Shown here: positions 1 to 64,000 of the stretch, piece after piece
Numbering within the stretch: position 1 is the stretch's first letter
Layout: every line of letters starts with the position of its first letter
Origin: Phoronis australis
Taxonomy: Eukaryota; Animalia; Phoronida
Length of the DNA: 64,000 bases
Direction of reading: 5' to 3'
Assembly (NCBI GenBank): GCA_002633005.1
Contig: NMRA01000421.1
Location: 337,573-401,572 of the forward strand
Notes under the pieces: model-generated
The model's input: only the letters and a program-made list of their open reading frames with translations
What the model was told of the DNA's origin: nothing
Database searches by the model: none
Position numbers and translations under genes: made by a program

Positions 1-281
1 TCTATGAGAGACGTAACTTCAAGAAGCACGGCTATCTCCCATATTACTACTCCATCAAGAACAAACCAAGAGATGGCTTCTCCTATGTGCTGTATGTTAA
101 TGGCGGCCGCCCACCTTGGACTCTCCTATATCCTTTTACTATTGTCATCAATTTGTGGTCATTGTTGTGTAATTCGAGTGTAATTCTTACACGTTACATT
201 GATCAACAATTCCATGATCTTTGTTTGTTGATTGAGGATAATTTGACACATCATTGCTGTAAAGGCAACACTGCCAGCTGA
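1..281 (+). CDS. Possible 3'-terminal coding exon of an unidentified gene running in from the left edge
   Basis: Frame open from position 3 to TGA at 279-281 (YERRNFKKHGYLPYYYSIKNKPRDGFSYVLYVNGGRPPWTLLYPFTIVINLWSLL...), protein-like composition with a hydrophobic stretch, followed by about 2 kb of UTR-like sequence. Family not recognised. Confidence 0.35.
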   Translation, partial: YERRNFKKHGYLPYYYSIKNKPRDGFSYVLYVNGGRPPWTLLYPFTIVINLWSLLCNSSVILTRYIDQQFHDLCLLIEDNLTHHCCKGNTAS

Positions 282-3200
282 GGTGTTTTCTGAAATGAAG
301 ATACCAGCAGCTTATTACTAAAGAGATAATGGACCGTTCACACTCGTCACTTGAGGGGAAGGGAGTTTGGAAAAGGAGATGATTTATGACAGGGGGAGGG
401 AGGTTAGACTCGCAGTGACGTCATCGTGTGGATTATTTGAATATCTGCTTCGCAGTACATATCACTGGCGAACTGGTTCACCTAGTGGAATTGAATATTT
501 CCAAAAGTGGAATCCACCATTTCACACTTTCAAGATTTGATCATGTTTGACGGGGCTCACCTTATAAATGTGTACGCAAACAAATGACAGACCCACTCCA
601 TCACTGCAGGGGGGTTGACGTATTAGAGGTTGGGCGCAGGGTTACATTCTAGTGATCGGTTATGACAGAGGGGGGTAAAAAGGGGGAACATTTGGATTAC
701 ATAACATGTCAACGCTTCCTGAGCCAATCCACTTTTATTAAACCATATCATTGTGGCGAGCTTTTTGTAACAGGTTTGCCAACAAGTCAAAGTGTTGTTT
801 TATATCAAAATATTGAGAAACTCACAGACTAACTGTGGAATGACATATTTACTAGGTGTAAAATTAGTGCTCTTGTTTTTATCCTCTTTTGAATGTGTTT
901 ATCACTGCTGTGTCATGCAAGATTGTTTTCACTACTTTTCTTAACAAAGCTTACTGACTACCTGAAAAATATTGGACACTCTGTCTCCGCCATCTCACCT
1001 TGTAACTTACCTGTAGTGCTCATGAGAGCCATCGTCAGTCTGTTGTCAAGGTTACGACTGGTCGCTGTAGGAGCTGTAGATGATCCCCTCAGCCGTATCA
1101 GCTGACTTGGCTGTGAAGGAATGTGTTACTTCCTCTGGACTCCTCATTGTACCTGTCCGGGTACATACGTGTTCTTGGTATGGTTGTGACTCATTGAAGA
1201 TGCAGGTTTTATGAAGTTACAATTTTGATAAGTGTTTCGTTGACAATTGTGCAATAACAATGTTTAGTGAAGAAGTAGAATTTTCGTAATGAATGATCAT
1301 TTTTGTTGAAAATTTTGACCACCGAAAGTGTGATTTCACCATATTGTGTGCCACATAGGTTTATAACCAGTATGTTATTTAATTCTCTAACTGGAACGGC
1401 GTAGGATTTGTTTATACACACTTGCAATGAACTTTCAACCTCAGTCAACAAAGGCCTGGTCACATTGCCAAATAAACAAGGAGAGAGTCGCGCATGAAAG
1501 TTTTCAGACATACAATTGTAGTACGTAAATAAATAAATCAATGCATTAAGCGATGCTGCATGCATGGCTGTAGGTATTTTGACTAAAAGGTAGAGCTTTG
1601 GTCAGTTCTGTATTGTAATGCGTTGTCCTGACGTAGTACTGTGTTAGTCACATTGACATTTTCATGGGCAGATGAAAACTTATAAGTGTGGATGCCAGAA
1701 TAGAATTGTGTGAAGTATCCACCTTTCTCGTCCCTTGCTGATTGGCCATTCTTTTGTCTGCTTTAAAGGGTCAGTTTCGTTTGTTTGGGTTTGTTCATTG
1801 ATGGGGAGGGTAAGCACGCGCCGCCATCTTGGGTTGGGTGTTCTGTTCTTCAGGTATCATTTTGGGCGATTGTTTTTGCTTGTAAACAAATGGAATCATG
1901 ACCTGTTAGAGTGGCGTTGCCACAGGTAGGGTTCTTCATCATCTGGTATTGGTACACATTTACTCAGTTAGACTGGTATTGCCTTGTACCAGCATACCCC
2001 GATCAATTGGAAGATATCTGTGGGGCAGTTTCCCTAAATTCATTGGGAATGTGTCAACTCTTGAAATATCAGATCACCGCTGATGTGGGACAATTGTAAA
2101 TTATAGACAAGATCTTGTTATTGTGTGTAGGAGATACATATATACAATTGCACTGGAATTTTCTTGTGATGATGGCCATGCATGTTTGTACTTAATGCTA
2201 TTAGTGGAGTTGTGCTTTTAATTTTCCATTGTAATACTCTGTACTTGGTGCTTATTTTCTAACTATTGGTGTTATAATAACCAAATTGGAGTTGTAAATA
2301 TTTGTTTGTTTTTTATTATTTTACTTCAATCATGAGCATAGGTAAATGCAATAGATAAAATTACTGCCTAGAAATGGAATTAACATTGTACCTGGGCTAC
2401 AGGTAAACATTGCACCACTGAATTATATTTATAGAAACAGTACAAAACAATAATATATACATACATGTTTTATACACACTTAGCTGTAAAAACAAACACA
2501 CAATTCGTTTTCCATAAGTTAGTGAACCCATATATATTTTAGAAACAAGTAATCTGATATTGCTCATGATAGAGTCAAATGCCAGATAAAGTGCACTAAG
2601 GCATAGAGATAAACTACTGTGGAGAAAGTTTGCTGTGGTACTGAAAAGTAATTGATTGATGTCATTTGAACCAAATATTTAAAAACATACATTTTCCAAT
2701 GCCCTGGAATTCTTTTGATTTTTGCCTTCATATCATCGACAGTCTCTATGATCAAGAACAGTATATCGTCGCCTCAGCGTCTTTACGAAAAAATCAAAAC
2801 TGTGAAAACTCCAAAAATCTGAATCCTTGTTTAGCTAATTCAAAACCAATGCAAAATGTTATTGATATTGTTGTCGAACATTACCGAAACGGATTCAAAA
2901 TATTGACCCGGGGGTATTTTTGAGCAGGTTAAAATGTGATATTCCCGGCAAGATAAAGCCCCAGCACGCTTTTACGAAACATCTAAAGGACCCGTTCTGG
3001 GCCCTTTTCAGTGGCGTATCTACTGGGGGCTCAGGTTGTTTAACCTCTCCCCTTGGGACAGGATGAAAAATTAAAACAGTGTCGCCACGAAAACGGCACC
3101 GCCCAGCGTGGGTGAACCCCAAGTAAACCACATCGAAAAATTGAGGGGCCATGGGCTCACCGTGAAAATGCAGTTGATTTGCATTGTGATTTGCTGTAAT

Positions 3201-4334
3201 CACGAAAGGCAACGTATTCGAGTTTTTGTGACTCATCGGCAAGTCGAGCGGATTCTGTAGTGCGCGCTCTTCCGTCGGCACTTGAGAAGTACTTTTTATG
3301 TATCCACCTCGGAAAAAAAGCAAAGATCTATAGCTGGTTTTTAGAGCGTCAGAGCGTCTTTACTCTAGGATATGTTTTAACATGATTAGGGAAAATACTG
3401 TGGTACCGCCACAGGTATATTCAAGTGACTCGACGTGCAACGTTTATCTCATCTGTCATGCTATTACACCCCACGAATTTGTAACTTGAACTTGACTGGT
3501 GTGTAATAAATTTGTCTTGCGCAATAAACATAAAGTGTACATGTAATGTGTTTATTTAAATAAAACGATCAACTCGTTTTCCGAAGAATTGTTTGGCCAT
3601 TGTGGCGGGCGCTGTGGTTTGGTCACGAGTCCGTCTCAACTGAGATACGCCCTAGCAAATTAGAACTGTACAAGGAATGAACCCTGGGGTACACTCACGT
3701 TGACAAGGTGACCGCATTAGAGAACGGTGTGTACAATACCAGAAATTCTACGCGCGATGTTCAATAGGCCTCCATTTCAGCTCTGCAAAAGGAGCCCTGG
3801 TTCCGACATCTCCACTACCCGCATCACTGCCGTCTTGTATACCGGGAATTTCCACAGAAAGCCCCACCCGATGAACCGTCCATGTCCATGGACATTTATT
3901 TGGTGTTACTACTTCGGGTTCCAAGTGTTCAGACATTGGGACATTCAATCAATGAAAAAATTTCATCTTGTGTGTCAATTTGTAGTTATAAATTCAGTTT
4001 TGAGGAGCATATATAGTTTGTTAACAATTAAAGAATACAGTCTTGGCGAACTTGGTATTTATAACTTGAAAATAATAACACAGTTTTATGCAAGAATACG
4101 CTCATATTTTCACAGCGGCCCGGGCGTTTATTTCGAATGACTGAACGCCTGAAAATATAATTTTCCAAATACACGCGTATGGGCTTCAGTTACCTGCCGA
4201 AATTACCGGTAGCCTGTACATGTCACTTACTGCTTTACAAATAACTCCTGAAAATTAGAATCCTCATCTTTCTGTATTTTAGCGTTGGACACTCCCTCGG
4301 TGCATGCAGTGGTGCTGGCAAAACCGTGCCCACG

Positions 4335-4650
4335 ATGGCGTAACGACTATTTCTGACGCTGATTTCGCTATTTCTAATGCACTAACTATTTCTCCTGATG
4401 TTATCACCCCGACCCCCGATGCCGTAGCCATTCTGGTGTTTCTACCAAGGAGTGTAGGCCCCTACATAGAATTGTTCAATACTCCTTGTTTCTACTGTCT
4501 CCAGTGCTACAACTACCGCTGAATCTGACGTTATTAACACTTTTCCTGATGGTTTAGGCACCGTTCCGATGTGTCCGCTACTTCTGATGCTTTACCCACT
4601 GTCTCCGATGCTGTCCTGTACTGTTCCTGATGTCACAACCACTCCAATGT
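4335..4650 (+). repeat. Degenerate short-unit minisatellite
   Basis: Recurring motif variants actatttctgacgct / actatttctcctgatgt / actgtctccgatgct / actgttcctgatgt. Confidence 0.5.
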
Positions 4651-6554
4651 ATGACATTGGTGTAAATGTGCAGAGTGGAAATGCTAGAATCTACTTTAAA
4701 CCCTTCACGACATGGTCATAAATGCTTGAATTCGATTCAGTACCACAAACAATTTTGGTATGATATTTTAAATATCTCTTCTTCAATTTGTGTTCTTTTA
4801 ATGAAGAAATCAACGCAAAAATTGATTAATTACTTTTTGTGTGACGCGGGCGTCCTCAGTGGACCTGGTGTCCACCATTGGTTGTTCTACACTAGCCGCG
4901 AGCGGGGAGGTGGTCTCGAAAACTGTGTTCTACCGAGTACTAAGAAAAGATTCATGTACGCAGGATATGTAGTGACGATATTTCACTTTTTGCGCCCAGA
5001 AATGGCACGGGTTCGTGGCGGGTTGGACGTGAGCAGCCGTCACAGAATGGAATCAAACGGTACAAAGCGTGCATGGGTTTGGAACCTGTAAGACAGAAGT
5101 GAGTATCAATCACCAGAAATAAAATGCAGTTTAGCATCACTGTAATTAGATATGATGGTTCCTGACTGTGAAAAATTACTCGGCATTTGAATAAGAAATG
5201 AAATCAGTGTCCGCTATTCGATCGCGACTGGGCCTCCACAGTCCTGGTAAAAACTTCGGTTAGATTTTCAGTTCGAGATACATATTACTCGGCACTACAG
5301 TGGTTAGAAAAGTAAATCGTGATTCAATGAAAGGCTTTATTACCACTCTGAAATCAAAATTGTCCGCAGACTGAATAAACGCCAACTCGGCTTTACTCGC
5401 CGAAGACGCCGGTGCGGAAGGGTCGAGTTCGTACGTTGAACACGCAAAGTCTGCCGATAAGGCGACTGAGGTCTAAATGTTTCACTATGTATGCACACAC
5501 CCAGCCTAAAATGATGAAAAAAGAAAGATTCACGAGATACGATCAGACCTATGAATTGTGCATTCGCCGAATTTTAGTAGTTCCTGCCTTTTTCAGAGTG
5601 TTGTCTCGTTTCCTACTTTTTCGGAGTTTTTCGGTTTCTCTGAGGCGAACCTTTTCCCCTACTTTCCCAAATAGGGGGAGCTCATTCGATCCCCCCCGCA
5701 CCCTGTGTGCGCGCGTGCTATGGCCTGAGTGTGGTGTTTTAGTCACCCCCATTTCCATGCCTAACGGTTTTCATAATACTCCGGCGTCAAGCTGGCTCTC
5801 TAAGTCTGTATAACTTACAAAATCACTGCTATCCGCCATTTCACAACGTCTACCACTGGTGACATCATGTTGCGGGAAACCAAAAAATCTGATTAATTTT
5901 TCTTCAAAATTCAGTCGAAATGCCTCAATCTCACTTGTTTAGCTAGATTTTGTGTTATAAAATTATTATAAGCAGTCTAAAAAGTGCAAAAACGCATTGT
6001 AGGAACGCTTCAACTGACAGTGAGAGATTTCAGTATCTAACAAGCAAACACACAGGGAACGATTTTGCCACACATATAAAGGTGTATACTGGGGAAAGGG
6101 GTACCGCCTGACCGTGATTAAAGTCACATTCCACCACGCCATCTAGCGCCCAATTACTTCGAAAGAGTGGCTGCTGATAGGAGCCGAAGCTGTCAAGGGT
6201 AAATACCATAGACATCACATATGTATTAAGATGTGTATGGTAAATACTGGTTGTGAAAACGAAAGTACTACTCACCAACTCTGCCAATCTTATGAAACTA
6301 TTTATTGACGTTTTGTCTTCTGTTAAATTACTGATTGCCCTATGTACTGTAAGAGAAAAAACGTATATTTTGCTCGTTTCAGCGAGATTGAACCCCGACG
6401 CTGCTTGACTGAAAGTGCGCCAATCAAGTCGTCAATGAGTAACGGCAAGATGTATTAAAATACATTTATGAGCAACCACTGGGGATCAAAAAGTGTCTAC
6501 GGCGGAGCAGTTTTCAATCTAGTGGTCACTTGACTTTTTCTCCCATTGTAGTGT

Positions 6555-7628
6555 TTCAGCGTTTTTTTTTTTTTTGTCCATGGAGTACAAGTTTACCTCG
6601 TGAACCGTTATAGGTACGTCTAAAATGACCAAAAATACACCTTAATACGAATGCCCCATCTCCCATCTTCTCCCGGTTACTCGTCAAAAATCTGCGAGAA
6701 TACTTGTGGAAATTTTTTATAACATTCCGTTTTGATAAACAAATTCGTTGGTTTCTGGTTTACTTGTTTATAAATCTATGAAAATTGATAGATAGATAGA
6801 TGATTTTTGACTATTAGAAGCTAATATTGTAAGAATTGATGATGTTTCAGTGAATTTAGTTGCAGGATGAAGTTGGAAAATTATAATCCGATCCCAAATA
6901 GTAAATTACACATAGGAACTAGTACACTTAGACGATTTTTGGCTGTTTAAAATAACTTTCAAGACATTGATGAAATTCGGACAATTCCCAAAAATATACT
7001 CACAATTCAAACGGCAATAAATGCTTTTCTTTTCGACTTAGGTATAAGATTTGTCGTTTGAACTCACAAACAGTAGATCAAAAAGGAATTAAGACATTAA
7101 ATCAAGGTAAACGCATTGTTGGTGGATTCGATTGTTGGTTTCTGATTTTCATGTTTATGTATGAAAATCGACTGATTGTAGATGATTTTTTGACAATTAA
7201 GCGAATCTTTTAAGAAATGACGATGTTTCAGTGAACTTAGTTGCAAGCTGACATTGGGAAAACTCGACCTGTCATCAGATCCCCAAATGACAATATAAAC
7301 TAAACTATTTTCGTCTATCTGAAAAAAGTCTCAAGGATATTGATGAATGTCGGACAGCTCTACAAAGTGTCCCAAAATGTTATCACAATTCAAATGACAA
7401 TAAATTGCTTGTTGACTTAGGAATTAGATTACTGGTTTAAATTCACAAACCGTAGATCGAAAAAAAGTTTTAAAAGTCCTCAAAAGTTTAATTTTATTTA
7501 TTTAATAAATAAAATTGAACTCATTGCTTGGAAATGTTGTCTTTGCACTTCCTTGTTTTTTAGTTTCCACTAGCACTGCACAATGAATTTTTGTTCTTCA
7601 AAAATGAATTGTTTGCTTGCCTGATTCC
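6555..7628 (+). repeat. Dispersed repeat (unclassified non-autonomous element) with an internal ~370-bp tandem duplication
   Basis: Homologous in inverted orientation to 50953-51523 (e.g. tttacctcgtgaaccgttatag, gataaacaaattcgttggtttctgg, aagacattgatgaaattcgga). Segment ~6740-7110 is repeated divergently at ~7130-7480. Confidence 0.75.
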
Positions 7629-8504
7629 CTCGCATAGTGGCCCGTAGCCAGGGGGGGTTCGGGGGGTTCGATCGAACCCCCCNNNNNNCCCCCCCCCCTC
7701 CTAGGAAAAGATCCAGCCCTAGCCTATCCGGGATAGGATAAGATAGGATTTACTAGATGGACAAACAAAATGTTGTAACTACAAGTTCTACTAACCACAA
7801 TCATAACCAAGTTAATATTGATTTTGAATTTACTTCTGATGTAAAGCGCTTCACATAATCATCGGGTCGGATCCGGCCCGAGTGGTGACTGCGTTCATGA
7901 CGATTAGGGGAGGCTTTATATTATTCATCGGCATTGAAAGCGCTAGGTCTCTGCACCATAGGGTAACAAGGAAGTCTAGAAGTAAATGTCTAAGCCTAGC
8001 TCAAACTTTATAGCATCGAGAGAGATCCCCAAAAGTAGTGCGGTGTGAATGCCTTTAAAATCGACCAAGAAACAAAACAGCCGAAAATGGGTTTGTTATT
8101 TGCTACTTTTCTAGCATAGTTTAGGCATTTTCAAATTTCGAATTTAAAGATTTAAAGTGATCGCCAAATATCTCGATCATCAAGTGTCCACTTTGATTGT
8201 GGATTGGTGGATTGACATGCATGCGTGTACACGTGTGTGCGTTTCCGTTCTTTTCAAATCAGTACAGGCCAACGGTATGTTCACTGACTACTCTGTCGTT
8301 TCTCAAAAACCAGACATTTAGCTACCGCGTTTTCTTGCACTGAAAAATCCCCACATGTTCACATTATTAGGTAAGTCTAGACCTAATTAAAACCTTAATC
8401 AATGAAGGAAGTCTTCTCTTGTCAATCAATGTCAATGGTGCACAGCTTCGCAAATTTCATACGAGCAACAATTGTGATGGAAAGGATTCCCAAGATTACA
8501 TGTA

Positions 8505-9295
8505 CATGAACGAGGGTTCACTAATCCGAAGGTTCGCTACCTTCCAAAGTTCACCACATCGAGTGTCCACAATTCCAAAACCAGAACTCCTGATTTTCTA
8601 TTAATGATTCAGAACTGAAAATGAACAAGGTATTGTACTGGTGTCCATTTAGTAACCATTTAAAGGGTGTTCAAGAGTTGAATACTCTGGAAAAGTTTGA
8701 TTTACATTGTTTACAAAAGAGCTCAGAATCTAACTAAATACTCATTCTCAATTAGGGACAATATATGGGGCACGGGTCCGGCGACCAACGGCGGTTTTAA
8801 ATTTTATAAGACTGAATGTGAAGACTGGAAAGGACAGGGTAGCTTACTAACTACAGTTAGTTTCGAACCGGCCGTGCGAGTATTTCCGGTGGGTGAGGTT
8901 GAAGCGCAGCGGCCCTAAACTTTTCCGTCGCGCTGTGAGATGATGCAATCTTGACATGAGACTGAGGAATGTATCGTGGTTGATAATTCATCAACATTCT
9001 TACTTCATATTCTTTTATAAATGCAAACACTTTCTCATTTTTCCGTATTCATAAGACATGCAGGCAATTTCACAAGCACCTGGAATCCAAACAAAGTGAT
9101 TTATTAGCCGGGTGTATTGTTGTCGGTATAGTTGCATCTAATAACCGAAGTGTCGCTTATTTTTGCATGTAAAAGTACAGCAATTACACCTGATTCAGAA
9201 ATTTTAGACATTTTCGGAGAAGTGAACCTTCGGAGTGGTGAACCTTTGAAGAAGTGAACCTTCGGAATAGTGAACCGGCGTAATAGTGGGATGTT
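8505..9295. mobile_element. Non-autonomous foldback-like element with inverted arrays of ~16-17-bp subterminal repeats
   Basis: Left array ggttcactaatccgaaggttc... (8514-8580) mirrors right array (gtgaaccttcggartrgtg)n (9220-9290). Confidence 0.55.
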
Positions 9296-9619
9296 CACAT
9301 TTCCAGCGATGTAAGCAACTTTTAATAAAAATACTATCAGATGAAAAATTACGTCAAGCCATTCGCTGATTAAATATTTCCATCGGAGTGTGTGATGAGG
9401 TGTAATCACTCAGTTAAAAAATCCTGATTTGAAAGTTTGGCAGGAGGTAGGCCTCACGCCATGTGGAGAATTTCTCGCTTAAACTGGTCACCGCCCAGAT
9501 TCCTTTAGCCCCAGACAACTTTTGCGATGCCTATTCAGCTCGCCCTTTGATGTAGATTTGAGCTAATGAAGTCGAAAGGTAATAGCTAGCACTACTGTCT
9601 CAAAAATGATGGTTGTTAG

Positions 9620-9738
9620 CAGTGCTGTAGTGGGGCGTAGGCGCACGTAGGCGCAGCCAACCACCTTTTAGCATTTGAATGTAGCGCCTACTTGGCTTTG
9701 GGCGCCTACTTACCTCTAATTTTACCACTACAGCACTG
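9620..9738. mobile_element. hAT-type MITE (119 bp)
   Basis: Perfect 14-bp TIR CAGTGCTGTAGTGG; perfect 8-bp TSD GTTGTTAG (9612-9619 and 9739-9746). Same family at 31571 and 32954. Confidence 0.9.
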
Positions 9739-9852
9739 GTTGTTAGTACACCTAAATTGGTTTTCTCTGGTATTTGCACAAAGTTACAGCCTGCAACTGT
9801 AGCTTAGAGCCAGCAATGACGGATGTGTACGAGACAAGAGCTGCCTTGATAC

Positions 9853-9962
9853 GCCGTAAAATGTAACAATTTCGTAAAATGTAACCGTAAAAGTTGTTAC
9901 ATTTTACGTTGCTAAACCTCTCCTAAAATGTAACAAGTTGTTACAACTGTTAGGTTTTACGT
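9853..9962. repeat. Cluster of direct and inverted cgtaaaatgtaac motifs (probable MITE remnant)
   Basis: cgtaaaatgtaac at about 9855 and 9873, variant ctaaaatgtaac at about 9923, inverted gttacattttacg at about 9896. Confidence 0.55.
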
Positions 9963-11795
9963 CGAATGCGCATGCGAGAAATGTACCATTGTTATATCGC
10001 AAAGTAAATGACCAAAACCACGAACAAGTGGTATCTGACACCGAAGGGATACTCGAGTCTTTTTGGACGAGGGGTGCCGCCCGAAAATTTGGATACCTAC
10101 CCATTATAGGGAATGGGCTCAGACAAAAAAGTGACCCAATTACAGAGTAGTTTTGTGTAAAAATTCACAGTTTTGTTCCAGAAATTCAGAAAGACACCTT
10201 TTTAAATATTCTTATTCTGTCGTCTGCTTAAGTCCCCCAGTGAAAAGTAGGTCACAACTGGTGGGAATCCTGGAGTAAAATACATGTAGGTCGATAGCAT
10301 TGTTTACGCTTTTCTAACCTTAAAACGTAATTTTTTGATTAAAAAAAAACAGGTTCCCATAGCTCAGGTACACACTCATCTCGTCGTTGGCAAACAGTTA
10401 GCTCCGGTTGGTCTAGGGTTGTGTTCACGTCAATTTAATGCATGGAATTAGCCGTAATTGCACCATTATAAAACATTTAAGTTAGGCCTACCTACTGGTA
10501 AACTTCACATTTTTTAGTTTCATTGCATAAAAGTAGCTTTCAGATAATTTTAAACGTAGCATGATCACTAAGCTGTGGTATGGTTACAAAAGATAACAAG
10601 TCTGGTATAGTGGCAAAAATGGCTATTTACAAAAATACCTCAAATTCTTGTTGAAAGCTTCATAAATCTAAATATCATGCTTGAACAACTTCAAAATAAG
10701 CTCTCTCTAACGCTACAGGCGAATTTTATACTAGAAACTCTCATCAAAACGTAATTCAACTGTTTATTGTTTCGTGACAACAGCTCGAACAAGGCTTTGA
10801 GTTCAGTTATCCAGTGCCCCTCCCTGCCGATCGAATCTCTCAATTTTGAGAGGAGTTCAGTTGAACGCCTGCGGCTACCTCAGCTACGAAACAAAACGAT
10901 GTCCATTAGGTCGACATAAATGAAAAATAATAAAAATGTCCTTGAAAACAACAATTTCTTGGACTACCGCTAGATTAGTGCTGAGATCTAGCAAGTGCCG
11001 AGACAAACTTAGGCGGCCAGCCTAGACGAGAGCGTGGAACTCCGATGCAAAATCTCCGCTAGGCCTACACTATCGCCACCAAACTGATAGGGGTGTATCT
11101 TGGAACACTGAAATATATTTATGTTTATTACAACCTTCAAGTAATCAAGCAACATTGCCAAGTTCAGCTGCTCGTGTGGCCGTTCACACAGTTTGATCCG
11201 TAGTTTACACCTTTCAACATCACTTTTCGGCTTAGGTGATGCCCAAAAAAATGACGGGGATATTATTTTGGAGCACCATAATGTCTGATGGAAGTACACA
11301 CGCCATATTAACACCGCTTCACCATTCTTAGCGCCCAATTTCTTGAGCTATAGACTAAAATTAGTTTCACACGATAACATGTTCTTTGTCGGGTAAAATG
11401 GCGGCTTGGAAACGCAGACGAAGGTGTGTCAAGAATGCTGCGTTTTGATTGGCCAGATAAGCCGTCAGTCACAATCCTAGCGATAGGTCAAGTGGCCACA
11501 ACTTCCAAACGATGTGAGCGACCTGGCAACCAAGTTACACATGAATCTTCGCCTGAGGCAGCGTTTTTAAAGCACGCATTCATGCGGGTTTGGACTGGGA
11601 ATCTGGCTGACACCACTTTTATTGAACATAGACAATCTTTTTGGTCGGTCAGTAGTACTTTCATCACTGACTTGTGTCATTACTTCGTGACGGGAAAGCT
11701 GCATTCGAGATCTTACGTAATGTGATCACGATATAATGATATGCGATGCTTCTCGTTTTAGTGATCAATGGTCTAAGCCGATTTCATACATTGTT

Positions 11796-12106
11796 TCATA
11801 ACGTTAGCGCATACCAATCGTCTACTTGTTTCATAGACACCACAACTTTTCCCCATTGCGTGAGCACCTGATCCTTCGAGTAGAAGAATGGCCCCAGCAC
11901 CGCGCGTCCGATGGCCGCTTCATACAGCAGCCTCCCTTTCTGAACTATCGTCACCGTGAGCGCAGAATCGTCTATAAATTTCTTTGGCAATACAAAATCA
12001 AAATTCTGGTGGAATTCTACGTCAGCTGGAATATTTTCCACGGGTATCCCTTTCTTGGTCTTCACTTTCTCTCCGCCACATATCAAACATGCTTTGACGT
12101 AAAGAG
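11796..12106 (-). CDS. Synaptotagmin-15-like protein, coding exon 6 (C2B C-terminal part and stop)
   Basis: Acceptor tgatatcgttgcag| with exon start at 12106, phase 1. Encodes TLYVKACLICGGEKVKTKK...GRAVLGPFFYSKDQVLTQWGKVVVSMKQVDDWYALTL*, resembling the SYT15 C2B tail (GRVVxGPYMY...HW...WHAL). Confidence 0.85.
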
Positions 12107-13692
12107 CTGCAACGATATCATTACAGTTTAATTGGATTCATTTTGAAAATGTGAAACAATATCTGGGCTGTGTTTTGTAGAAAGTGAAGGCCAACTGACC
12201 AGCGCATTCTGTTGAAAAGTAACTTTTGATTTAGGCCACTTACCGTGAGGTAGAAAATCTGTCTGTGTTAGAAGCGATTTCTAGACTTGAGATGAACTAA
12301 AACGTCATTATTTGCTTCAAACCACGCCTTTTTAGTTGATTGTCACGGCGGGTGTGATAAATTCAGTCACTCTCGCAGGAGACTACCAGGTGATTTAAAG
12401 TGATCAATTGAAAGGATAACGCGATAACGTTGTTCCGAAGCGCAAATACGCCTCTTGTAAAGATAACTGATGTTTTGACACTAGAACATGTAACGAAAGA
12501 AATTTTGACTTTAACCCCTCTTCACTGTTATCGAATAACCTTTTTTACCATGTAATTGTCAGGAACTATTTCGTGCAAATATTTGATTAAGCTGCAAACT
12601 GTAAGTATAGTTTTGTTGTCAGAGATTTTCTACTCCGTTGAAGTGAGATTATTTTCGGAAATAGCTTGCATTGTATGGAGCGTAGGCCGAAATTTCTGAC
12701 CAGAGTTTCAAGTGACCATGACAGAGATACCAGGCTTCTTTTTCAAGAAAAGTCACTTTGTTTTGATGCTCGCACAACTGTATATTCCTGAAAAATAATC
12801 AAACCTCACTTCCTCAATGTACAAAGTCTGTTAACATACCCATTACTATTAATTTCAGAGATAATGTGAATAAATTATTCGTTAAGCCTATGATACGCTA
12901 ATAATGACATGGGTAATATAAACATTTATTCAGTAATTGAGAAACGGGGGCGTAAGACAAAATTTCTGACTTAGTCTTCTAGCGTCTCAGATTCACGAAA
13001 AGATACGACATGAAAGTCACGTGTTTTTGTGTAACAGACCCTATCGACTGCAAAACAACGGCACCAGTCACGTGACATTCCAATTAGCTTATTGTTTCAA
13101 TATAGTATAATATAATATCGCTGTCAACCTATATTGTACTTCATCTTGTCGGAATGAAAAGCGTGCTAAACATACAAAGTTGACTGTGTTTCATTGCCGC
13201 TGTTGTCATTGCAGTGGGCTGGCACTCAGTGGCTGAAACACTTTCCGCAGAGAAAACTTTTTAGAGATGCCTTTGCTTTTTCAAAATGGGTTGCCTACTC
13301 ACAGGATGGACAAGATGAAATTCAACCCTTTTAGAGGGTAATAGGGATTTAAAGTTAATCGTATATAGGATTGAAAAAACGGCACCCTTTAATAGTAGAC
13401 ATTTACGATAATATAACCTTTTTAGATGTTTTTAAAAACGTCAAACAACAATAAAACATGAAACTCTTCTGCAGGCTGCTATTATGAACCTTTTGTACAA
13501 AAAAGAGAATCCTAAGTCGGAGAATGCACCATTTCGCAGGAAAATTAATCGCGAGAAAGTCGACCATCTGAGTGGCAAGTACAGTATATGCGTTTTTGTG
13601 AGAGGCCACTGGGCAAGAAACGCGCGCTACCGAACGCACCCCTGTATAATTGATACTCCAAGTCTCGTGAAATCATAAGTCTCTGAACTTAC

Positions 13693-13798
13693 TTGAATTC
13701 GCCACGGCTTTCAAGCCGCTAGCTCTTCCAATTTTCAAAATCAACTGGTCCCCATGGTACGCTGTTGACATGAATAGTCTCCCTCTGTCCATCATAAC
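13693..13798 (-). CDS. Synaptotagmin-15-like protein, coding exon 5 (C2B start)
   Basis: Acceptor cttattctcttctag|, donor |GTAAGT; 106 nt, phase 0 to 1. Encodes VMMDRGRLFMSTAYHGDQLILKIGRASGLKAVANS; phases fit both neighbouring exons. Confidence 0.85.
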
Positions 13799-14359
13799 CT
13801 AGAAGAGAATAAGTTTAATATTGTTCCTACCAGAAGTGGGGGGTAAAGATTTAGCCCACACCGTCAACTTCTGGGCCCCGTCATCGTCTTACTAAGTGCC
13901 ACCACTCGTCCTTCTCGTCGTCGTCATTCGTTTGTCGGTTGTGAAGTTTTGCTGCTTTTCGTCATACCTCATTGATGTCACTGTAACGTTTTCTACTTGG
14001 TGAATAAAACAAAATACCACCGTTAGCATGGACTATGTCTCCTTCAAACTCATTTGCCAACCCATAATCCCTCAGTGATAATTATGAAAGAAACGTTTCA
14101 TGTGCATGGAATCATGCTCGGATGTTTGTAGCCTGACATGAATTTGTTTTTATCTAAACATTGTGATTTTTCACGGTCATCGTGGAAGTGAAGAATATCA
14201 CTCGACATTTGAATATTCTGTTCCTACCGTACAATGTTAGCAGTAAAAGGGTGTTTAGGGCAGTGAGCTCAACCGTGAAAAGGGAAGATATTTGAGTTTA
14301 TGAGTGAATGCGCATTGAGAATTACGTTCGCGAGATAAGAAGCTCTATAGTTTTAGAAA

Positions 14360-14450
14360 TGTGTGTATGTGCGTGTGTGCGTGCGTGTGTGTGCGTGTGT
14401 GTGTCTGCATATATGCATGCATGTGTGTATGTATGTATGTATGTGCACGC
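14360..14450. repeat. (GT/GC)n-(GTAT)n compound microsatellite
   Basis: Directly visible gtgtgt/gtgc/gtat runs. Confidence 0.85.
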
Positions 14451-14763
14451 ATAATACTCATAAAATTAAATGTTTCACGTCTGAGATGTTACATGGAAAA
14501 TCATTTTTAGAAAAATTGATTGAATGATAATAAACAGAGGGTAATTTAATGAGCAAAATTCCGTGTCTGTGATCGGCAAGGATTTGAATACGCATCGCAT
14601 AGTGTCGAAAATTTGTTTTTAAGAATTCATTTGAAAAAATGCAAGTGTTAGTAAAGAAGGTATTCGATAATACGATCTCAGGAAGGTAGTTACAGGACGA
14701 ATTAAAACATTTCATGTTCTCTAATTGGTCACCTTTGTAAAAATATTAGGAAAGTTAGGTTAA

Positions 14764-16452
14764 AGGAGAATGCCACCCAAAAAACAACCTATTTGTATCA
14801 ATTTAGATCGAGTAGTTCTACTCGATAACGGCAGGTTCGGTTGCGTTACCTGACACCTGACTGCAGACAGAGGTGTTGAAATTATCCAATGACGTAATTG
14901 GTTTCACACGCAGTATGTTCAGCAGTTCACAACACGGGTTACTGGTGTCAGCTTATCGCTTGAATTCATAGTTTAACACCAATAAATCATCAAACTTCGA
15001 TATAACACCCTTAAAATACACAGAGTTCTTATAAAAACGTGTTGTTTTATTTCTCTGTTACGGATTTACTGGTATTTGGACACACCGTAGCCTACAAAGT
15101 TCGGCAGGCCAATTTACCAAGGTCCGTAGCAGGAGTTTGGGGTCTGTTCGGTGATAAATTCGAAGTATTCTTCCGTGAAATACAGACAGGAGAATCTAGA
15201 TCTGTGTTGTTTATACTTGTGATTTTTTTGAGTTCTAAACACACAAAAGGCTTGTTATCCCGGCCAGTGGCTCGGAACCCGATCAGGCCCGTCGCGGCCG
15301 GACTGACTCCTTATCCCGGCTAGTGACTCGGAACCCGATGATCAGGCCCGTCGCGGCCGCCGGGACTGGCACTAACATAAACCAGCTTGAGTTGGCCACT
15401 AAACCTTCAGTCACGAAAAGACTGTAATAGTGAGCCAAAGAAAAAATGTGCACGTAATTATTTATGTGAATTAGCCACGAAACTGACAATCTACTTACTT
15501 GTCGGGGGCCGGCCACGAAGTCGGGTTCCCCTTCCACAGACCGTCAGGGCAAAGGTTGTAACAATGATTTGAATAATGTATTTGTTTTTCTAAACAAAGA
15601 TCCCCTAACATTTGACCATAGCATATAAAATCGAGTATATTGTTTCACAACCACTGAATTAGCATGCGCTCGTGGTCACGGCCTCGGAGCCCGGTCAATT
15701 ACCTTTGTTGCCGGCATCAAAAGCCGGTAACGCAGAGGTTTATTCATTGCTGGTTTCTCAAAACATTTGCACTCACGCACTCCAAGGCATTACAAATTGT
15801 ATCTAATGAGACACACTTTGTTTCAGTTTCATATAAGCATTGGTTAGGATGAGAATAATTCATTTTGAAACAGAACGCAGAATAATAAACGTCTACATGG
15901 CAACTCGCACGGCGCCAATCCCGACTTAGTCAAGAGCTCATCCGACGAAGACTTCACGGGTCGGATCGTTAGGTTTCATAGGCTATCACTTCAATCGAAC
16001 CGGAATACACTGATCAAGAAATACTAGAGAGGCGCCTTGAACGTGCACAGGCAACGGAACGTACGGATAGTTCTTTGGTAATCCGGACTTCGTCAGAGAA
16101 ATCACTGTCGACGAAATGCCGGCCACAGACACGGAGATGTTTCACGGCCTCATACTTGCTATTAACAGCGTACCTTTCATTCTACTCTACTGCGAGCCAC
16201 TTCCTAAGCATTTAGGACTCTCGAGGAAGTCGAAAAAACGGTAAACCCGCTTTCTTTGCAGCTTCATAGTTCGGACAAGCGGGAACGATGCACCGCAATA
16301 TAGCGGCATTCACTCTGCAGACGAACCACTGACGTCGCTGCGTCGATTCTCACCTTCCTCACAGGTTAACGCGACACCTCTCGACAAGGCGATGTGGATA
16401 TAGACCGACTAAGACAGCAAAAAAGACTAATTAAATCGGGTGGCATTCTCCT
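14764..16452. mobile_element. Non-autonomous Kolobok-like DNA transposon (~1.7 kb)
   Basis: 15-bp TIR AGGAGAATGCCACCC at both ends; TTAA TSD at 14760-14763 and 16453-16456 (TTAA TSD with purine-start termini fits Kolobok). Internal ~45-bp duplication at 15259-15365. Confidence 0.8.
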
Positions 16453-16563
16453 TTAAGTTATGGGAACGTTCGAAATAGTGTAAAAAGCACTAAAAGAAAT
16501 GTGGAAGTAATGAAATGAGTTTAGAAATACGTCTCAGTGTTCTTACAACACTCACTGCTGTTG

Positions 16564-16738
16564 CCCGTGTTGTGAACTGCTGAACAGACTGCGTGTGAAA
16601 CCAATTACGTCATTGGATAATTTCAACACCTCTGTGTGCCGTCAGGTGTCAGAAAACGCAACCGAACGTGCCGTAGTCGAGTAGAACTACTCGATCTAAA
16701 TTGATACAAGATAGGTTGTTTTGGGGTGGCATTCTCCT
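16564..16738 (-). mobile_element. Truncated inverted copy of the left end of the same Kolobok-like element
   Basis: Reverse complement of ~14764-14938 with scattered mismatches, ending in TIR plus TTAA (16739-16742). Confidence 0.85.
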
Positions 16739-17499
16739 TTAAGTCACTACATAAATGCCGCCTCAGCCCTTCTGCATAGTAATTTTGTTGTGGCAAATCC
16801 AGAAAGCGCAGATTTACTACGAGAAAGCGTTAATGATGAGTTCTGTTGTAGTCAAAAAGATAGCTTGCAGGATGGACAATAAAGGCGCAGAATAAACATC
16901 AGTGTGATTCTATGATGACAATGCACTGCATCTACAGCAGGTGGTCAAATAAAGATGATCTGCATTTACGACTGTCAATAACCTGTGTACACATCGTTGA
17001 TCAAACCAATTTCAACTAAAGAGTATATTTAAAGTCACTTGTGGCACGAACAGTTGTAACTGCATTTCTACCATACACGATGGCACCTAAGTGAAAGTTT
17101 GGATTCGCTGCAAGTAATTAATCTATGTTTACGTACAGCTCAGCATTTGAAGGTATTTGACGCCAACATTGTCACGTGATAAGTACCTATACTGGCATGC
17201 TTCGATATTTTGACTTGTTTGATTTCACATTTGTCTCTCAGTAAATCAACAAGGATAGGCAACGGTCAACCCTCAACCCTGTCCTAGGATTCTTCGAGTT
17301 TACATTTTTGACCCGGGGTTCCCGAGGACTGACCTCTGCGTTACCACTTCCCAATGTTTCGTGCATTCTCCACCCCTGGTAACTATTTCCGTTCCTTGAT
17401 AAATTCCCTTTTTCACTAATTTGAAAACCACTCGACAAAGTTACCACCGATTTTTGCTGATTCCAACGATTGTAGCCACTTCTGGGGGCCATTGGCCAG

Positions 17500-18046
17500 G
17501 GATACCATAGAATCGCACTTTGCGCACGAACCACCAACGAACCCATGAATCATGCATACGAACCCAAAATCACGCATGCAAAAATCACGCCCACGAACCA
17601 CAAAGATCATACATACGGGTTCGAATCACACAAATGAACACTTTATCGTTTGGTGGTTCGTGCGTGTACGTGATTCGAAGCTGTTCGTATGTATGATTTT
17701 TGTGGTCTGGGCGCATGATCTTAAAAAATAATTGCAGGCGGTCTGATACACGTTGTACCAGACGTGCACAGGCTGCGCATGTGGGCCCAATGCACTGATC
17801 ACCTGGAACCATTTTTATGATTTATTAATATATAGCTAAAACCGAGCTGAGGAGCTAGAAATCCGACTCAAGCGTTTAGCAGTGTGATCCAGTGGAACTC
17901 GAACCCACGACCTCGAGCAAAGAAAACGGACACCTCGCATGATCTTTGTTCGTGTGGGTGATTTTGGGTTCGTATTCATGATTCAGAAGTTCGTAGGTGG
18001 TTCGTGCGTATGGTTGGGATGCTCGTTCGTATGATTCTACGGTACC
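17500..18046. mobile_element. Foldback MITE with long imperfect TIRs built of cgaacc/aatcac motifs
   Basis: Left taccatagaatc...cacgaaccacc...tacgaacccaaaatcac...acaaagatca mirrored by tgatctttgt...gtgattttgggttcgta...ggtggttcgtg...gattctacggta. Confidence 0.7.
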
Positions 18047-19825
18047 ACTGATTGTAACGCAAATGTTTATGTTGATCGGTTTGGTGCTGGCGTGCATTTG
18101 TATCAGTATTCTGTTGCGAGCCCCGGCAAAGCCGTTGGCGATGCACAAATGCCGGCCTTTACCTTGTTACCTTGATACTGACAATTTCACATTTTTCGTG
18201 GTTTTAAATTAAGTTTTGATCATTTCGAATACTTGAAAAGGATACTAAACCCTATTTTGATGATCTTCACCAATCCTCGTCACCTGCTAATGCATCATTG
18301 TCGTCAACCTTCCAGTTAAAGTCAGGAATCAACAGAAACTCATTCTCCCTATGTCACAGATTGGACATTATGTGGTCCTTAGTGGGTGGTCTTTTGTCGT
18401 GTAATTCGCTTAAAACGGTGGTTACGCTTGCAGACTTTGGCAGGAGTTTGCTGCAAATTTTCCTCTAAACTTTTGAGAATTAAAGAGCATTATTTTGTTT
18501 CAGAAAACTGTATGGGAAAGTTTTTAGTATACGGTATGTTAATAGATCAAACAGCGCCTGCTACTTTATAGTCACCCAAGTATGGAATCGGACATATTTA
18601 TGTGCCTACTCTATATGACGATGACGTTGTTTTAGTGTAATGACTATCTCCGCATGTCAGTGCATTAATGCGATAGCCTAGCTACTAATTGTCGCCGGTC
18701 ACTAGAACAAACATGACGGGGTGTTGAAATCGATTTTTGATTGAAACGATGATTTCTATTGCTCCGACATTCTCTGTTCTTCTGAGGTCTGACGCCAAAG
18801 TATCGATGATTGTTCATCTACAGACGTGGATGGTCATAGATGCCCTAATCTAGTTACATTTTCAACACTAGTACATATGCGTATGAGGCGCGATGCAAAG
18901 GAAACATCGATTAGCTGTTGGTTTTGCACCCCACAACCTGCGGTGTATGTTAAGACTTTTCCTCGCACCCTCTGGATTTCCAAAAGCAGAAGCGTCAGGG
19001 AAGACAATTCTGATGTCGAATTCGATCCATACCTGAACTTTTTTAACAAATGCAAAAACAAAAACAAAGATCGGAGATTTCTATAAAAAAGCGCCATTTG
19101 CCCTTTTCATGAATTGCACTCGGAGCTCAAACACTTAGAGATCCGCACTACGAGACGAGAGCTCAGAAGGTGACAGTTTTGTGGAAATAGCCTAGTTTAT
19201 AACTCAGTATCACAGTTTTTGACTTGCAGAGTTGGGAGTGGTTCCATGATATCGCGCTTTGCATACCCACCTTAAAAATGTCGAAGGTAGGGACACCAAA
19301 ATTTCCATTTTACTAGCATAAAATCTACCTATGAATAAAATTTGGAATAGACACTTCCAATGTTGAGTCTAAAAATGCAAATCGATTAACGTTTGTTAAT
19401 TTGTACAGTTGGATTGCCAAAAATCTAAAATAATTCCTCATTTTGTCAACAGAACAAAAAATATTTACGTGTTTAAAACATAAAAAGTAACCGAAATCTG
19501 TGTTTCTAACCTAAAGATCAGTTCACTGTAGCTGGGTTTACGCGTGTCAAACAAAATTAACACGACTTCAGCTGCTTGACGGATCAGGAAAGCAGTCCGC
19601 GCTCAATTATATTCACCTGAAGAAAAAGAAGCTGTCTGGGCTCGCTGGATAATGAGTTTATCCAAGCGGGTATCTAATGTAAATGACAAAATTCATGTCA
19701 TGTATAAGGCTCCATACTACAATAGTAATAGCAATCAGTTGTCTCAAATGAAACATGGAAGGAGAGTTTGCATGCCAAAGATTCTCGTTAACAAAAATTT
19801 CGTTGATAAGAAACAGAGTCTTTAC

Positions 19826-20165
19826 CTCACTCTCCTTAGTCAGCCGCAGTTCACAGTGTTTCATCGTCGATGCCACCAGTATGTCGTTATCGACCTCCAA
19901 CAGCGCGTGCCCTATGGCGTTGTGTTTCCGCTGCGCTTTTGAGTCGTACAGGGAGATTCGAATTGATTTCCCGTACGCATCGTCGATGGATGGGATGGGG
20001 AAGTAGAAGTGCTCGTCGAATTGGGGCTGAAGGCAGTTGTTGACGATTTTTGTCGTCTGAGTGTTTTTCTCTGCTGGTAACATACATAGTATTGCGATTG
20101 GATCGTACGATTTGTCCTCACCTTTACACGGAAGGTCGAACGCCTCTTGTAGATGTAGTTTAATC
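19826..20165 (-). CDS. Synaptotagmin-15-like protein, coding exon 4 (C2A core)
   Basis: Acceptor ...ccctggatag|, donor GAG|GTAAAG; 340 nt, phase 2 to 0. Encodes (R)IKLHLQEAFDLPCKGEDKSYDPIAILCMLPAEKNTQTTKIVNNCLQPQFDEHFYF...QRKHNAIGHA..., matching SYT15-type PQFDEHF and QRKH motifs. Confidence 0.9.
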
Positions 20166-20689
20166 CTATCCAGGGTATAAAGAGAATATAGAGTTTTAAA
20201 TTTTTTGTGTCTTTGTTATCTGAGAACTTGGTAGTCAATACGGGTTGCTTCTTTGTACTAAATGCAATTTACTAAATGATGCAAATAGTGGTATCTGTTG
20301 GGAAAACTTAGTATTAGCAACAAATCATAAAAAGGTACAATAGTGCGACCAACGCACCTTTTGTGAACAATACAAATGTTTTGATGCTTAAAATTGATAC
20401 TAATATCAAGAAACTTACAAATGCCAATTTTCAGAAAACCACCATTAGTAAGGCCCTCCACGTTATCATAACTCAAAGAAATCCGATTTTTTTTCACCCT
20501 CATGAATTGCTTAGGGACGCTTGCACCTAATAAGAACATAAAATTCGTCACCACGTAAGCAAGAAGCTTAATATATTCCGAAGATCGCATGAAATTAGTC
20601 AAAATTCAAAATGTGCAATTGACTCCCAACTGCAAAGGTACACTCTGAATTCAACCTATTACGTAGGAGTATCTGAGAAAATATGTCAA

Positions 20690-21252
20690 CTATGGAAAGA
20701 CAATGTGCATATTTTCTACACAAGATTTAAAACCGGTCAAAACATTAGTTTCACTCTGCAAGACCAAAAAACAAATCAAGATCAACATTTAACACTTCGT
20801 GACCAAAATGTAACACGCCAGGTCCGAAAATTTAATACGCCAGAAAATTTTCTTGGTAGGAGACCACGTGACCATCCACGAGCATTGACACCTCAAAGTG
20901 ATGATAGGTACACATAACAAGGACTAAAGGTTCCAACAATGTCTCGTCGACCACAGTCATATTATAGCGACAATGACGTTGAATTTTTGTTGTCGCTTCC
21001 ATACTATACAGTAATGTTCACGTGACCTTGTGGGAAACACGGTTGAGCATTGCAGAGACATAGCGGATCGGAATTTTAGCCGGGATAGTGGATGGCCACG
21101 TGGTCTCTTGGCATGAACATTTTTGGCGTGATATATAAAAAGGTCCTGGCGTGATAAATTCCGGTTTAGAGTTTTTTTCGGTTTTGCAGATATTTTAATT
21201 CATGGATAGAAAACCTGTGTCCTGGAATTTGGTCTGCTTTGGCTTTCCATAG
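20690..21252. mobile_element. Non-autonomous TIR element with long degenerate inverted arms
   Basis: Termini CTATGGAAAG...CTTTCCATAG; 4-bp direct repeat TCAA on both sides; internal mirror motifs cacgccagg/cctggcgtg and gagaccacgtgaccatccac/gtggatggccacgtggtctc. Confidence 0.7.
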
Positions 21253-21392
21253 TCAACGAGACTGTTTCAGTGAGAATTTGAATGCGTTTCCTTGGACAGA
21301 AGAACACAAACATAGGTCATGAAATTACTTTTTCACGCAAATTGAAAGTAATTGAATATGGTATTATATCTAGGCACGTCGTTATCGTGTAC

Positions 21393-21492
21393 CTTTTCTT
21401 TGAAGATTCGTACTGCACAGTGAACATAACGCTTCCTACGTAGTCTTCTATTATATCCGATGTTGCGATCATGTCGTCGCAATTGTAACGTT
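21393..21492 (-). CDS. Synaptotagmin-15-like protein, coding exon 3 (linker and first C2A strand)
   Basis: Acceptor tcatttctttccag|, donor AG|GTACAC; 100 nt, phase 1 to 2. Encodes (K)RYNCDDMIATSDIIEDYVGSVMFTVQYESSKK(R). Confidence 0.8.
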
Positions 21493-21734
21493 CTGGAAAG
21501 AAATGAGTGCATAATTGTCCGTACTGTGTATGTATCTCGTGATTTTAAATTGACAACGTAATCATTAACATCAGCCAGACTGATCATAATAATAACAATG
21601 ATTGATGACGTTAATTTTCTGATCAGAACAGTCAAGTACCGACCATGAGCCTGAGGTGAGTCTGACGATGCAAACATAGCGGACAATTTCTATATTCCTC
21701 CTCCTAGCGTAGGTCCTAGCGTACTAAACGCTTG

Positions 21735-21884
21735 GCGTGCGTTCAGTAACGCTAGGACCTACGCTAGGACCTAGCTAAAATCTAGCCAGAGTCACATGTT
21801 CTCATTTGAAAACACGGCAATATCTCACGTAATCTCGCGAAGTCTTGCTTTTTAGCGAGGTCCTAGCGTTACTGAACGGGAGGC
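21735..21884. mobile_element. ~150-bp MITE with TIR core cgttcagtaacgctaggacct
   Basis: Inverted termini. Full inverted copy at 56152-56303, 3' fragment at ~37615-37662, extra terminal fragment at ~21703-21730. Confidence 0.8.
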
Positions 21885-22231
21885 AGGTTTCCTGAGTACT
21901 GATCTTCCGGTCTAAATCTTTGTGGTCTGGTAAGAACAGCACGATGCCATAGCTTGTTGATGCACTAATTATAACACGTGGGTGAGCGTTGTATACAGGG
22001 TGTCCCAAAACGTACACGCTTCAAATGCCAAAAACTGCATTGTTTATTGACTTTGGAACAAGATTACTAGATCAAACTCATGAAGAGTGATCAAAAAGGA
22101 ATTAAGTCTATCAACCAAAATGAATGCACTGTTTGTTGACTTGACAAGGTTTACAGTGTGTTGATCTGGATTTTGAACGTGCTGCGTCACCCTCATGTCT
22201 CATTATTTTGAAGAGAATCCTCTTCCCAGGG

Positions 22232-22530
22232 AGTACAGTACAGTGCAGTACAGCGCAAAACTAGTGGATACAGTGAGTGAAGTGTAGTAGGCAATTTCGA
22301 TGTAATCCAGTTCGATGCAACATACAATACAGTACAATACAACACAGAACTGCATAGCACGTGCAGCACAATGGAGAACTGTACATTCTAGTACAGTCCA
22401 ATGTAGTACAGTACAGTACAGTACAGTACAGTACAGTACAGTACAGTACAGCTCAGTACACTACAACACAATACACCCCAGTAAAGCACAATACACTACA
22501 GTACACTGTAATACAATACAATGTAATACA
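22232..22530. repeat. (CAGTA)n / (CAATA)n pentanucleotide microsatellite
   Basis: Perfect cagta run around 22405-22450 with degenerate flanks. Confidence 0.9.
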
Positions 22531-23360
22531 TAAAGGTTATCCCACATAGTACATACTATTGCCCTGTCCTATCGAGAATTCCCCCAACTCGACCTTCAAG
22601 AAGGATATGGCAATAGTGTTTTTATGTAAGTTCAGCAAAATACACGGTGGTTCTAGTTGATGTATAGTATTGTGTGTAGATCAGAGGCATCAAAGTCCAT
22701 TATTTATACTCATTGTTTTAGCAAACTTCAAATTATGAGAAGGTTTGAAGTTGTTAATCTATTCTGCTCTACGATGTGTATTATTGAAGTTCACAGCGTT
22801 TAATAAAGGAAAGAGGTCGTTAATCTAAATATAATATTCTTTAATACCCAATGTTTGCTGAAATATCATTTGGTGAAATACGCGTAATCTGATCAAACGA
22901 TCCGTTTGACATTTAACCATCGTCTCCTTCTGACGTCCAAGCTGTCTGCTAACGTTGATTCAAACTCGTGCAAATCAAGGCGTGCAAGGAATTAGCGTAA
23001 TATCAGTGCTCATGGACTTCTATATATGCTTATACAAGACTAATCATGCTAAATAGTGACTAACGTTATTGCTAAGCTCTTTGCCCCTGTGTTAACTACG
23101 TTTGTTATTGACCCACTGAGGCTGCAGTCATTTCATGAAGCTTTCAGCGAGTTGAACACTAAACCACCGACCTCACAATACTCAACTTGGATTCAGTTTC
23201 AAACAGAAGGAATTACATGCGCACCTGAATAATAACTAACGCCCATTCAATCAAAAAGTATTGTCATTTTAACCCATCTTTGAAATCAAATGCTGAAAAT
23301 CTCCATGATAGCAAGTAGCAACATATATTAAAGAAAACAACAATCATGGTTTTAAGTTGG

Positions 23361-23405
23361 CTTGACATGTTTCGGTGTCATTTATTCAAACACCATCATC
23401 AGAAG
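23361..23405 (-). ncRNA. Second hammerhead motif in the inverted pLTR copy
   Basis: Minus strand reads cttCTGATGAtggtgtttgaataaatgacaccGAAAcatGTCaag; ctt/aag closes a short stem I. Confidence 0.75.
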
Positions 23406-24134
23406 AGAATACAGTGGCCACCTAATAGACAGGGTATATCGCATTAACAACACTTGGGCTAGATTTGATTCTAATATTAAAGAACTAACAACGAATTTGC
23501 AAAAGAATGGCTATCCCCTAGAATTAGTCAACAGGGTACCGAAAGCAAGACTCCAACGAACCCTGATGATGTTCATCTTGTAGACAAAACTAAGTACAAG
23601 TACTTTAAAATACCATATGTTGGGTTTTATGCCAAGATTGCTCAACGAAAACTCAGCAAATTGGTGAATGATTACTGAGTGAACTTTAGAGTTGTATTAA
23701 CATTCAAGTCTCTAAAACTGTCGAATTTATTTAACACTAAGGACAAAATTCCTATGGATCCACGGTCCAGGGTAGTGTACAAATTTATCTGTGCTGGATG
23801 TGGCTCCAGTTACATTGGCGAAACTGTTCGCCATTTGAAAACCAGGCCCAAGGAACATCTAAATTCTGACAGAATTTCACCTGTAAATATTCACCTACAG
23901 AGCTCCAATCATTGTTATCAGCAGTGCTCTTTCAATGACTTTGCAATAATAGACCAGGCAGTAACAACAAATGAGCTTAAAATTCGTGAGGCTCTACACA
24001 TCAGTTGGTGCAAGCCCAATCTCAATAGGCAAATGGCACACCACAGGCTGTCATTGTTGGTCTAGTTCATTGTCACTCCCTGTAACTGACTGTATCTGTG
24101 CTTCATTACTTGTTGCTAGTGGCCACTACATTCT

Positions 24135-24179
24135 CTTCTGATGATGGTGTTTGAATAAATGACACCGAAACATGTCAAA
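24135..24179 (+). ncRNA. Minimal hammerhead ribozyme motif in the Penelope pLTR
   Basis: CTGATGA (24138-24144), stem II GGTGT...ACACC, GAAA (24167-24170), palindromic ACATGT, GTC cleavage triplet (24174-24176). Confidence 0.75.
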
Positions 24180-24774
24180 TCGACTTAAAACCATTGTTGT
24201 TTTCTTTAATAAATGCTGAAAAGCATTTTTGTTCCATAAGGAAAGATTTTTTTATGAGTAAAAAATTGTAGTGCAGTCGATCCAGTCCCATGAATATTCA
24301 TAGGGAGGCAAAGAGGGTCATTGGCAGAAGGTGTCATCACAAAAAAGTGCCAGCTGGTTTCCACTGATTTCATCAGGGGCAGCCCCCCCCCCCCCCAAAG
24401 CAAATCCCTTATAAAATAGAACAAAATGTTTAGTGCCGATTGCCCGAAACGGAGCGGTTTTATTCAAACTAGTAAACATTTCTGAACATATTTATAAATT
24501 CAGTAATATCGACCACACAGCAACACAAAAATGGGAGTTTTTCGTTCTCATGAAACTATACCTTTGAATTTCGATCTCTTAATAACTTTCATTTGATTGG
24601 AATGTTGTAAAAAGTCCATGCCTATTAACTGTTCCCTGACTTGCTAGAATTACAATGCAGAGTTCATGGAGACGATGCATGGAGGGATTTTTCCCCCCAC
24701 CACCCTTAACAGAACGGCTCGGGGTCCCCTGAAAAGTGTAAGTCCGTCATTGAGATTTTCGAAGAGATACATAC

Positions 24775-24906
24775 TTTTATACAGTTCCGGCTTGAGTTCT
24801 CCAATAGTTTCCATGCTGTGAGTGTCAGAATGTCTCCGGTGAGCTATGTATCCGACGCTCAGTCTCTTGTCCGACGGCATGCGGGGTGGCAGACTTCCTT
24901 TTCTCT
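24775..24906 (-). CDS. Synaptotagmin-15-like protein, coding exon 2
   Basis: Acceptor gttaatgttccag|, donor A|GTATGT; 132 nt, phase 1 to 1. Encodes (E)RKGSLPPRMPSDKRLSVGYIAHRRHSDTHSMETIGELKPELYK (synaptotagmin GxxxPELYK motif). Confidence 0.85.
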
Positions 24907-25399
24907 CTGGAACATTAACTTAATTATTACATTTTCTTGAAAATTTTCTCTCGACCGTTCACGTCAGACCTATCGATAGACCATTTATTGCGATAGCAAC
25001 AACTGGTGACTTCCGTTGGCAAAAAGGTCCGAGCACTCTCCATGGGAGGAACAACGGTCGAAACATATTTCAATTTCGTGCCCAGTTTTCCCGTAATTAA
25101 CAATTTCGCGTTTGCACCATCCCTCAGGGGGATGAATACTTCTGGCAGTGGGTTCCACATCAAATTATCTTTCGTGTATTGAGGCAACAGGTGAACGGTG
25201 AAAACCATTTTCACAATAACTTTCTTAACGCACTGCCATTTTTATTGTAGTTCGTGCTTCAGGTCAAATTACCTAAACTGTCAGTATGAGTAGATTTACC
25301 GTATTCGAGAAACTGAACGTGAACAGTGCATTAACTTCATGCCATAGCGCGTCCTGTTTAAAAATGTCATTCACGAAATTTATGCTTCACGAGTGCACC

Positions 25400-25472
25400 G
25401 AATACAACATTGAAACTGTCCTACGCAAATAATGCACTGAATACAACATTGAAACTGTCCTACGCAAATAAT
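25400..25472. repeat. Short tandem duplication (39-bp period)
   Basis: gaatacaacattgaaactgtcctacgcaaataat occurs twice in tandem. Confidence 0.85.
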
Positions 25473-27739
25473 AATTCTGGGCTGCCTTTAATATGGCAAC
25501 TTTTTGCAAGTTTGACGAGGATACGCAAGGAGGTGTCCACATCCGTTACCTGTGGAGCACTTCATCTCCAGGTTTTCATCTCGACATTAATTTGCGTAAT
25601 CGAACGCACCCCCGAGAGTTTCAGTGGCTTTTCAACGACCAGTTCTCGCTCGTCGCATAAAGTTCGGCACAGGCAAATAAGGTATGGATTGAGGAAATTA
25701 GCGTTCGAGTTTGTTGGATAATGATGAAGTTCATGGCTAGCACTTGACTTGAAAAAGAGTTAGGTGCGACATAATATCGTACATTTTGGTTTCACGACAT
25801 GTTACACTAAGCTGCCTCTCAGTGGATTAATTTCCTCAGAAATGTATTTCTGTTTATCTCCACGATACAATCTGTGCGTTTTTGTTTTCCAAAAGTCGGC
25901 TTTGAAAAACTGTTACACTAACCACATTACACGAAATTCTTGTCAGATCAGATGACACTCATTCTGCTTAGAATGTTTTTTTCTTAAACATAAAGATATT
26001 TTAATAAAAACAAGTTTAAGTTTCAGGAATTCGCAAACAAGACGTTACGCAGTACGTTCTCACTTGAATATTGGTTTTAAAATGAGATTAACGCGGATGC
26101 AAAAACTAGTAAGTAGCTCTTAAATTTGAGGAATCTCGTTGACGGGTGTAACAGTTAGAAAAAGAAAGGCACTGAAAACTAAAAGATTTCCTCAGTTTCG
26201 ATGCTCGCCAAGAGACCTCGCACACATTCTTTCGCAGAGACATCAAGGGCAACCAGCTTCTCTCCCCCACAAACCGCACCTGTGTTTTCACGTACAGCTC
26301 GTAATGAAACAAATTTGGGGTTCACAAGAAAAGAAATGTGTTTATAAGAGATTATTCGCGAGAACTGCAGTGCGGTTCGGGAAGTAGGAAGCCAGGTTAT
26401 TCCTGTCACTGTTTCCTCTCTGGTTACAATTAGATTCATACGCTAAGTCAATATGTAAAGCAAATTCGGACAAACTTGCTTTAAACCTTGGAGTTGTTAG
26501 GAGACGGTAACCCTGTGACCGTCATGGGACTTCCAGTTGAAGGCAAAGTTGTTTTATATTTTTTAGAGCCGATCTCAAACACCCATAAGTATAAGTTTTG
26601 GCCAAAAATGCTGTAATGAATAATGAATTAACAGCAGACCATTAGAGTGATAAAAGTAAAAACACGTGAAATATTGATTTTATTATATTCTCAAATTTTC
26701 CAGATCATTGCTCCACGATTGACATTAATGAACGCTAACACGCGTGGCCACATCGTTAGCGATAACGATTAATCGGGGCTCACAGTAGCTCAAAATTCAC
26801 TTCATTCCAGTCACCGCTAGGAGCCAGATAAGTGATTAGCTCGCCTACAGATTGATAGTGTGTTAGTAAAAAGTGTGAATTTCTTAGCAATCGATAGCAC
26901 TCACTTGCTAATTCGTAGTCACTTGTCGAACTTGACAACAAATTACACGAATAAAGTGTGAATATTGCAATTTATAACAGAAGTCATATCGCGCTACTTT
27001 CAATAACACAAAAGCTGGCCTTTAATGTAGAGCGGAAATAGAAGAGGTCGTTTGCTAAAGGATAAACTTGAAATTGCTTACATTGTAAATTATGACAGTT
27101 AGTTATGGAACTGGGAAATCTAAATGACAAAGTTCTATCACAGCTTACAATCTACTGGGCTCTGGGCGGCATGAGAATTTGTCTCCCTACATGTGAACTA
27201 AGGCCAGTATAATTAAGGTAACTGAACAGCTGAAACAAGCCTTTGAATGAGACCATTTTAGCACTAAATAGCACCCTAGGTCATCAAATTAAAATGCCAT
27301 TTTTGACAAATTCCTCTTCCTCCTTCGACCCTTATCCGACTCGTATACACAGCACGGACACCCATTCCAATGATTAGAAATCCAAATTTTGAACAAAACA
27401 AGATTTTCTTGAGACATGATTGTAGTGTGTATTCAACGAAAAAAAAAAAGGTAACTTGCGTATTCCCCGTTCCACTTTCCATGAAACTTATCGCTCAACA
27501 GTTTGTTTTAGAATTCTTGCATACGTTTACTTACAGTGCAAGTTCTGTATACAAACCCTATAAAAAGCGACGCTGTATAAACTGAAAAACAGCCCACGGA
27601 CAGCATCGGTCACACGCGAAACTTGGTAGCCTGCACGTACAGTATAGCCAATACAACGAATATTAAACGTTTGAACATCTCTCTCATTATTAGCCAGGGC
27701 ATCACTAAATGCTAGAATACTGTTAATGCCTCTACTCAC

Positions 27740-27983
27740 CGTGAACAGACTGTAAGGAGTCTATATCCGAGTATACACTTAAACAATCGCTGTCTTTCCT
27801 TGGAACATAAAAATCCACGTCCGATGTAATACTGTGTGATCGCAGCTGACAGTCTTTTGTCGGAGCTGGAGTTACATATAGGCTGGGTCTCTTCTGGTAT
27901 AATGTTTCCTTTTCGTCTGTATCATCTTTACGACGATAGCACGACCAGCAGCAGACATATAACTTCGCAATGACGGACTGCAT
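27740..27983 (-). CDS. Synaptotagmin-15-like protein, first coding exon
   Basis: ATG at 27983 with in-frame TAA two codons upstream; donor G|GTGAGT; 244 nt, phase 1. Encodes MQSVIAKLYVCCWSCYRRKDD...; the six exons sum to 1233 nt = 410 aa plus stop. Upstream acceptor tttttgttttgcag near 28121 implies a non-coding 5' exon. Confidence 0.75.
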
Positions 27984-30900
27984 GACTTATCTGTGCGACC
28001 TCCGGCATCGGTTGTAACTTTCACACAATTCACTTAGTTGGCCAACCAATGGTAGAGCCGCGAACGTTTATTGGAGATTTCGCTAGGTTACAGGGTGTCT
28101 CGAAACAACATTTCACAGCGCTGCAAAACAAAAATGTCACGTTTCATCTCAATAAATATGCTCCATGTACAACTTTATTTTCTAAAACCTGCAACTAACA
28201 CCGTGACCCTAGTCTAAATAATTAGCAAAACTATAGCAAAACGTGATTTCTGATAGAAACAAGTCAGGAGACGGCCTTGGCGTCCATCTCCATGGTAACA
28301 ATGGGTGCCAATTTGCACAGAAGAAAATCAACTGACAGTTTTCATTTATCTATATTTTATATACATGCAATGACTACAAACAAAAAGATAAATCAAAAGG
28401 TTCACATTTCGCCACCACACGTTACAGAACAAAATTTCAAAAAATTCCCCGTACCCCCAGAGTTGCTACGTGCAATACTCTCATTCCGCTCAACTAAACC
28501 CCTTCTTCAAGCATTTTCTGTCCCGGATACTAACTAACAATTTACAGGGGAAAATTACCGAAATTGTTTTAATTATCGCCAAGAGTTACAAATTCGATGT
28601 TTTGGGTTTTAAAATAACGTAAAACTAACGTTCATCTGCGGCAACACTTTAGGGAGGCTTCCGGGTCCATTCAAGGTTAGTCGCGCTTGCTGGTTCAGGA
28701 GATTTCATCAAGAGTTTTCAAAATTTCTAAATACATTTTTGGGTTAAAGGATTTGAAGACTCCTATTAGTCTAGTTACACTTGGCATCGGCTACTTGAAG
28801 GGTAAAACATGGTTTTGTGTTATTTCAAAGAGACATGACAGACTAACTAAAACGTAAATTATAAATAAGGTTTTCAACCACAAAAGCACGCCAACTCTAC
28901 TTTCCATTACATATTAGAAAGAAAACAACTTCCGTTCCCTAAAAAGCAATCCGTACTGTACAAAGATAAACGAAAGCCATCGATTTTGACAGGGTCAGCT
29001 CCTCAAAAACATGTGGAAGTTTATATCAATCCCAGGTCTCTCCACTCCTTTAGACAGTTTAATTTTAAACTCTAATCGTGGCCAGGAAACTTGGAGCACA
29101 GTGATTGAGATTACCGGTCAATTTCACGATTTTCATGTTTATGCCAGCGGAGATAATTGGGAATTTAAAGTACAAATTAAGTTTCCATTTAATTTATGAG
29201 TAGATAATTATCCAATGTCGGCATGAATGCAGAAACGAAAACCGACGCAGGCAGGACTAACTAGTTTCCAACACTTGCATGGTAGGCCCACTGTTGCGTT
29301 TTCTAATAAAAGCTGATAATTAATTTTATGCAATGAATAACGCTGCTGGACAGAATTATACGTCTTTGCGGATGAAACTGTTTATTTTCCAGAACTAGGC
29401 GCGTGTACCGTAAACATAATGATGTGTTTGGCATTAACTGCTCCCAGACACCAAAGATAAACGACAAAATCTGTGTGGGATTGTGTTGGTGAATGAGAAA
29501 TACCTCTGTCACCACGGACAATAGATCGGTACAGTTTATCTGATAAATGTTCGCAAAACTGTAAATTAATAGTAATTAAAGTTCTTCGCCACGCTGACGC
29601 TTCTAAGCATGATTTTATGGCTGAGGTTGTGACAACAGTGAAGCTGTGATATGAGATGATTCAGAAAAATTCAATGATAAATTTATTACCCAAATAAAAC
29701 CTTTGTAGATAATTCCGCGTCCAACATTTGAAGACAAAACAATGTGTAAACGGAACGGAATGCCAAATGCTTTCTACCGTTCAATTGTAAACTTGTGTTG
29801 TGTTCCTTTGTTTTAATAACTTGAAGCAGTTGAATAAATTAATAACTAAACAATTTCAAAAGTGACCAATCAAGTATTCACTTACAGCAGTATGTAGCTA
29901 CTTCATGAACTCTCTAATTTTAAAATAGATTTAATCCGTATTCTTTTTAAACCTTTAATTTAGCAAAACAATCCTTAAGAATATAGATTCATGCCGAGGT
30001 AGATATATGGCTAGAGGACGACTAAATAATTTAAACTATCTCTCGATATAAAACACACAGGCTTAAAAGGATACAAAACTATTTCATTAAGATAATGGTG
30101 TGCGCAGTACGACAATCCCGTGGAAGGGGGCTGTGTAACAATTTAAAGTTGTATTTTCTTTCCTTAACAGTATGTAAATTTACGATGGTTCACCGAAGTA
30201 TGTTTTGCAAACATAATGTTGACACATTAATGATGTCTTGCGCAATATAATAATTGTGGGAAACTTTCAGCTGTCAAATTGTAGTCAAGTAATTACCTGT
30301 ACTTGTCTGAATAACTGCCCAAGATTGCTGTTCATGAATTTGTAATTTTAAAGTCTGCCCGAGGTGAATATGTGACACAGTTGGGACACCATCATGATAA
30401 TAATTTACGTACTAAGTATTCAGTTGGCCTGGTAATTCCGTCATTTTCTTTTGTTTTTTATGAATCACTTTGTTTAATCCAAAACCCCTTATATCTTGGT
30501 GGTAATTACCAGCCCAAAATGCAGTGCCTAATCTATTTCATGACATTATTAGTCTGGATTACCCGGCGTCTTATCCACTATTTTAATACTCATGTCCCAT
30601 CCACATTTTATCCATTAGTTTATATTTGATATTGCTGCATGATGCCTGACTAAGAAGCCACCTGATTTGTGATGTCACGCTGTGATCAATCACCGGGATC
30701 CGGGGTCTAATATTTTTAATCCAAATAAAACTTTTTGAAATTTCTTATTCTTCTTTTGTGCGAACTCAAGATACGTGTCTATCATTCTAAGCGCGCGTAC
30801 GTAATGGCTTGCGTAAATAACAGTCTAATTGTATTTTGCGCTTGATGACACCCGCAGTAACACTTATAGTTCGAATCTAAAATGGAATTTTGAATTTCTA

Positions 30901-31570
30901 CTGGAAATCTCGATGTTTTACTGGAGTTTGTTACTCGAATCTACGGGTTATCTAATACAAATTTGGACTAACAATCATTTGCATCAACCATAATGCAAAG
31001 GGATAATTTACATGCGAGGGAATCAGAGAAAATGAAGCGCATTTATCAAAATGGAAAATGGTGGCATGACATTTCTTTTGATGCCCGATATGACATGCTT
31101 TTTTAGTCTGAAAATGCCACATGTGGTAACATGGAAGATAACTCTGACCACATATCAGTAAGATAATGCTAGAATTGGCTGAAGGAATAGCTGAGTTTGA
31201 TTGTAGTGTTTGCCAAGAAATGAAAATCCGTGGTAGTTTTTTGGCCAGTTAGGAAATCTCCAACTCTACAGCGGTGGGCCAGGAATTTAAAAAATGTGCG
31301 ATGGGGTCGCGGGGGTGAGATGGTGACAGAAGTTGGAAAAACACGATGAGCCACCGAAAGAAACAACATCGATAGAAACTGGTCCGGACGCTTCGGTCAT
31401 TTGCAGTAAAATTGTTTGAAGTAAGAGTGCATGCGGTGTGGTTGGAAATAAGGTTCCGCGGCAATGGCTTTATGTGTGTCTAGTGTCCAGTGTGCGGAAA
31501 GCGTGCGCGCCAACGATAGATTTCCACGACCCTGTATGTTCTATGAGCTTCAAAGCTGATGTGGGGCAAT

Positions 31571-31701
31571 CAGTGCTGTAGAGTGGCGTAGGCGCACGTA
31601 GGCGGAGCCAACCACCTTTTGGCATTAGGACGTAAGTTACGCTGAGTGATACGTTGGGCTTTGTGCGCCTTCTAGCCTCTAATTTTACCACTTCAGCACT
31701 G
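31571..31701. mobile_element. hAT-type MITE, same family as 9620
   Basis: CAGTGCTG termini; 8-bp TSD GGGGCAAT (31563-31570, 31702-31709). Confidence 0.85.
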
Positions 31702-32953
31702 GGGGCAATGCAACAGACAAAGAGCGTATTGTTTAAACGGATATAAAACCTGTGTGCTCACCTTATTCCTTACTCAAGTTAGAAATGATTTCTACTAGGC
31801 TTGAGATGAACACGCAAGCATCTCGTTATTGCTTCTTATCAGCTTCATTGTTTGCGAAGAATTGTTTTAACACCGTAACATAACGTTTATAGCGGGTTTA
31901 ATAGTCATGGTCGAACACTGCCACCTTTCGGGGATACTTACACNTATCCACTATTTTAATACTCATGTCCCATCCACATTTTATCCATTAGTTTATATTT
32001 GATATTGCTGCATGATGCCAGACTAAGAAGCCAGCTGATTTGTGATGTCACGCTGTGATCAATCACCGGGATCCGGGGTCTAATATTTTTAGTCCAAATA
32101 AAACTTTTTGAAATTTCTTATTCTTCTTTTGTGCGAACTCAAGATACGTGTCTATCATTCTAAGCGCGCGTACGTAATGGCTTGCGTAAATAACAGTCTA
32201 ATTATATTTTGCGCTTGGTGACACCCGCAATAACACTTATAGTTCGAATCTAAAATGGAATTTTGAATTTCTACTGGAAATCTCGATTTTTTATTGGAGT
32301 TTGTTGCTCGAGTCTAGGGGTCATCTAATGCAAAATTGGACTAAAAATCATTTGCATCAACCATAATGCAAAGGGATAATTTACATGTGAGGGAATCAGA
32401 GAAAATGAAGCGCATTTATCAAAATGGAAAATGGTGGCATGACATTTCTTTTGATGCCCGATATGACATGCTTTTTTAGTCTGAAAATGCCACATGTGGT
32501 AACATGGAAGATAACTCTGACCACATATCAGTACATGTAAGATAATGCTAGAATTGGCTGAAGGAATAGATAGCTGAGTGTGATTGTAGTGTTTGCCAAG
32601 AAATGAAAATCCGTGGTAGCTTTTTGGCCAGTTAGGATATCTCCAACTCTAGAGCGGTGGGCCAGGAATTTATAAAATGTGCGATGGGGTCGCGGGGGTG
32701 AGATGGTGACAGAAGTTGGAAAAACACGATGAGCCACCGAAAGAAACAACATCGATAGAAACTGGTCCGGACGTTTCGGTCTCTTGCAGTAAAATTGTTT
32801 GAAGTAAAAGTGCATGCGGTGTGGTTGGAAATAAGGTTCCGCGGCACTGGCTTTATGTATGTCTAGTGTCCAGTGTGCGGAAAGCGTGCGCGCCTACGAT
32901 AGATTTCCACGACCCTGTATGTTCTATGAGCTTCAAAGCTGATGTGGGGCAAT

Positions 32954-33093
32954 CAGTGCTGTAGAGTGGCGTAGGCGCACGTAGGCGGAGCCAACCACCT
33001 TTTGGCATTAGGACGTAAGTTACGCTGAGTGCTCATGGTGATACGTTGGGCTTTGTGCGCCTTCTAGCCTCTAATTTTACCACTTCAGCACTG
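32954..33093. mobile_element. hAT-type MITE, duplicate or allelic copy of 31571
   Basis: Same termini and GGGGCAAT TSD; carries a ~10-bp internal insertion. Confidence 0.85.
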
Positions 33094-36000
33094 GGGGCAA
33101 TGCAACAGACACAGAGCGTATTTTTTAAACGGATATAAAACCTGTGCTTTTTGTCAAAACGCGTAGTTCGACCACTTTCCGCTTTAAGATAGGTCTCACC
33201 TTATTCCTTACTCAAGTTAGAAATGATTTCTACTAGGCTTGAGATGAACACGCAAGCATCTCGTTATTGCTTCTTATCAACTTCATTGTTTGCGAAGAAT
33301 TGTTTTAACACCGTAACATAACGTTTATAGCGGGTTTAATAGTCATGGTCGAACACTGCCACCTTTCGGGGATACTTACACAAGAGATGTGTGCTGCCGG
33401 GGTTTGTCAATCAAATGGCAATTTCACGACCAGTTTCACTCCGAAACGAATTACTTTGCAGGTTCATCTTTTCCACAGTATTCTAAATCAAAGTTTCAAG
33501 TTCCACTTAGGTCTGATGTGCTTTGCCACCACTCAATGGGTTGTTTATTGAATTGTAATCCAACAAATAAACATTTTAGAGGCCCCGAAAATGATGTTGG
33601 GATTATCACACAACTATGAAAGTATGACTTTTGAAAACAATTCCACTATCAAGTCTTTAAGGTTCCAACGGCGCGCGCCGTCAAACGAAAAGCCGACTAC
33701 CCCTCCCCCGGGAGCCGCAACTTCTCATGAAATGCGCACCCATAATTTTCGGAGTGGTGAAAAGATCAATGGTACTTCTCTAGGTATCATTCGCAGAATA
33801 CCTTTAGCTAATCAATGACGTGATTTCCCGTTATTTATCAGGACCTAATTCTGATTTTACATCAGATTTATTGAGAAGAAAATGCATTGGAAACGGATGC
33901 GCCTTAACGTCCTATTGATTTTTCATTGTAACAGAGGACGTAGTGATGTTTTGAAGCATTTTCAACTGTAAAAATTGAATAGTTGATGCAGTACTCTTTT
34001 GTGTAAAACTGGCGTTGATCGTTACCTCTATCAGAATAAAAATGAGTTCCTTTTTGCAACAAAGGCGCAATTTTTATAGTGACAGGCTGCAGTTTAAAGT
34101 ACACGCGACCTTCGGGCGCACAAAAATGAACGAAGCTTTCCTGATGCCCACCGACACATGTTATTAACTAGAAAAACGATCATTTTACCCCCGACTACAC
34201 AATTTCGACAGATGAAATGCCAATAGCAGGTCAGACCTTTATCCCCTGTTTCGCTCCCCCGCCATACTTATTTCGAGCAGAGTTACTTCAGCTTTGGCAA
34301 AATTCATCAAAAGCATTTCGATGTGCAGGGGGTCGGATGATAAAGGATTTTCTCGAAAGTGCAGCCTGCATCTAATTTCATTGAAACATCATGACTTTCT
34401 TACTGGAGTTAGATTTTGGTTAACGAGACATAAAATAGTAAACTAAAACACTAAACAAAGGTATGAATTGAATTGTCTACCAGTGAAATAATTGATTGCC
34501 TAGACAGTATTTGGGAGTGTTAAACTGTTTTCATCTGTTTTATCCTCGTGCTTGGACATGCGAATATTTGAGTCTGGAGAAGCGCGAGTAGATTAGGCCA
34601 ACTAAGTGCTGCCGATCGTCACGTGTGCATAGCGGAACCATCCCTCATGAAAAGCAAGTCCAAACACGAGGTTTGGTACTACCAGAGAAAGTGTTGTGAT
34701 TGATGTCGTTTCTGGTACATGTTTTCAGTTACTATTTTACCATTTAGCATAGTAAAGCACAAGCACTCCAATAAAGGGACTCATGCCTACTTGTACAGAA
34801 ATTACACATTTTCAATACTGATTCGATTACAGTCGGATTTAAGGGAGACGGCCGTCATGATGACGTATTCAAGGCTTACGCAGACATTCCCCCTTCGAAA
34901 ACTGATGTTCCCCCCTGCCGCAGACAAAGCAATAAGTGTGAACTTAAGACACCCTAGATCAACGGTGTTGGTCAAATAATCACAGTGTACGCCAGTTTAG
35001 AGCGTTACATGTTTGTTACCCTTAGCTCGAGACTGGTCACTTTACCCTTGACGAAGTAAGCTTGTGTAGACCTATCCACGGTCATTTGATGCAAGATCGC
35101 CATTTGTCATTTGTCTGACGTTTAGTACTTTTTAGTACCCGGCCTAAGGAGCGCCTACAATTACAAAGCATGCTCGTTTGTTCAGGTTGACATACGATGT
35201 CACGAGGGTAGGGAACCCAAACTACACTTTCCAAAAAGCAAACCTCAGTTCCGGGGAGTCCTAATAACAGCATGCCGGCCGCGCCGTGTTTAGTAAAGCC
35301 CCCCCCCCTTTCGTAAAATGCCGTCAATATGTTATTAAATAATACGTATTTAAGCACTTTATATATAGATATTTAAAAATCGCATAGTATCGAATAGTTT
35401 GCATTGAATTACTGTGTGCGTGCGCGTATGTGCGTGCGCGTGTGTGCGTGGGTGTATGTGCGTGCGCGTGTGTCCGATGTGCGTTACGATATCATTACAT
35501 TGTATGATTCCGGCAGTCCGAATACACTCGTAATGGAATCAACTTCTTTAAAAGCCCATAGTATCCTCCAATTTTGCAGGACATAAAACATTTTGAGATC
35601 TCGCAATAGCGGCCTCATTATTTGACAGAAAGTTATTGTACTTAGTGTTAAACTAATTAATTTTCCGTGAACGGACATTATTGCTCGGAAGCATGTTCAA
35701 AACGGTTGAAGCTTTCATTTCTTTCCTTTATTCGCAACCGTGAATATATACGACTTACACTGCGAGATAATTGCTCAACAGTAGATTTAATTATCCAATA
35801 ATATGTAAATTGAAAATGTCACTCTGCTCACGTTATATGACTTCCGCGCGTATAATCAGTGGACGTCGGTGATAACACCAATCCACAGTTGTTGATTGCA
35901 AAGTGATCCCCTGTTTGCCACATGATGACGTCAGTTGAGCTGATTTACGACAGGTATGTCGTGCGAAATAAGCAAGATGGCAGAGATGGTCAAAATTGTG

Positions 36001-36189
36001 TTATCGTTGAAAACGTCGCACACTGAGGGTTATTTTTGTGCACATCATTTCTATAGTTATCTTTAGCGGTAAATCCCGACAGGAAGGGAGGGTATTCACT
36101 TGAATTCTTTGACATGGTATGATACAACTGTGAAATACCTGTTCTGTCCCCAATCTATAGTTCAAAATGTGCGTAGTCCTAGTAAAGGC

Positions 36190-36369
36190 NNNNNNNNNNN
36201 NNNNNNNNNNNNNNNNNNNNNNNNNNNNNNNNNNNNNNNNNNNNNNNNNNNNNNNNNNNNNNNNNNNNNNNNNNNNNNNNNNNNNNNNNNNNNNNNNNNN
36301 NNNNNNNNNNNNNNNNNNNNNNNNNNNNNNNNNNNNNNNNNNNNNNNNNNNNNNNNNNNNNNNNNNNNN
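36190..36369. other. Assembly gap
   Basis: Run of 180 N. Confidence 0.99.
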
Positions 36370-36634
36370 ATCTTTTAGGCTGAGTGAGCCCATGAGACCG
36401 AAGATAAGTTTGCACGAACAAAACGAACTTTACGTTAGTACGTCTATGGACCGTTCGGACAATAAGACCCTTCAGATTAACAGACTAACACGACCGTGTG
36501 CACTGTAAATAAATACTTAGAAGAACCAACGTAGGTGGACCGGGTACGTTTCTCAACGGTTGTCTCCCACACAAACCAGAATAATGTTGGTGCATCGTCA
36601 ACTCAACAATTGACAACAAAAAAAACAGTTAAAT

Positions 36635-37612
36635 AATAATAACAATAATGATATCATTTATTGTACATCGTACGCTTTGCCTACTCATACATAAACACAT
36701 AAATTCAAATGTATATTCATAGTATTTACACGGAGAGTAGTTCTTCTCTTAAAGCCATAGCCTTCTGAATATACAATGCAAGACGCTGTATACTTTCGTG
36801 ATTTTTCTGTTGGAATAACCTAACAAGAGAATAGTTAGCTATTCTAAGGTCTCCAAGAACAGGGCATCGACACATGAAATGAGGATCATCTTTAATTTCA
36901 CCCAGACAGCATATGACGCATATTCTCTCACTTCTAGGAATACCCATATGCCTCCCTTTCTCTATATTAAGTGAGTGACCTGAACAGCGAAATTGCGCCA
37001 GTGTTCTTCTCGAATAAGCGCTTAAACAATGCACATATTGCTCGATAACAAGATCACGTTTAATAAGACGATAGAAGTCATATTTATTTGAGCTACCTAT
37101 TTCCATTCCTGTACGCCACAATCCAGTAATCTCTGCTTGAATACCATAATAAATTCAGCACTATTGCCTGGGCTAAATTACCACGCTTCTCCATAACAAA
37201 ATTTCTTTGACACGGTGTGCCCAGTTACAATATTGCCGCTTTCGCCTATACTGCACTTCAGTGGGTACCTATGTTCTTCCATATCAAGTAATTTTGTCCA
37301 ATAGATAATTGGTTTACACATATATTTTGTAATTAACAATTATCTCCCACATTCACCGCGAGCCATAGCCTTTGGCGTTTTATTACTCAGTCTCAGAACA
37401 TATTTACAGAAATCATTATGAACTTTTTCGATAGATTCACACATTGATGTTCCCCATATTTCTGCACCATATGTTAATATGGGCATTATCATAGAGTCAA
37501 AGAATTTAAAATGTACCCCATGGGAAATACAGTTAAGTTTTCACAGAGCGGCTTTAATAACGCTCATTGCTTTTCGAGCTTGACTTGCAAGTACTCTACA
37601 GCACACAGATGT
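36635..37612 (-). mobile_element. Degraded LINE (RTE-X/CR1-type ORF2) 3' portion
   Basis: Minus strand encodes CRVLASQARKAM...FFDSMIMPILTYGAEIWG... and AQFRCSGHSLNIEKGRH...ERICVIC...HFMCRCP...LR (C-terminal Cys/His region), with stops and frameshifts; AATAAA and (att)n-like tail near 36635-36662. Confidence 0.85.
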
Positions 37613-39307
37613 TGGCGAAGTCTTGCTTTTTAGCGAGGTCCTAGCGTTACTGGACGGGAGGCAGGTCTCCCGAGAACCACACGAGTTACCATTACAATAT
37701 CGCGAAAATCTCGTTTTGCGAGACTATTTTTAAGTAAATGAGTACGATAATATGTCATCCTTAAACTAATGAAACAAGGCATAGTTTTTATTTGTTCATC
37801 CGCTGTCAAATAAGGATTTTCTACATACTCACACTTGTTTTCAGGTTAAGCGTATCAGTTGTGATGCTTTCTTTAAAACCGCAATTCATTTGCAAATTGT
37901 TTCTTTTCTTGATTATACTTGTTCAGGAAGTCACAAAGTGGCGCTTGCTACAGATTTAAATATTAAAGATTTTAATGAGACATAGCATCTTTAAGTTCAT
38001 GCAGTCTTCTCGTCGTTACTTTCTATGCCTACACGGTCAGTAGTGCATTGACCACAAGGATGACTGAGACGTATGGGGCCCGGAACCACAGTAGGACAAA
38101 CAAGATGCAACTGTGCACGAGACATGTTAGCCGGACGTTGTAACATTTTGTTATATGACCGGAAAACATTATTTCGTAAAGCGTTCAACTACTTCAGGGT
38201 CGAGTACATATATATCAAAGGTTCCACGAAATTTGTTGTTTTCTGAAACCATGCATACGGTGTGAGACTTCCTGTTTTTACAATTAACTCCATTTTGACT
38301 ACAAAAATGAATGAAAATCGTCTCAACACTTTATGCTGAAGTGCGCAAATACTCAAAAAGGCAAACCTACTTGTTCACTGGTGTCCCTGGGATGTGTTGT
38401 CAACTATAACATTGAGCATATTGGGCACTGAATCACTCATTACTCTGGAGGAGTAAAAATACAATATCAAAGTCGTAACATCTCACACGCTTTTAGCACC
38501 TACTAACCTTAGTCTTGGGGCCCGGTTTTTCTCGTGCACGGAGGGACAGCTATGATGATAAATAGCTACAAACCTTTGCCAGGGAAAAAGTTACCTTTTA
38601 ACGTCCATCCATGTGTATAAACGTATGACAAAGCAAAAGTGTGGCCACGCGACTTGAACAAGCTCATCAAAAGCGATTGGTGCGTTCGATAGTGGTCCCG
38701 ACTGAAACCGCGAGAGACATGACTTGTCTACGTGAAACTGACGTCTAAACGTTGATTTCATGCCAAAGCAGTTTCAGTTTCAAGGAATCCAGAGACACAC
38801 AGTCATTTCACTCACCTTCGAAATACGTTAATCGTAATGAAGACCAGCGACATAAAGAGGTCCCTGAAATGAGACGGAAAACATTTGACAGTTCACCACA
38901 TCCTGAATCCTAACTCCGCATTACAGATCTGATTTTTCAAATAGTTACTGACCGTTTCATGGACGAATAAATTATTAATGCTCTGTTGTTGAATAAAGCA
39001 AACCATTCGCTACCTCACTGCGGTATTCCATAACGAGTGCATTAGACGTGGAGAGTAGATTACACGAATTGGTAATATGAAACGATGCGTCGTGATCCTG
39101 GGGTCGTCTATAAGAATTACCGAGGTCGAATTCACGTGGTGTTTTGGCCGGAGTGTTTTAGAAAAAGATAACACGCTTGTTGCTTGTGTGGATGAATACA
39201 TGTCACGATTTAACAATTAAAATTGTTGTTTAAAGAGGTCATTGATTGTTAAGACAGGCGGACATGACAGCAATACACGATAAATATGATACTCTCAACG
39301 TGACTTG

Positions 39308-40804
39308 ACAATTAATCGCTTTAAAAATGTTTTACAGAAAAATGTTTCACCCATAGCTAAAAGCTAGCGCCCGTGGCTTCACTGAAGTTTGGCACTATAT
39401 GTTTCCGTGTTATAGGATTGTACCCATGAATTGTCACAAGACAAAACTAAACTGTGTACGTGAACTGCTTTCCACCCGTCATTGATCCGTAACACTTGAA
39501 ATTTCATTTTTCTTCAGGGTGCGTGCAGAGTGAAGTTCATGCGCCCACCCCATTTGGCGGAGTGGGCCAAAAGGTCCACCCAGAGAAATAAAAAGTTCGA
39601 GAAAACGAGACAAAAGTGCACTACTGAAAAAACGCAGACGCACAGTTCACAGTTGTGAATGTGGTACCCCGTTTTTTAGCCCTCTCGATTTCTTTTCCGT
39701 AAAAGGTCCACATCGATAGAAATTCGAGCCCCCCCCCCATTTTGAAGGCTGGGTGCGCGCATGAAGTTGGAACAGCCGTGTGTACATATATAACCTAACT
39801 TAGCTTATACCCATTAACCCGAACACACTTGAAATGTTTCGCCGAAACTACAGACAATCACACAAAAATTGAAGAAACTGGAGTGTAGTGAACAAAAGGT
39901 GTCCTTTTCCGCTCCTGCTAAGGAATCTTACTCGTGCCTACACACGCTCGACAGGAATTTATTAAAGTTACCGTTTAGCACAATATTTTGCCGTTGCCAA
40001 ACAAACTGTGATAGAAGGGCCACATACCATGAGAGTAGCGTTTACAGACCTTGCTACATNACAATTAATCTCTTTAAAAATGTTTTACAGAAAAATGTTT
40101 CACCCATAGCTAAAAGCTAGCGCCCGTGGCTTCAGAAGTTTGGCACTATATGTTTCCGTGTTATAGGATTGTACCCATGAATTGTCACAAGACAAAACTA
40201 AACTGTGTACGTGAACTGCTTTCCACCCGTCATTGATCCATAACAAAATTTCATTTTTCTTCAGGGTGCGTGCAGAGTAAAGTTCATGCGCCCACCCCAT
40301 TTGGCGGAGTGGGCCAAAAGGTTCACCCAGAGAAACAAAAAGTTCAAGAAAACGAGACAAAAGTGCACTACTGAAAAAACGCAGACGCACAGTTCACAGT
40401 TGTGAATGTGGTACCCCGTTTTTTAGCCCTCTCGATTTCTTTTCCGCAAAAGGTCCACATCGATAGAAATTCGAGCCCCCCCATTTTGAAGGCTGGGTGC
40501 GCGCATGAAGTTGGAACAGCCGTGTGTACATATATAACCTAACTTAGCTTATACCCATTAACCCGAACACACTTGAAATGTTTCGCCAAAACTACAGACA
40601 ATCACACAAAAATTGAAGAAACTGGAGTGTAGTGAACAAAAGGTGTACCTTTTCCGCTCCTGCTAAGGAATCTTACTTGTGCCTACACACGCTCGACAGG
40701 AATTTATTAAAGTTACCGTTTAGCACAATATTTTGCCGTTGCCAAACAAACTGTGATAGAAGGGCCACATACCATGAGAGTAGCGTTTACAGACCTTGCT
40801 ACAT
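39308..40804. repeat. ~750-bp tandem duplication joined by a single N (probable uncollapsed haplotypes)
   Basis: 39308-40059 and 40061-40804 are near-identical; N at 40060. Confidence 0.85.
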
Positions 40805-41565
40805 CAAGATTATCCTAGGCGAGATGTCTTACCCCAGCCACTGTCAAGCAGCAAGTCATAAAGACATGCACAAGTTAATTGAGCATCTGAATCTTTGTTA
40901 GAAAGTACTGGACCTTTACATATTTCCGCCAGTTAAGGTTTATAACACTGGAAACACACATGGCATGGTGTCGCATTGTGTACAAGTGATACTGGTTTGT
41001 GGGGTGTAATTTGTGAACGCTGAAGTCATGCCAACCTTTCAGATAGACGGATACGTCACTCTACAACGGATTGCGAGACGATGGGAGATAAAAGTCAAAA
41101 TGACTTCACGTGTGGCGTCACCGTGCGCAAGTTGTGCCTATCTTATCAACCGCGCCCATTATCTTTGCCAACTGATACTCAATAATATAAAAAATAAATT
41201 ACTCGTTAAGAAGCATTATTTTGATTATAGAACACAAAAATTCAACGAGACTAAGATTGTTTTCTTTTTCCAATCGTTTTCTGTCTTTGCAATATACGAA
41301 GTCATGCATGAGACCATTGTTTTTTACGCCTGGCTTAAATTGTGGGGATGCAAATCATCCAACCACTGAAAATAGAGGATATGCAGGTCCATCCAACAGG
41401 TGGCGTAGATGACGGTAGTCTTGCACCAGTACACTCTTTCACACTGCTACGAAAGGTAACACTGTCAAATGTTTAACATGGCTTTCTCAAGTAATGAAAC
41501 TGACGTCATAACATTCAGTCATTCCCATTGGTTGAAATCTGGGAAACCCTTTTCAGTTTACTGAC

Positions 41566-41716
41566 TTGAACACTTGCAATTTATTAAAACGGATAGTGAT
41601 CGAAGTAAACAAAATCAAGAGAACCCCGATCCAGTGGCTTAGTAAACCTGAACAAGTACCACAGTGCATATATGCGTGTGCAAGTGGTAGCGATGTGATC
41701 GGTATACTTCCGACCA
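41566..41716 (+). pseudogene. RecQ-like helicase N-terminal fragment (Academ-type transposon remnant?)
   Basis: KPEQ.PQCIYACASGSDVIGILPT resembles RecQ motif 0 / motif I lead-in (xKxEQ...GxDVxxxLPTGxGKS) but breaks off just before GxGKS. Confidence 0.5.
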
Positions 41717-43968
41717 AGGCATGCATTGATGCCCTCACACCATTCCGCGTGTCGTTCATCAGGTTTCCACAGGGCCACAGGCTTTTCAGCATAGGTGGCG
41801 CTGTGTCACTGAGAGGTCATCGTTAGCATCCAGTCTCCAACGTGTGATAGCATAAGAGCGTTAGCATACCTAACATCTGGTTTTTTATTGGTCAATCTGT
41901 GTATTTAAATCAGCTGAACATGAAAGGCTTGCTTTTACAACTTTAGCAGGTGTCATTTGAATCAAACCGGATATTTCCGATGAAGCACCCATCATTAGAA
42001 CGCACCCACGGTCGCTTTTTTAGAAATAACCTTTTTTCACTTTTTGGTACTTAAAATGTCTCTTTTATACATACGTTGGCAATTTTAGGTTGACAAATAA
42101 CCCTTAATTTGCTTTATGGCATCCAAAACCACAGACGACATTTGAAATCTTACTGTTACACACATTTCTAGCCCGATGGCTAGTGTTGATGTAATGCTAA
42201 TAGAGACCTTGGATGCGAGACTAGGATGACAGATATTCCACAAAGCGTAACGCGTTCTCCAGAGGAGTTTTTTTCATAACCACAGTCCTTTCCTGGGTTA
42301 TATTTTCTTTCTCATGCACCCGAATTCTTTGCAAGAAACACGCCTTTTTTCACAAAGCGCAGTCTGGGTTCTTTTCTGTCCAACACGTTCTCGTGTTCAG
42401 TGTATGTATCTTCCTTTTGAATTATTGTCATTAACGTGTTACTCGAAAGAAAATGTGAGTCGCGTAAGTAAACAACTGATGAGAAAGAAACTATAGTTCA
42501 TGAGAAAACGACGTGTTTATTAAAGTAGAACACTGGTAATGAGAACACTGGTGCGATTTTTGAAGGATGAGGGATGGCTAGGCACTGCTCAGCCGTGAAA
42601 CGAAATTAGTACTTACGTGCGTAGCTGAACTCGCCGTGCAGATGACTGGCGTGGCAACCCGAAAGAGACTTAACTTGCTCATCAATTTGAATTTCCTGAT
42701 TTCAAAGGCCAAGTACAATCATTTCAACAGAGCTATACTTTTAGGAGACGGGATTAGCAAGTTGAACGGTTTCTACGTATACGAAACACTCAAGGGCAGA
42801 ATTTATCTTCGATTTCTAATTCCAGATGTTTAGTCGGTCATCAATACTGGGCCGTATCACTATTGCTGTCAAATTCAAATCTTCATGTAAACTTTTTGTC
42901 AACAATGGTTGTGATAGCGTTAATGAGAACGCACCTTCTGACTGAAAGTCTTGACTACTTAGGCCAAGTTGTCATCTTCAAAATCCGTCCAGATGTGAGG
43001 GTTAATGTTGACTCACGCATCTACTGCTAAGACTTTATTTCAACAAAGAAAGTTCGTCAGAGGTAGTAAGCCTACTTGCAAAGCGGCGACTTTTGGTGTT
43101 TAACCAACATTTTGAAACGGTACTAGCTGGGGTATCTGCTCCGATAACATGACAATACTATCATTGACTGCAGCTTCTCAGTTTTCTTACCACACTAGTA
43201 TTTGTGCCTATGTACCAACACAAATATCTGAAATAAGGGGTTTTCATCAAGAAGCTATCACTGCTTTAAATAAGGTGTGTGAAAAATTTCAATTTCGGTG
43301 CATGTAGGTCTATGTGTATCTTTTGTCACTTTGATACAAAACTGAATACTTGTAAACATGTATCCTTTTGTAATTTTGATACAATACTGAATACTTGTAA
43401 ATATAATATATCCTTTTGCAATGAATAAAACAACCTTTCCCATCAGTCTATGTTTTTCAAAAATTTGCTCTTTGATCAGGTGTTCAGCATGACACACAAT
43501 AGACGCAGCTTCACAGAGGCTAATAGTTACTTCCTACTACGACTTGTGAAAAGTAAATCATTCTCGGAGGCGTTTTAAAGGGCAATCTTTCCTTCATTAA
43601 ACAATGTTTCATTTGCGTTCATTGACCTATTGAGACACCTCACAACTATAATGATCGGAAACTACGGGGTAGATTTTAAGCATCGGGAAGGACAAATTCA
43701 ACAGTGTTGCAGACAAGAGGTTTCGCCGCCTCCCGATTTTGGAACATAAAGGGACATTTTTCGAGTTCGTTGCCTAAAACGCCGCCTTTCATGTCAACAG
43801 GTGAAATCTTATGGTGCTTTCCTATTAGGAGAACTTAATAAAAAGCTTTTTTTACCTTTCCGACTAGACAGCGATATCGAAGTTATCGCTAAATGGCGAT
43901 TCAATCATGGGAGTAGACACCAGACGGTGCAGTTTATTCGTACCATACTCTCAAAAGAATATTGCCAG

Positions 43969-45040
43969 CTCGCTGGTTCCCCACGTGCCGTGCCAGTAGC
44001 TAGCTGGTCCCTGCGTGTAGAGATCACACGCAGTTACCACGCGCTTCATATCACTGGTTGATGTAACTTCGGCAGTCATTGGTTAGCTTTACAACAAATA
44101 GAGAAAATGGCGGACTATGATTCTAGCCTTGTCATGTAAAATGCGTAGCAGCAACTATTTCGCTTCTGCAGTAATGTTTAATAGCCGCGTGCTTGAAGCA
44201 CATACATGTACAATTAAGACACATTAACTGTATGGAAACAGGACAGCAACGTAAGCAAAGTCAGAGACAGTAGAACTCCGAAAAGGCGCAGCCACAATTT
44301 TCTGGGATTCACATTTCATGGACATGAATTTCAAGCACCGATTTGTCTGTAACAGACAACATTTACACTTCCTCCATCAGTCATGCCAGTTTTGTTTGCG
44401 TAAAGCGCTACTTGTTGATGAATTCTACCAGCCAATCAGAAACGCCGGTGTAAAAAAAGTCCTGAGGAAAACTAAATGAAACACAATGAGATTATTGGGT
44501 ATCACTTTATCCTCGATAATTTTTTTACACCGGCGTTTCTGATTGGCTAGTCGAATTCTCAACAGGCAGCGCTTTACGCAAACAAACTGGCATGACTGAT
44601 TTACTGAAGTGTAAATGGTCTGTTGTACCGACAAATCGGTGCTTAAAATTTATGCTCAGGAAATGCGAAGCCTAGAAATTGTGATTGCGACTTTTCGGAA
44701 TGCATCATTCTACTGTCGATGACTTTTAATTGTTTACGATAGTGTCAACCTGTATTCATACAGTATGAATAACACACCGGTTAAATCGGCCAGATATGTG
44801 TTTATTGTACATGTGTGTGCTTCAAGAACGCGGCTATTAAACACCACTGCAAAAACGAAATAGTTGCATGCTGCGACGCAACTTGCATGACAAGGCTAAA
44901 AATCGTTCACAGTCCGCCATTTTTTCACAGTGTTGTAAAGCTAACCAATGACTGCCGAGGTTACATCGACCAAACAAAGCGCGTGCCACTGCGTGATACC
45001 TGCGTGCTGACTAGGCTGAAGCACGCAGGGAACCAGCGAG
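43969..45040. mobile_element. 1.07-kb foldback element with ~500-bp imperfect inverted arms
   Basis: Termini CTCGCTGGTTCCC...GGGAACCAGCGAG; arms align throughout (e.g. tcggcagtcattggttagctttacaaca / tgttgtaaagctaaccaatgactgccga; agccaatcagaaacgccggtgtaaaaaaa / tttttttacaccggcgtttctgattggct) around a ~30-nt spacer near 44490. Confidence 0.9.
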
Positions 45041-48000
45041 GGCCCACCTGTCGCACTTGCTGCACTTGATTGACTACGCCGGTTCCGCTGCATCAATCAG
45101 CTGAGACATCGGATTGGTTAATAGGCCGAAAGCTGTTATCAACAACCAATCAGATGTCTCAAATGGTTTACAAGGAAAAACTGGTGAAGAACATCAGTGT
45201 TTACCTGCACTACGATAAATGTCGCGCTTCCCATCCCTGCGACTCGAGCGTTCTACAAAGAAGATACGAAAGACAAAAGTGCGCGGCTACCAACATTCCA
45301 AAAGCTGGACGTTAAGATTTATTTGTGCAATGGATTGTGGAGATGAAACTGGATAAAAAGAGTTTTTCAATCTTCATTATGAAATTGTCAGTACAATAAA
45401 TATACATACACAGAAAGTGCCGACAGGCATGTACAAAGAAATATAAAAATTATACACAAATACATGAGTAAAATGTTAGGATTACAATGACATGGTAATG
45501 AATATATATGAATCATTTTCATTCACAATAAATAATTTCACATGTACACAATTTATCTACTCACACAAAGAGTTTACTCACACGGACTCACACAGAGATT
45601 TAATATTAAAAAAGAATTTTGTAACTATTTCGAATAAAATCTCATTTTCATTTATGTCGAGCTCCAATTTACATTCAGTTAGAAAAAAAAGATCTGAATA
45701 TTTTTGTAAACATTGTCATATCGTTCGAGTGTCTGGACAAGTACCGCCCTCTGCTCCCAACATACCGCACAGGCAAGCAACGAAAATATGAGCATTTGTC
45801 GGACTGTCTCCACAGAAAAAGAGTGGATGAAATATTTAAAAAAAACACTGGGGTAATTGCCATGGCTTTGTAGAAAATTACGAGGCAGCACCAAACCCAG
45901 TAAAAGATTTTGATGTGGAGATGTCAGTCAACTACACGGCTGTCAAAGAGCACTTGGAAATTTGGCCTATATGAACTCGGTGAAGGTGAGTTGGAATACA
46001 TGCGATTATTCTTTGCTAGTGTTAAAACTCTCATATCAAAGATTTCGTCACAACTAGACATTTGTAGTTAATAACACTATCCACTTAGCTCAGTACTCAA
46101 AGACAGTACTCACTTTCTCTCCAAATGAAATACGGATTATAATGTCCAACTGTGTGTCTATTAATTTTGGTATACTTTGATATTGTTTTGTTGGTACCAA
46201 AACTATGCACACTATTTTGTTATATTGGGGTTTCTTACATTGCTGGTGCATTTTTGGGCTCATAAGTACCGGTAGTTATGTGCTGATTTATGTTGCTAGT
46301 GACCCCATGATGGCAGCCATACAGGTTTGCATAAGTGCCCCAGTCCAAGACTGTTAATTAAAGATATCCCTGTTTCCAAGATAAACTACCCTGACTGTCA
46401 GAACCCAAAAGAGGTCACACATGGATAAAATTTGTATGCTGTAGGATACGTTTTTCTACTTTGCCTGACAGTTAATCATAACCTAATACTACGCAAAACA
46501 GCAAATTTACCATATCTGTACAAAAAACTAAACTGTTACTAATATGTGTATTCCTCTATTTCAGACAACCACAGTAACTTTACAGTCAGAACTGAAGATG
46601 ATGGGCACCGGAAAACAGTTCTAAGATAAGCTTAGTGGGTTCAAAAGTCTCAAACAGGCGAAAGCAAAAAAGGTATTGAATCCTAAGACATCTGAGTAAC
46701 GTTCAGTAGGCATATACAAAACAAATCAAGATCGTACAAGTCTTTGTGACACTTTGCCATACATTTTAAGTGAAGTAGGTGATGTCGCTGAAGTACAATC
46801 ATGTTGTTAAAGCTAGATTCAAATGTAAAACAGCATCATGATTAGTTTGATATTCTTACTTGTTTCCCCATCACGAAATCTAGAGCTTATTCTACATGTA
46901 TTATAGACTGATCACGCATACAGTCAAAATGTACAGACCAAGCAAGTCACTGGATGGAAAAAACGAGGATGTGAAGAATCAATATGCATGCAAGAAGTTT
47001 TTGGTTTTCCAGGACCAATATCAGCATTCTATTAACCTTCACTTTCAGCAGAACCTATGTATGGCAATAAAATTTTTAAAAAATGGTAAGCCAAAACCAA
47101 TTGCGATAAATCTTCTCTCATCATTTACATAGTGGAGCATGACATGTCATACATAGCAACCAAGTATAATTAAAGTCCTATATAGTGTTAATTACGTAAT
47201 GTCGAGTCAAATCAAAACACATTTCTAACTACATTAGCCTCAATGACCAAACACCGAATTTCATTCAGCCACAGGGCAGTTTAAACATGTTTCGAAATTG
47301 TGAAAGTTCATCAGCATTCAGTATTGAGACATACTCTGAAAACACAAAACCAAAATGAACGTTTTTTAAGAATATGCATTGTGTGCGTTTAAGAGATTAC
47401 ATCAGCCAATACAAACTTGGTTTGCTCTAGTCTGAAGTTTCTGATTTTAACTTGATGTCATACCTGGCTATGTAATAGTACAACAGATTCACTAGCTACA
47501 TTTTCCATAGTCATCTTTTATCCAACTACCATCTCGACCACAATGCATATAATATCACAGAGAAAAGATGTCAGAGGCCCTTCGCAACGACTTGATGTTT
47601 CCTAACTAGGAGCAAATATGTGTTGAAAAATACATAAAATTTTGTTGATCTGCCAATACCAGAATAATATTCAGCTCATGACATGAACAAGGTAATAATA
47701 ATTTCAATATTGCAGGAGTGTCCCCTGCTGCTCATCACTTTCAAAATATTCTAATCAAAGAACCATGAGATTTTTAGGTTTGCAAAAATGATCACGCTTA
47801 ACCAATCTTGAAATATTGCCGGCATTCTAAGACGATGCTCAACATTGAGCTTGAAACCAAGTCGCATTTGGCTACTTGCTGAAAATCCCAGGTCGCCAAA
47901 GGAAACCTGACGTCGTCCAAAACTGATGTTTGTCATCAGAATAGTTGGCTAAAAAGGTTATGCCATACTCCGTTCTTGGTAACTTACGTCGCATATCCAG

Positions 48001-48189
48001 AATGTATTTGTTCATATACACTGTAGGTGCTAGTTTCAATCATATTCCATGATTATCGCCAACTTTCACCGGTTTACTTCCTTATGTAATTTTAACGCAA
48101 GTTTGACAAGTGCTAACTGCTGTGGTGGCAAATGCACTGATTTCATGAAATAAACGAAACAATTGTAAACAAAGGTATCAAATCTAAGA

Positions 48190-49172
48190 AAACTGTTTGT
48201 AATGAGATACAGCGTCAAGTTGCTGTTTGTTAAAAAAACATTTCTCATAGCGTCTTAAGGGACCTTCATTCCTAAATACAATTATTTTGGTTTTCTTTAA
48301 ATTCACAGCCATACCCCATGAATCACAATAATCATTGAGACAATTCAACATGTGTTGCAAGTTTGACGCTGTTAGAGAGAACAAAACCATGTCATCTGCA
48401 TATAATAGTGAATTAATATTTGTAGCATGTTCATCTAAAGAGATGCTATTTATATCACAACGTGAATTGAGTTTTTCTAAAAACTCATTGAGATACAAAA
48501 CAAACTGTAGAGGGCTTATCATACAGCCTTGTCGAGTACCAATAGTGCAATTAAATAAGTCTGTTAAACCATCACGTGTTTTAACACATGATCTCAACTT
48601 GCTATACATTGATCGCAGAATTGATAAGATATTACCATGAACATTAATTTGCATAAGTCTATGAAAAAGTGAAATATGTGGTATCCAATCAAAAGCTTTT
48701 GAAAAGTCAATAAATACACAATAGAACTTGACACCCTTTTTTCTTATGTGTTTCTGACATATCGCATATGAAAAAAATATGATCCACAGTCGCGTAACCT
48801 TTGCGGAACCCTGCTTGGTCTTCAATAAGTTGACCATTACGTTTAGCCCAGTTGTACAATCGGTTATTCAGTATTCTGGTAAAGAGCTTCCCAATAGCCG
48901 AAAAAAGCGAAATACCTCTATAATTATTCTCATCGTCAAAGTTTCCTTGTTTAAACAACGGAACTAACATCGCCAAGCCTGGGGAGAGGACCTGACTGGA
49001 AAATTACATTGAACAACTTATGCAGAATCGGCGAAATGAATGTTTTGGTACATTTTAACATTTCGAAAGTAACTCCATCAATACCAGCGGCCTTGCCATA
49101 TGGGAGCTGATCAATATCCTGGATAATTTCATAACACGAAATGTCTGCATTTAAATCATGTTGTATAATGTG
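48190..49172 (-). mobile_element. Degraded LINE ORF2 reverse-transcriptase portion
   Basis: GKAAGIDG..EMLK, PLFKQG..DDENNYRGISL, QAGFRKGY, FIDFSKAFD, GTRQGCMISP, LLYADD; frameshifted. Confidence 0.9.
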
Positions 49173-49177
49173 GGTAC

Positions 49178-49363
49178 ACGACGTAGCACTTAGGCGGGCC
49201 TAGCCAAGCTGCCGAAGGCAGCGCAGGCACGGCAGGACGTACATGTAGCACTTAGGCGAGCCCAGCCAAGCTGCCGAAGGCAGCGCGGGCACGGCACGAC
49301 GGAGCACTTAGGCGGGCCCAGCCAAGCTGCCGAAGACGGCGCAGGCACGGCACGACGTAGCAC
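49178..49363. repeat. GC-rich ~58-bp tandem repeat, 3 copies
   Basis: Unit acgacgtagcacttaggcgggcc(c/t)agccaagctgccgaaggcagcgcaggcacggc. Confidence 0.9.
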
Positions 49364-49367
49364 TATT

Positions 49368-49586
49368 TTGAAAACTTGAAAACGCAAATTTTCATCACAG
49401 TAGAAACCTTAGAGTTGTTAGAAAACTCAAGTTTTCCACACATGAAAAACTCCAGTTTTCTGAAAAACTTCAGAAGTCAAGAAAACTTAAATTTCTATAA
49501 TTGGAAAAGCTAACGTTTGCGAAAACCTTAAGAAGTCAGGAAAACTTAAGTTTTTGTCGAAAAACTTAAGTTCATTTTTGTAAGGG
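49368..49586. mobile_element. Transposon end with subterminal gaaaacttaag repeats (possibly CMC/EnSpm-like)
   Basis: Many gaaaact(t/c)a motifs ending in tttttgtaaggg; no partner terminus found in the window. Confidence 0.4.
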
Positions 49587-50309
49587 AATTGCCACCATTA
49601 TTTTGTTCAAAATAATATGAATATAAGAAGCATATTTGCAACTTCGTTTAGTATTTTTGAAGTCCTACCTTAATTTGTTCAAAGCAATGTTGCAATGTCC
49701 TATTGCACGCTGGTTGATCTTCAGGGTGAAACAATGACCACAACGTAAGCAGAAATTATGACCGCACTTAGTGAGTATGAGTTCGAGATCACGCTGGGTT
49801 TGTTTAACGTCAAAGCTGACTGGATTGGAAAATAAAGCATGGGAATATGAAATCAGTCAGTTTCAGATTTTAAAGTATCAATTTTGGCACCAAGCAGTTT
49901 GTTCCCTTCCTACTTTGCGGTATTTTTCTTTTCCCCCCGTTCTCCAACAAAGTACGCGTACGAGGAACGGCGCGCAGCCTAAGTTATGTATGTGCACTTC
50001 ATAAAAATAACGTTACGGTTAGATGCTTTTTAGAAATTATGGTAACAGTTTGAGATTCTGAGTTTGAGAACATGAGCAGCATCATGGTAAGCAAAACGTA
50101 GACTTTGTGTTTGATGTAATAACAAGTTTGTCTAGCATAAACTTGTTTTGTTTTACATTGTATGTAAAATAATCTGTTAAGTACTTGCCTCATATTGGAA
50201 GTGGGAACTCTATGCTATAATAGGTCCTAGCATTCGCCGTCAACTGTGCGTCAGTGGATAGTCTACTGTGAACTATTTAAACTCCCACGTCCGCCCTAGG
50301 TGGGGGGCA

Positions 50310-50461
50310 CAGTTGCGGATTTAGAGGTGGCCAAGGGGCCATGGCCCCCTTAAAATTCTCCCAGATTCCATTTGGCAGTTCGGATTGCGAATTTCTGACG
50401 GTTAAACTCTGGCTAATACTCTGCCTTGCCCTCTCAACTCGAAATCCTGGATCCGCCCCTG
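50310..50461. mobile_element. Short MITE with CAGGGGCGGATCCAG-type termini
   Basis: Left cagttgcggatttag, right cctggatccgcccctg; flanks gggca/ggaca. Confidence 0.6.
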
Positions 50462-50952
50462 GGACAATCCCAGGGATGAAGCAACCGTGAACCAACACGG
50501 AGAGCAAGAATGGGCCTAGGACCATTGCGCTGACCCGTGGTAGCGAGGAGCTGCCTCAATTACCTATTGCTGAGATCTAACGATGTGAAAATTCGAAATT
50601 CCCGATTAACTAAAGCCAGTTACTGGTCAGCTCAGCTGTGATTCACTTGAGACAGGCAGCTCGTACCGGCCGTCTGCGCTCGCTCTAAGGTCAAGATTCG
50701 TTTTGTTGTGATCCAGTTTCGGGAAAACTTTATTTTATCATGGTCATTCTTTGAAAGATTTTTTTTTGAAAAGGTGAGGCACCGAAGTCCCTGGTGTAGG
50801 GTCTTTGGGGCTGTTTCAAAATGCCTAGTTGAAACACGACCGATTGTCCAGTTTCTGGTGACTGGGGAAAAGGGTAGTGTGTCCCAAAGATGTATACACT
50901 TCCAGAACGCCTGAGATTCTGCGCGCCAGTACGTCAGTCATGACGTGCACGT

Positions 50953-51523
50953 GAATCAGGACAAGCAATCAATTCAGTTTTGAAGAACAAAAATTCAATG
51001 CTCAATACTACTGGAAACTAAAAACACCAAGGAAGTGCAAAGAAAACCGTTCCAAGTAATAAGTTTAATTTTATTTACTTAAGGATTTTTAAAACTTATT
51101 TCTCTCTATGGTTTGTGAGTCCGAATTTCATCAATGTCTTTGAGAGTTATTTTAGATATGCAAAAATCGTCTATAAGTGTACTTTACAATTTGGGGATCG
51201 GATAATAGACTTTTACAACTTCAGGCTGCAATCAAATTCACTGAAACATCATCGATTCCTACAAGATTAGCTTCGAATTGTCAAAAATCATCTATGAATC
51301 TATCGATACATAAACAAGTAAGCCAGAAACCAACGAATTTGTTTATCAATACGGAATGTTATAACCAGTTTCCGTATGCATGCTTGCAGACTCTTGACGG
51401 GTAACCGGGGGAATATTGGGACTGGATGGGCATTCCTATTAAGGTTTATTTTTGCTCATTTCAGAGATATCTATAACGGTTCACGAGGTAAATTTGATCT
51501 CCGCTGACAAAAAAAAACGCTGA
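50953..51523 (-). repeat. Inverted second copy of the 6555-7628 repeat (single internal unit)
   Basis: Shared blocks listed for 6555-7628. Confidence 0.75.
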
Positions 51524-53378
51524 AATTTTTTTTATGATTGCGATAGCTCTTTGAGTACCCCCTTTCGACGTGTATACAGTCATCACAAATAGTAGATTAG
51601 ACAGCAGTGTTTTAAACATGTGAGAATGTCTTATAAACAACTCATAGTAACCATCTTCAAAAGAAATACTATTCTTGTGATACTACGGTAATTAACATTT
51701 TTAACTAACCATTGGAAATAGTCCTTTTGTCTAATTCACGTTCTTCAAAATTCCACCCTTTCGATGGCGGCAATCCTACTGTATTTTTTCACATTTTTGT
51801 TTGTTTGGGTTTGAATGGCTGTGCTGTGCACGAATGTTTTGTGTTTTTTGATGAAATTGGAATCTCATCTTCCATCGTGAATACTTGGCAGTGTCGGATT
51901 TACATGTTTAGAGGGACAAAGGAACATTTCCCCGAACTACTCCACCGAGAGAGGGTACCGTCTGAAATGGGACACCTTAAGATGAAAAGCTAAACATCAC
52001 TAAGCTTAGAAAAAGGAGTGACAGTTCATTCCACCGTCTTGTGGTCCCAAAACGATGCAGGCAGTGACCTCCTTCAACATGAAAGCCGGTTGGACGATTT
52101 CACAAAAACAAGAAAATGGAAGTAATCGATTCCAACGTTGGGCCCTCTCTCCGTGAGCGGCCCCTTAAGAATTTTTCAAGAAAAAACACAAAAAGGTGGC
52201 CACTTGAATGTCATCAATGGCCTCTTTCAAGGGCGGGGCCCCTAAATATCTATATTTTCAAATATCAGGAAATGCACAGCAATTGATGTTATGTGTCAGG
52301 ACGTCAATTTTTCTCAAGTAATATACAGTTTCGAGAACAAAATAAAGCGAAAGTTGTCTCCGTTATCCTTTGCCAGAGAGGGGCATCAGGTAAAATATAG
52401 TTTTGCATTCGTAAAATTTACTTATTGAATTTAAAAATCCAGTAAATTAATACGCTCCGTAAAAGCTTCGCCTTACAAATTTTCTCGGTTTTTCGAAATA
52501 TATGTAAGATTGATTTCGAGCACGTTTCCAAGTGCGTTTAGACGACCTGTGCTGCAAAAGAGGAGACCATAACGACAATGTCCTGGTCAGGGTCCTCAAA
52601 AGGTAAACCATGCACTGATGCAGAGTTGTTAAATGTTCTCTTGAATTTTCTCTCCTATCCGTATTTCGCAGTCTTTCTTTTCTCGACTGTCCCCGGCCCC
52701 ACGCCTAGTGTATGTCGGTTGCNTTCCTGGTGTGTTAGACTCCATTTGCTGGAAGACAATACGGTGTGAAACATGTGTCTCGCACTGAGAAGATGCTGTA
52801 TTCCAGGTGCCAATGCCACTGCACTCTCTGCTACAATCTGTCTCTGAAGACACCACTCGACTGCACACTCTTGGCCTACTATGATGGGAAAAGTACCAAG
52901 ATAATTTGATTGAGACTTTGTTCACTACAACTACACACGTAAAAGGTACAATCATGAATACATCTGTACATGTGAGTTTGAGGTATGGTTATAAAGACAC
53001 ATTGCGTTTGTGGTATAACCACCATCACATTTGTGTGTGGCGAAATAATAATAAAAATGGAAGTTCAACAAAAATGAAATGCAGTATAACAAAAAATTGA
53101 TTACAATAACAGATGATACTAAAACGCATTGATAACATCACATTTACGTAATCAGGTTTTGGTTTCCTTATTAATCATGTACCACCTGGACAACTTCCGT
53201 ATCTAATGTAGGCCTAAACACAGCGATTCCGTACACTTGTGCGAACCAGGGATTCAGTCCAGCTAGTTTTCGCAAACACTCGTAAATGGCAGAACCATAG
53301 ACATCTTTTTATTAAAATACTAGATGTCAGTCTATGGGCAAAACAATTTTCAGTTAGCCTCGAGCCCACTCCTCAATA

Positions 53379-53536
53379 CTCGCTGGTTCCCTGCGTGCCG
53401 CTAGGTGGCAGCCAGCACGCAGGTATCATCATCAATAATGAGACAAATATAATATATGTAGCATGTAGCTCATTGGTGATACCTGCGTGCTGGCGCGGCT
53501 ACCGCCCCACCTAGCGGCACGCAGGGAACCAGCGAG
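53379..53536. mobile_element. ~160-bp MITE sharing termini with the 43969 foldback element
   Basis: ctcgctggttccctgcgtgccgctaggtgg...ccacctagcggcacgcagggaaccagcgag. Confidence 0.85.
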
Positions 53537-53588
53537 CAGGTGGCAATGAATTCATCTCATTGGGCCAAACACGGAAGGGAATTCACAT

Positions 53589-54190
53589 TGTTACCTGAAT
53601 ACTCAGGGGTAACTGTTGGTCATGTGATTTGCGTCAAATTACTGGTAAGTTGCGTGAATAATATTGCGAATACTTTTATATAATCTAGAATGAAAAGCAG
53701 TAACTAAACTAGCCAGCCAGCTAGCTGTATGAAGACTGTCATCAAAATACAGCTTTGTAGCCTTTGTACCAAGCTATCAAGGCTTAAAAGTAGGCCTAAA
53801 CAAGAAATAAGTAAGTAAAGGTTTATGTCACCTTGGAATGGACTGGTTTCTAATATGTTTACTTGAGTTGTTTGACTATGAGTGAACAAATTTTAGGACT
53901 CAATTGTTGGCTTAGGCAACACGTATATTGTTAGCTTTGCTGTATCACAAGTGGTTGAATCAACACGATTTGGTTTGCACTCTGTCCACTTGCCTAGAGT
54001 AGAAGTAAGCTGTATTCAGACCAACTTACTGCACTACAACTGTAAGTCTAATTGTTTCCATCCACACAGTGACGTGAGTGACAAATTGAAACTGTTGTAA
54101 ACTAAAGTTTTATCCACTAGTCGTCAGTGTTATTCACATTGCCTTCAGATTCCTCCAAGTTAGTGCCTGAGTGCACCTTTGGTAGCAACA
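53589..54190 (+). mobile_element. Possible solo LTR (~600 bp)
   Basis: TGTT...AACA termini with mirrored actcagg/cctgagt, imperfect 6-bp flanks tcacat/ccacct; no PBS follows. Confidence 0.35.
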
Positions 54191-54349
54191 CCACCTATAG
54201 ACAGTGACCATCGTCTAGCTGGCTCAGTAGGGATGGTGTTGCTCCTAGGCCATAGTAGACATAGGCAATGACCATCGCCTCTGTTGGCCCTAGACAGTGA
54301 CCACCATCTCTAGCTGGCTCAGTATGAGACGGTTTTGTGCCTTATGGTA

Positions 54350-54980
54350 GGTAAAAGCCATCACGGATATGCCGTACCCAGAAACTATAAAGCAGGTACA
54401 AACTCTCCTTGGAATGGTCACATATGTTTGTAAATATCTGAAAAACCTGTCTTCAGTCATCGAGCCATTGAGGAGTCTGATTAAAGAGTCAAATGAACCG
54501 CAGTTTCAGTTTCACTTTGATGAAGTGCACAAAACCGCATGTGACAAATTGCGTAAGATGCTGATAACAGCACCTGTGTTAAAATTCTACGAGTATGATA
54601 AACCAGTTACTATTTCCTGTGATGCTAGCCAGTCAGGGTTAGGCTATGTCTTGATGCAAGAGGGCTCTCCAGTCGCATATGGATCTAAAGCGTTGACTGA
54701 TGCAGAATATGCATATGCCCAGATAGAAAAGGAGCTATTGGCGATAGTGTGCGCGGTCAGAAAATTTCACACTTACATATATGGCAAGTTGGACGTAACC
54801 ATTGAAACTGATCATGCTGCCTTGCAACAAATTCTACAGAAACCATTATACCAAGTCTCGTTGCGGATGCAAAAAATGCGAATGCGATTACAAGGGTATG
54901 ACTTTAAACTTCAGGTCAAGAGGGGAACAGAAATTCCCGTGGCAGATGCCTTGAGTCGAGCTTACTTACTTGACACTGAT
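54350..54980 (+). pseudogene. Ty3/Gypsy pol fragment (RT connection and RNase H)
   Basis: LLGMVTY...PLRSL...APVLKFY...ISCDASQSGLG...PVAYGSKALT..E..YAQIEKELLAIV...FHTYIYG...ETDH...ADALSR; no RT core, integrase or paired LTRs. Confidence 0.9.
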
Positions 54981-55216
54981 CGCTCCACCGATTCCCGTTA
55001 CACTTATAACAACTTTTTAATCAGTAGGAGGCATACTTTGCAGAAAAGCTTCCGGGGTATGAACCGCCTATAGGAGTTACATCGTCTCTACTGAGCCAGC
55101 TAAAGATGGTGGTCACTGTCCACCTACTGAGTTATAACTTTTACTTGGTAATAATTAATAAAAAGGGTTATAACCTCTACTGACGCTACACCACTCTCAC
55201 TCTTAAGCTGTGCTAC

Positions 55217-55348
55217 CATGGGCGGCGCACCATAGGGGGCTGGGGGCTATAGCCCCCACTTATTTCAGTGCTATGCCGCCCATGGACATGAGTGGCATGC
55301 ACCATAGGGGGGTGGGGGCTATAACTCCCCAATTATTTCATACCCATG
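55217..55348. mobile_element. Tandem pair of mini-MITEs (CATGGGCGGC...GCCGCCCATG)
   Basis: First unit has 10-bp TIRs, second is a degenerate copy; the pair is flanked by GCTAC direct repeats. Confidence 0.55.
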
Positions 55349-56023
55349 GCTACAGGTACACACACATAGTGTTCAGACTGATAGTTAAATCTGTTGTAAA
55401 AGTAACCTCTGGTGTGAACCGGGTATTTCACTGAAAGCGCTAATTGCCTCCCTCTCCGAGTTCTTTCAGTCTCCTCAGTGAGGAAATTAATCAGAACAGG
55501 GCCACTTTGGAGCATAGTAGCTATCTTATTAGTTCCGTGGTTCAAATTTAAAACCACACATGATGCTATTACTCGACCATATTTCTAAAACAAGTGCAGC
55601 TGGGAACTGCAAAATGGATGCATTTGTAGGAAAATGCCATAAAAATCGCGTTTTGTAGAGTTTGTTGAAAAACCATCACTTTTTGTAGGATTAATTACAA
55701 CTGGAACTAAATAACCCCTTGTAGGGTCTTGGGGATCCTCTTAACGTGTAAAGGTGATATATTTATTCAAGAATACACAGAACATACTTGGAAAATAATG
55801 ACAAATCCAGAAATGATGAGACATTGTGTCTGGGTTGTATACAGTATGAAAGTACCCCTCAACTAAATAACGGGCATACTGTGTGTAAGTGACTATTTTG
55901 ATGTAACAGACACTAATAGTTGGTTTACATCCAATTAAACTAATTACCCCCTGTTGTGGCCAATACATCATTCAAACTCCACCCCATTTGCTATCTCCTT
56001 TCATATAGTCTTGCCGTTTGAAA

Positions 56024-56565
56024 ACCAGGTGGGGCAGCTATTGGATGTTGGATGTCAACTAACTAGCTACCGGACTCTCCCTCTGGATAGCTTTAATGTT
56101 TGACCACCAGGTGGGGCAGCTATTGGATGTTGGATGTCAACCAACTACTCAGCCTCTCGTTCAGTAACGCTAGGACCTCGCTAAAAAGCAAGACTTCGCG
56201 AGATTACGTGTGATGTTGCCGTGCGTTTTAAATGAGAGCACGTGTCTTTGACTAGGTTTTAGCTAGGTCCTAGCGTAGGTCCTAGCGTCTACTGAACGCA
56301 CGCGAGCTATCTGTCTCTTTGGATAGCTTTAATAGTTGTCTACCAGGTGGGGCAGCTATTGGATGTTGGATGTCAACCAACTAACCAGCTGTCTGTCTCT
56401 TTGGATAGCTTTAATAGTTGTCCACCAGGTGGTGCAGCTAATGGATGTTAGATGTCAACCAACTAACCAGCTATCCCTTTGGATACCTTTAATGTTTGAC
56501 CACCAGGCGGGGCAGCCAACTAACCAACTATTTCTAGGAATAATTTTACAATTTGACCACAAGGT
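56024..56565. repeat. ~81-bp minisatellite interrupted by a MITE
   Basis: Unit ccaggtggggcagctattggatgttggatgtcaaccaacta...ggatagctttaat...; MITE at 56152-56303. Confidence 0.85.
56152..56303. mobile_element. MITE, inverted copy of the 21735 family
   Basis: Reverse complement of 21735-21884. Confidence 0.8.
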
Positions 56566-56599
56566 GTCGACAGTAGTAATGTGTACACCTAACTAGTTG

Positions 56600-57218
56600 G
56601 TTGGAGCCTCCATGTCTCAGTAATGATGTGTTTATCAATGGAGCCTCCGTGTCTCAGTAATGGTGTGTTTATCAATGGATCCTCCATGTCTCATTAAGAG
56701 TGTGCTTATCCATGGAGCCTCCATGTCTCAGTAATTATGTGTTTATCAATGGATAATCCATGTCTCAGTAATGTTGTGCTTATCCATGGAGCCTCCATGT
56801 CTCAGTAATGATGTTCTTATCAATGGATCCTCCATATCTCAGTAATGGTGTGTTTCATAGCGTAGAATTGCCGTGAGGACTTGACTGGGACCTCAGGGGT
56901 CTCACACTCCACTGATTTATCCACATTATTTTGAAAACGCTTTGCCCAGTCACACATTAGGTGTCATAAAACAGATAAGAATACCTGCAGCTGACGCAGC
57001 AAGTAGAACTATACTCTCGTTATCACATTGGTGTAGACTCACAGTTGAACTGTGGTTTTCTGTTGACCCCAGATCGTCTGGAGTTGCACCATATACCAAC
57101 TCTGGACGGTTTCTCACTACGATTTAGCATTATGTATCCATGGAGTCTCCATGTCTCAGTAATGATGTGTTTATCATATCAAAGGAGTCTCCATGTTTCA
57201 GTAATGGTGTGCTTATCA
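56600..57218. repeat. 37-bp minisatellite (about 7 + 2 units, with a ~280-bp interruption)
   Basis: Unit atggagcctccatgtctcagtaatgatgtgtttatca at 56600-56857 and again at 57139-57218. Confidence 0.9.
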
Positions 57219-58405
57219 AACGAGAACATTAATCATTTGCAAAGAAGATTATGCAGAACTGAGAATTATAAAGCTGTGTGAATATTCTCATCAGGTTGAA
57301 TCCTATAAGGCCTTTTTATACTAACATCGATGCGTCCATGTTTTGGGGAGTTGCGGTCAGTATGAATGGTTAACTTTGGTCCAAGGTGGAAGTTAACAGC
57401 GCCAGTTAACTTAGCTGTAAATAAGTGGATTTAACAGTGGAGCGTCGATGCTTTGGTGCAGTATGAATGGTCAACTTCGGTCGCCAGGTGCCACTGTTAT
57501 CATCATCAATTTTATTCCTCCCAGAATTCCCCCGAGTACTACCATGAGATACGGACATGCGCAAAGCGGACCATTCCACGGACTTATCTTCTAGAGGAAG
57601 ACGTGTTTTTCCTTTGGAAGGTTTTTTCGCGCAAGTTACACCGCGACCACGCTCAATTGCATAACTCTTTGCTAATGAGCATTTTCTTCTTATCAACTAT
57701 ATCATCATCTTGGAAGTTTTGGCCGACCGAGCTCACCGACTCTGTGTGACTCGACGGGCCACACAATGCCCGGTTTTACCGGCGCTGAGCATTACGACTC
57801 TCTATTGGCCTTATCGTATTTTCAGGCCTACCTGCTTTGGGGCTTCCGTGACTCGACACGGACCATGTGGAGTGGTTGATAGTTGTTCTATCCTCGTACG
57901 CTTAACTCTTTGCGTATTTAACACTCACATTTGGGCTTTTGGCACAGCGCACATGAGGCTCGCATGACTCATCAGTCAAGTATTTCTTTGTGTGCCTCAC
58001 TGTACTGACACGTTACGTCATACCCACGCACAGCTGTACATTGTTTACCACTTTGTACACGCCTTTGACCTTTGCACCGAATGTGCCCTCTTTGTGCTCG
58101 GCACTGTCGACGCCAGCGATCCTGACACTCTTTTGTTCGTCGGTTGCCATCGCTTCCCGGTTACACCCGGGTTTTTCGAGTTGCACTCGCTGCCCGCTCT
58201 AATCCCTGGGAACGCATCTTAGTCATTCACACATTATGCAGCGCGGGTTTTTACAGCCAATCCCGGCGCACTTGTGAGGTCACGTGCGGAGGTGGTTCGT
58301 TCCCACCAATCAGTTTCCACCCTCGGGTATTTAGGCATTTGCTGTTGCAGGCTCGGACATATCGCAGTTTTCGCCTGTTCGTAGCGCATCAGACAGCACT
58401 TCATC

Positions 58406-61400
58406 ATGCCGAAGGACTCCGCCGATAGGAAATCTGGATCAACTTCGATCGAGAAGCCCCCGAAGAAGACATCTTCAAGTTCAGTTACACTGCCGTCCAT
58501 CGATTCCCTGACGCGGGCTTCGTCGCCTGACCGTCAGCCGCCGCCGAGTGAACCGTCCACCACCGCCGCTTCAGCCACCGCCGCCCAGACTCCGGAACCC
58601 ACTACGGACCGGAGTTTATTCAATCCCCCGACGCTGATGCCGTCTTGGCCGCCCTTCTACGCGCCACCACCCCCACACATGGGCGGTTACCATTACTGGC
58701 CGCAACCTGTTCCCATGGAGGACTATGCGCACTTCGCTCCCTCCTCCGATTCTGAAGACGAGACAGCTTCCACCTCGCCACTTTCTGGAGCGCCTCTCCC
58801 CCACAGTGCTGAGCCGCCATTTGTCGGGTTGCTGGCGTCTCATTTGGCGGATCAGTCCGAGGAGCAAGCGCCGCCAGTATCGGACGCTGTTGCGTCCCTC
58901 GTCAACTCCCTATGGGAGCGGGGTAAGGCTTTCGATATAAAGCAGGCACACGATAACCACCCCCGGCCCGATAACATTACAGTCCACAAGACGGACTTGA
59001 ATGAAGAAATTGCTGACGTGGTGCAAAACCACAAAACTGTGAAATTTAAAGAGGGCCAGTTGAAATCTGCGCAGTCGGCAATAGCCAGGGCGGCCATTCC
59101 CCTGACTAAATTGGTGGACACCCTGATCACCACAGCTCCCAAACATCTAAACGCCAAGGACTTGGTGGACAACACTGTAGACGCGCTAGGTCTCCTGGGC
59201 TATGCTAGCGCGAAGATCAACTCCACTAGACGAGACATTATAAAGCCCCATCTCAACTCAAAGTACCATTCGGCACTCAACAAGGCCAGTGCCTCAGACA
59301 AGCTCCTGTTTGGAGACCAGTTGGGAGAGAAGTGCAAACAGGCCTCTCAGGCCCTTAATCTCGCCCGGACTCCCATGACTGCGAGACACTCTACACGCCG
59401 GCCGTCGCCCTACCCTGCCTCCTACAGACGGGCCTATCAGCGCCAGCCGCAACACGGCTATCGCCCTTTTTTAGGTGAGCATTCATTTGTACTGTCGAAT
59501 GCACCAAATTTTATGCGGGCGGCAGCTCGTAGTGGACATGTTTGTCAATCTGCTACTAATACTCTTGCATTGTCTCTTGACAGGCCAACAGTACACTCAA
59601 AAACGGCACCCACCACGGAAGCCAGCCACAGCCACCAGACAGACTGCCAACCGAAAATAGACTTATCTTCCGTAAGTAAAATATCCTTGGTCCTCTCTGA
59701 CCTTGAGACCTCCTTGGCCAGAGGGGTTAGTTACTGTGTCCCTAAGTGGCGTCAAATTACTAAGGATCCTCGCATACTGGCCATTGTCACCGGCTATGAA
59801 ATTGAATTTGACCTGCTTCCTACTCAAACACAACCAGGTACCAATGCAAAATTTTCGCCACTTGAACAACAGTTCCTGCGTAGGGAAATTCAATCCATGC
59901 TGGCTAAACAAGTCATTGAACGCTGTCCTCACTCTCCTGGACAATTTGTGTCTCCCGTTTTTCTTCGACCTAAGAAAGTTGCAAATGAGTTTCGGTTTAT
60001 CCTTAATTTGAAGACCTTAAACTCTTATGTTGCTTATCATCATTTCAAAATGGATACCTTTGAATCGGCACTTCGCTTAGTGACGCGGGATTGTTACTTT
60101 ATCAGTTTAGATTTGTCTGACGCTTATTATAGCATCCCAATAGCCAGGCATCATCGAAAGTACTTGCGATTCAGGCATGATGATGCGCTTTACCAATTTA
60201 CGGCTTTGCCAAATGGTTTAAGTTCAGGACCGCGTATCTTCACTAAGTTGCTTAAGGTGCCCCTGGCGGAACTTCGCCGCGTTCATGATGTCACTATAAC
60301 GGCCTACATAGATGACACCTTAATTGTGAATTCTGACCCTGACAAGTGTGAAAATGATGGGGTACTGACAGCCACATTACTACAAGATCTTGGTTTCACA
60401 GTCAGCAAAACTAAGAGCGTTTTGACACCTTCTCAGGAAATAGACTTTTTAGGGTTCCATATTGACTCGAGAACAATGACCGTCACTTTACCGCCCTCCA
60501 AAGCAGAGAAGCTTATATCTCTGCTTAATGATTTTTTATGTATGGATTGTATCTCTATACGGGATGTTGCAAAGTTAGTGGGTACATTACTGGCAACTCA
60601 CCCTGGCAATCGCTATGCGCAACTGTTTACAAAGCAGCTGGAAATCGACAAGAATGTTGCTCTGCAGCAATCCGGTCGTAACTTCGAGAGTGTCATGTCC
60701 CTTAGTCAACTTGCTTATCAAGATCTATCTTGGTGGACCACTAATGTTGCTCACTGCTTTGCTCCAGTGTACCTCGGTGACCCTGACTGTGTGTTCTACA
60801 CCGATGCTAGTTTACAGGGATGGGGTTGCAATATTCCTTCTCGGAATAAAACGTTTGGTGGGCGTTGGGATTACACTGAAGTTACTTGGCATATTAATGA
60901 GCTTGAACTCACTGCAGTTTATTATTCCTTACAATCTGTATTTGCAAACATGAGAAATATTCATTTACGGGTCATGACTGACAACACAACAACAATGCAG
61001 TGTATACGTCATCAGGGCTCTGTACACTCATATCGCTGTAACAAGGTTACCCGAAAAATCTGGCTCTGGTTAGTCGAGAGAAACATTTGGTTGTCAGCTG
61101 GCTTTTGCCCTGGTAAACAAAATGTCGCTGCAGACACAGCATCCAGGGTTTTCAAAGATGAAACCGAGTGGACATTACTTCCACATGTTTTTCGAAAAAT
61201 TTGCACAAAATTTGGGAACCCGTCCATTGATTTGTTCGCATCAAGACTTAATTATAAGGTGAAACCCTTTTGCTCTTGGCAACCAGACCCAGAAGCTGCA
61301 TTGGTGGATAGCTTTATGTGTCATTGGGGGAATTACAAATTGATTTATGCTTTTCCACCCTTCGCGATTTTGAATGCAGTCATTCAAAAATGGATTATGG

Positions 61401-61738
61401 ACGAGGCTGATGGTATTATCATTGTGCCCTTCTGGCCAACAAAGCCCTGGTTTACTATGATGACTCCCATGATCATAGGGACACCGTTTATCATTCCAGC
61501 TACTAATCATACTTTGGTTTTGCCTTCTAGACCTCAGGCCCGGCCCATGGACAAACTCTACCTGATGGTGACGCACTTGTCAGGCAGGCTCTACAGACAA
61601 AAGGATACAGCCCATCTGTCATCACCACCATCATGGCGTCCCGACGAAAGTCCTCTTCAGACCTCTACAGCTGCTACATCAAACAGTGGATTCTCTATTG
61701 TAGTCAGAGGGACATTGCTCCAGTGTTTGCACCTGTAG
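58406..61738 (+). CDS. DIRS Gag + RT + RNase H + Dam-like methyltransferase, one continuous frame on unspliced RNA (1110 aa)
   Basis: Gag-like region (RRDIIKPHL, LLFGD, PFLG); RT (FRFILNLK, LDLSDAYY, LPNGLSSGPRIFTK, YIDD); RNase H (TDAS, HINELE, TDN, NVAADTASR); MT (IDLFAS...YAFPPF). Confidence 0.92.
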   Translation: MPKDSADRKSGSTSIEKPPKKTSSSSVTLPSIDSLTRASSPDRQPPPSEPSTTAASATAAQTPEPTTDRSLFNPPTLMPSWPPFYAPPPPHMGGYHYWPQPVPMEDYAHFAPSSDSEDETASTSPLSGAPLPHSAEPPFVGLLASHLADQSEEQAPPVSDAVASLVNSLWERGKAFDIKQAHDNHPRPDNITVHKTDLNEEIADVVQNHKTVKFKEGQLKSAQSAIARAAIPLTKLVDTLITTAPKHLNAKDLVDNTVDALGLLGYASAKINSTRRDIIKPHLNSKYHSALNKASASDKLLFGDQLGEKCKQASQALNLARTPMTARHSTRRPSPYPASYRRAYQRQPQHGYRPFLGEHSFVLSNAPNFMRAAARSGHVCQSATNTLALSLDRPTVHSKTAPTTEASHSHQTDCQPKIDLSSVSKISLVLSDLETSLARGVSYCVPKWRQITKDPRILAIVTGYEIEFDLLPTQTQPGTNAKFSPLEQQFLRREIQSMLAKQVIERCPHSPGQFVSPVFLRPKKVANEFRFILNLKTLNSYVAYHHFKMDTFESALRLVTRDCYFISLDLSDAYYSIPIARHHRKYLRFRHDDALYQFTALPNGLSSGPRIFTKLLKVPLAELRRVHDVTITAYIDDTLIVNSDPDKCENDGVLTATLLQDLGFTVSKTKSVLTPSQEIDFLGFHIDSRTMTVTLPPSKAEKLISLLNDFLCMDCISIRDVAKLVGTLLATHPGNRYAQLFTKQLEIDKNVALQQSGRNFESVMSLSQLAYQDLSWWTTNVAHCFAPVYLGDPDCVFYTDASLQGWGCNIPSRNKTFGGRWDYTEVTWHINELELTAVYYSLQSVFANMRNIHLRVMTDNTTTMQCIRHQGSVHSYRCNKVTRKIWLWLVERNIWLSAGFCPGKQNVAADTASRVFKDETEWTLLPHVFRKICTKFGNPSIDLFASRLNYKVKPFCSWQPDPEAALVDSFMCHWGNYKLIYAFPPFAILNAVIQKWIMDEADGIIIVPFWPTKPWFTMMTPMIIGTPFIIPATNHTLVLPSRPQARPMDKLYLMVTHLSGRLYRQKDTAHLSSPPSWRPDESPLQTSTAATSNSGFSIVVRGTLLQCLHL
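59475..59583 (+). other. Candidate spliceosomal intron 1 of DIRS (109 nt) at the gag/pol junction
   Basis: TAG|GTGAGC donor, GCTACTAAT branch (59552-59560), pyrimidine-rich tract, GACAG| acceptor; removal gives a 381-aa Gag ending ...PFLGQQYTQKRHPPRKPATATRQTANRK*. Confidence 0.65.
59672..61530 (+). other. Candidate spliceosomal intron 2 of DIRS (1859 nt) removing pol
   Basis: TCC|GTAAGT donor (phase 0 in pol frame), GCTACTAAT branch (61499-61507), tttggttttgccttctag| acceptor; the YR frame opens at the first base after the acceptor. Confidence 0.65.
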
Positions 61739-62544
61739 GAGAGGGACTTTCTTTTCTCCAAACACTTGTCAACCATAATAAGGGCTACAGTGTCCTTAAT
61801 ACTGCCCGCTCTGCACTTTCTTCTGTTATGATTTTACCAGGCAATGAGACCTTTGGTTCTAATCCAGATGTAGTTCGTTTTATGAAGGGTGTTGCAAATA
61901 TGAACCCCCCTAGACCTCGTTATGTTGATACCTGGGACGTGAATGTAGTGTTAGATTTCCTAAAATCATGGGGTCCGGCTAAGTTGTTACCAATAGCGAA
62001 ATTAACTATGAAGACTGTTATGCTTATACTAATTCTCACCGGACAACGTCCGCAGATCATCTCTGCCCTTAACGTAGATTCCATGAACATTTCAGCCTCT
62101 AAATTTACCTTTACCATTGCAAGCAAGGATCTTAAACAAGGCCGTCTTAATTATAAACCTGAACTGTTACACCTGAAAGCTTTTCCGTCAGATAAGCGGT
62201 TGTGCATTTATCATTATTTGACTGTATACTTAAAACGTACTCTAGACTATCGGGGGTCATGTAAAGCACTATTTCTTACTGTTACTAGACCGTATAAAGC
62301 AGCCACAGGTGATACTGTACGGCGATGGATCCGAAACGTCTTATCGGAGGCTGGTATAAATGTCAATGTATATAAACCCGGTAGTGTTAGATCAGCTTCT
62401 GTTAGCAAAGCTAGTGTGTCTGGAGCCACTGTTGAGGAGATTATGAAGGCAGGTGGTTGGTCACGGCCTTCGACATTTAGCAAATATTACAAGAAACCTA
62501 TCAACAGAGAATCTAAAACCTTGGCAGAATTTGTATTGCATTAA
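61531..62544 (+). CDS. DIRS tyrosine recombinase (frame open from 61531; first ATG at 61633)
   Basis: N-terminal Y..LNTARSALS region; catalytic-type motifs TGQR, GSVR (H-x-x-R variant), GGW, KYY; overlaps the 3' end of pol in another frame. Confidence 0.93.
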   Translation, partial: TSGPAHGQTLPDGDALVRQALQTKGYSPSVITTIMASRRKSSSDLYSCYIKQWILYCSQRDIAPVFAPVGEGLSFLQTLVNHNKGYSVLNTARSALSSVMILPGNETFGSNPDVVRFMKGVANMNPPRPRYVDTWDVNVVLDFLKSWGPAKLLPIAKLTMKTVMLILILTGQRPQIISALNVDSMNISASKFTFTIASKDLKQGRLNYKPELLHLKAFPSDKRLCIYHYLTVYLKRTLDYRGSCKALFLTVTRPYKAATGDTVRRWIRNVLSEAGINVNVYKPGSVRSASVSKASVSGATVEEIMKAGGWSRPSTFSKYYKKPINRESKTLAEFVLH

Positions 62545-62625
62545 TTGTATATGTTGACCTACCAATACAAATTACTCGAACATTTGGTGTTGTTTGCTGT
62601 CCACTTTCTGTGATCAACTTTCAAG

Positions 62626-62748
62626 TCTCATGGTAGTACTCGGGGGAATTCTGGGAGGAATAAAATTATACAGTTAGACGAACTTACCTTAAGTGAAGGA
62701 TGACTGTAATTTTATGTATCCCCAGAATTCCCCCAGAGTGCTAACATG
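62626..62748. repeat. DIRS internal complementary region (ICR)
   Basis: 62626-62667 is the exact reverse complement of 57508-57549; 62664-62748 is the exact reverse complement of 62831-62915. Confidence 0.95.
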
Positions 62749-63763
62749 CCCTCCACATCCCACCCTGTTAGCACTCTCTTGATCACAGAAGAGCTTTAAA
62801 GAATGGTCCGCTTTGCGCATGTCCGTATCTCATGTTAGCACTCTGGGGGAATTCTGGGGATACATAAAATTACAGTCATCCTTCACTTAAGGTAAGTTCG
62901 TCTAACTGTATAATTAAAGGGCAGTGTCGTCGCTAATAGTTGCTTATTTTTTGCTTGAATAATCACCAATTATCGAATTAAAAATAAGTTTTATGTCAAT
63001 TAGCACATGTAAATGTTCCCAAATCACATTAAGAAAATCTTAGCGTGCAGCGCCACCTTGTGATTAATTCGATGACAACAACGTCACCATTTATTTCGAT
63101 GTTCGTTAACTACCGAAGCTGGTATGAATGGTTTAGTTAACTTCATAGATTACGTCGATGCTTCACTCAGACCAGGGTTAAGTCAGTATGAAAGGGCCCA
63201 TAGACATTCTGGTTCTTGGTAAGTTGTTTTTGTATTACAGTGATGTGTAATTATTGTTACTACAGATGCTCACAAGAGGGAAATTACAAAATCTGGGTTT
63301 GTATTCCCTGAATTTATCATACATAATCCAGCATGAACGAAACGGCCCTATGCCTCATTTGGCTCAGACTATCACCCATGTATGCATTGCACCATAAATT
63401 AAGTAGCTCTCTGTTGAAATTGCAGTCATCACGTGTCATTTCAAGCGACGGGCATGGTCCCAAGAGCACAACGGAACTTTCAGTTCTTCCATAGTCCGGA
63501 TATCCTTACTTATCTTTGTAAGGAAAAACTATACAACGGTAAGAGGTCTAACTCCATTTTGACGGCCAATGGGTTTATTACCGCCTTAACCTATATTTGT
63601 CCATGTTCGCATAAACGGAAATAATTAGGTATTAAAATTAAGGAAACAATGTAAACATCCACAAGTGATTCTCATGTCGCCGCATGCACGTAATCCGGAT
63701 ATGACGTAATGCGCGAGTGTAGACCTGCGCCGCACGCTTTCACGTTTTTGCATTTAGTATTTC

Positions 63764-63903
63764 CACAGGCGCTTGGGTTTATCTGTTCCTCGATCGCAAA
63801 TGACGTCACTCAATAATACATATAAGAAAACATATGTGTTCTTATATGTATTATTGAGTGACGTCACTTGCGATCGAGGAACAGATAAACCCAAGCGCCT
63901 GTG
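63764..63903. repeat. Near-perfect palindrome (65-bp arms, 10-nt loop)
   Basis: cacaggcgcttggg...tataagaa / ttcttata...cccaagcgcctgtg with one mismatch; each arm contains TGACGTCA. Confidence 0.92.
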
Positions 63904-64000
63904 AGTATTACTAAATAAAACGAAAAATAATACCTCATGAAAATTGCTTTATTCCCGCCATAACTGCCAGAAATACATGACGTAATTAAAAACTAAAAAA

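Follow-up and report, generated by a model that had tools for sequence, protein, structure and literature searches.

Results

An intact DIRS1-like retrotransposon lies at positions 57509-62915 of the window, the 64-kb stretch of Phoronis australis DNA analyzed here, and no second copy was found in the remainder of the window. The left terminus and left inverted terminal repeat occupy 57508-57576, with the ATT at 57509 starting the element; an internal complementary region lies at 62626-62748 (left part 62626-62667, right part 62664-62748), and the right inverted terminal repeat with its right extension at 62801-62915, where a second ATT (62913) ends the element at 62915. These features, like those described below, are given on the plus strand. 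The inverted terminal repeats are complementary over 48 nt (57529-57576 versus 62801-62848, 94%), and a repeat-pair search of the window showed 57508-57549 and 62626-62667 to be 100% complementary. The two internal complementary regions, both with 100% complementary pairs, overlap at AATT (62664-62667), the circular junction. Inverted terminal repeats, two internal complementary regions at the circular junction and NTT ends are given as features of DIRS1-like elements in passages of PMC3266345, and passages of PMC7192593 describe Dictyostelium DIRS-1 as replicating via ICR-dependent cDNA and integrating through its tyrosine recombinase (YR) without target duplication. The inverted ends, without split direct repeats, argue against an Ngaro/PAT assignment, and pol has a Dam-like match, whereas Ngaro lacks a methyltransferase. 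An Rfam search gave no match.

The coding part of exon 1 (58406-59474, taken from the ORF list) is a Gag-like ORF1 body of 356 codons. A Pfam search assigned it to no family and a Gag search for relatives found nothing; it was matched by 38 of 41 reverse transcriptase (RT)-bearing relatives of at least 780 aa (BLASTP, E≤1; weakest 1e-5). Exon 2 (59584-59671, 88 nt) is used in two frames, one encoding a basic Gag tail that ends at the TAG at 59658-59660 and the other a linker to Pol or YR, a plan common to the relatives. Intron 2 encodes RT, RNase H and most of a methyltransferase-like domain; in pol, Pfam placed RVT_1 above its cut-off (E 5.5e-22) and, in the expected order, RT_RNaseH (E 0.004) and Dam (E 0.008) below theirs, and PF05869 is carried by relatives. 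Exon 3 (61531-62544) is the YR frame of 337 aa, which opens at the acceptor and has its first ATG at 61633. It matches Phage_integrase (Pfam, E 1.6e-6), its structure model (pLDDT 89.5) has Cre as best structural match (E 1.5e-8), and residues R173, R287, W310 and Y320 are conserved, with Gly replacing the His of HxxR. As the original prediction had assumed for this class of element, the YR frame overlaps the end of pol (61738), in the -1 frame, both in the window element and in most relatives. The DNA holds two ORFs, which become three once intron 1 is removed; in that form the element resembles the 25 of 46 related families that have pol in the -1 frame.

Intron 1 (59475-59583, 109 nt, GTGAGC...ACAG) has a length of 3n+1 and no stop in the Gag-Pol frame. 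Intron 2 (59672-61530, 1859 nt, GTAAGT...CTAG) has its donor in phase 0, and the YR frame opens directly behind the TAG of its acceptor, at 61531, 34 codons before the ATG. Both introns contain the branch 9-mer GCTACTAAT (59552-59560 and 61499-61507), whose last base in either intron is 23 nt ahead of the acceptor G; a further copy lies outside the element at 18681, and composition predicts 0.03 copies within the element. Unspliced RNA is predicted to encode a Gag-Pol of 1110 aa, RNA lacking intron 2 alone a Gag-linker-YR of 759 aa, and RNA lacking intron 1, or both introns, a Gag of 381 aa whose stop lies 11 nt before junction 2. The intron borders, the shared 9-mer with its spacing, the donor phase, the opening of the YR frame and the 759- and 381-aa products had been claimed originally, and sequence and translation agree with them. 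By arithmetic, a -1 slip at the end of gag would give a Gag-Pol of 1074 aa on intron-1-spliced RNA and a Gag-YR of 723 aa on doubly spliced RNA. A splice from donor 1 to acceptor 2 would yield a 367-aa dead end and was absent among the joints listed at 98% likeness.

The original prediction had proposed RNA reads as a check of the two joints, and both were found. We used raw runs X2, X3 and X4, picked by species label and judged to be stranded RNA by the placement of their reads, of each of which about 18-19% was read. At likeness 90, junction 1 (59474^59584) was present in 9, 10 and 41 reads and junction 2 (59671^61531) in 53, 36 and 66 reads of X2, X3 and X4, respectively; both joints are GT-AG, and every junction read belonged to the first-mate-minus class. 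At likeness 98 the corresponding counts were 6, 9 and 38 for junction 1 and 51, 33 and 65 for junction 2. Sense depth was 14.3, 16.3 and 7.9 within intron 1 and 36.5, 36.4 and 57.6 in the exon-2 bin 59584-59692, and it rose about 5-fold at 61531, where loose ends from a diverged copy (84, 69 and 134 reads) run into exon-2 sequence. These results demonstrate that both introns are spliced. One may ask if the reads instead come from intron-less or decayed genomic copies, with the intact element not using the splices: much of the YR-exon RNA stems from a rearranged copy with many indels, and run X1, whose contig 2 carries both joints together, may be DNA. We regard this explanation as extremely improbable, for the joints remain at 98% likeness, an intron-less copy would itself derive from spliced RNA having these exact ends, and the sites are kept in elements about 40-50% identical in RT.

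The two introns differ in retention. The retained share in X2, X3 and X4 was 0.53, 0.52 and 0.12 for intron 1 and 0.10, 0.13 and 0.02 for intron 2, so that window-like sense RNA was 87-98% spliced at the intron-2 site. Retention of intron 1 exceeded that of intron 2 in all three raw runs (Fisher p 0.002, 0.0005 and 0.06, on reads that are not independent), although in absolute terms the excess in depth amounts to only some 4-5 reads per run; several genomic copies contribute to it, and splicing intermediates could account for it. The sole contig spanning both sites had both introns removed, and intron 1 kept with intron 2 removed on one molecule was absent from the reads and contigs examined.

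We compared the splice sites across 46 related families, whose counts are not independent because the families are akin to each other. When the 310 nt before YR were scored for acceptors, the best AG lay in YR phase 0 for 38 of 46 families, against 47 of 138 control windows in RT, and out of that phase for the other 8. In 37 families the YR frame is open from the acceptor, and in 27 of these it is closed within 30 nt upstream. The acceptor falls at FPPF-S wherever that Ser codon provides the AG (25/25) and elsewhere where it does not (18/18), the FPPF codons being pyrimidine-rich anyway, which inflates acceptor scores there. The phases of the best donor 2 were distributed 30/15/1; a phase-0 donor 2 of at least 5 bits was present in 22 of 46 families and in none of 322 control windows, a G preceded the GTAGGT donor in 14 of 14 cases, and a donor that scores higher than the phase-0 one but is out of frame with YR follows 4 nt after it in 12 of 46 families. 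Intron 1 is 3n+1 and stop-free in all 13 carriers, comprising 10 of 10 slip-adjacent cases, which have 4-14 stops in another frame, and the remaining 3 of 3, which were picked by eye. Of 120 RT hits, 33 are single ORFs of at least 1000 aa. Conservation of donors, acceptors and phase, put forward originally as a check, is seen across these families. The identity of the two 9-mers is peculiar to this copy: among relatives the branch motif is of the CT(A/G)A(C/T) type, and GCTACTAAT itself is not maintained.

Metagenome contigs, searched with YR alone, and viral contigs gave no loci, and genome contigs gave one. A search for longer YR proteins returned one Mytilus gene model, in which RNase H and not Gag is joined to YR. 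The Gag-YR proteins P0046, P0021, P0081 and P0094 look like gene-model joins and were not counted as evidence.

The YR-phase acceptors of the families, together with a stop-free intron 1 of 3n+1, make a Gag-linker-YR fusion likely. A different fusion, of Pol to YR by frameshifting in the overlap with the splice as a side product, has been proposed in its frameshift part for Ngaro (Poulter and Butler 2015, as quoted in a passage of PMC13003380), and the -1 overlap described above is compatible with it. It is nevertheless highly improbable here: only 4 of 46 families have a slippery heptamer within the open overlap, and the window has none there, most window-like sense RNA is spliced at the intron-2 site, and the YR frame starts open at the acceptor. 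Alternatively, splicing might merely move YR close to the end of Gag, and free YR would then start at ATG 61633 through leaky scanning or reinitiation. By arithmetic this ATG lies only 113 nt behind the Gag stop on doubly spliced RNA, and 15 of 25 homologs have a Met as residue 34 or 35 of YR. We consider this very unlikely. Helices 13-23 and 28-36 of YR, conserved and confidently modelled, lie almost wholly upstream of Met35, so that a start at this ATG deletes one of them and most of the second; in 12 of 37 families no Met occurs between the acceptor and the Met35 position; and free YR leaves the phase match between acceptor and donor unexplained.

We found a candidate slippery heptamer at 59467-59473, reading T TTT TTA in frame with Gag and ending one base before donor 1. 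Its X XXY YYZ pattern in the zero frame, followed by an open -1 frame, fits a programmed -1 frameshift signal, and the site is predicted to be one. Of the 11 families of the intron-1 clade that have the region, 10 carry the same heptamer with its silent positions kept and all 11 the run of six Ts, whereas Gag codon use predicts about 0.09 per element. T TTT TT(A/C) is also present in 16 of the 25 families that lack intron 1, relatives that match intron-1-spliced RNA and have pol in the -1 frame. All 26 slippery-site elements have a -1 frame free of stops between heptamer and donor 2, and in each of the 26 the Gag frame ends 8-47 nt upstream of that donor. Programmed -1 signals also include a stimulatory RNA structure a few bases downstream. 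Among pseudoknot-free folds, the one behind the heptamer on this copy's spliced RNA was not stable (-6.9 kcal/mol, z -0.5); mean z was -0.8 in 10 intron-1 families and -1.25 in 16 others, and z fell below -2 in 2 of 10 families with intron 1 and 6 of 16 without. A slip on the A-run just before the Gag stop was set aside, this run being broken in the diverged copy.

Judging from the sequences, relatives lacking intron 1 have no evident way to Pol and YR other than the heptamer; since it is conserved in the window clade, doubly spliced RNA may make Gag-YR there. The heptamer at donor 1 and the match of relatives without intron 1 to intron-1-spliced RNA thus point to two likely fusion routes, giving 759 and 723 aa. 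It could be argued that the heptamer is a relic and that splicing alone sets the three products, Gag-Pol and Gag-YR being reached solely through intron-1 retention: every carrier has an intron 1 without in-frame stops, L009 and L014 have it without a slippery site, this copy has no fold behind the heptamer on spliced RNA, and about half of the sense RNA in X2 and X3 keeps intron 1. We think this unlikely, given the silent positions kept in 10 of 11 clade families and a share of sense RNA keeping intron 1 of only about 12% in X4. The earlier suggestion that splicing sets Gag:Pol:YR ratios accordingly stands as far as both splices, the phase match and the in-frame intron 1 are concerned; splicing alone appears insufficient in view of the conserved heptamer. 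Likewise, intron-1-spliced RNA does encode the 381-aa Gag, but Gag may not be its only product, as doubly spliced RNA may also yield Gag-YR by slippage.

Discussion

Taken together, our results indicate that the element has two optional introns, that removal of intron 2 joins the linker to YR, and that YR is probably made as a Gag-linker-YR fusion, for which either retention of intron 1 or a predicted -1 slip would serve. We propose that intron 2 would select the enzyme, Pol when it is kept and YR when it is removed, and that a second switch would determine whether Gag is made by itself or together with an enzyme. On RNA lacking intron 1, translation would mostly terminate after the basic tail and release the 381-aa Gag; the smaller share of ribosomes that slip at U UUU UUA would enter the linker frame and make Gag-Pol (1074 aa) or Gag-YR (723 aa). 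On RNA that keeps intron 1 the frame would be continuous, and Gag-Pol (1110 aa) or Gag-YR (759 aa) would arise without a slip. Fusion to Gag would bring Pol and YR to the Gag-RNA complex, and unspliced RNA alone would be copied back. The slip is probably the older route, and intron 1 appears to have landed on the slip site in one clade. A broader reading, to which we give even chances, is that DIRS1-like elements generally make YR as a Gag fusion, with pol spliced out behind a frameshift at the end of gag, and that this clade is midway in a change to control by splicing: an intron inserted exactly at the slippery site, keeping it in frame came to offer another way to make both enzymes, and the sister lineages L009 and L014 then lost the site.

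Parts of this scheme have precedents. HIV-1 uses a gag-pol -1 frameshift at U UUU UUA, and retroviruses make env from RNA with gag-pol spliced out and use unspliced RNA as template. The window element is similar in its heptamer, in reaching a downstream gene by splicing and in the template role proposed here for unspliced RNA; it differs in that gag stays in the spliced RNA and in that the downstream gene encodes the integration enzyme, predicted to be a Gag fusion. In the Ty1/Copia elements EVD of Arabidopsis (PMC5580714) and, reportedly, BARE (PMC3735527), a single Gag-Pol ORF is likewise translated from unspliced RNA and an optional intron leads to excess Gag; that splice is tied to early termination and yields Gag only, whereas here a second, large intron swaps the enzymes. 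Ngaro, in the passage quoted above, resembles the window element in a YR frame that overlaps the end of pol at -1 with no evident start of its own, but there the slip is proposed in the pol/YR overlap, whereas the window element removes pol by splicing and has its predicted slip where gag ends. With the DIRS1-like elements of PMC3266345 and PMC7192593, as far as their searched passages go, it shares gag, a pol with RT, RNase H and a methyltransferase-like domain, an overlapping YR, inverted terminal repeats, the circular junction and ATT ends. It differs from them in that gag and pol form one genomic ORF through the retained intron and in its use of two spliceosomal introns; those passages give three ORFs and do not mention an intron or splicing. 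A pol-skipping splice in DIRS elements was not found in the searchable literature, the main DIRS reviews lying outside that search. DIRS elements have no protease (PMC3783388), and therefore a fusion would remain uncut unless a host protease acts.

As to how the overlapping YR frame of DIRS-type elements is translated, read-supported junctions and a plan common to dozens of families offer an alternative to the pol frameshift proposed for Ngaro: skipping pol likely attaches YR to Gag, which would account for production of the integration enzyme and suggests a route by which this enzyme reaches the element's own cDNA. The element also provides a predicted example of an intron located on a frameshift site, and of retroelement introns kept across long evolutionary distances. 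If the model is true, the annotation of DIRS elements would change from three ORFs to one gene with several products.

Both predicted introns are removed in RNA

Positions 57509-62915 are a complete DIRS1-like retrotransposon, with inverted terminal repeats, two internal complementary regions overlapping at AATT, and ATT at each end. An ORF of 1110 codons starts at the ATG at 58406 and the tyrosine recombinase (YR) frame, of 337 codons, at 61531. Pfam finds RT, RNase H and Dam (the latter two weak) and phage-integrase; Cre is the best match of the YR structure model (pLDDT 89.5). The host is probably an animal, and a Mytilus protein is the single relative with a name. In YR, Gly replaces the His of HxxR (62380-62391), likewise in several of the closest homologs. 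At the element's ends (57500-57503 and 62912-62970), reads and contigs link both flanks, or the right flank with different upstream sequence, which suggests empty alleles or a repeated target. Position 57583, where 8 molecules of RNA run X2 end, is a weak hint of an RNA start. The window also holds a tandem array with a 37-nt unit (56565-56897) and domain matches to other-retroelement fragments (RNase H, RT; 54351-55070, forward strand, and 48187-48867, reverse strand) upstream of the element, and a near-perfect 140-nt palindrome (63764-63903; 70-nt arms, 97%, no loop).

The original prediction was that intron 1 (59475-59583) and the pol-containing intron 2 (59672-61530) are alternatively spliced from one transcript, and its coordinates, phases and lengths were all correct on recomputation. 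We used X1, a run of contigs that is possibly DNA, and three stranded RNA runs (X2, X3 and X4) of a single further study; from the RNA runs 6396, 5178 and 6320 reads were placed, with 2259, 1846 and 1532 at least 99% alike. Junction 59474^59584 was found in 9, 10 and 41 RNA reads and junction 59671^61531 in 53, 36 and 66, both GT-AG and both confined to the same strand class; with a 98% likeness cut the counts were 6, 9 and 38, and 51, 33 and 65. Both joints were present in one X1 contig.

A large share of YR-exon depth comes from a diverged, rearranged copy that is spliced at this acceptor too. This highly expressed copy (58394-59617 and 61531-62578) splices exon 2 to acceptor 2 although it is internally deleted, partly inverted and rich in YR indels; comparison by hand placed two exon-2 changes before its Gag stop, silent in the Gag frame and residue-changing in the linker frame. 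A near-identical copy with its own SNPs (58930-62199), transcribed antisense across pol in X2 and X3 and absent in X4, is probably a polymorphic insertion. Loose ends stopping at acceptor 2 (61529-61531) carry mixed foreign sequence, as if host exons were spliced into the YR exon. Six X4 reads join ~60341 to acceptor 2 (60340-61530); the donor may be a GC that arises from a variant at 60342, and it is not in the YR frame.

A predicted pol-skipping splice in related families

Relatives were retrieved with an RT alignment made from the window and nine long Gag-Pol proteins, possibly biased toward continuous-ORF relatives, although its scan patterns are confined to RT. Of 289 metagenome loci the best 80 were kept; with one genome locus and the window they formed 56 clusters at 80% nucleotide identity, and all cluster and family counts below refer to this sample. 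Splice sites were scored with a simple matrix of animal frequencies.

Among 46 clusters with a pol end and YR (two left out for frame mismatch, eight for a missing domain), the best acceptor was in YR phase 0 in 38, compared with 47 of 138 control windows. The YR frame was open from that acceptor in 37 clusters and closed at most 30 nt upstream in 27 of them. In clusters with AG after the pol motif FPPF, the best acceptor lay at that AG (25/25); in those with FPPF but no AG it lay elsewhere (18/18), and three clusters lack the motif. The window's clade, with FPPF but no AG, has its acceptor at the position homologous to 61530. Because of these results on phase and position, the pol-skipping splice looks general to these families.

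Donor 2 was scored in the 46 clusters that include both the gag end and the start of RT (ten truncated ones left out); the best site in the 135 nt before RT was in phase 0, 1 and 2 in 30, 15 and 1 clusters. In 12 of the 15 phase-1 clusters a phase-0 GTAGGT sits 4 nt upstream, and G precedes GTAGGT in 14/14. The window's donor 2 scores just 0.2 bits, yet is used in reads. Tandem donors, a GTAG with a GTRAGT 4 nt behind it, occur in the related loci L001-L008, L010, L012, L031, L053 and L070, the first in the YR frame and the second out of frame with a higher score; such pairs might limit YR output further.

A slippery heptamer adjoins intron 1

The predicted coordinates of intron 1 stood, and a slippery site at its donor had been overlooked: T TTT TTA G directly precedes donor 1 in the window. 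Ten clusters, the window among them, have such a slip-adjacent intron 1, and in all 10 it measures 106-196 nt, is 3n+1 long and has no in-frame stop, against 4-14 stops in another frame; three further cases chosen by eye are alike, two of them without the slippery site. Intron 1 is absent and pol in the -1 frame in 25 of 46 clusters: 16 have T TTT TT(A/C) in frame with Gag, most of the other nine show a different or nearly matching heptamer, and one shows nothing of the kind. The element's RNA minus intron 1 is of the same type as these relatives, with a basic Gag tail and an open -1 frame, which runs open to donor 2 in all 26 slippery-site elements of the sample. A midpoint-rooted FastTree tree groups the intron-1 elements together (support 0.88), along with two untypable loci; since this tree has neither clade test nor outgroup, any order of events drawn from it is a reading, not a result.

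Unspliced RNA of this copy has a predicted fold behind the heptamer and over donor 1 (59474-59533; -18.5 kcal/mol, z -2.2), and the other nine intron-1 families have no comparable fold on unspliced RNA (mean z ~0). A -1 slip on this unspliced RNA would hit a stop created by donor 1. In a separate clade (L063, L037, L073, L027 and L024) gag and pol share a frame, intron 1 and slippery site are absent, and a donor lies directly at the gag end.

The start of YR

YR might instead be translated from a Met at or near position 35 (ATG at 61633), and 15 of 25 homologs do have Met at position 34 or 35. However, no Met occurs between the acceptor and that point in 12 of 37 families, and residues before it are conserved (R18 14/19, G25 15/21, S27 18/21) and fall in predicted helices (13-23 and 28-36) in the confident part of the model. 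Pol stops at most 14 codons past its last motif in 18 of 46 families, and part of this conservation is therefore not attributable to pol. A pol-to-YR frameshift, proposed for Ngaro by Poulter and Butler 2015 as quoted in a passage of PMC13003380, would also join the frames, but a slippery heptamer lies within the pol/YR overlap in just 4 of 46 families.

Intron retention and the predicted fusion

Intron 1 had a window-like sense depth of 10, 10.8 and 5.5 in X2, X3 and X4, and intron 2 one of 6.2, 5.4 and 1.5. Relative to junction counts, intron 1 was retained at shares of 0.53, 0.52 and 0.12, and intron 2 at 0.10, 0.13 and 0.02. The higher share for intron 1 implies that some RNA keeps intron 1 with intron 2 removed, an excess of 4-5 reads with several copies mixed. 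No single molecule of this form was among the reads and contigs placed.

All 26 slippery-site elements of the sample have their Gag stop 8-47 nt upstream of donor 2. This distance does not grow with slip-to-donor distance (rho -0.005), whereas Gag tail length does (rho 0.78). It is 35 nt in L053, 56 nt in L014 and 68 nt in L009; the 50-55 nt decay rule is mammalian and may not be the host's.

We found no report of these splices in the searchable literature; outside it, the Poulter and Butler 2015 review and papers by Poulter and Goodwin may already mention splicing. Passages of PMC9341512, PMC7192593, PMC3266345, PMC6681497, PMC4157794, PMC4495291, PMC5633606 and PMC3783388 hold no such report, nor do parts of the main texts of PMC8547959, PMC13003380, PMC9940879, PMC9210276, PMC12440569 and PMC5580714. 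DIRS with slippery site gave no match in the searchable literature. A passage of PMC4495291 notes that clear homology to retroviral Gag is lacking in DIRS ORF1; the particle into which fusion was proposed to bring the recombinase is therefore an assumption.

Taken together, the splices are real, used and conserved, and a predicted Gag-linker-YR fusion is likely made by two routes, retention of intron 1 (759 aa) and a predicted -1 slip on doubly spliced RNA (723 aa).

Follow-up and report, generated by a model that had tools for sequence, protein, structure and literature searches.

In a DIRS1-like retrotransposon of the phoronid Phoronis australis, a programmed -1 ribosomal slip at the end of gag would work together with two spliced introns, a model that carries a probability of about 0.62. 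The element lies in a window of 64,000 nucleotides, the whole stretch of DNA that was analysed. Its putative slip site, a T TTT TTA heptamer directly before the first intron, is very probably a -1 frameshift site by descent, to judge from the element's relatives, and it is quite likely still working in the window's clade. The RNA evidence for the splices and the clade that carries the first intron are new here; the proposed mechanism is a variant of known ones.

The element, its reading frames and its introns

The retrotransposon is intact, of the tyrosine-recombinase type and DIRS1-like (Table 1). Coding regions for gag, pol (RT-RH-MT) and the tyrosine recombinase (YR) are all present, as are inverted terminal repeats, together with an internal complementary region that has a short circular junction. 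ATT ends are typical of DIRS1-like elements (PMC3266345). Pfam recognizes RVT_1 in the 1110-aa Gag-Pol (E 5.5e-22), together with RT_RNaseH (E 1.4e-4) and Dam (E 1.8e-4), both below the curated cut-offs. It matched no family to Gag, and no DDE integrase or protease to the 1110-aa or 337-aa products. The first Met of the YR ORF is residue 35. The leader of about 900 nt (57500-58405) before the gag ATG holds nine upstream ATGs, which raises the question of gag initiation. Elsewhere in the window, a fragment at 54293-55120 contains an LTR-retrotransposon-type RNase H domain (54351-55073) with a 32-nt inverted repeat on its flanks. A repeat comparison of the window finds short tandem arrays of ~80-nt and 37-nt units upstream of the element (56024-57218) and a 140-nt near-perfect palindrome downstream of it (63764-63903).

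Table 1. Features of the DIRS1-like element, in window coordinates.
Feature	Position	Strand	Remarks
DIRS1-like retrotransposon	57509..62915	+	~5.4 kb, ATT at both ends; inverted repeats and termini read
Left terminal repeat	57508..57576	.	pairs with 62626-62667 (100%) and 62801-62848 (94%)
gag, exon-1 coding part	58406..59474	+	356 codons to heptamer; Gag core matched in relatives
Gag-Pol, one 1110-aa ORF on unspliced RNA	58406..61738	+	RT, RNase H-like, methyltransferase-like
T TTT TTA heptamer (Phe-Leu), putative slip site for a -1 frameshift	59467..59473	+	
Weak predicted hairpin over intron-1 donor	59474..59505	+	not significant, not conserved
Intron 1	59475..59583	+	109 nt, GT..AG, 3n+1, stop-free in gag-pol frame, branch-point-like TACTAAT
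Exon 2	59584..59671	+	88 nt, encodes the Gag tail in one frame and the pol/YR linker in another
Gag stop TAG on spliced RNA	59658..59660	+	11 nt before intron-2 donor
Intron 2	59672..61530	+	1859 nt, takes out most of pol
Tyrosine recombinase (YR) ORF, 337 codons	61531..62544	+	starts exactly at intron-2 acceptor; Phage_integrase E 1.6e-6
Internal complementary region	62626..62748	.	left and right halves overlap at 62664-62667
Right terminal repeat and extension	62801..62915	.	inverted-repeat pairs

At 59464-59478 the window reads CCT TTT TTA GGT GAG, which places TTTTTTA at 59467-59473. Read from the gag ATG at 58406, the heptamer falls into X XXY YYZ phase, as a sequence-only reading of this DNA had proposed. 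Translation of spliced and unspliced forms bears out all the protein lengths given there. On unspliced RNA, the zero frame indeed reads through intron 1 (109 nt, 3n+1) into pol and yields 1110 aa, and a -1 shift yields 357 aa, ending at AGG TGA. RNA without intron 1 encodes 381 aa in the zero frame and 1074 aa after a -1 shift; with both introns removed, the products are the 381-aa Gag and, after the shift, 723 aa. A further form, absent from the earlier reading, keeps intron 1, loses intron 2 and encodes 759 aa in the zero frame. The -1 frame downstream of the heptamer is long and open on spliced RNA only (1074 or 723 aa). The immediate stop after a -1 shift on unspliced RNA, which had been presented as an outcome that flips with splicing, is real, but it needs no selection because any G/GTRA donor reads AGG TRA in the -1 frame; it was dropped as independent evidence. 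The element contains 14 canonical heptamers, six of them in gag/pol phase, and a second in-phase TTTTTTA lies at 60532. In this one element, the heptamer by itself is not beyond chance. Its significance comes from the pattern in relatives and not from this one copy.

Four runs from the same species (X1-X4) were aligned to the element at 85% likeness; X2-X4 come from a single study, and that X1 is RNA is a guess. Intron 1, with its 109-nt GT..AG joint, is seen removed in 9, 10 and 41 reads of X2-X4, and the 1859-nt joint of intron 2 (59671 to 61531) in 53, 36 and 66. Reads over both joints all run in the sense direction expected of a stranded library. One 1214-nt contig of X1 is without both introns, and only there do the reads phase the two splices; its first joint sits 2 nt further right, which would fit a copy with one substitution. 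Sense depth inside intron 1, at 59477, is 19, 15 and 6 in X2-X4, and the spliced share is roughly 9/28, 10/25 and 41/47 with copies pooled. With so few sense reads inside it, intron 1 appears to be spliced commonly. Both introns are spliced in RNA, at family level rather than for this single locus, because the reads come from many family copies. Their GT..AG ends, branch-point-like motif and family-level removal in RNA are those of U2-type spliceosomal introns. Intron 2 is in phase 0 both in the pol frame at its donor and in the YR frame at its acceptor. Among the best 40 of 465 variant rows, variants fall at 59477, 59485, 59489 and 59521, and none falls within the heptamer.

The ORFs of the window element are intact, and the family's RNA reads show several diverged copies. 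A diverged, rearranged copy supplies many of these reads. Rearranged expressed copies (reads at 58394-59608 and 61796-62578) have an inversion at about 58797-59607 and a deletion at 58395-58742, and several frameshifting indels in YR occur among the strongly expressed ones. X2 and X3 also contain antisense reads across the element.

Gag-end heptamers in relatives with and without intron 1

The survey of relatives covers 85 related loci, with the metagenome scan represented by the best 80 of 467. Including the window, 86 loci were available, of which 10 were removed because their Gag or RT match was missing or truncated. The other 76 form 62 clusters at 85% RT identity, and the member with the longest -1 overlap was used per cluster where present. 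Relative to gag, pol lies in the -1 frame in 46 clusters, in the zero frame in 15 and in the +1 frame in one; all 46 clusters with pol in -1 are without intron 1. A Gag-only search gave no matches, and a search of viral contigs found no relatives. Five DIRS-like loci (L081-L085) sit inside bacterial metagenome-assembled genomes and are probably contamination from eukaryotic hosts.

The gag ends of these intron-less relatives use slippery codons. An in-phase canonical heptamer lies in the gag/pol overlap of 42 of the 46 clusters, compared with 5/45 and 9/45 in same-length controls, and heptamer counts by phase in the overlaps are 51/12/4 (in phase first). TTTTTTA, AAAAAAC or TTTAAAC, a set picked after the data had been seen, occurs in 39 of 46 clusters, whereas synonymous recoding predicts 4.3 (at most 11 over 2000 draws). 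The sequence-only reading had named Phe-Leu (F-L) in non-slippery codons of homologues as evidence against the slip site, and this is not what the homologues show: F-L is written as full T TTT TTA in 21 of 24 overlap pairs versus 2 of 128 in pol. Full heptamers likewise encode L-N in 6/7 cases in overlaps versus 2/179 in pol, and K-N in 12/26 versus 5/57. The heptamer type switches at least nine times on the tree and therefore fits a slip site, not a fixed peptide or a splice signal. F-L is also present in 48 tails of further Gag proteins versus 7.1 in shuffles (141 usable proteins among the best 150 of 8458 matches). Across the intron-less survey, the window's clade and the tree, the heptamer is conserved beyond amino-acid need.

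Downstream of the heptamer, at a spacer of 5-10 nt, intron-less relatives tend to have a predicted helix. Its median energy is -12.7 kcal/mol, versus -5.8 kcal/mol at a point 25 nt beyond, and comparisons with two controls give p 2e-5 and 0.02. Downstream z is below -1.5 in 18 of 39 of them versus 3 of 39 upstream. Helix energies of the spliced clade members match this group (median -13.3 vs -12.7 kcal/mol), with an equally stable upstream control, and 0/7 have a downstream z below -1.5. In the window, within a model that leaves pseudoknots outside, the downstream fold reaches -6.6 kcal/mol on spliced and -16.0 kcal/mol on unspliced RNA, and exon 2 has a z of 0.08. Rfam gave no match at 59300-59800. 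Phase bias, codon bias, type switches and the trend towards a downstream helix in the relatives are, as read from sequence, the marks of a -1 frameshift signal.

The 15 zero-frame clusters comprise seven with heptamer and intron 1 (the window, L001, L002, L003, L005, L009 and L014), L041, whose predicted 3n+1 intron measures 289 nt and which has no heptamer, five fused elements with tandem donors, and two broken copies. The window's clade unites 18 fused gag-pol rows, 8 elements known as DNA and 10 proteins, with SH-aLRT support of 99-100 in quick trees. Intron 1 of the eight measures 109, 118, 118, 133, 133, 145, 184 and 289 nt, always 3n+1; such a length is partly inherent in having pol in the zero frame, and all of these introns except the window's are sequence-based predictions. 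It is stop-free in the pol frame in 8/8, against a fraction of 0.0002-0.19 of shuffles, and these predicted introns indicate selection on intron 1 to be translated. T TTT TTA precedes intron 1 in seven of the eight, and F-L-G-E/K/M is found in 6/10 further clade proteins. Five of the 18 rows (L041, P0006, P0009, P0010 and P0011) are without F-L-G, so some lineages manage without it. Removal of intron 1 restores the intron-less layout, with a Gag tail of 16-36 codons and then the second donor; once it is removed, GG follows the heptamer in 6/7 clade members, compared with 11/21 intron-less TTTTTTA sites. A tree rooted on the Dictyostelium citrinum protein P0082 places the clade within the intron-less elements. 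The earlier suggestion that the intron replaced an ancestral frameshift fits the expression of pol, and the tree favours this direction, although the reverse root, on the clade stem, is not rejected by the AU test (p-AU 0.27).

Proposed routes to Pol and the recombinase

Splice signals for YR recur across the family. In 29 of 45 intron-less clusters the gag stop is followed within 50 nt by a donor in phase 0, versus 34 of 1073 windows used as controls. When acceptors near the start of YR were scored crudely, intron-less relatives showed no preferred phase (16/11/12). By protein alignment, most of them use an acceptor about 56 codons upstream, at Phe-Pro-Pro-Phe-Ser of pol; two elements in this alignment were without the motif, and the L009 row matched a different one. 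The AG at this motif is in phase 0 for YR in 24 intron-less clusters, and YR is open from there in 24/24; a stop is present in 11 of the 13 clusters without the AG. The Ser of the motif is AGY in 23/28 cases versus 445/1837 elsewhere. In all seven intron-1 elements with YR (7/7), the acceptor sits at the window's RNA-confirmed position, in phase 0. From this pattern of phase-0 donors and acceptors, we infer that one slip could feed Pol or YR, depending on the splice. Two weak searches for an in-frame Gag-YR fusion yielded no such protein, which counts against the slip model: the sole match from 4170 long candidates is an RH/MT-YR gene model without Gag, and the best 150 of 8458 Gag matches include one patchwork model only.

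Donor arrangements vary. Six elements of the window's clade (L001, L002, L003, L005, L009 and L014) have tandem intron-2 donors 4 nt apart, the weaker in the YR frame and the stronger not, an arrangement that may put a further brake on YR. In the window, intron 2 has one strong donor, in the YR frame. L036, L040, L042, L048 and L050 form a separate clade (SH-aLRT 99) with fused gag-pol and no slippery heptamer. Their tandem donors, GTGAG then GTAAG, are in phases 1 and 0 and lie 5 nt apart in four and 8 nt in L048; alternative use of the two could give Gag or an in-frame Gag-YR without a frameshift.

In most relatives, which have no intron 1, one slip would produce Gag-Pol on genomic RNA and Gag-YR on intron-2-spliced RNA. 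The window's clade likely gained a stop-free 3n+1 intron directly behind the heptamer. With intron 1 kept, genomic RNA would read into pol (1110 aa), and slipping ribosomes would stop at once. Doubly spliced RNA would yield mostly the 381-aa Gag and, by slipping, a minor 723-aa Gag-YR. Because full YR on doubly spliced RNA would be reachable only by the -1 slip, this arrangement would explain the retention of the heptamer. Splicing would then determine how much Pol is made relative to Gag, and slipping how much YR. RNA without intron 1 only is probably rare or not copied, since 0/8 DNA-known clade members have lost intron 1, and its 1074-aa slip product is probably minor. The Gag stop is too close to the last junction for junction-dependent decay by the usual 50-nt rule.

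The strongest competitor, itself unlikely, takes the heptamer for a relic whose function splicing has wholly replaced: unspliced RNA would give Gag-Pol, doubly spliced RNA Gag, and RNA with intron 1 kept and intron 2 spliced a 759-aa Gag-YR. The 759-aa frame exists and the pooled reads are compatible with it, the window's spliced RNA has a weak stimulator, and both L041, with its 289-nt 3n+1 intron, and the five elements of sister architecture, with fused gag-pol and tandem donors, do without a heptamer. The stronger intron-2 donor is out of the YR frame in 6/7 heptamer-bearing clade members, which also counts against the slip model. In each of the three read sets, joints of intron 2 are more numerous than those of intron 1, but the rearranged copy can explain this surplus. 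Moreover, T TTT TTA persists unchanged in 7/8 elements, with pol identity to the window's protein no higher than 53%, and it sits in a disordered linker, in which codons would be expected to drift. The donor consensus does not extend to positions -4 to -8. The few sense reads over the intron-1 donor side likewise argue against a relic.

It is improbable that the T-run and AG were preserved not for slipping but as a 3' splice site, a polypyrimidine tract and an AG abutting a donor, that would serve an upstream intron or recursive splicing. The window's CCCTTTTTTAG fits the acceptor pattern, and AG is present in 7/7 heptamer-bearing clade members. However, intron-less relatives use AAAAAAC or TTTAAAC in 18/39 cases, 5/21 TTTTTTA sites are not followed by G, and no joint lands at 59475 among the best 15 of 43 joints.

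Less probable still is a hairpin at 59474-59505 that couples splicing and slipping, as the sequence-only reading envisaged, by hiding the donor and stimulating an abortive slip on unspliced RNA. The hairpin does exist as the minimum-energy fold and pairs the intron-1 donor; three listed variants within it (59477, 59485 and 59489) fall on unpaired positions, and the window's unspliced region folds better than the spliced one. Its stability, however, is no better than that of shuffles (z -1.36, 22/200 as good; second run z -0.94), it is not common to relatives, and the spliced form folds better than the unspliced in five of the other six clade members. Splicing takes place in the nucleus and slipping in the cytoplasm, so a single fold need not connect the two. 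The hairpin was dropped as a coupling device (z -0.9 to -1.5, unshared among clade relatives).

Production of YR alone from Met35, whether through leaky scanning, through reinitiation or off a short RNA of its own, and with no slip or fusion, is the least credible route: a Met stands at residue 34-35 in 4/7 intron-1 elements with YR and read depth peaks over YR, but residues 17-34, before the first Met, are conserved, the Met is present in only 16/52 elements, the conserved donor and acceptor phases matter only for a fusion, and copies with frameshifting indels contribute a large part of the depth over YR.

Known systems and the wider family

The slip model has partial counterparts in known elements. 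The window element shares its gag, RT-RH-MT and YR ORFs, inverted terminal repeats, internal complementary region, ATT ends and length of ~5.4 kb with described DIRS1-like elements (Piednoel et al., 2011, PMC3266345; Malicki et al., 2020, PMC7192593). Those elements have three partly overlapping ORFs, for which the available parts of these papers give no expression mechanism, and introns or splicing are mentioned 0 times in PMC3266345. In contrast, the window element has gag and pol as one ORF on genomic RNA and two spliced introns. No gag-end slip site or native DIRS intron is described in the passages surveyed (PMC7192593, PMC3266345, PMC3783388, PMC6681497, PMC13003380, PMC8547959, PMC4157794, PMC5633606, PMC9210276, PMC2685390, PMC3950715, PMC4373837 and PMC5580714).

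One close counterpart of the slip site is HIV-1 gag-pol (U UUU UUA combined with a stem-loop; PMC4373837), with which it shares heptamer, phase, position at the gag end and a following GGN codon, read AGG in the -1 frame. Unlike HIV-1, the window has no strong stem-loop on spliced RNA, its predicted product is Gag-recombinase and not Gag-Pol, and the predicted slip site adjoins a splice donor. Ty1/Copia elements (Oberlin et al., 2017, PMC5580714) likewise encode gag-pol as a single ORF on full-length RNA and devote a spliced RNA to surplus Gag. In Copia, however, the splice is coupled to premature termination without a slip, whereas the window's spliced RNA continues into YR and keeps the slip site. 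For Ngaro elements, a programmed -1 frameshift has been proposed to express YR (Poulter and Butler, 2015, as quoted in PMC13003380). That proposed shift lies at the RT/RH-YR overlap; the window's would lie at the gag end, with YR added on by a splice.

The literature surveyed does not explain how pol and YR of DIRS elements are expressed from overlapping ORFs, which often have no suitable start codon. The window provides exact signals: a candidate slip site, two introns and predicted products of 381, 723 and 1110 aa, with the splices backed by RNA. The balance tips slightly towards a code general to invertebrate DIRS1-like elements, in which a gag-end slip feeds Pol or, after a pol-removing splice, YR, the integrase being a Gag fusion. 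This code would have been rewired twice. In the window's clade, a 3n+1 intron behind the slip site would leave Pol to intron retention and the slip to YR alone; in the second clade, the slip would have been lost, with tandem splice donors in its place. Three expression solutions would thus be visible in one family, which may offer a natural case of a retroelement that keeps a coding intron and of a gene that moves from frameshift to splicing control. As YR is predicted to be a Gag fusion, the model also bears on how YR may be packaged.
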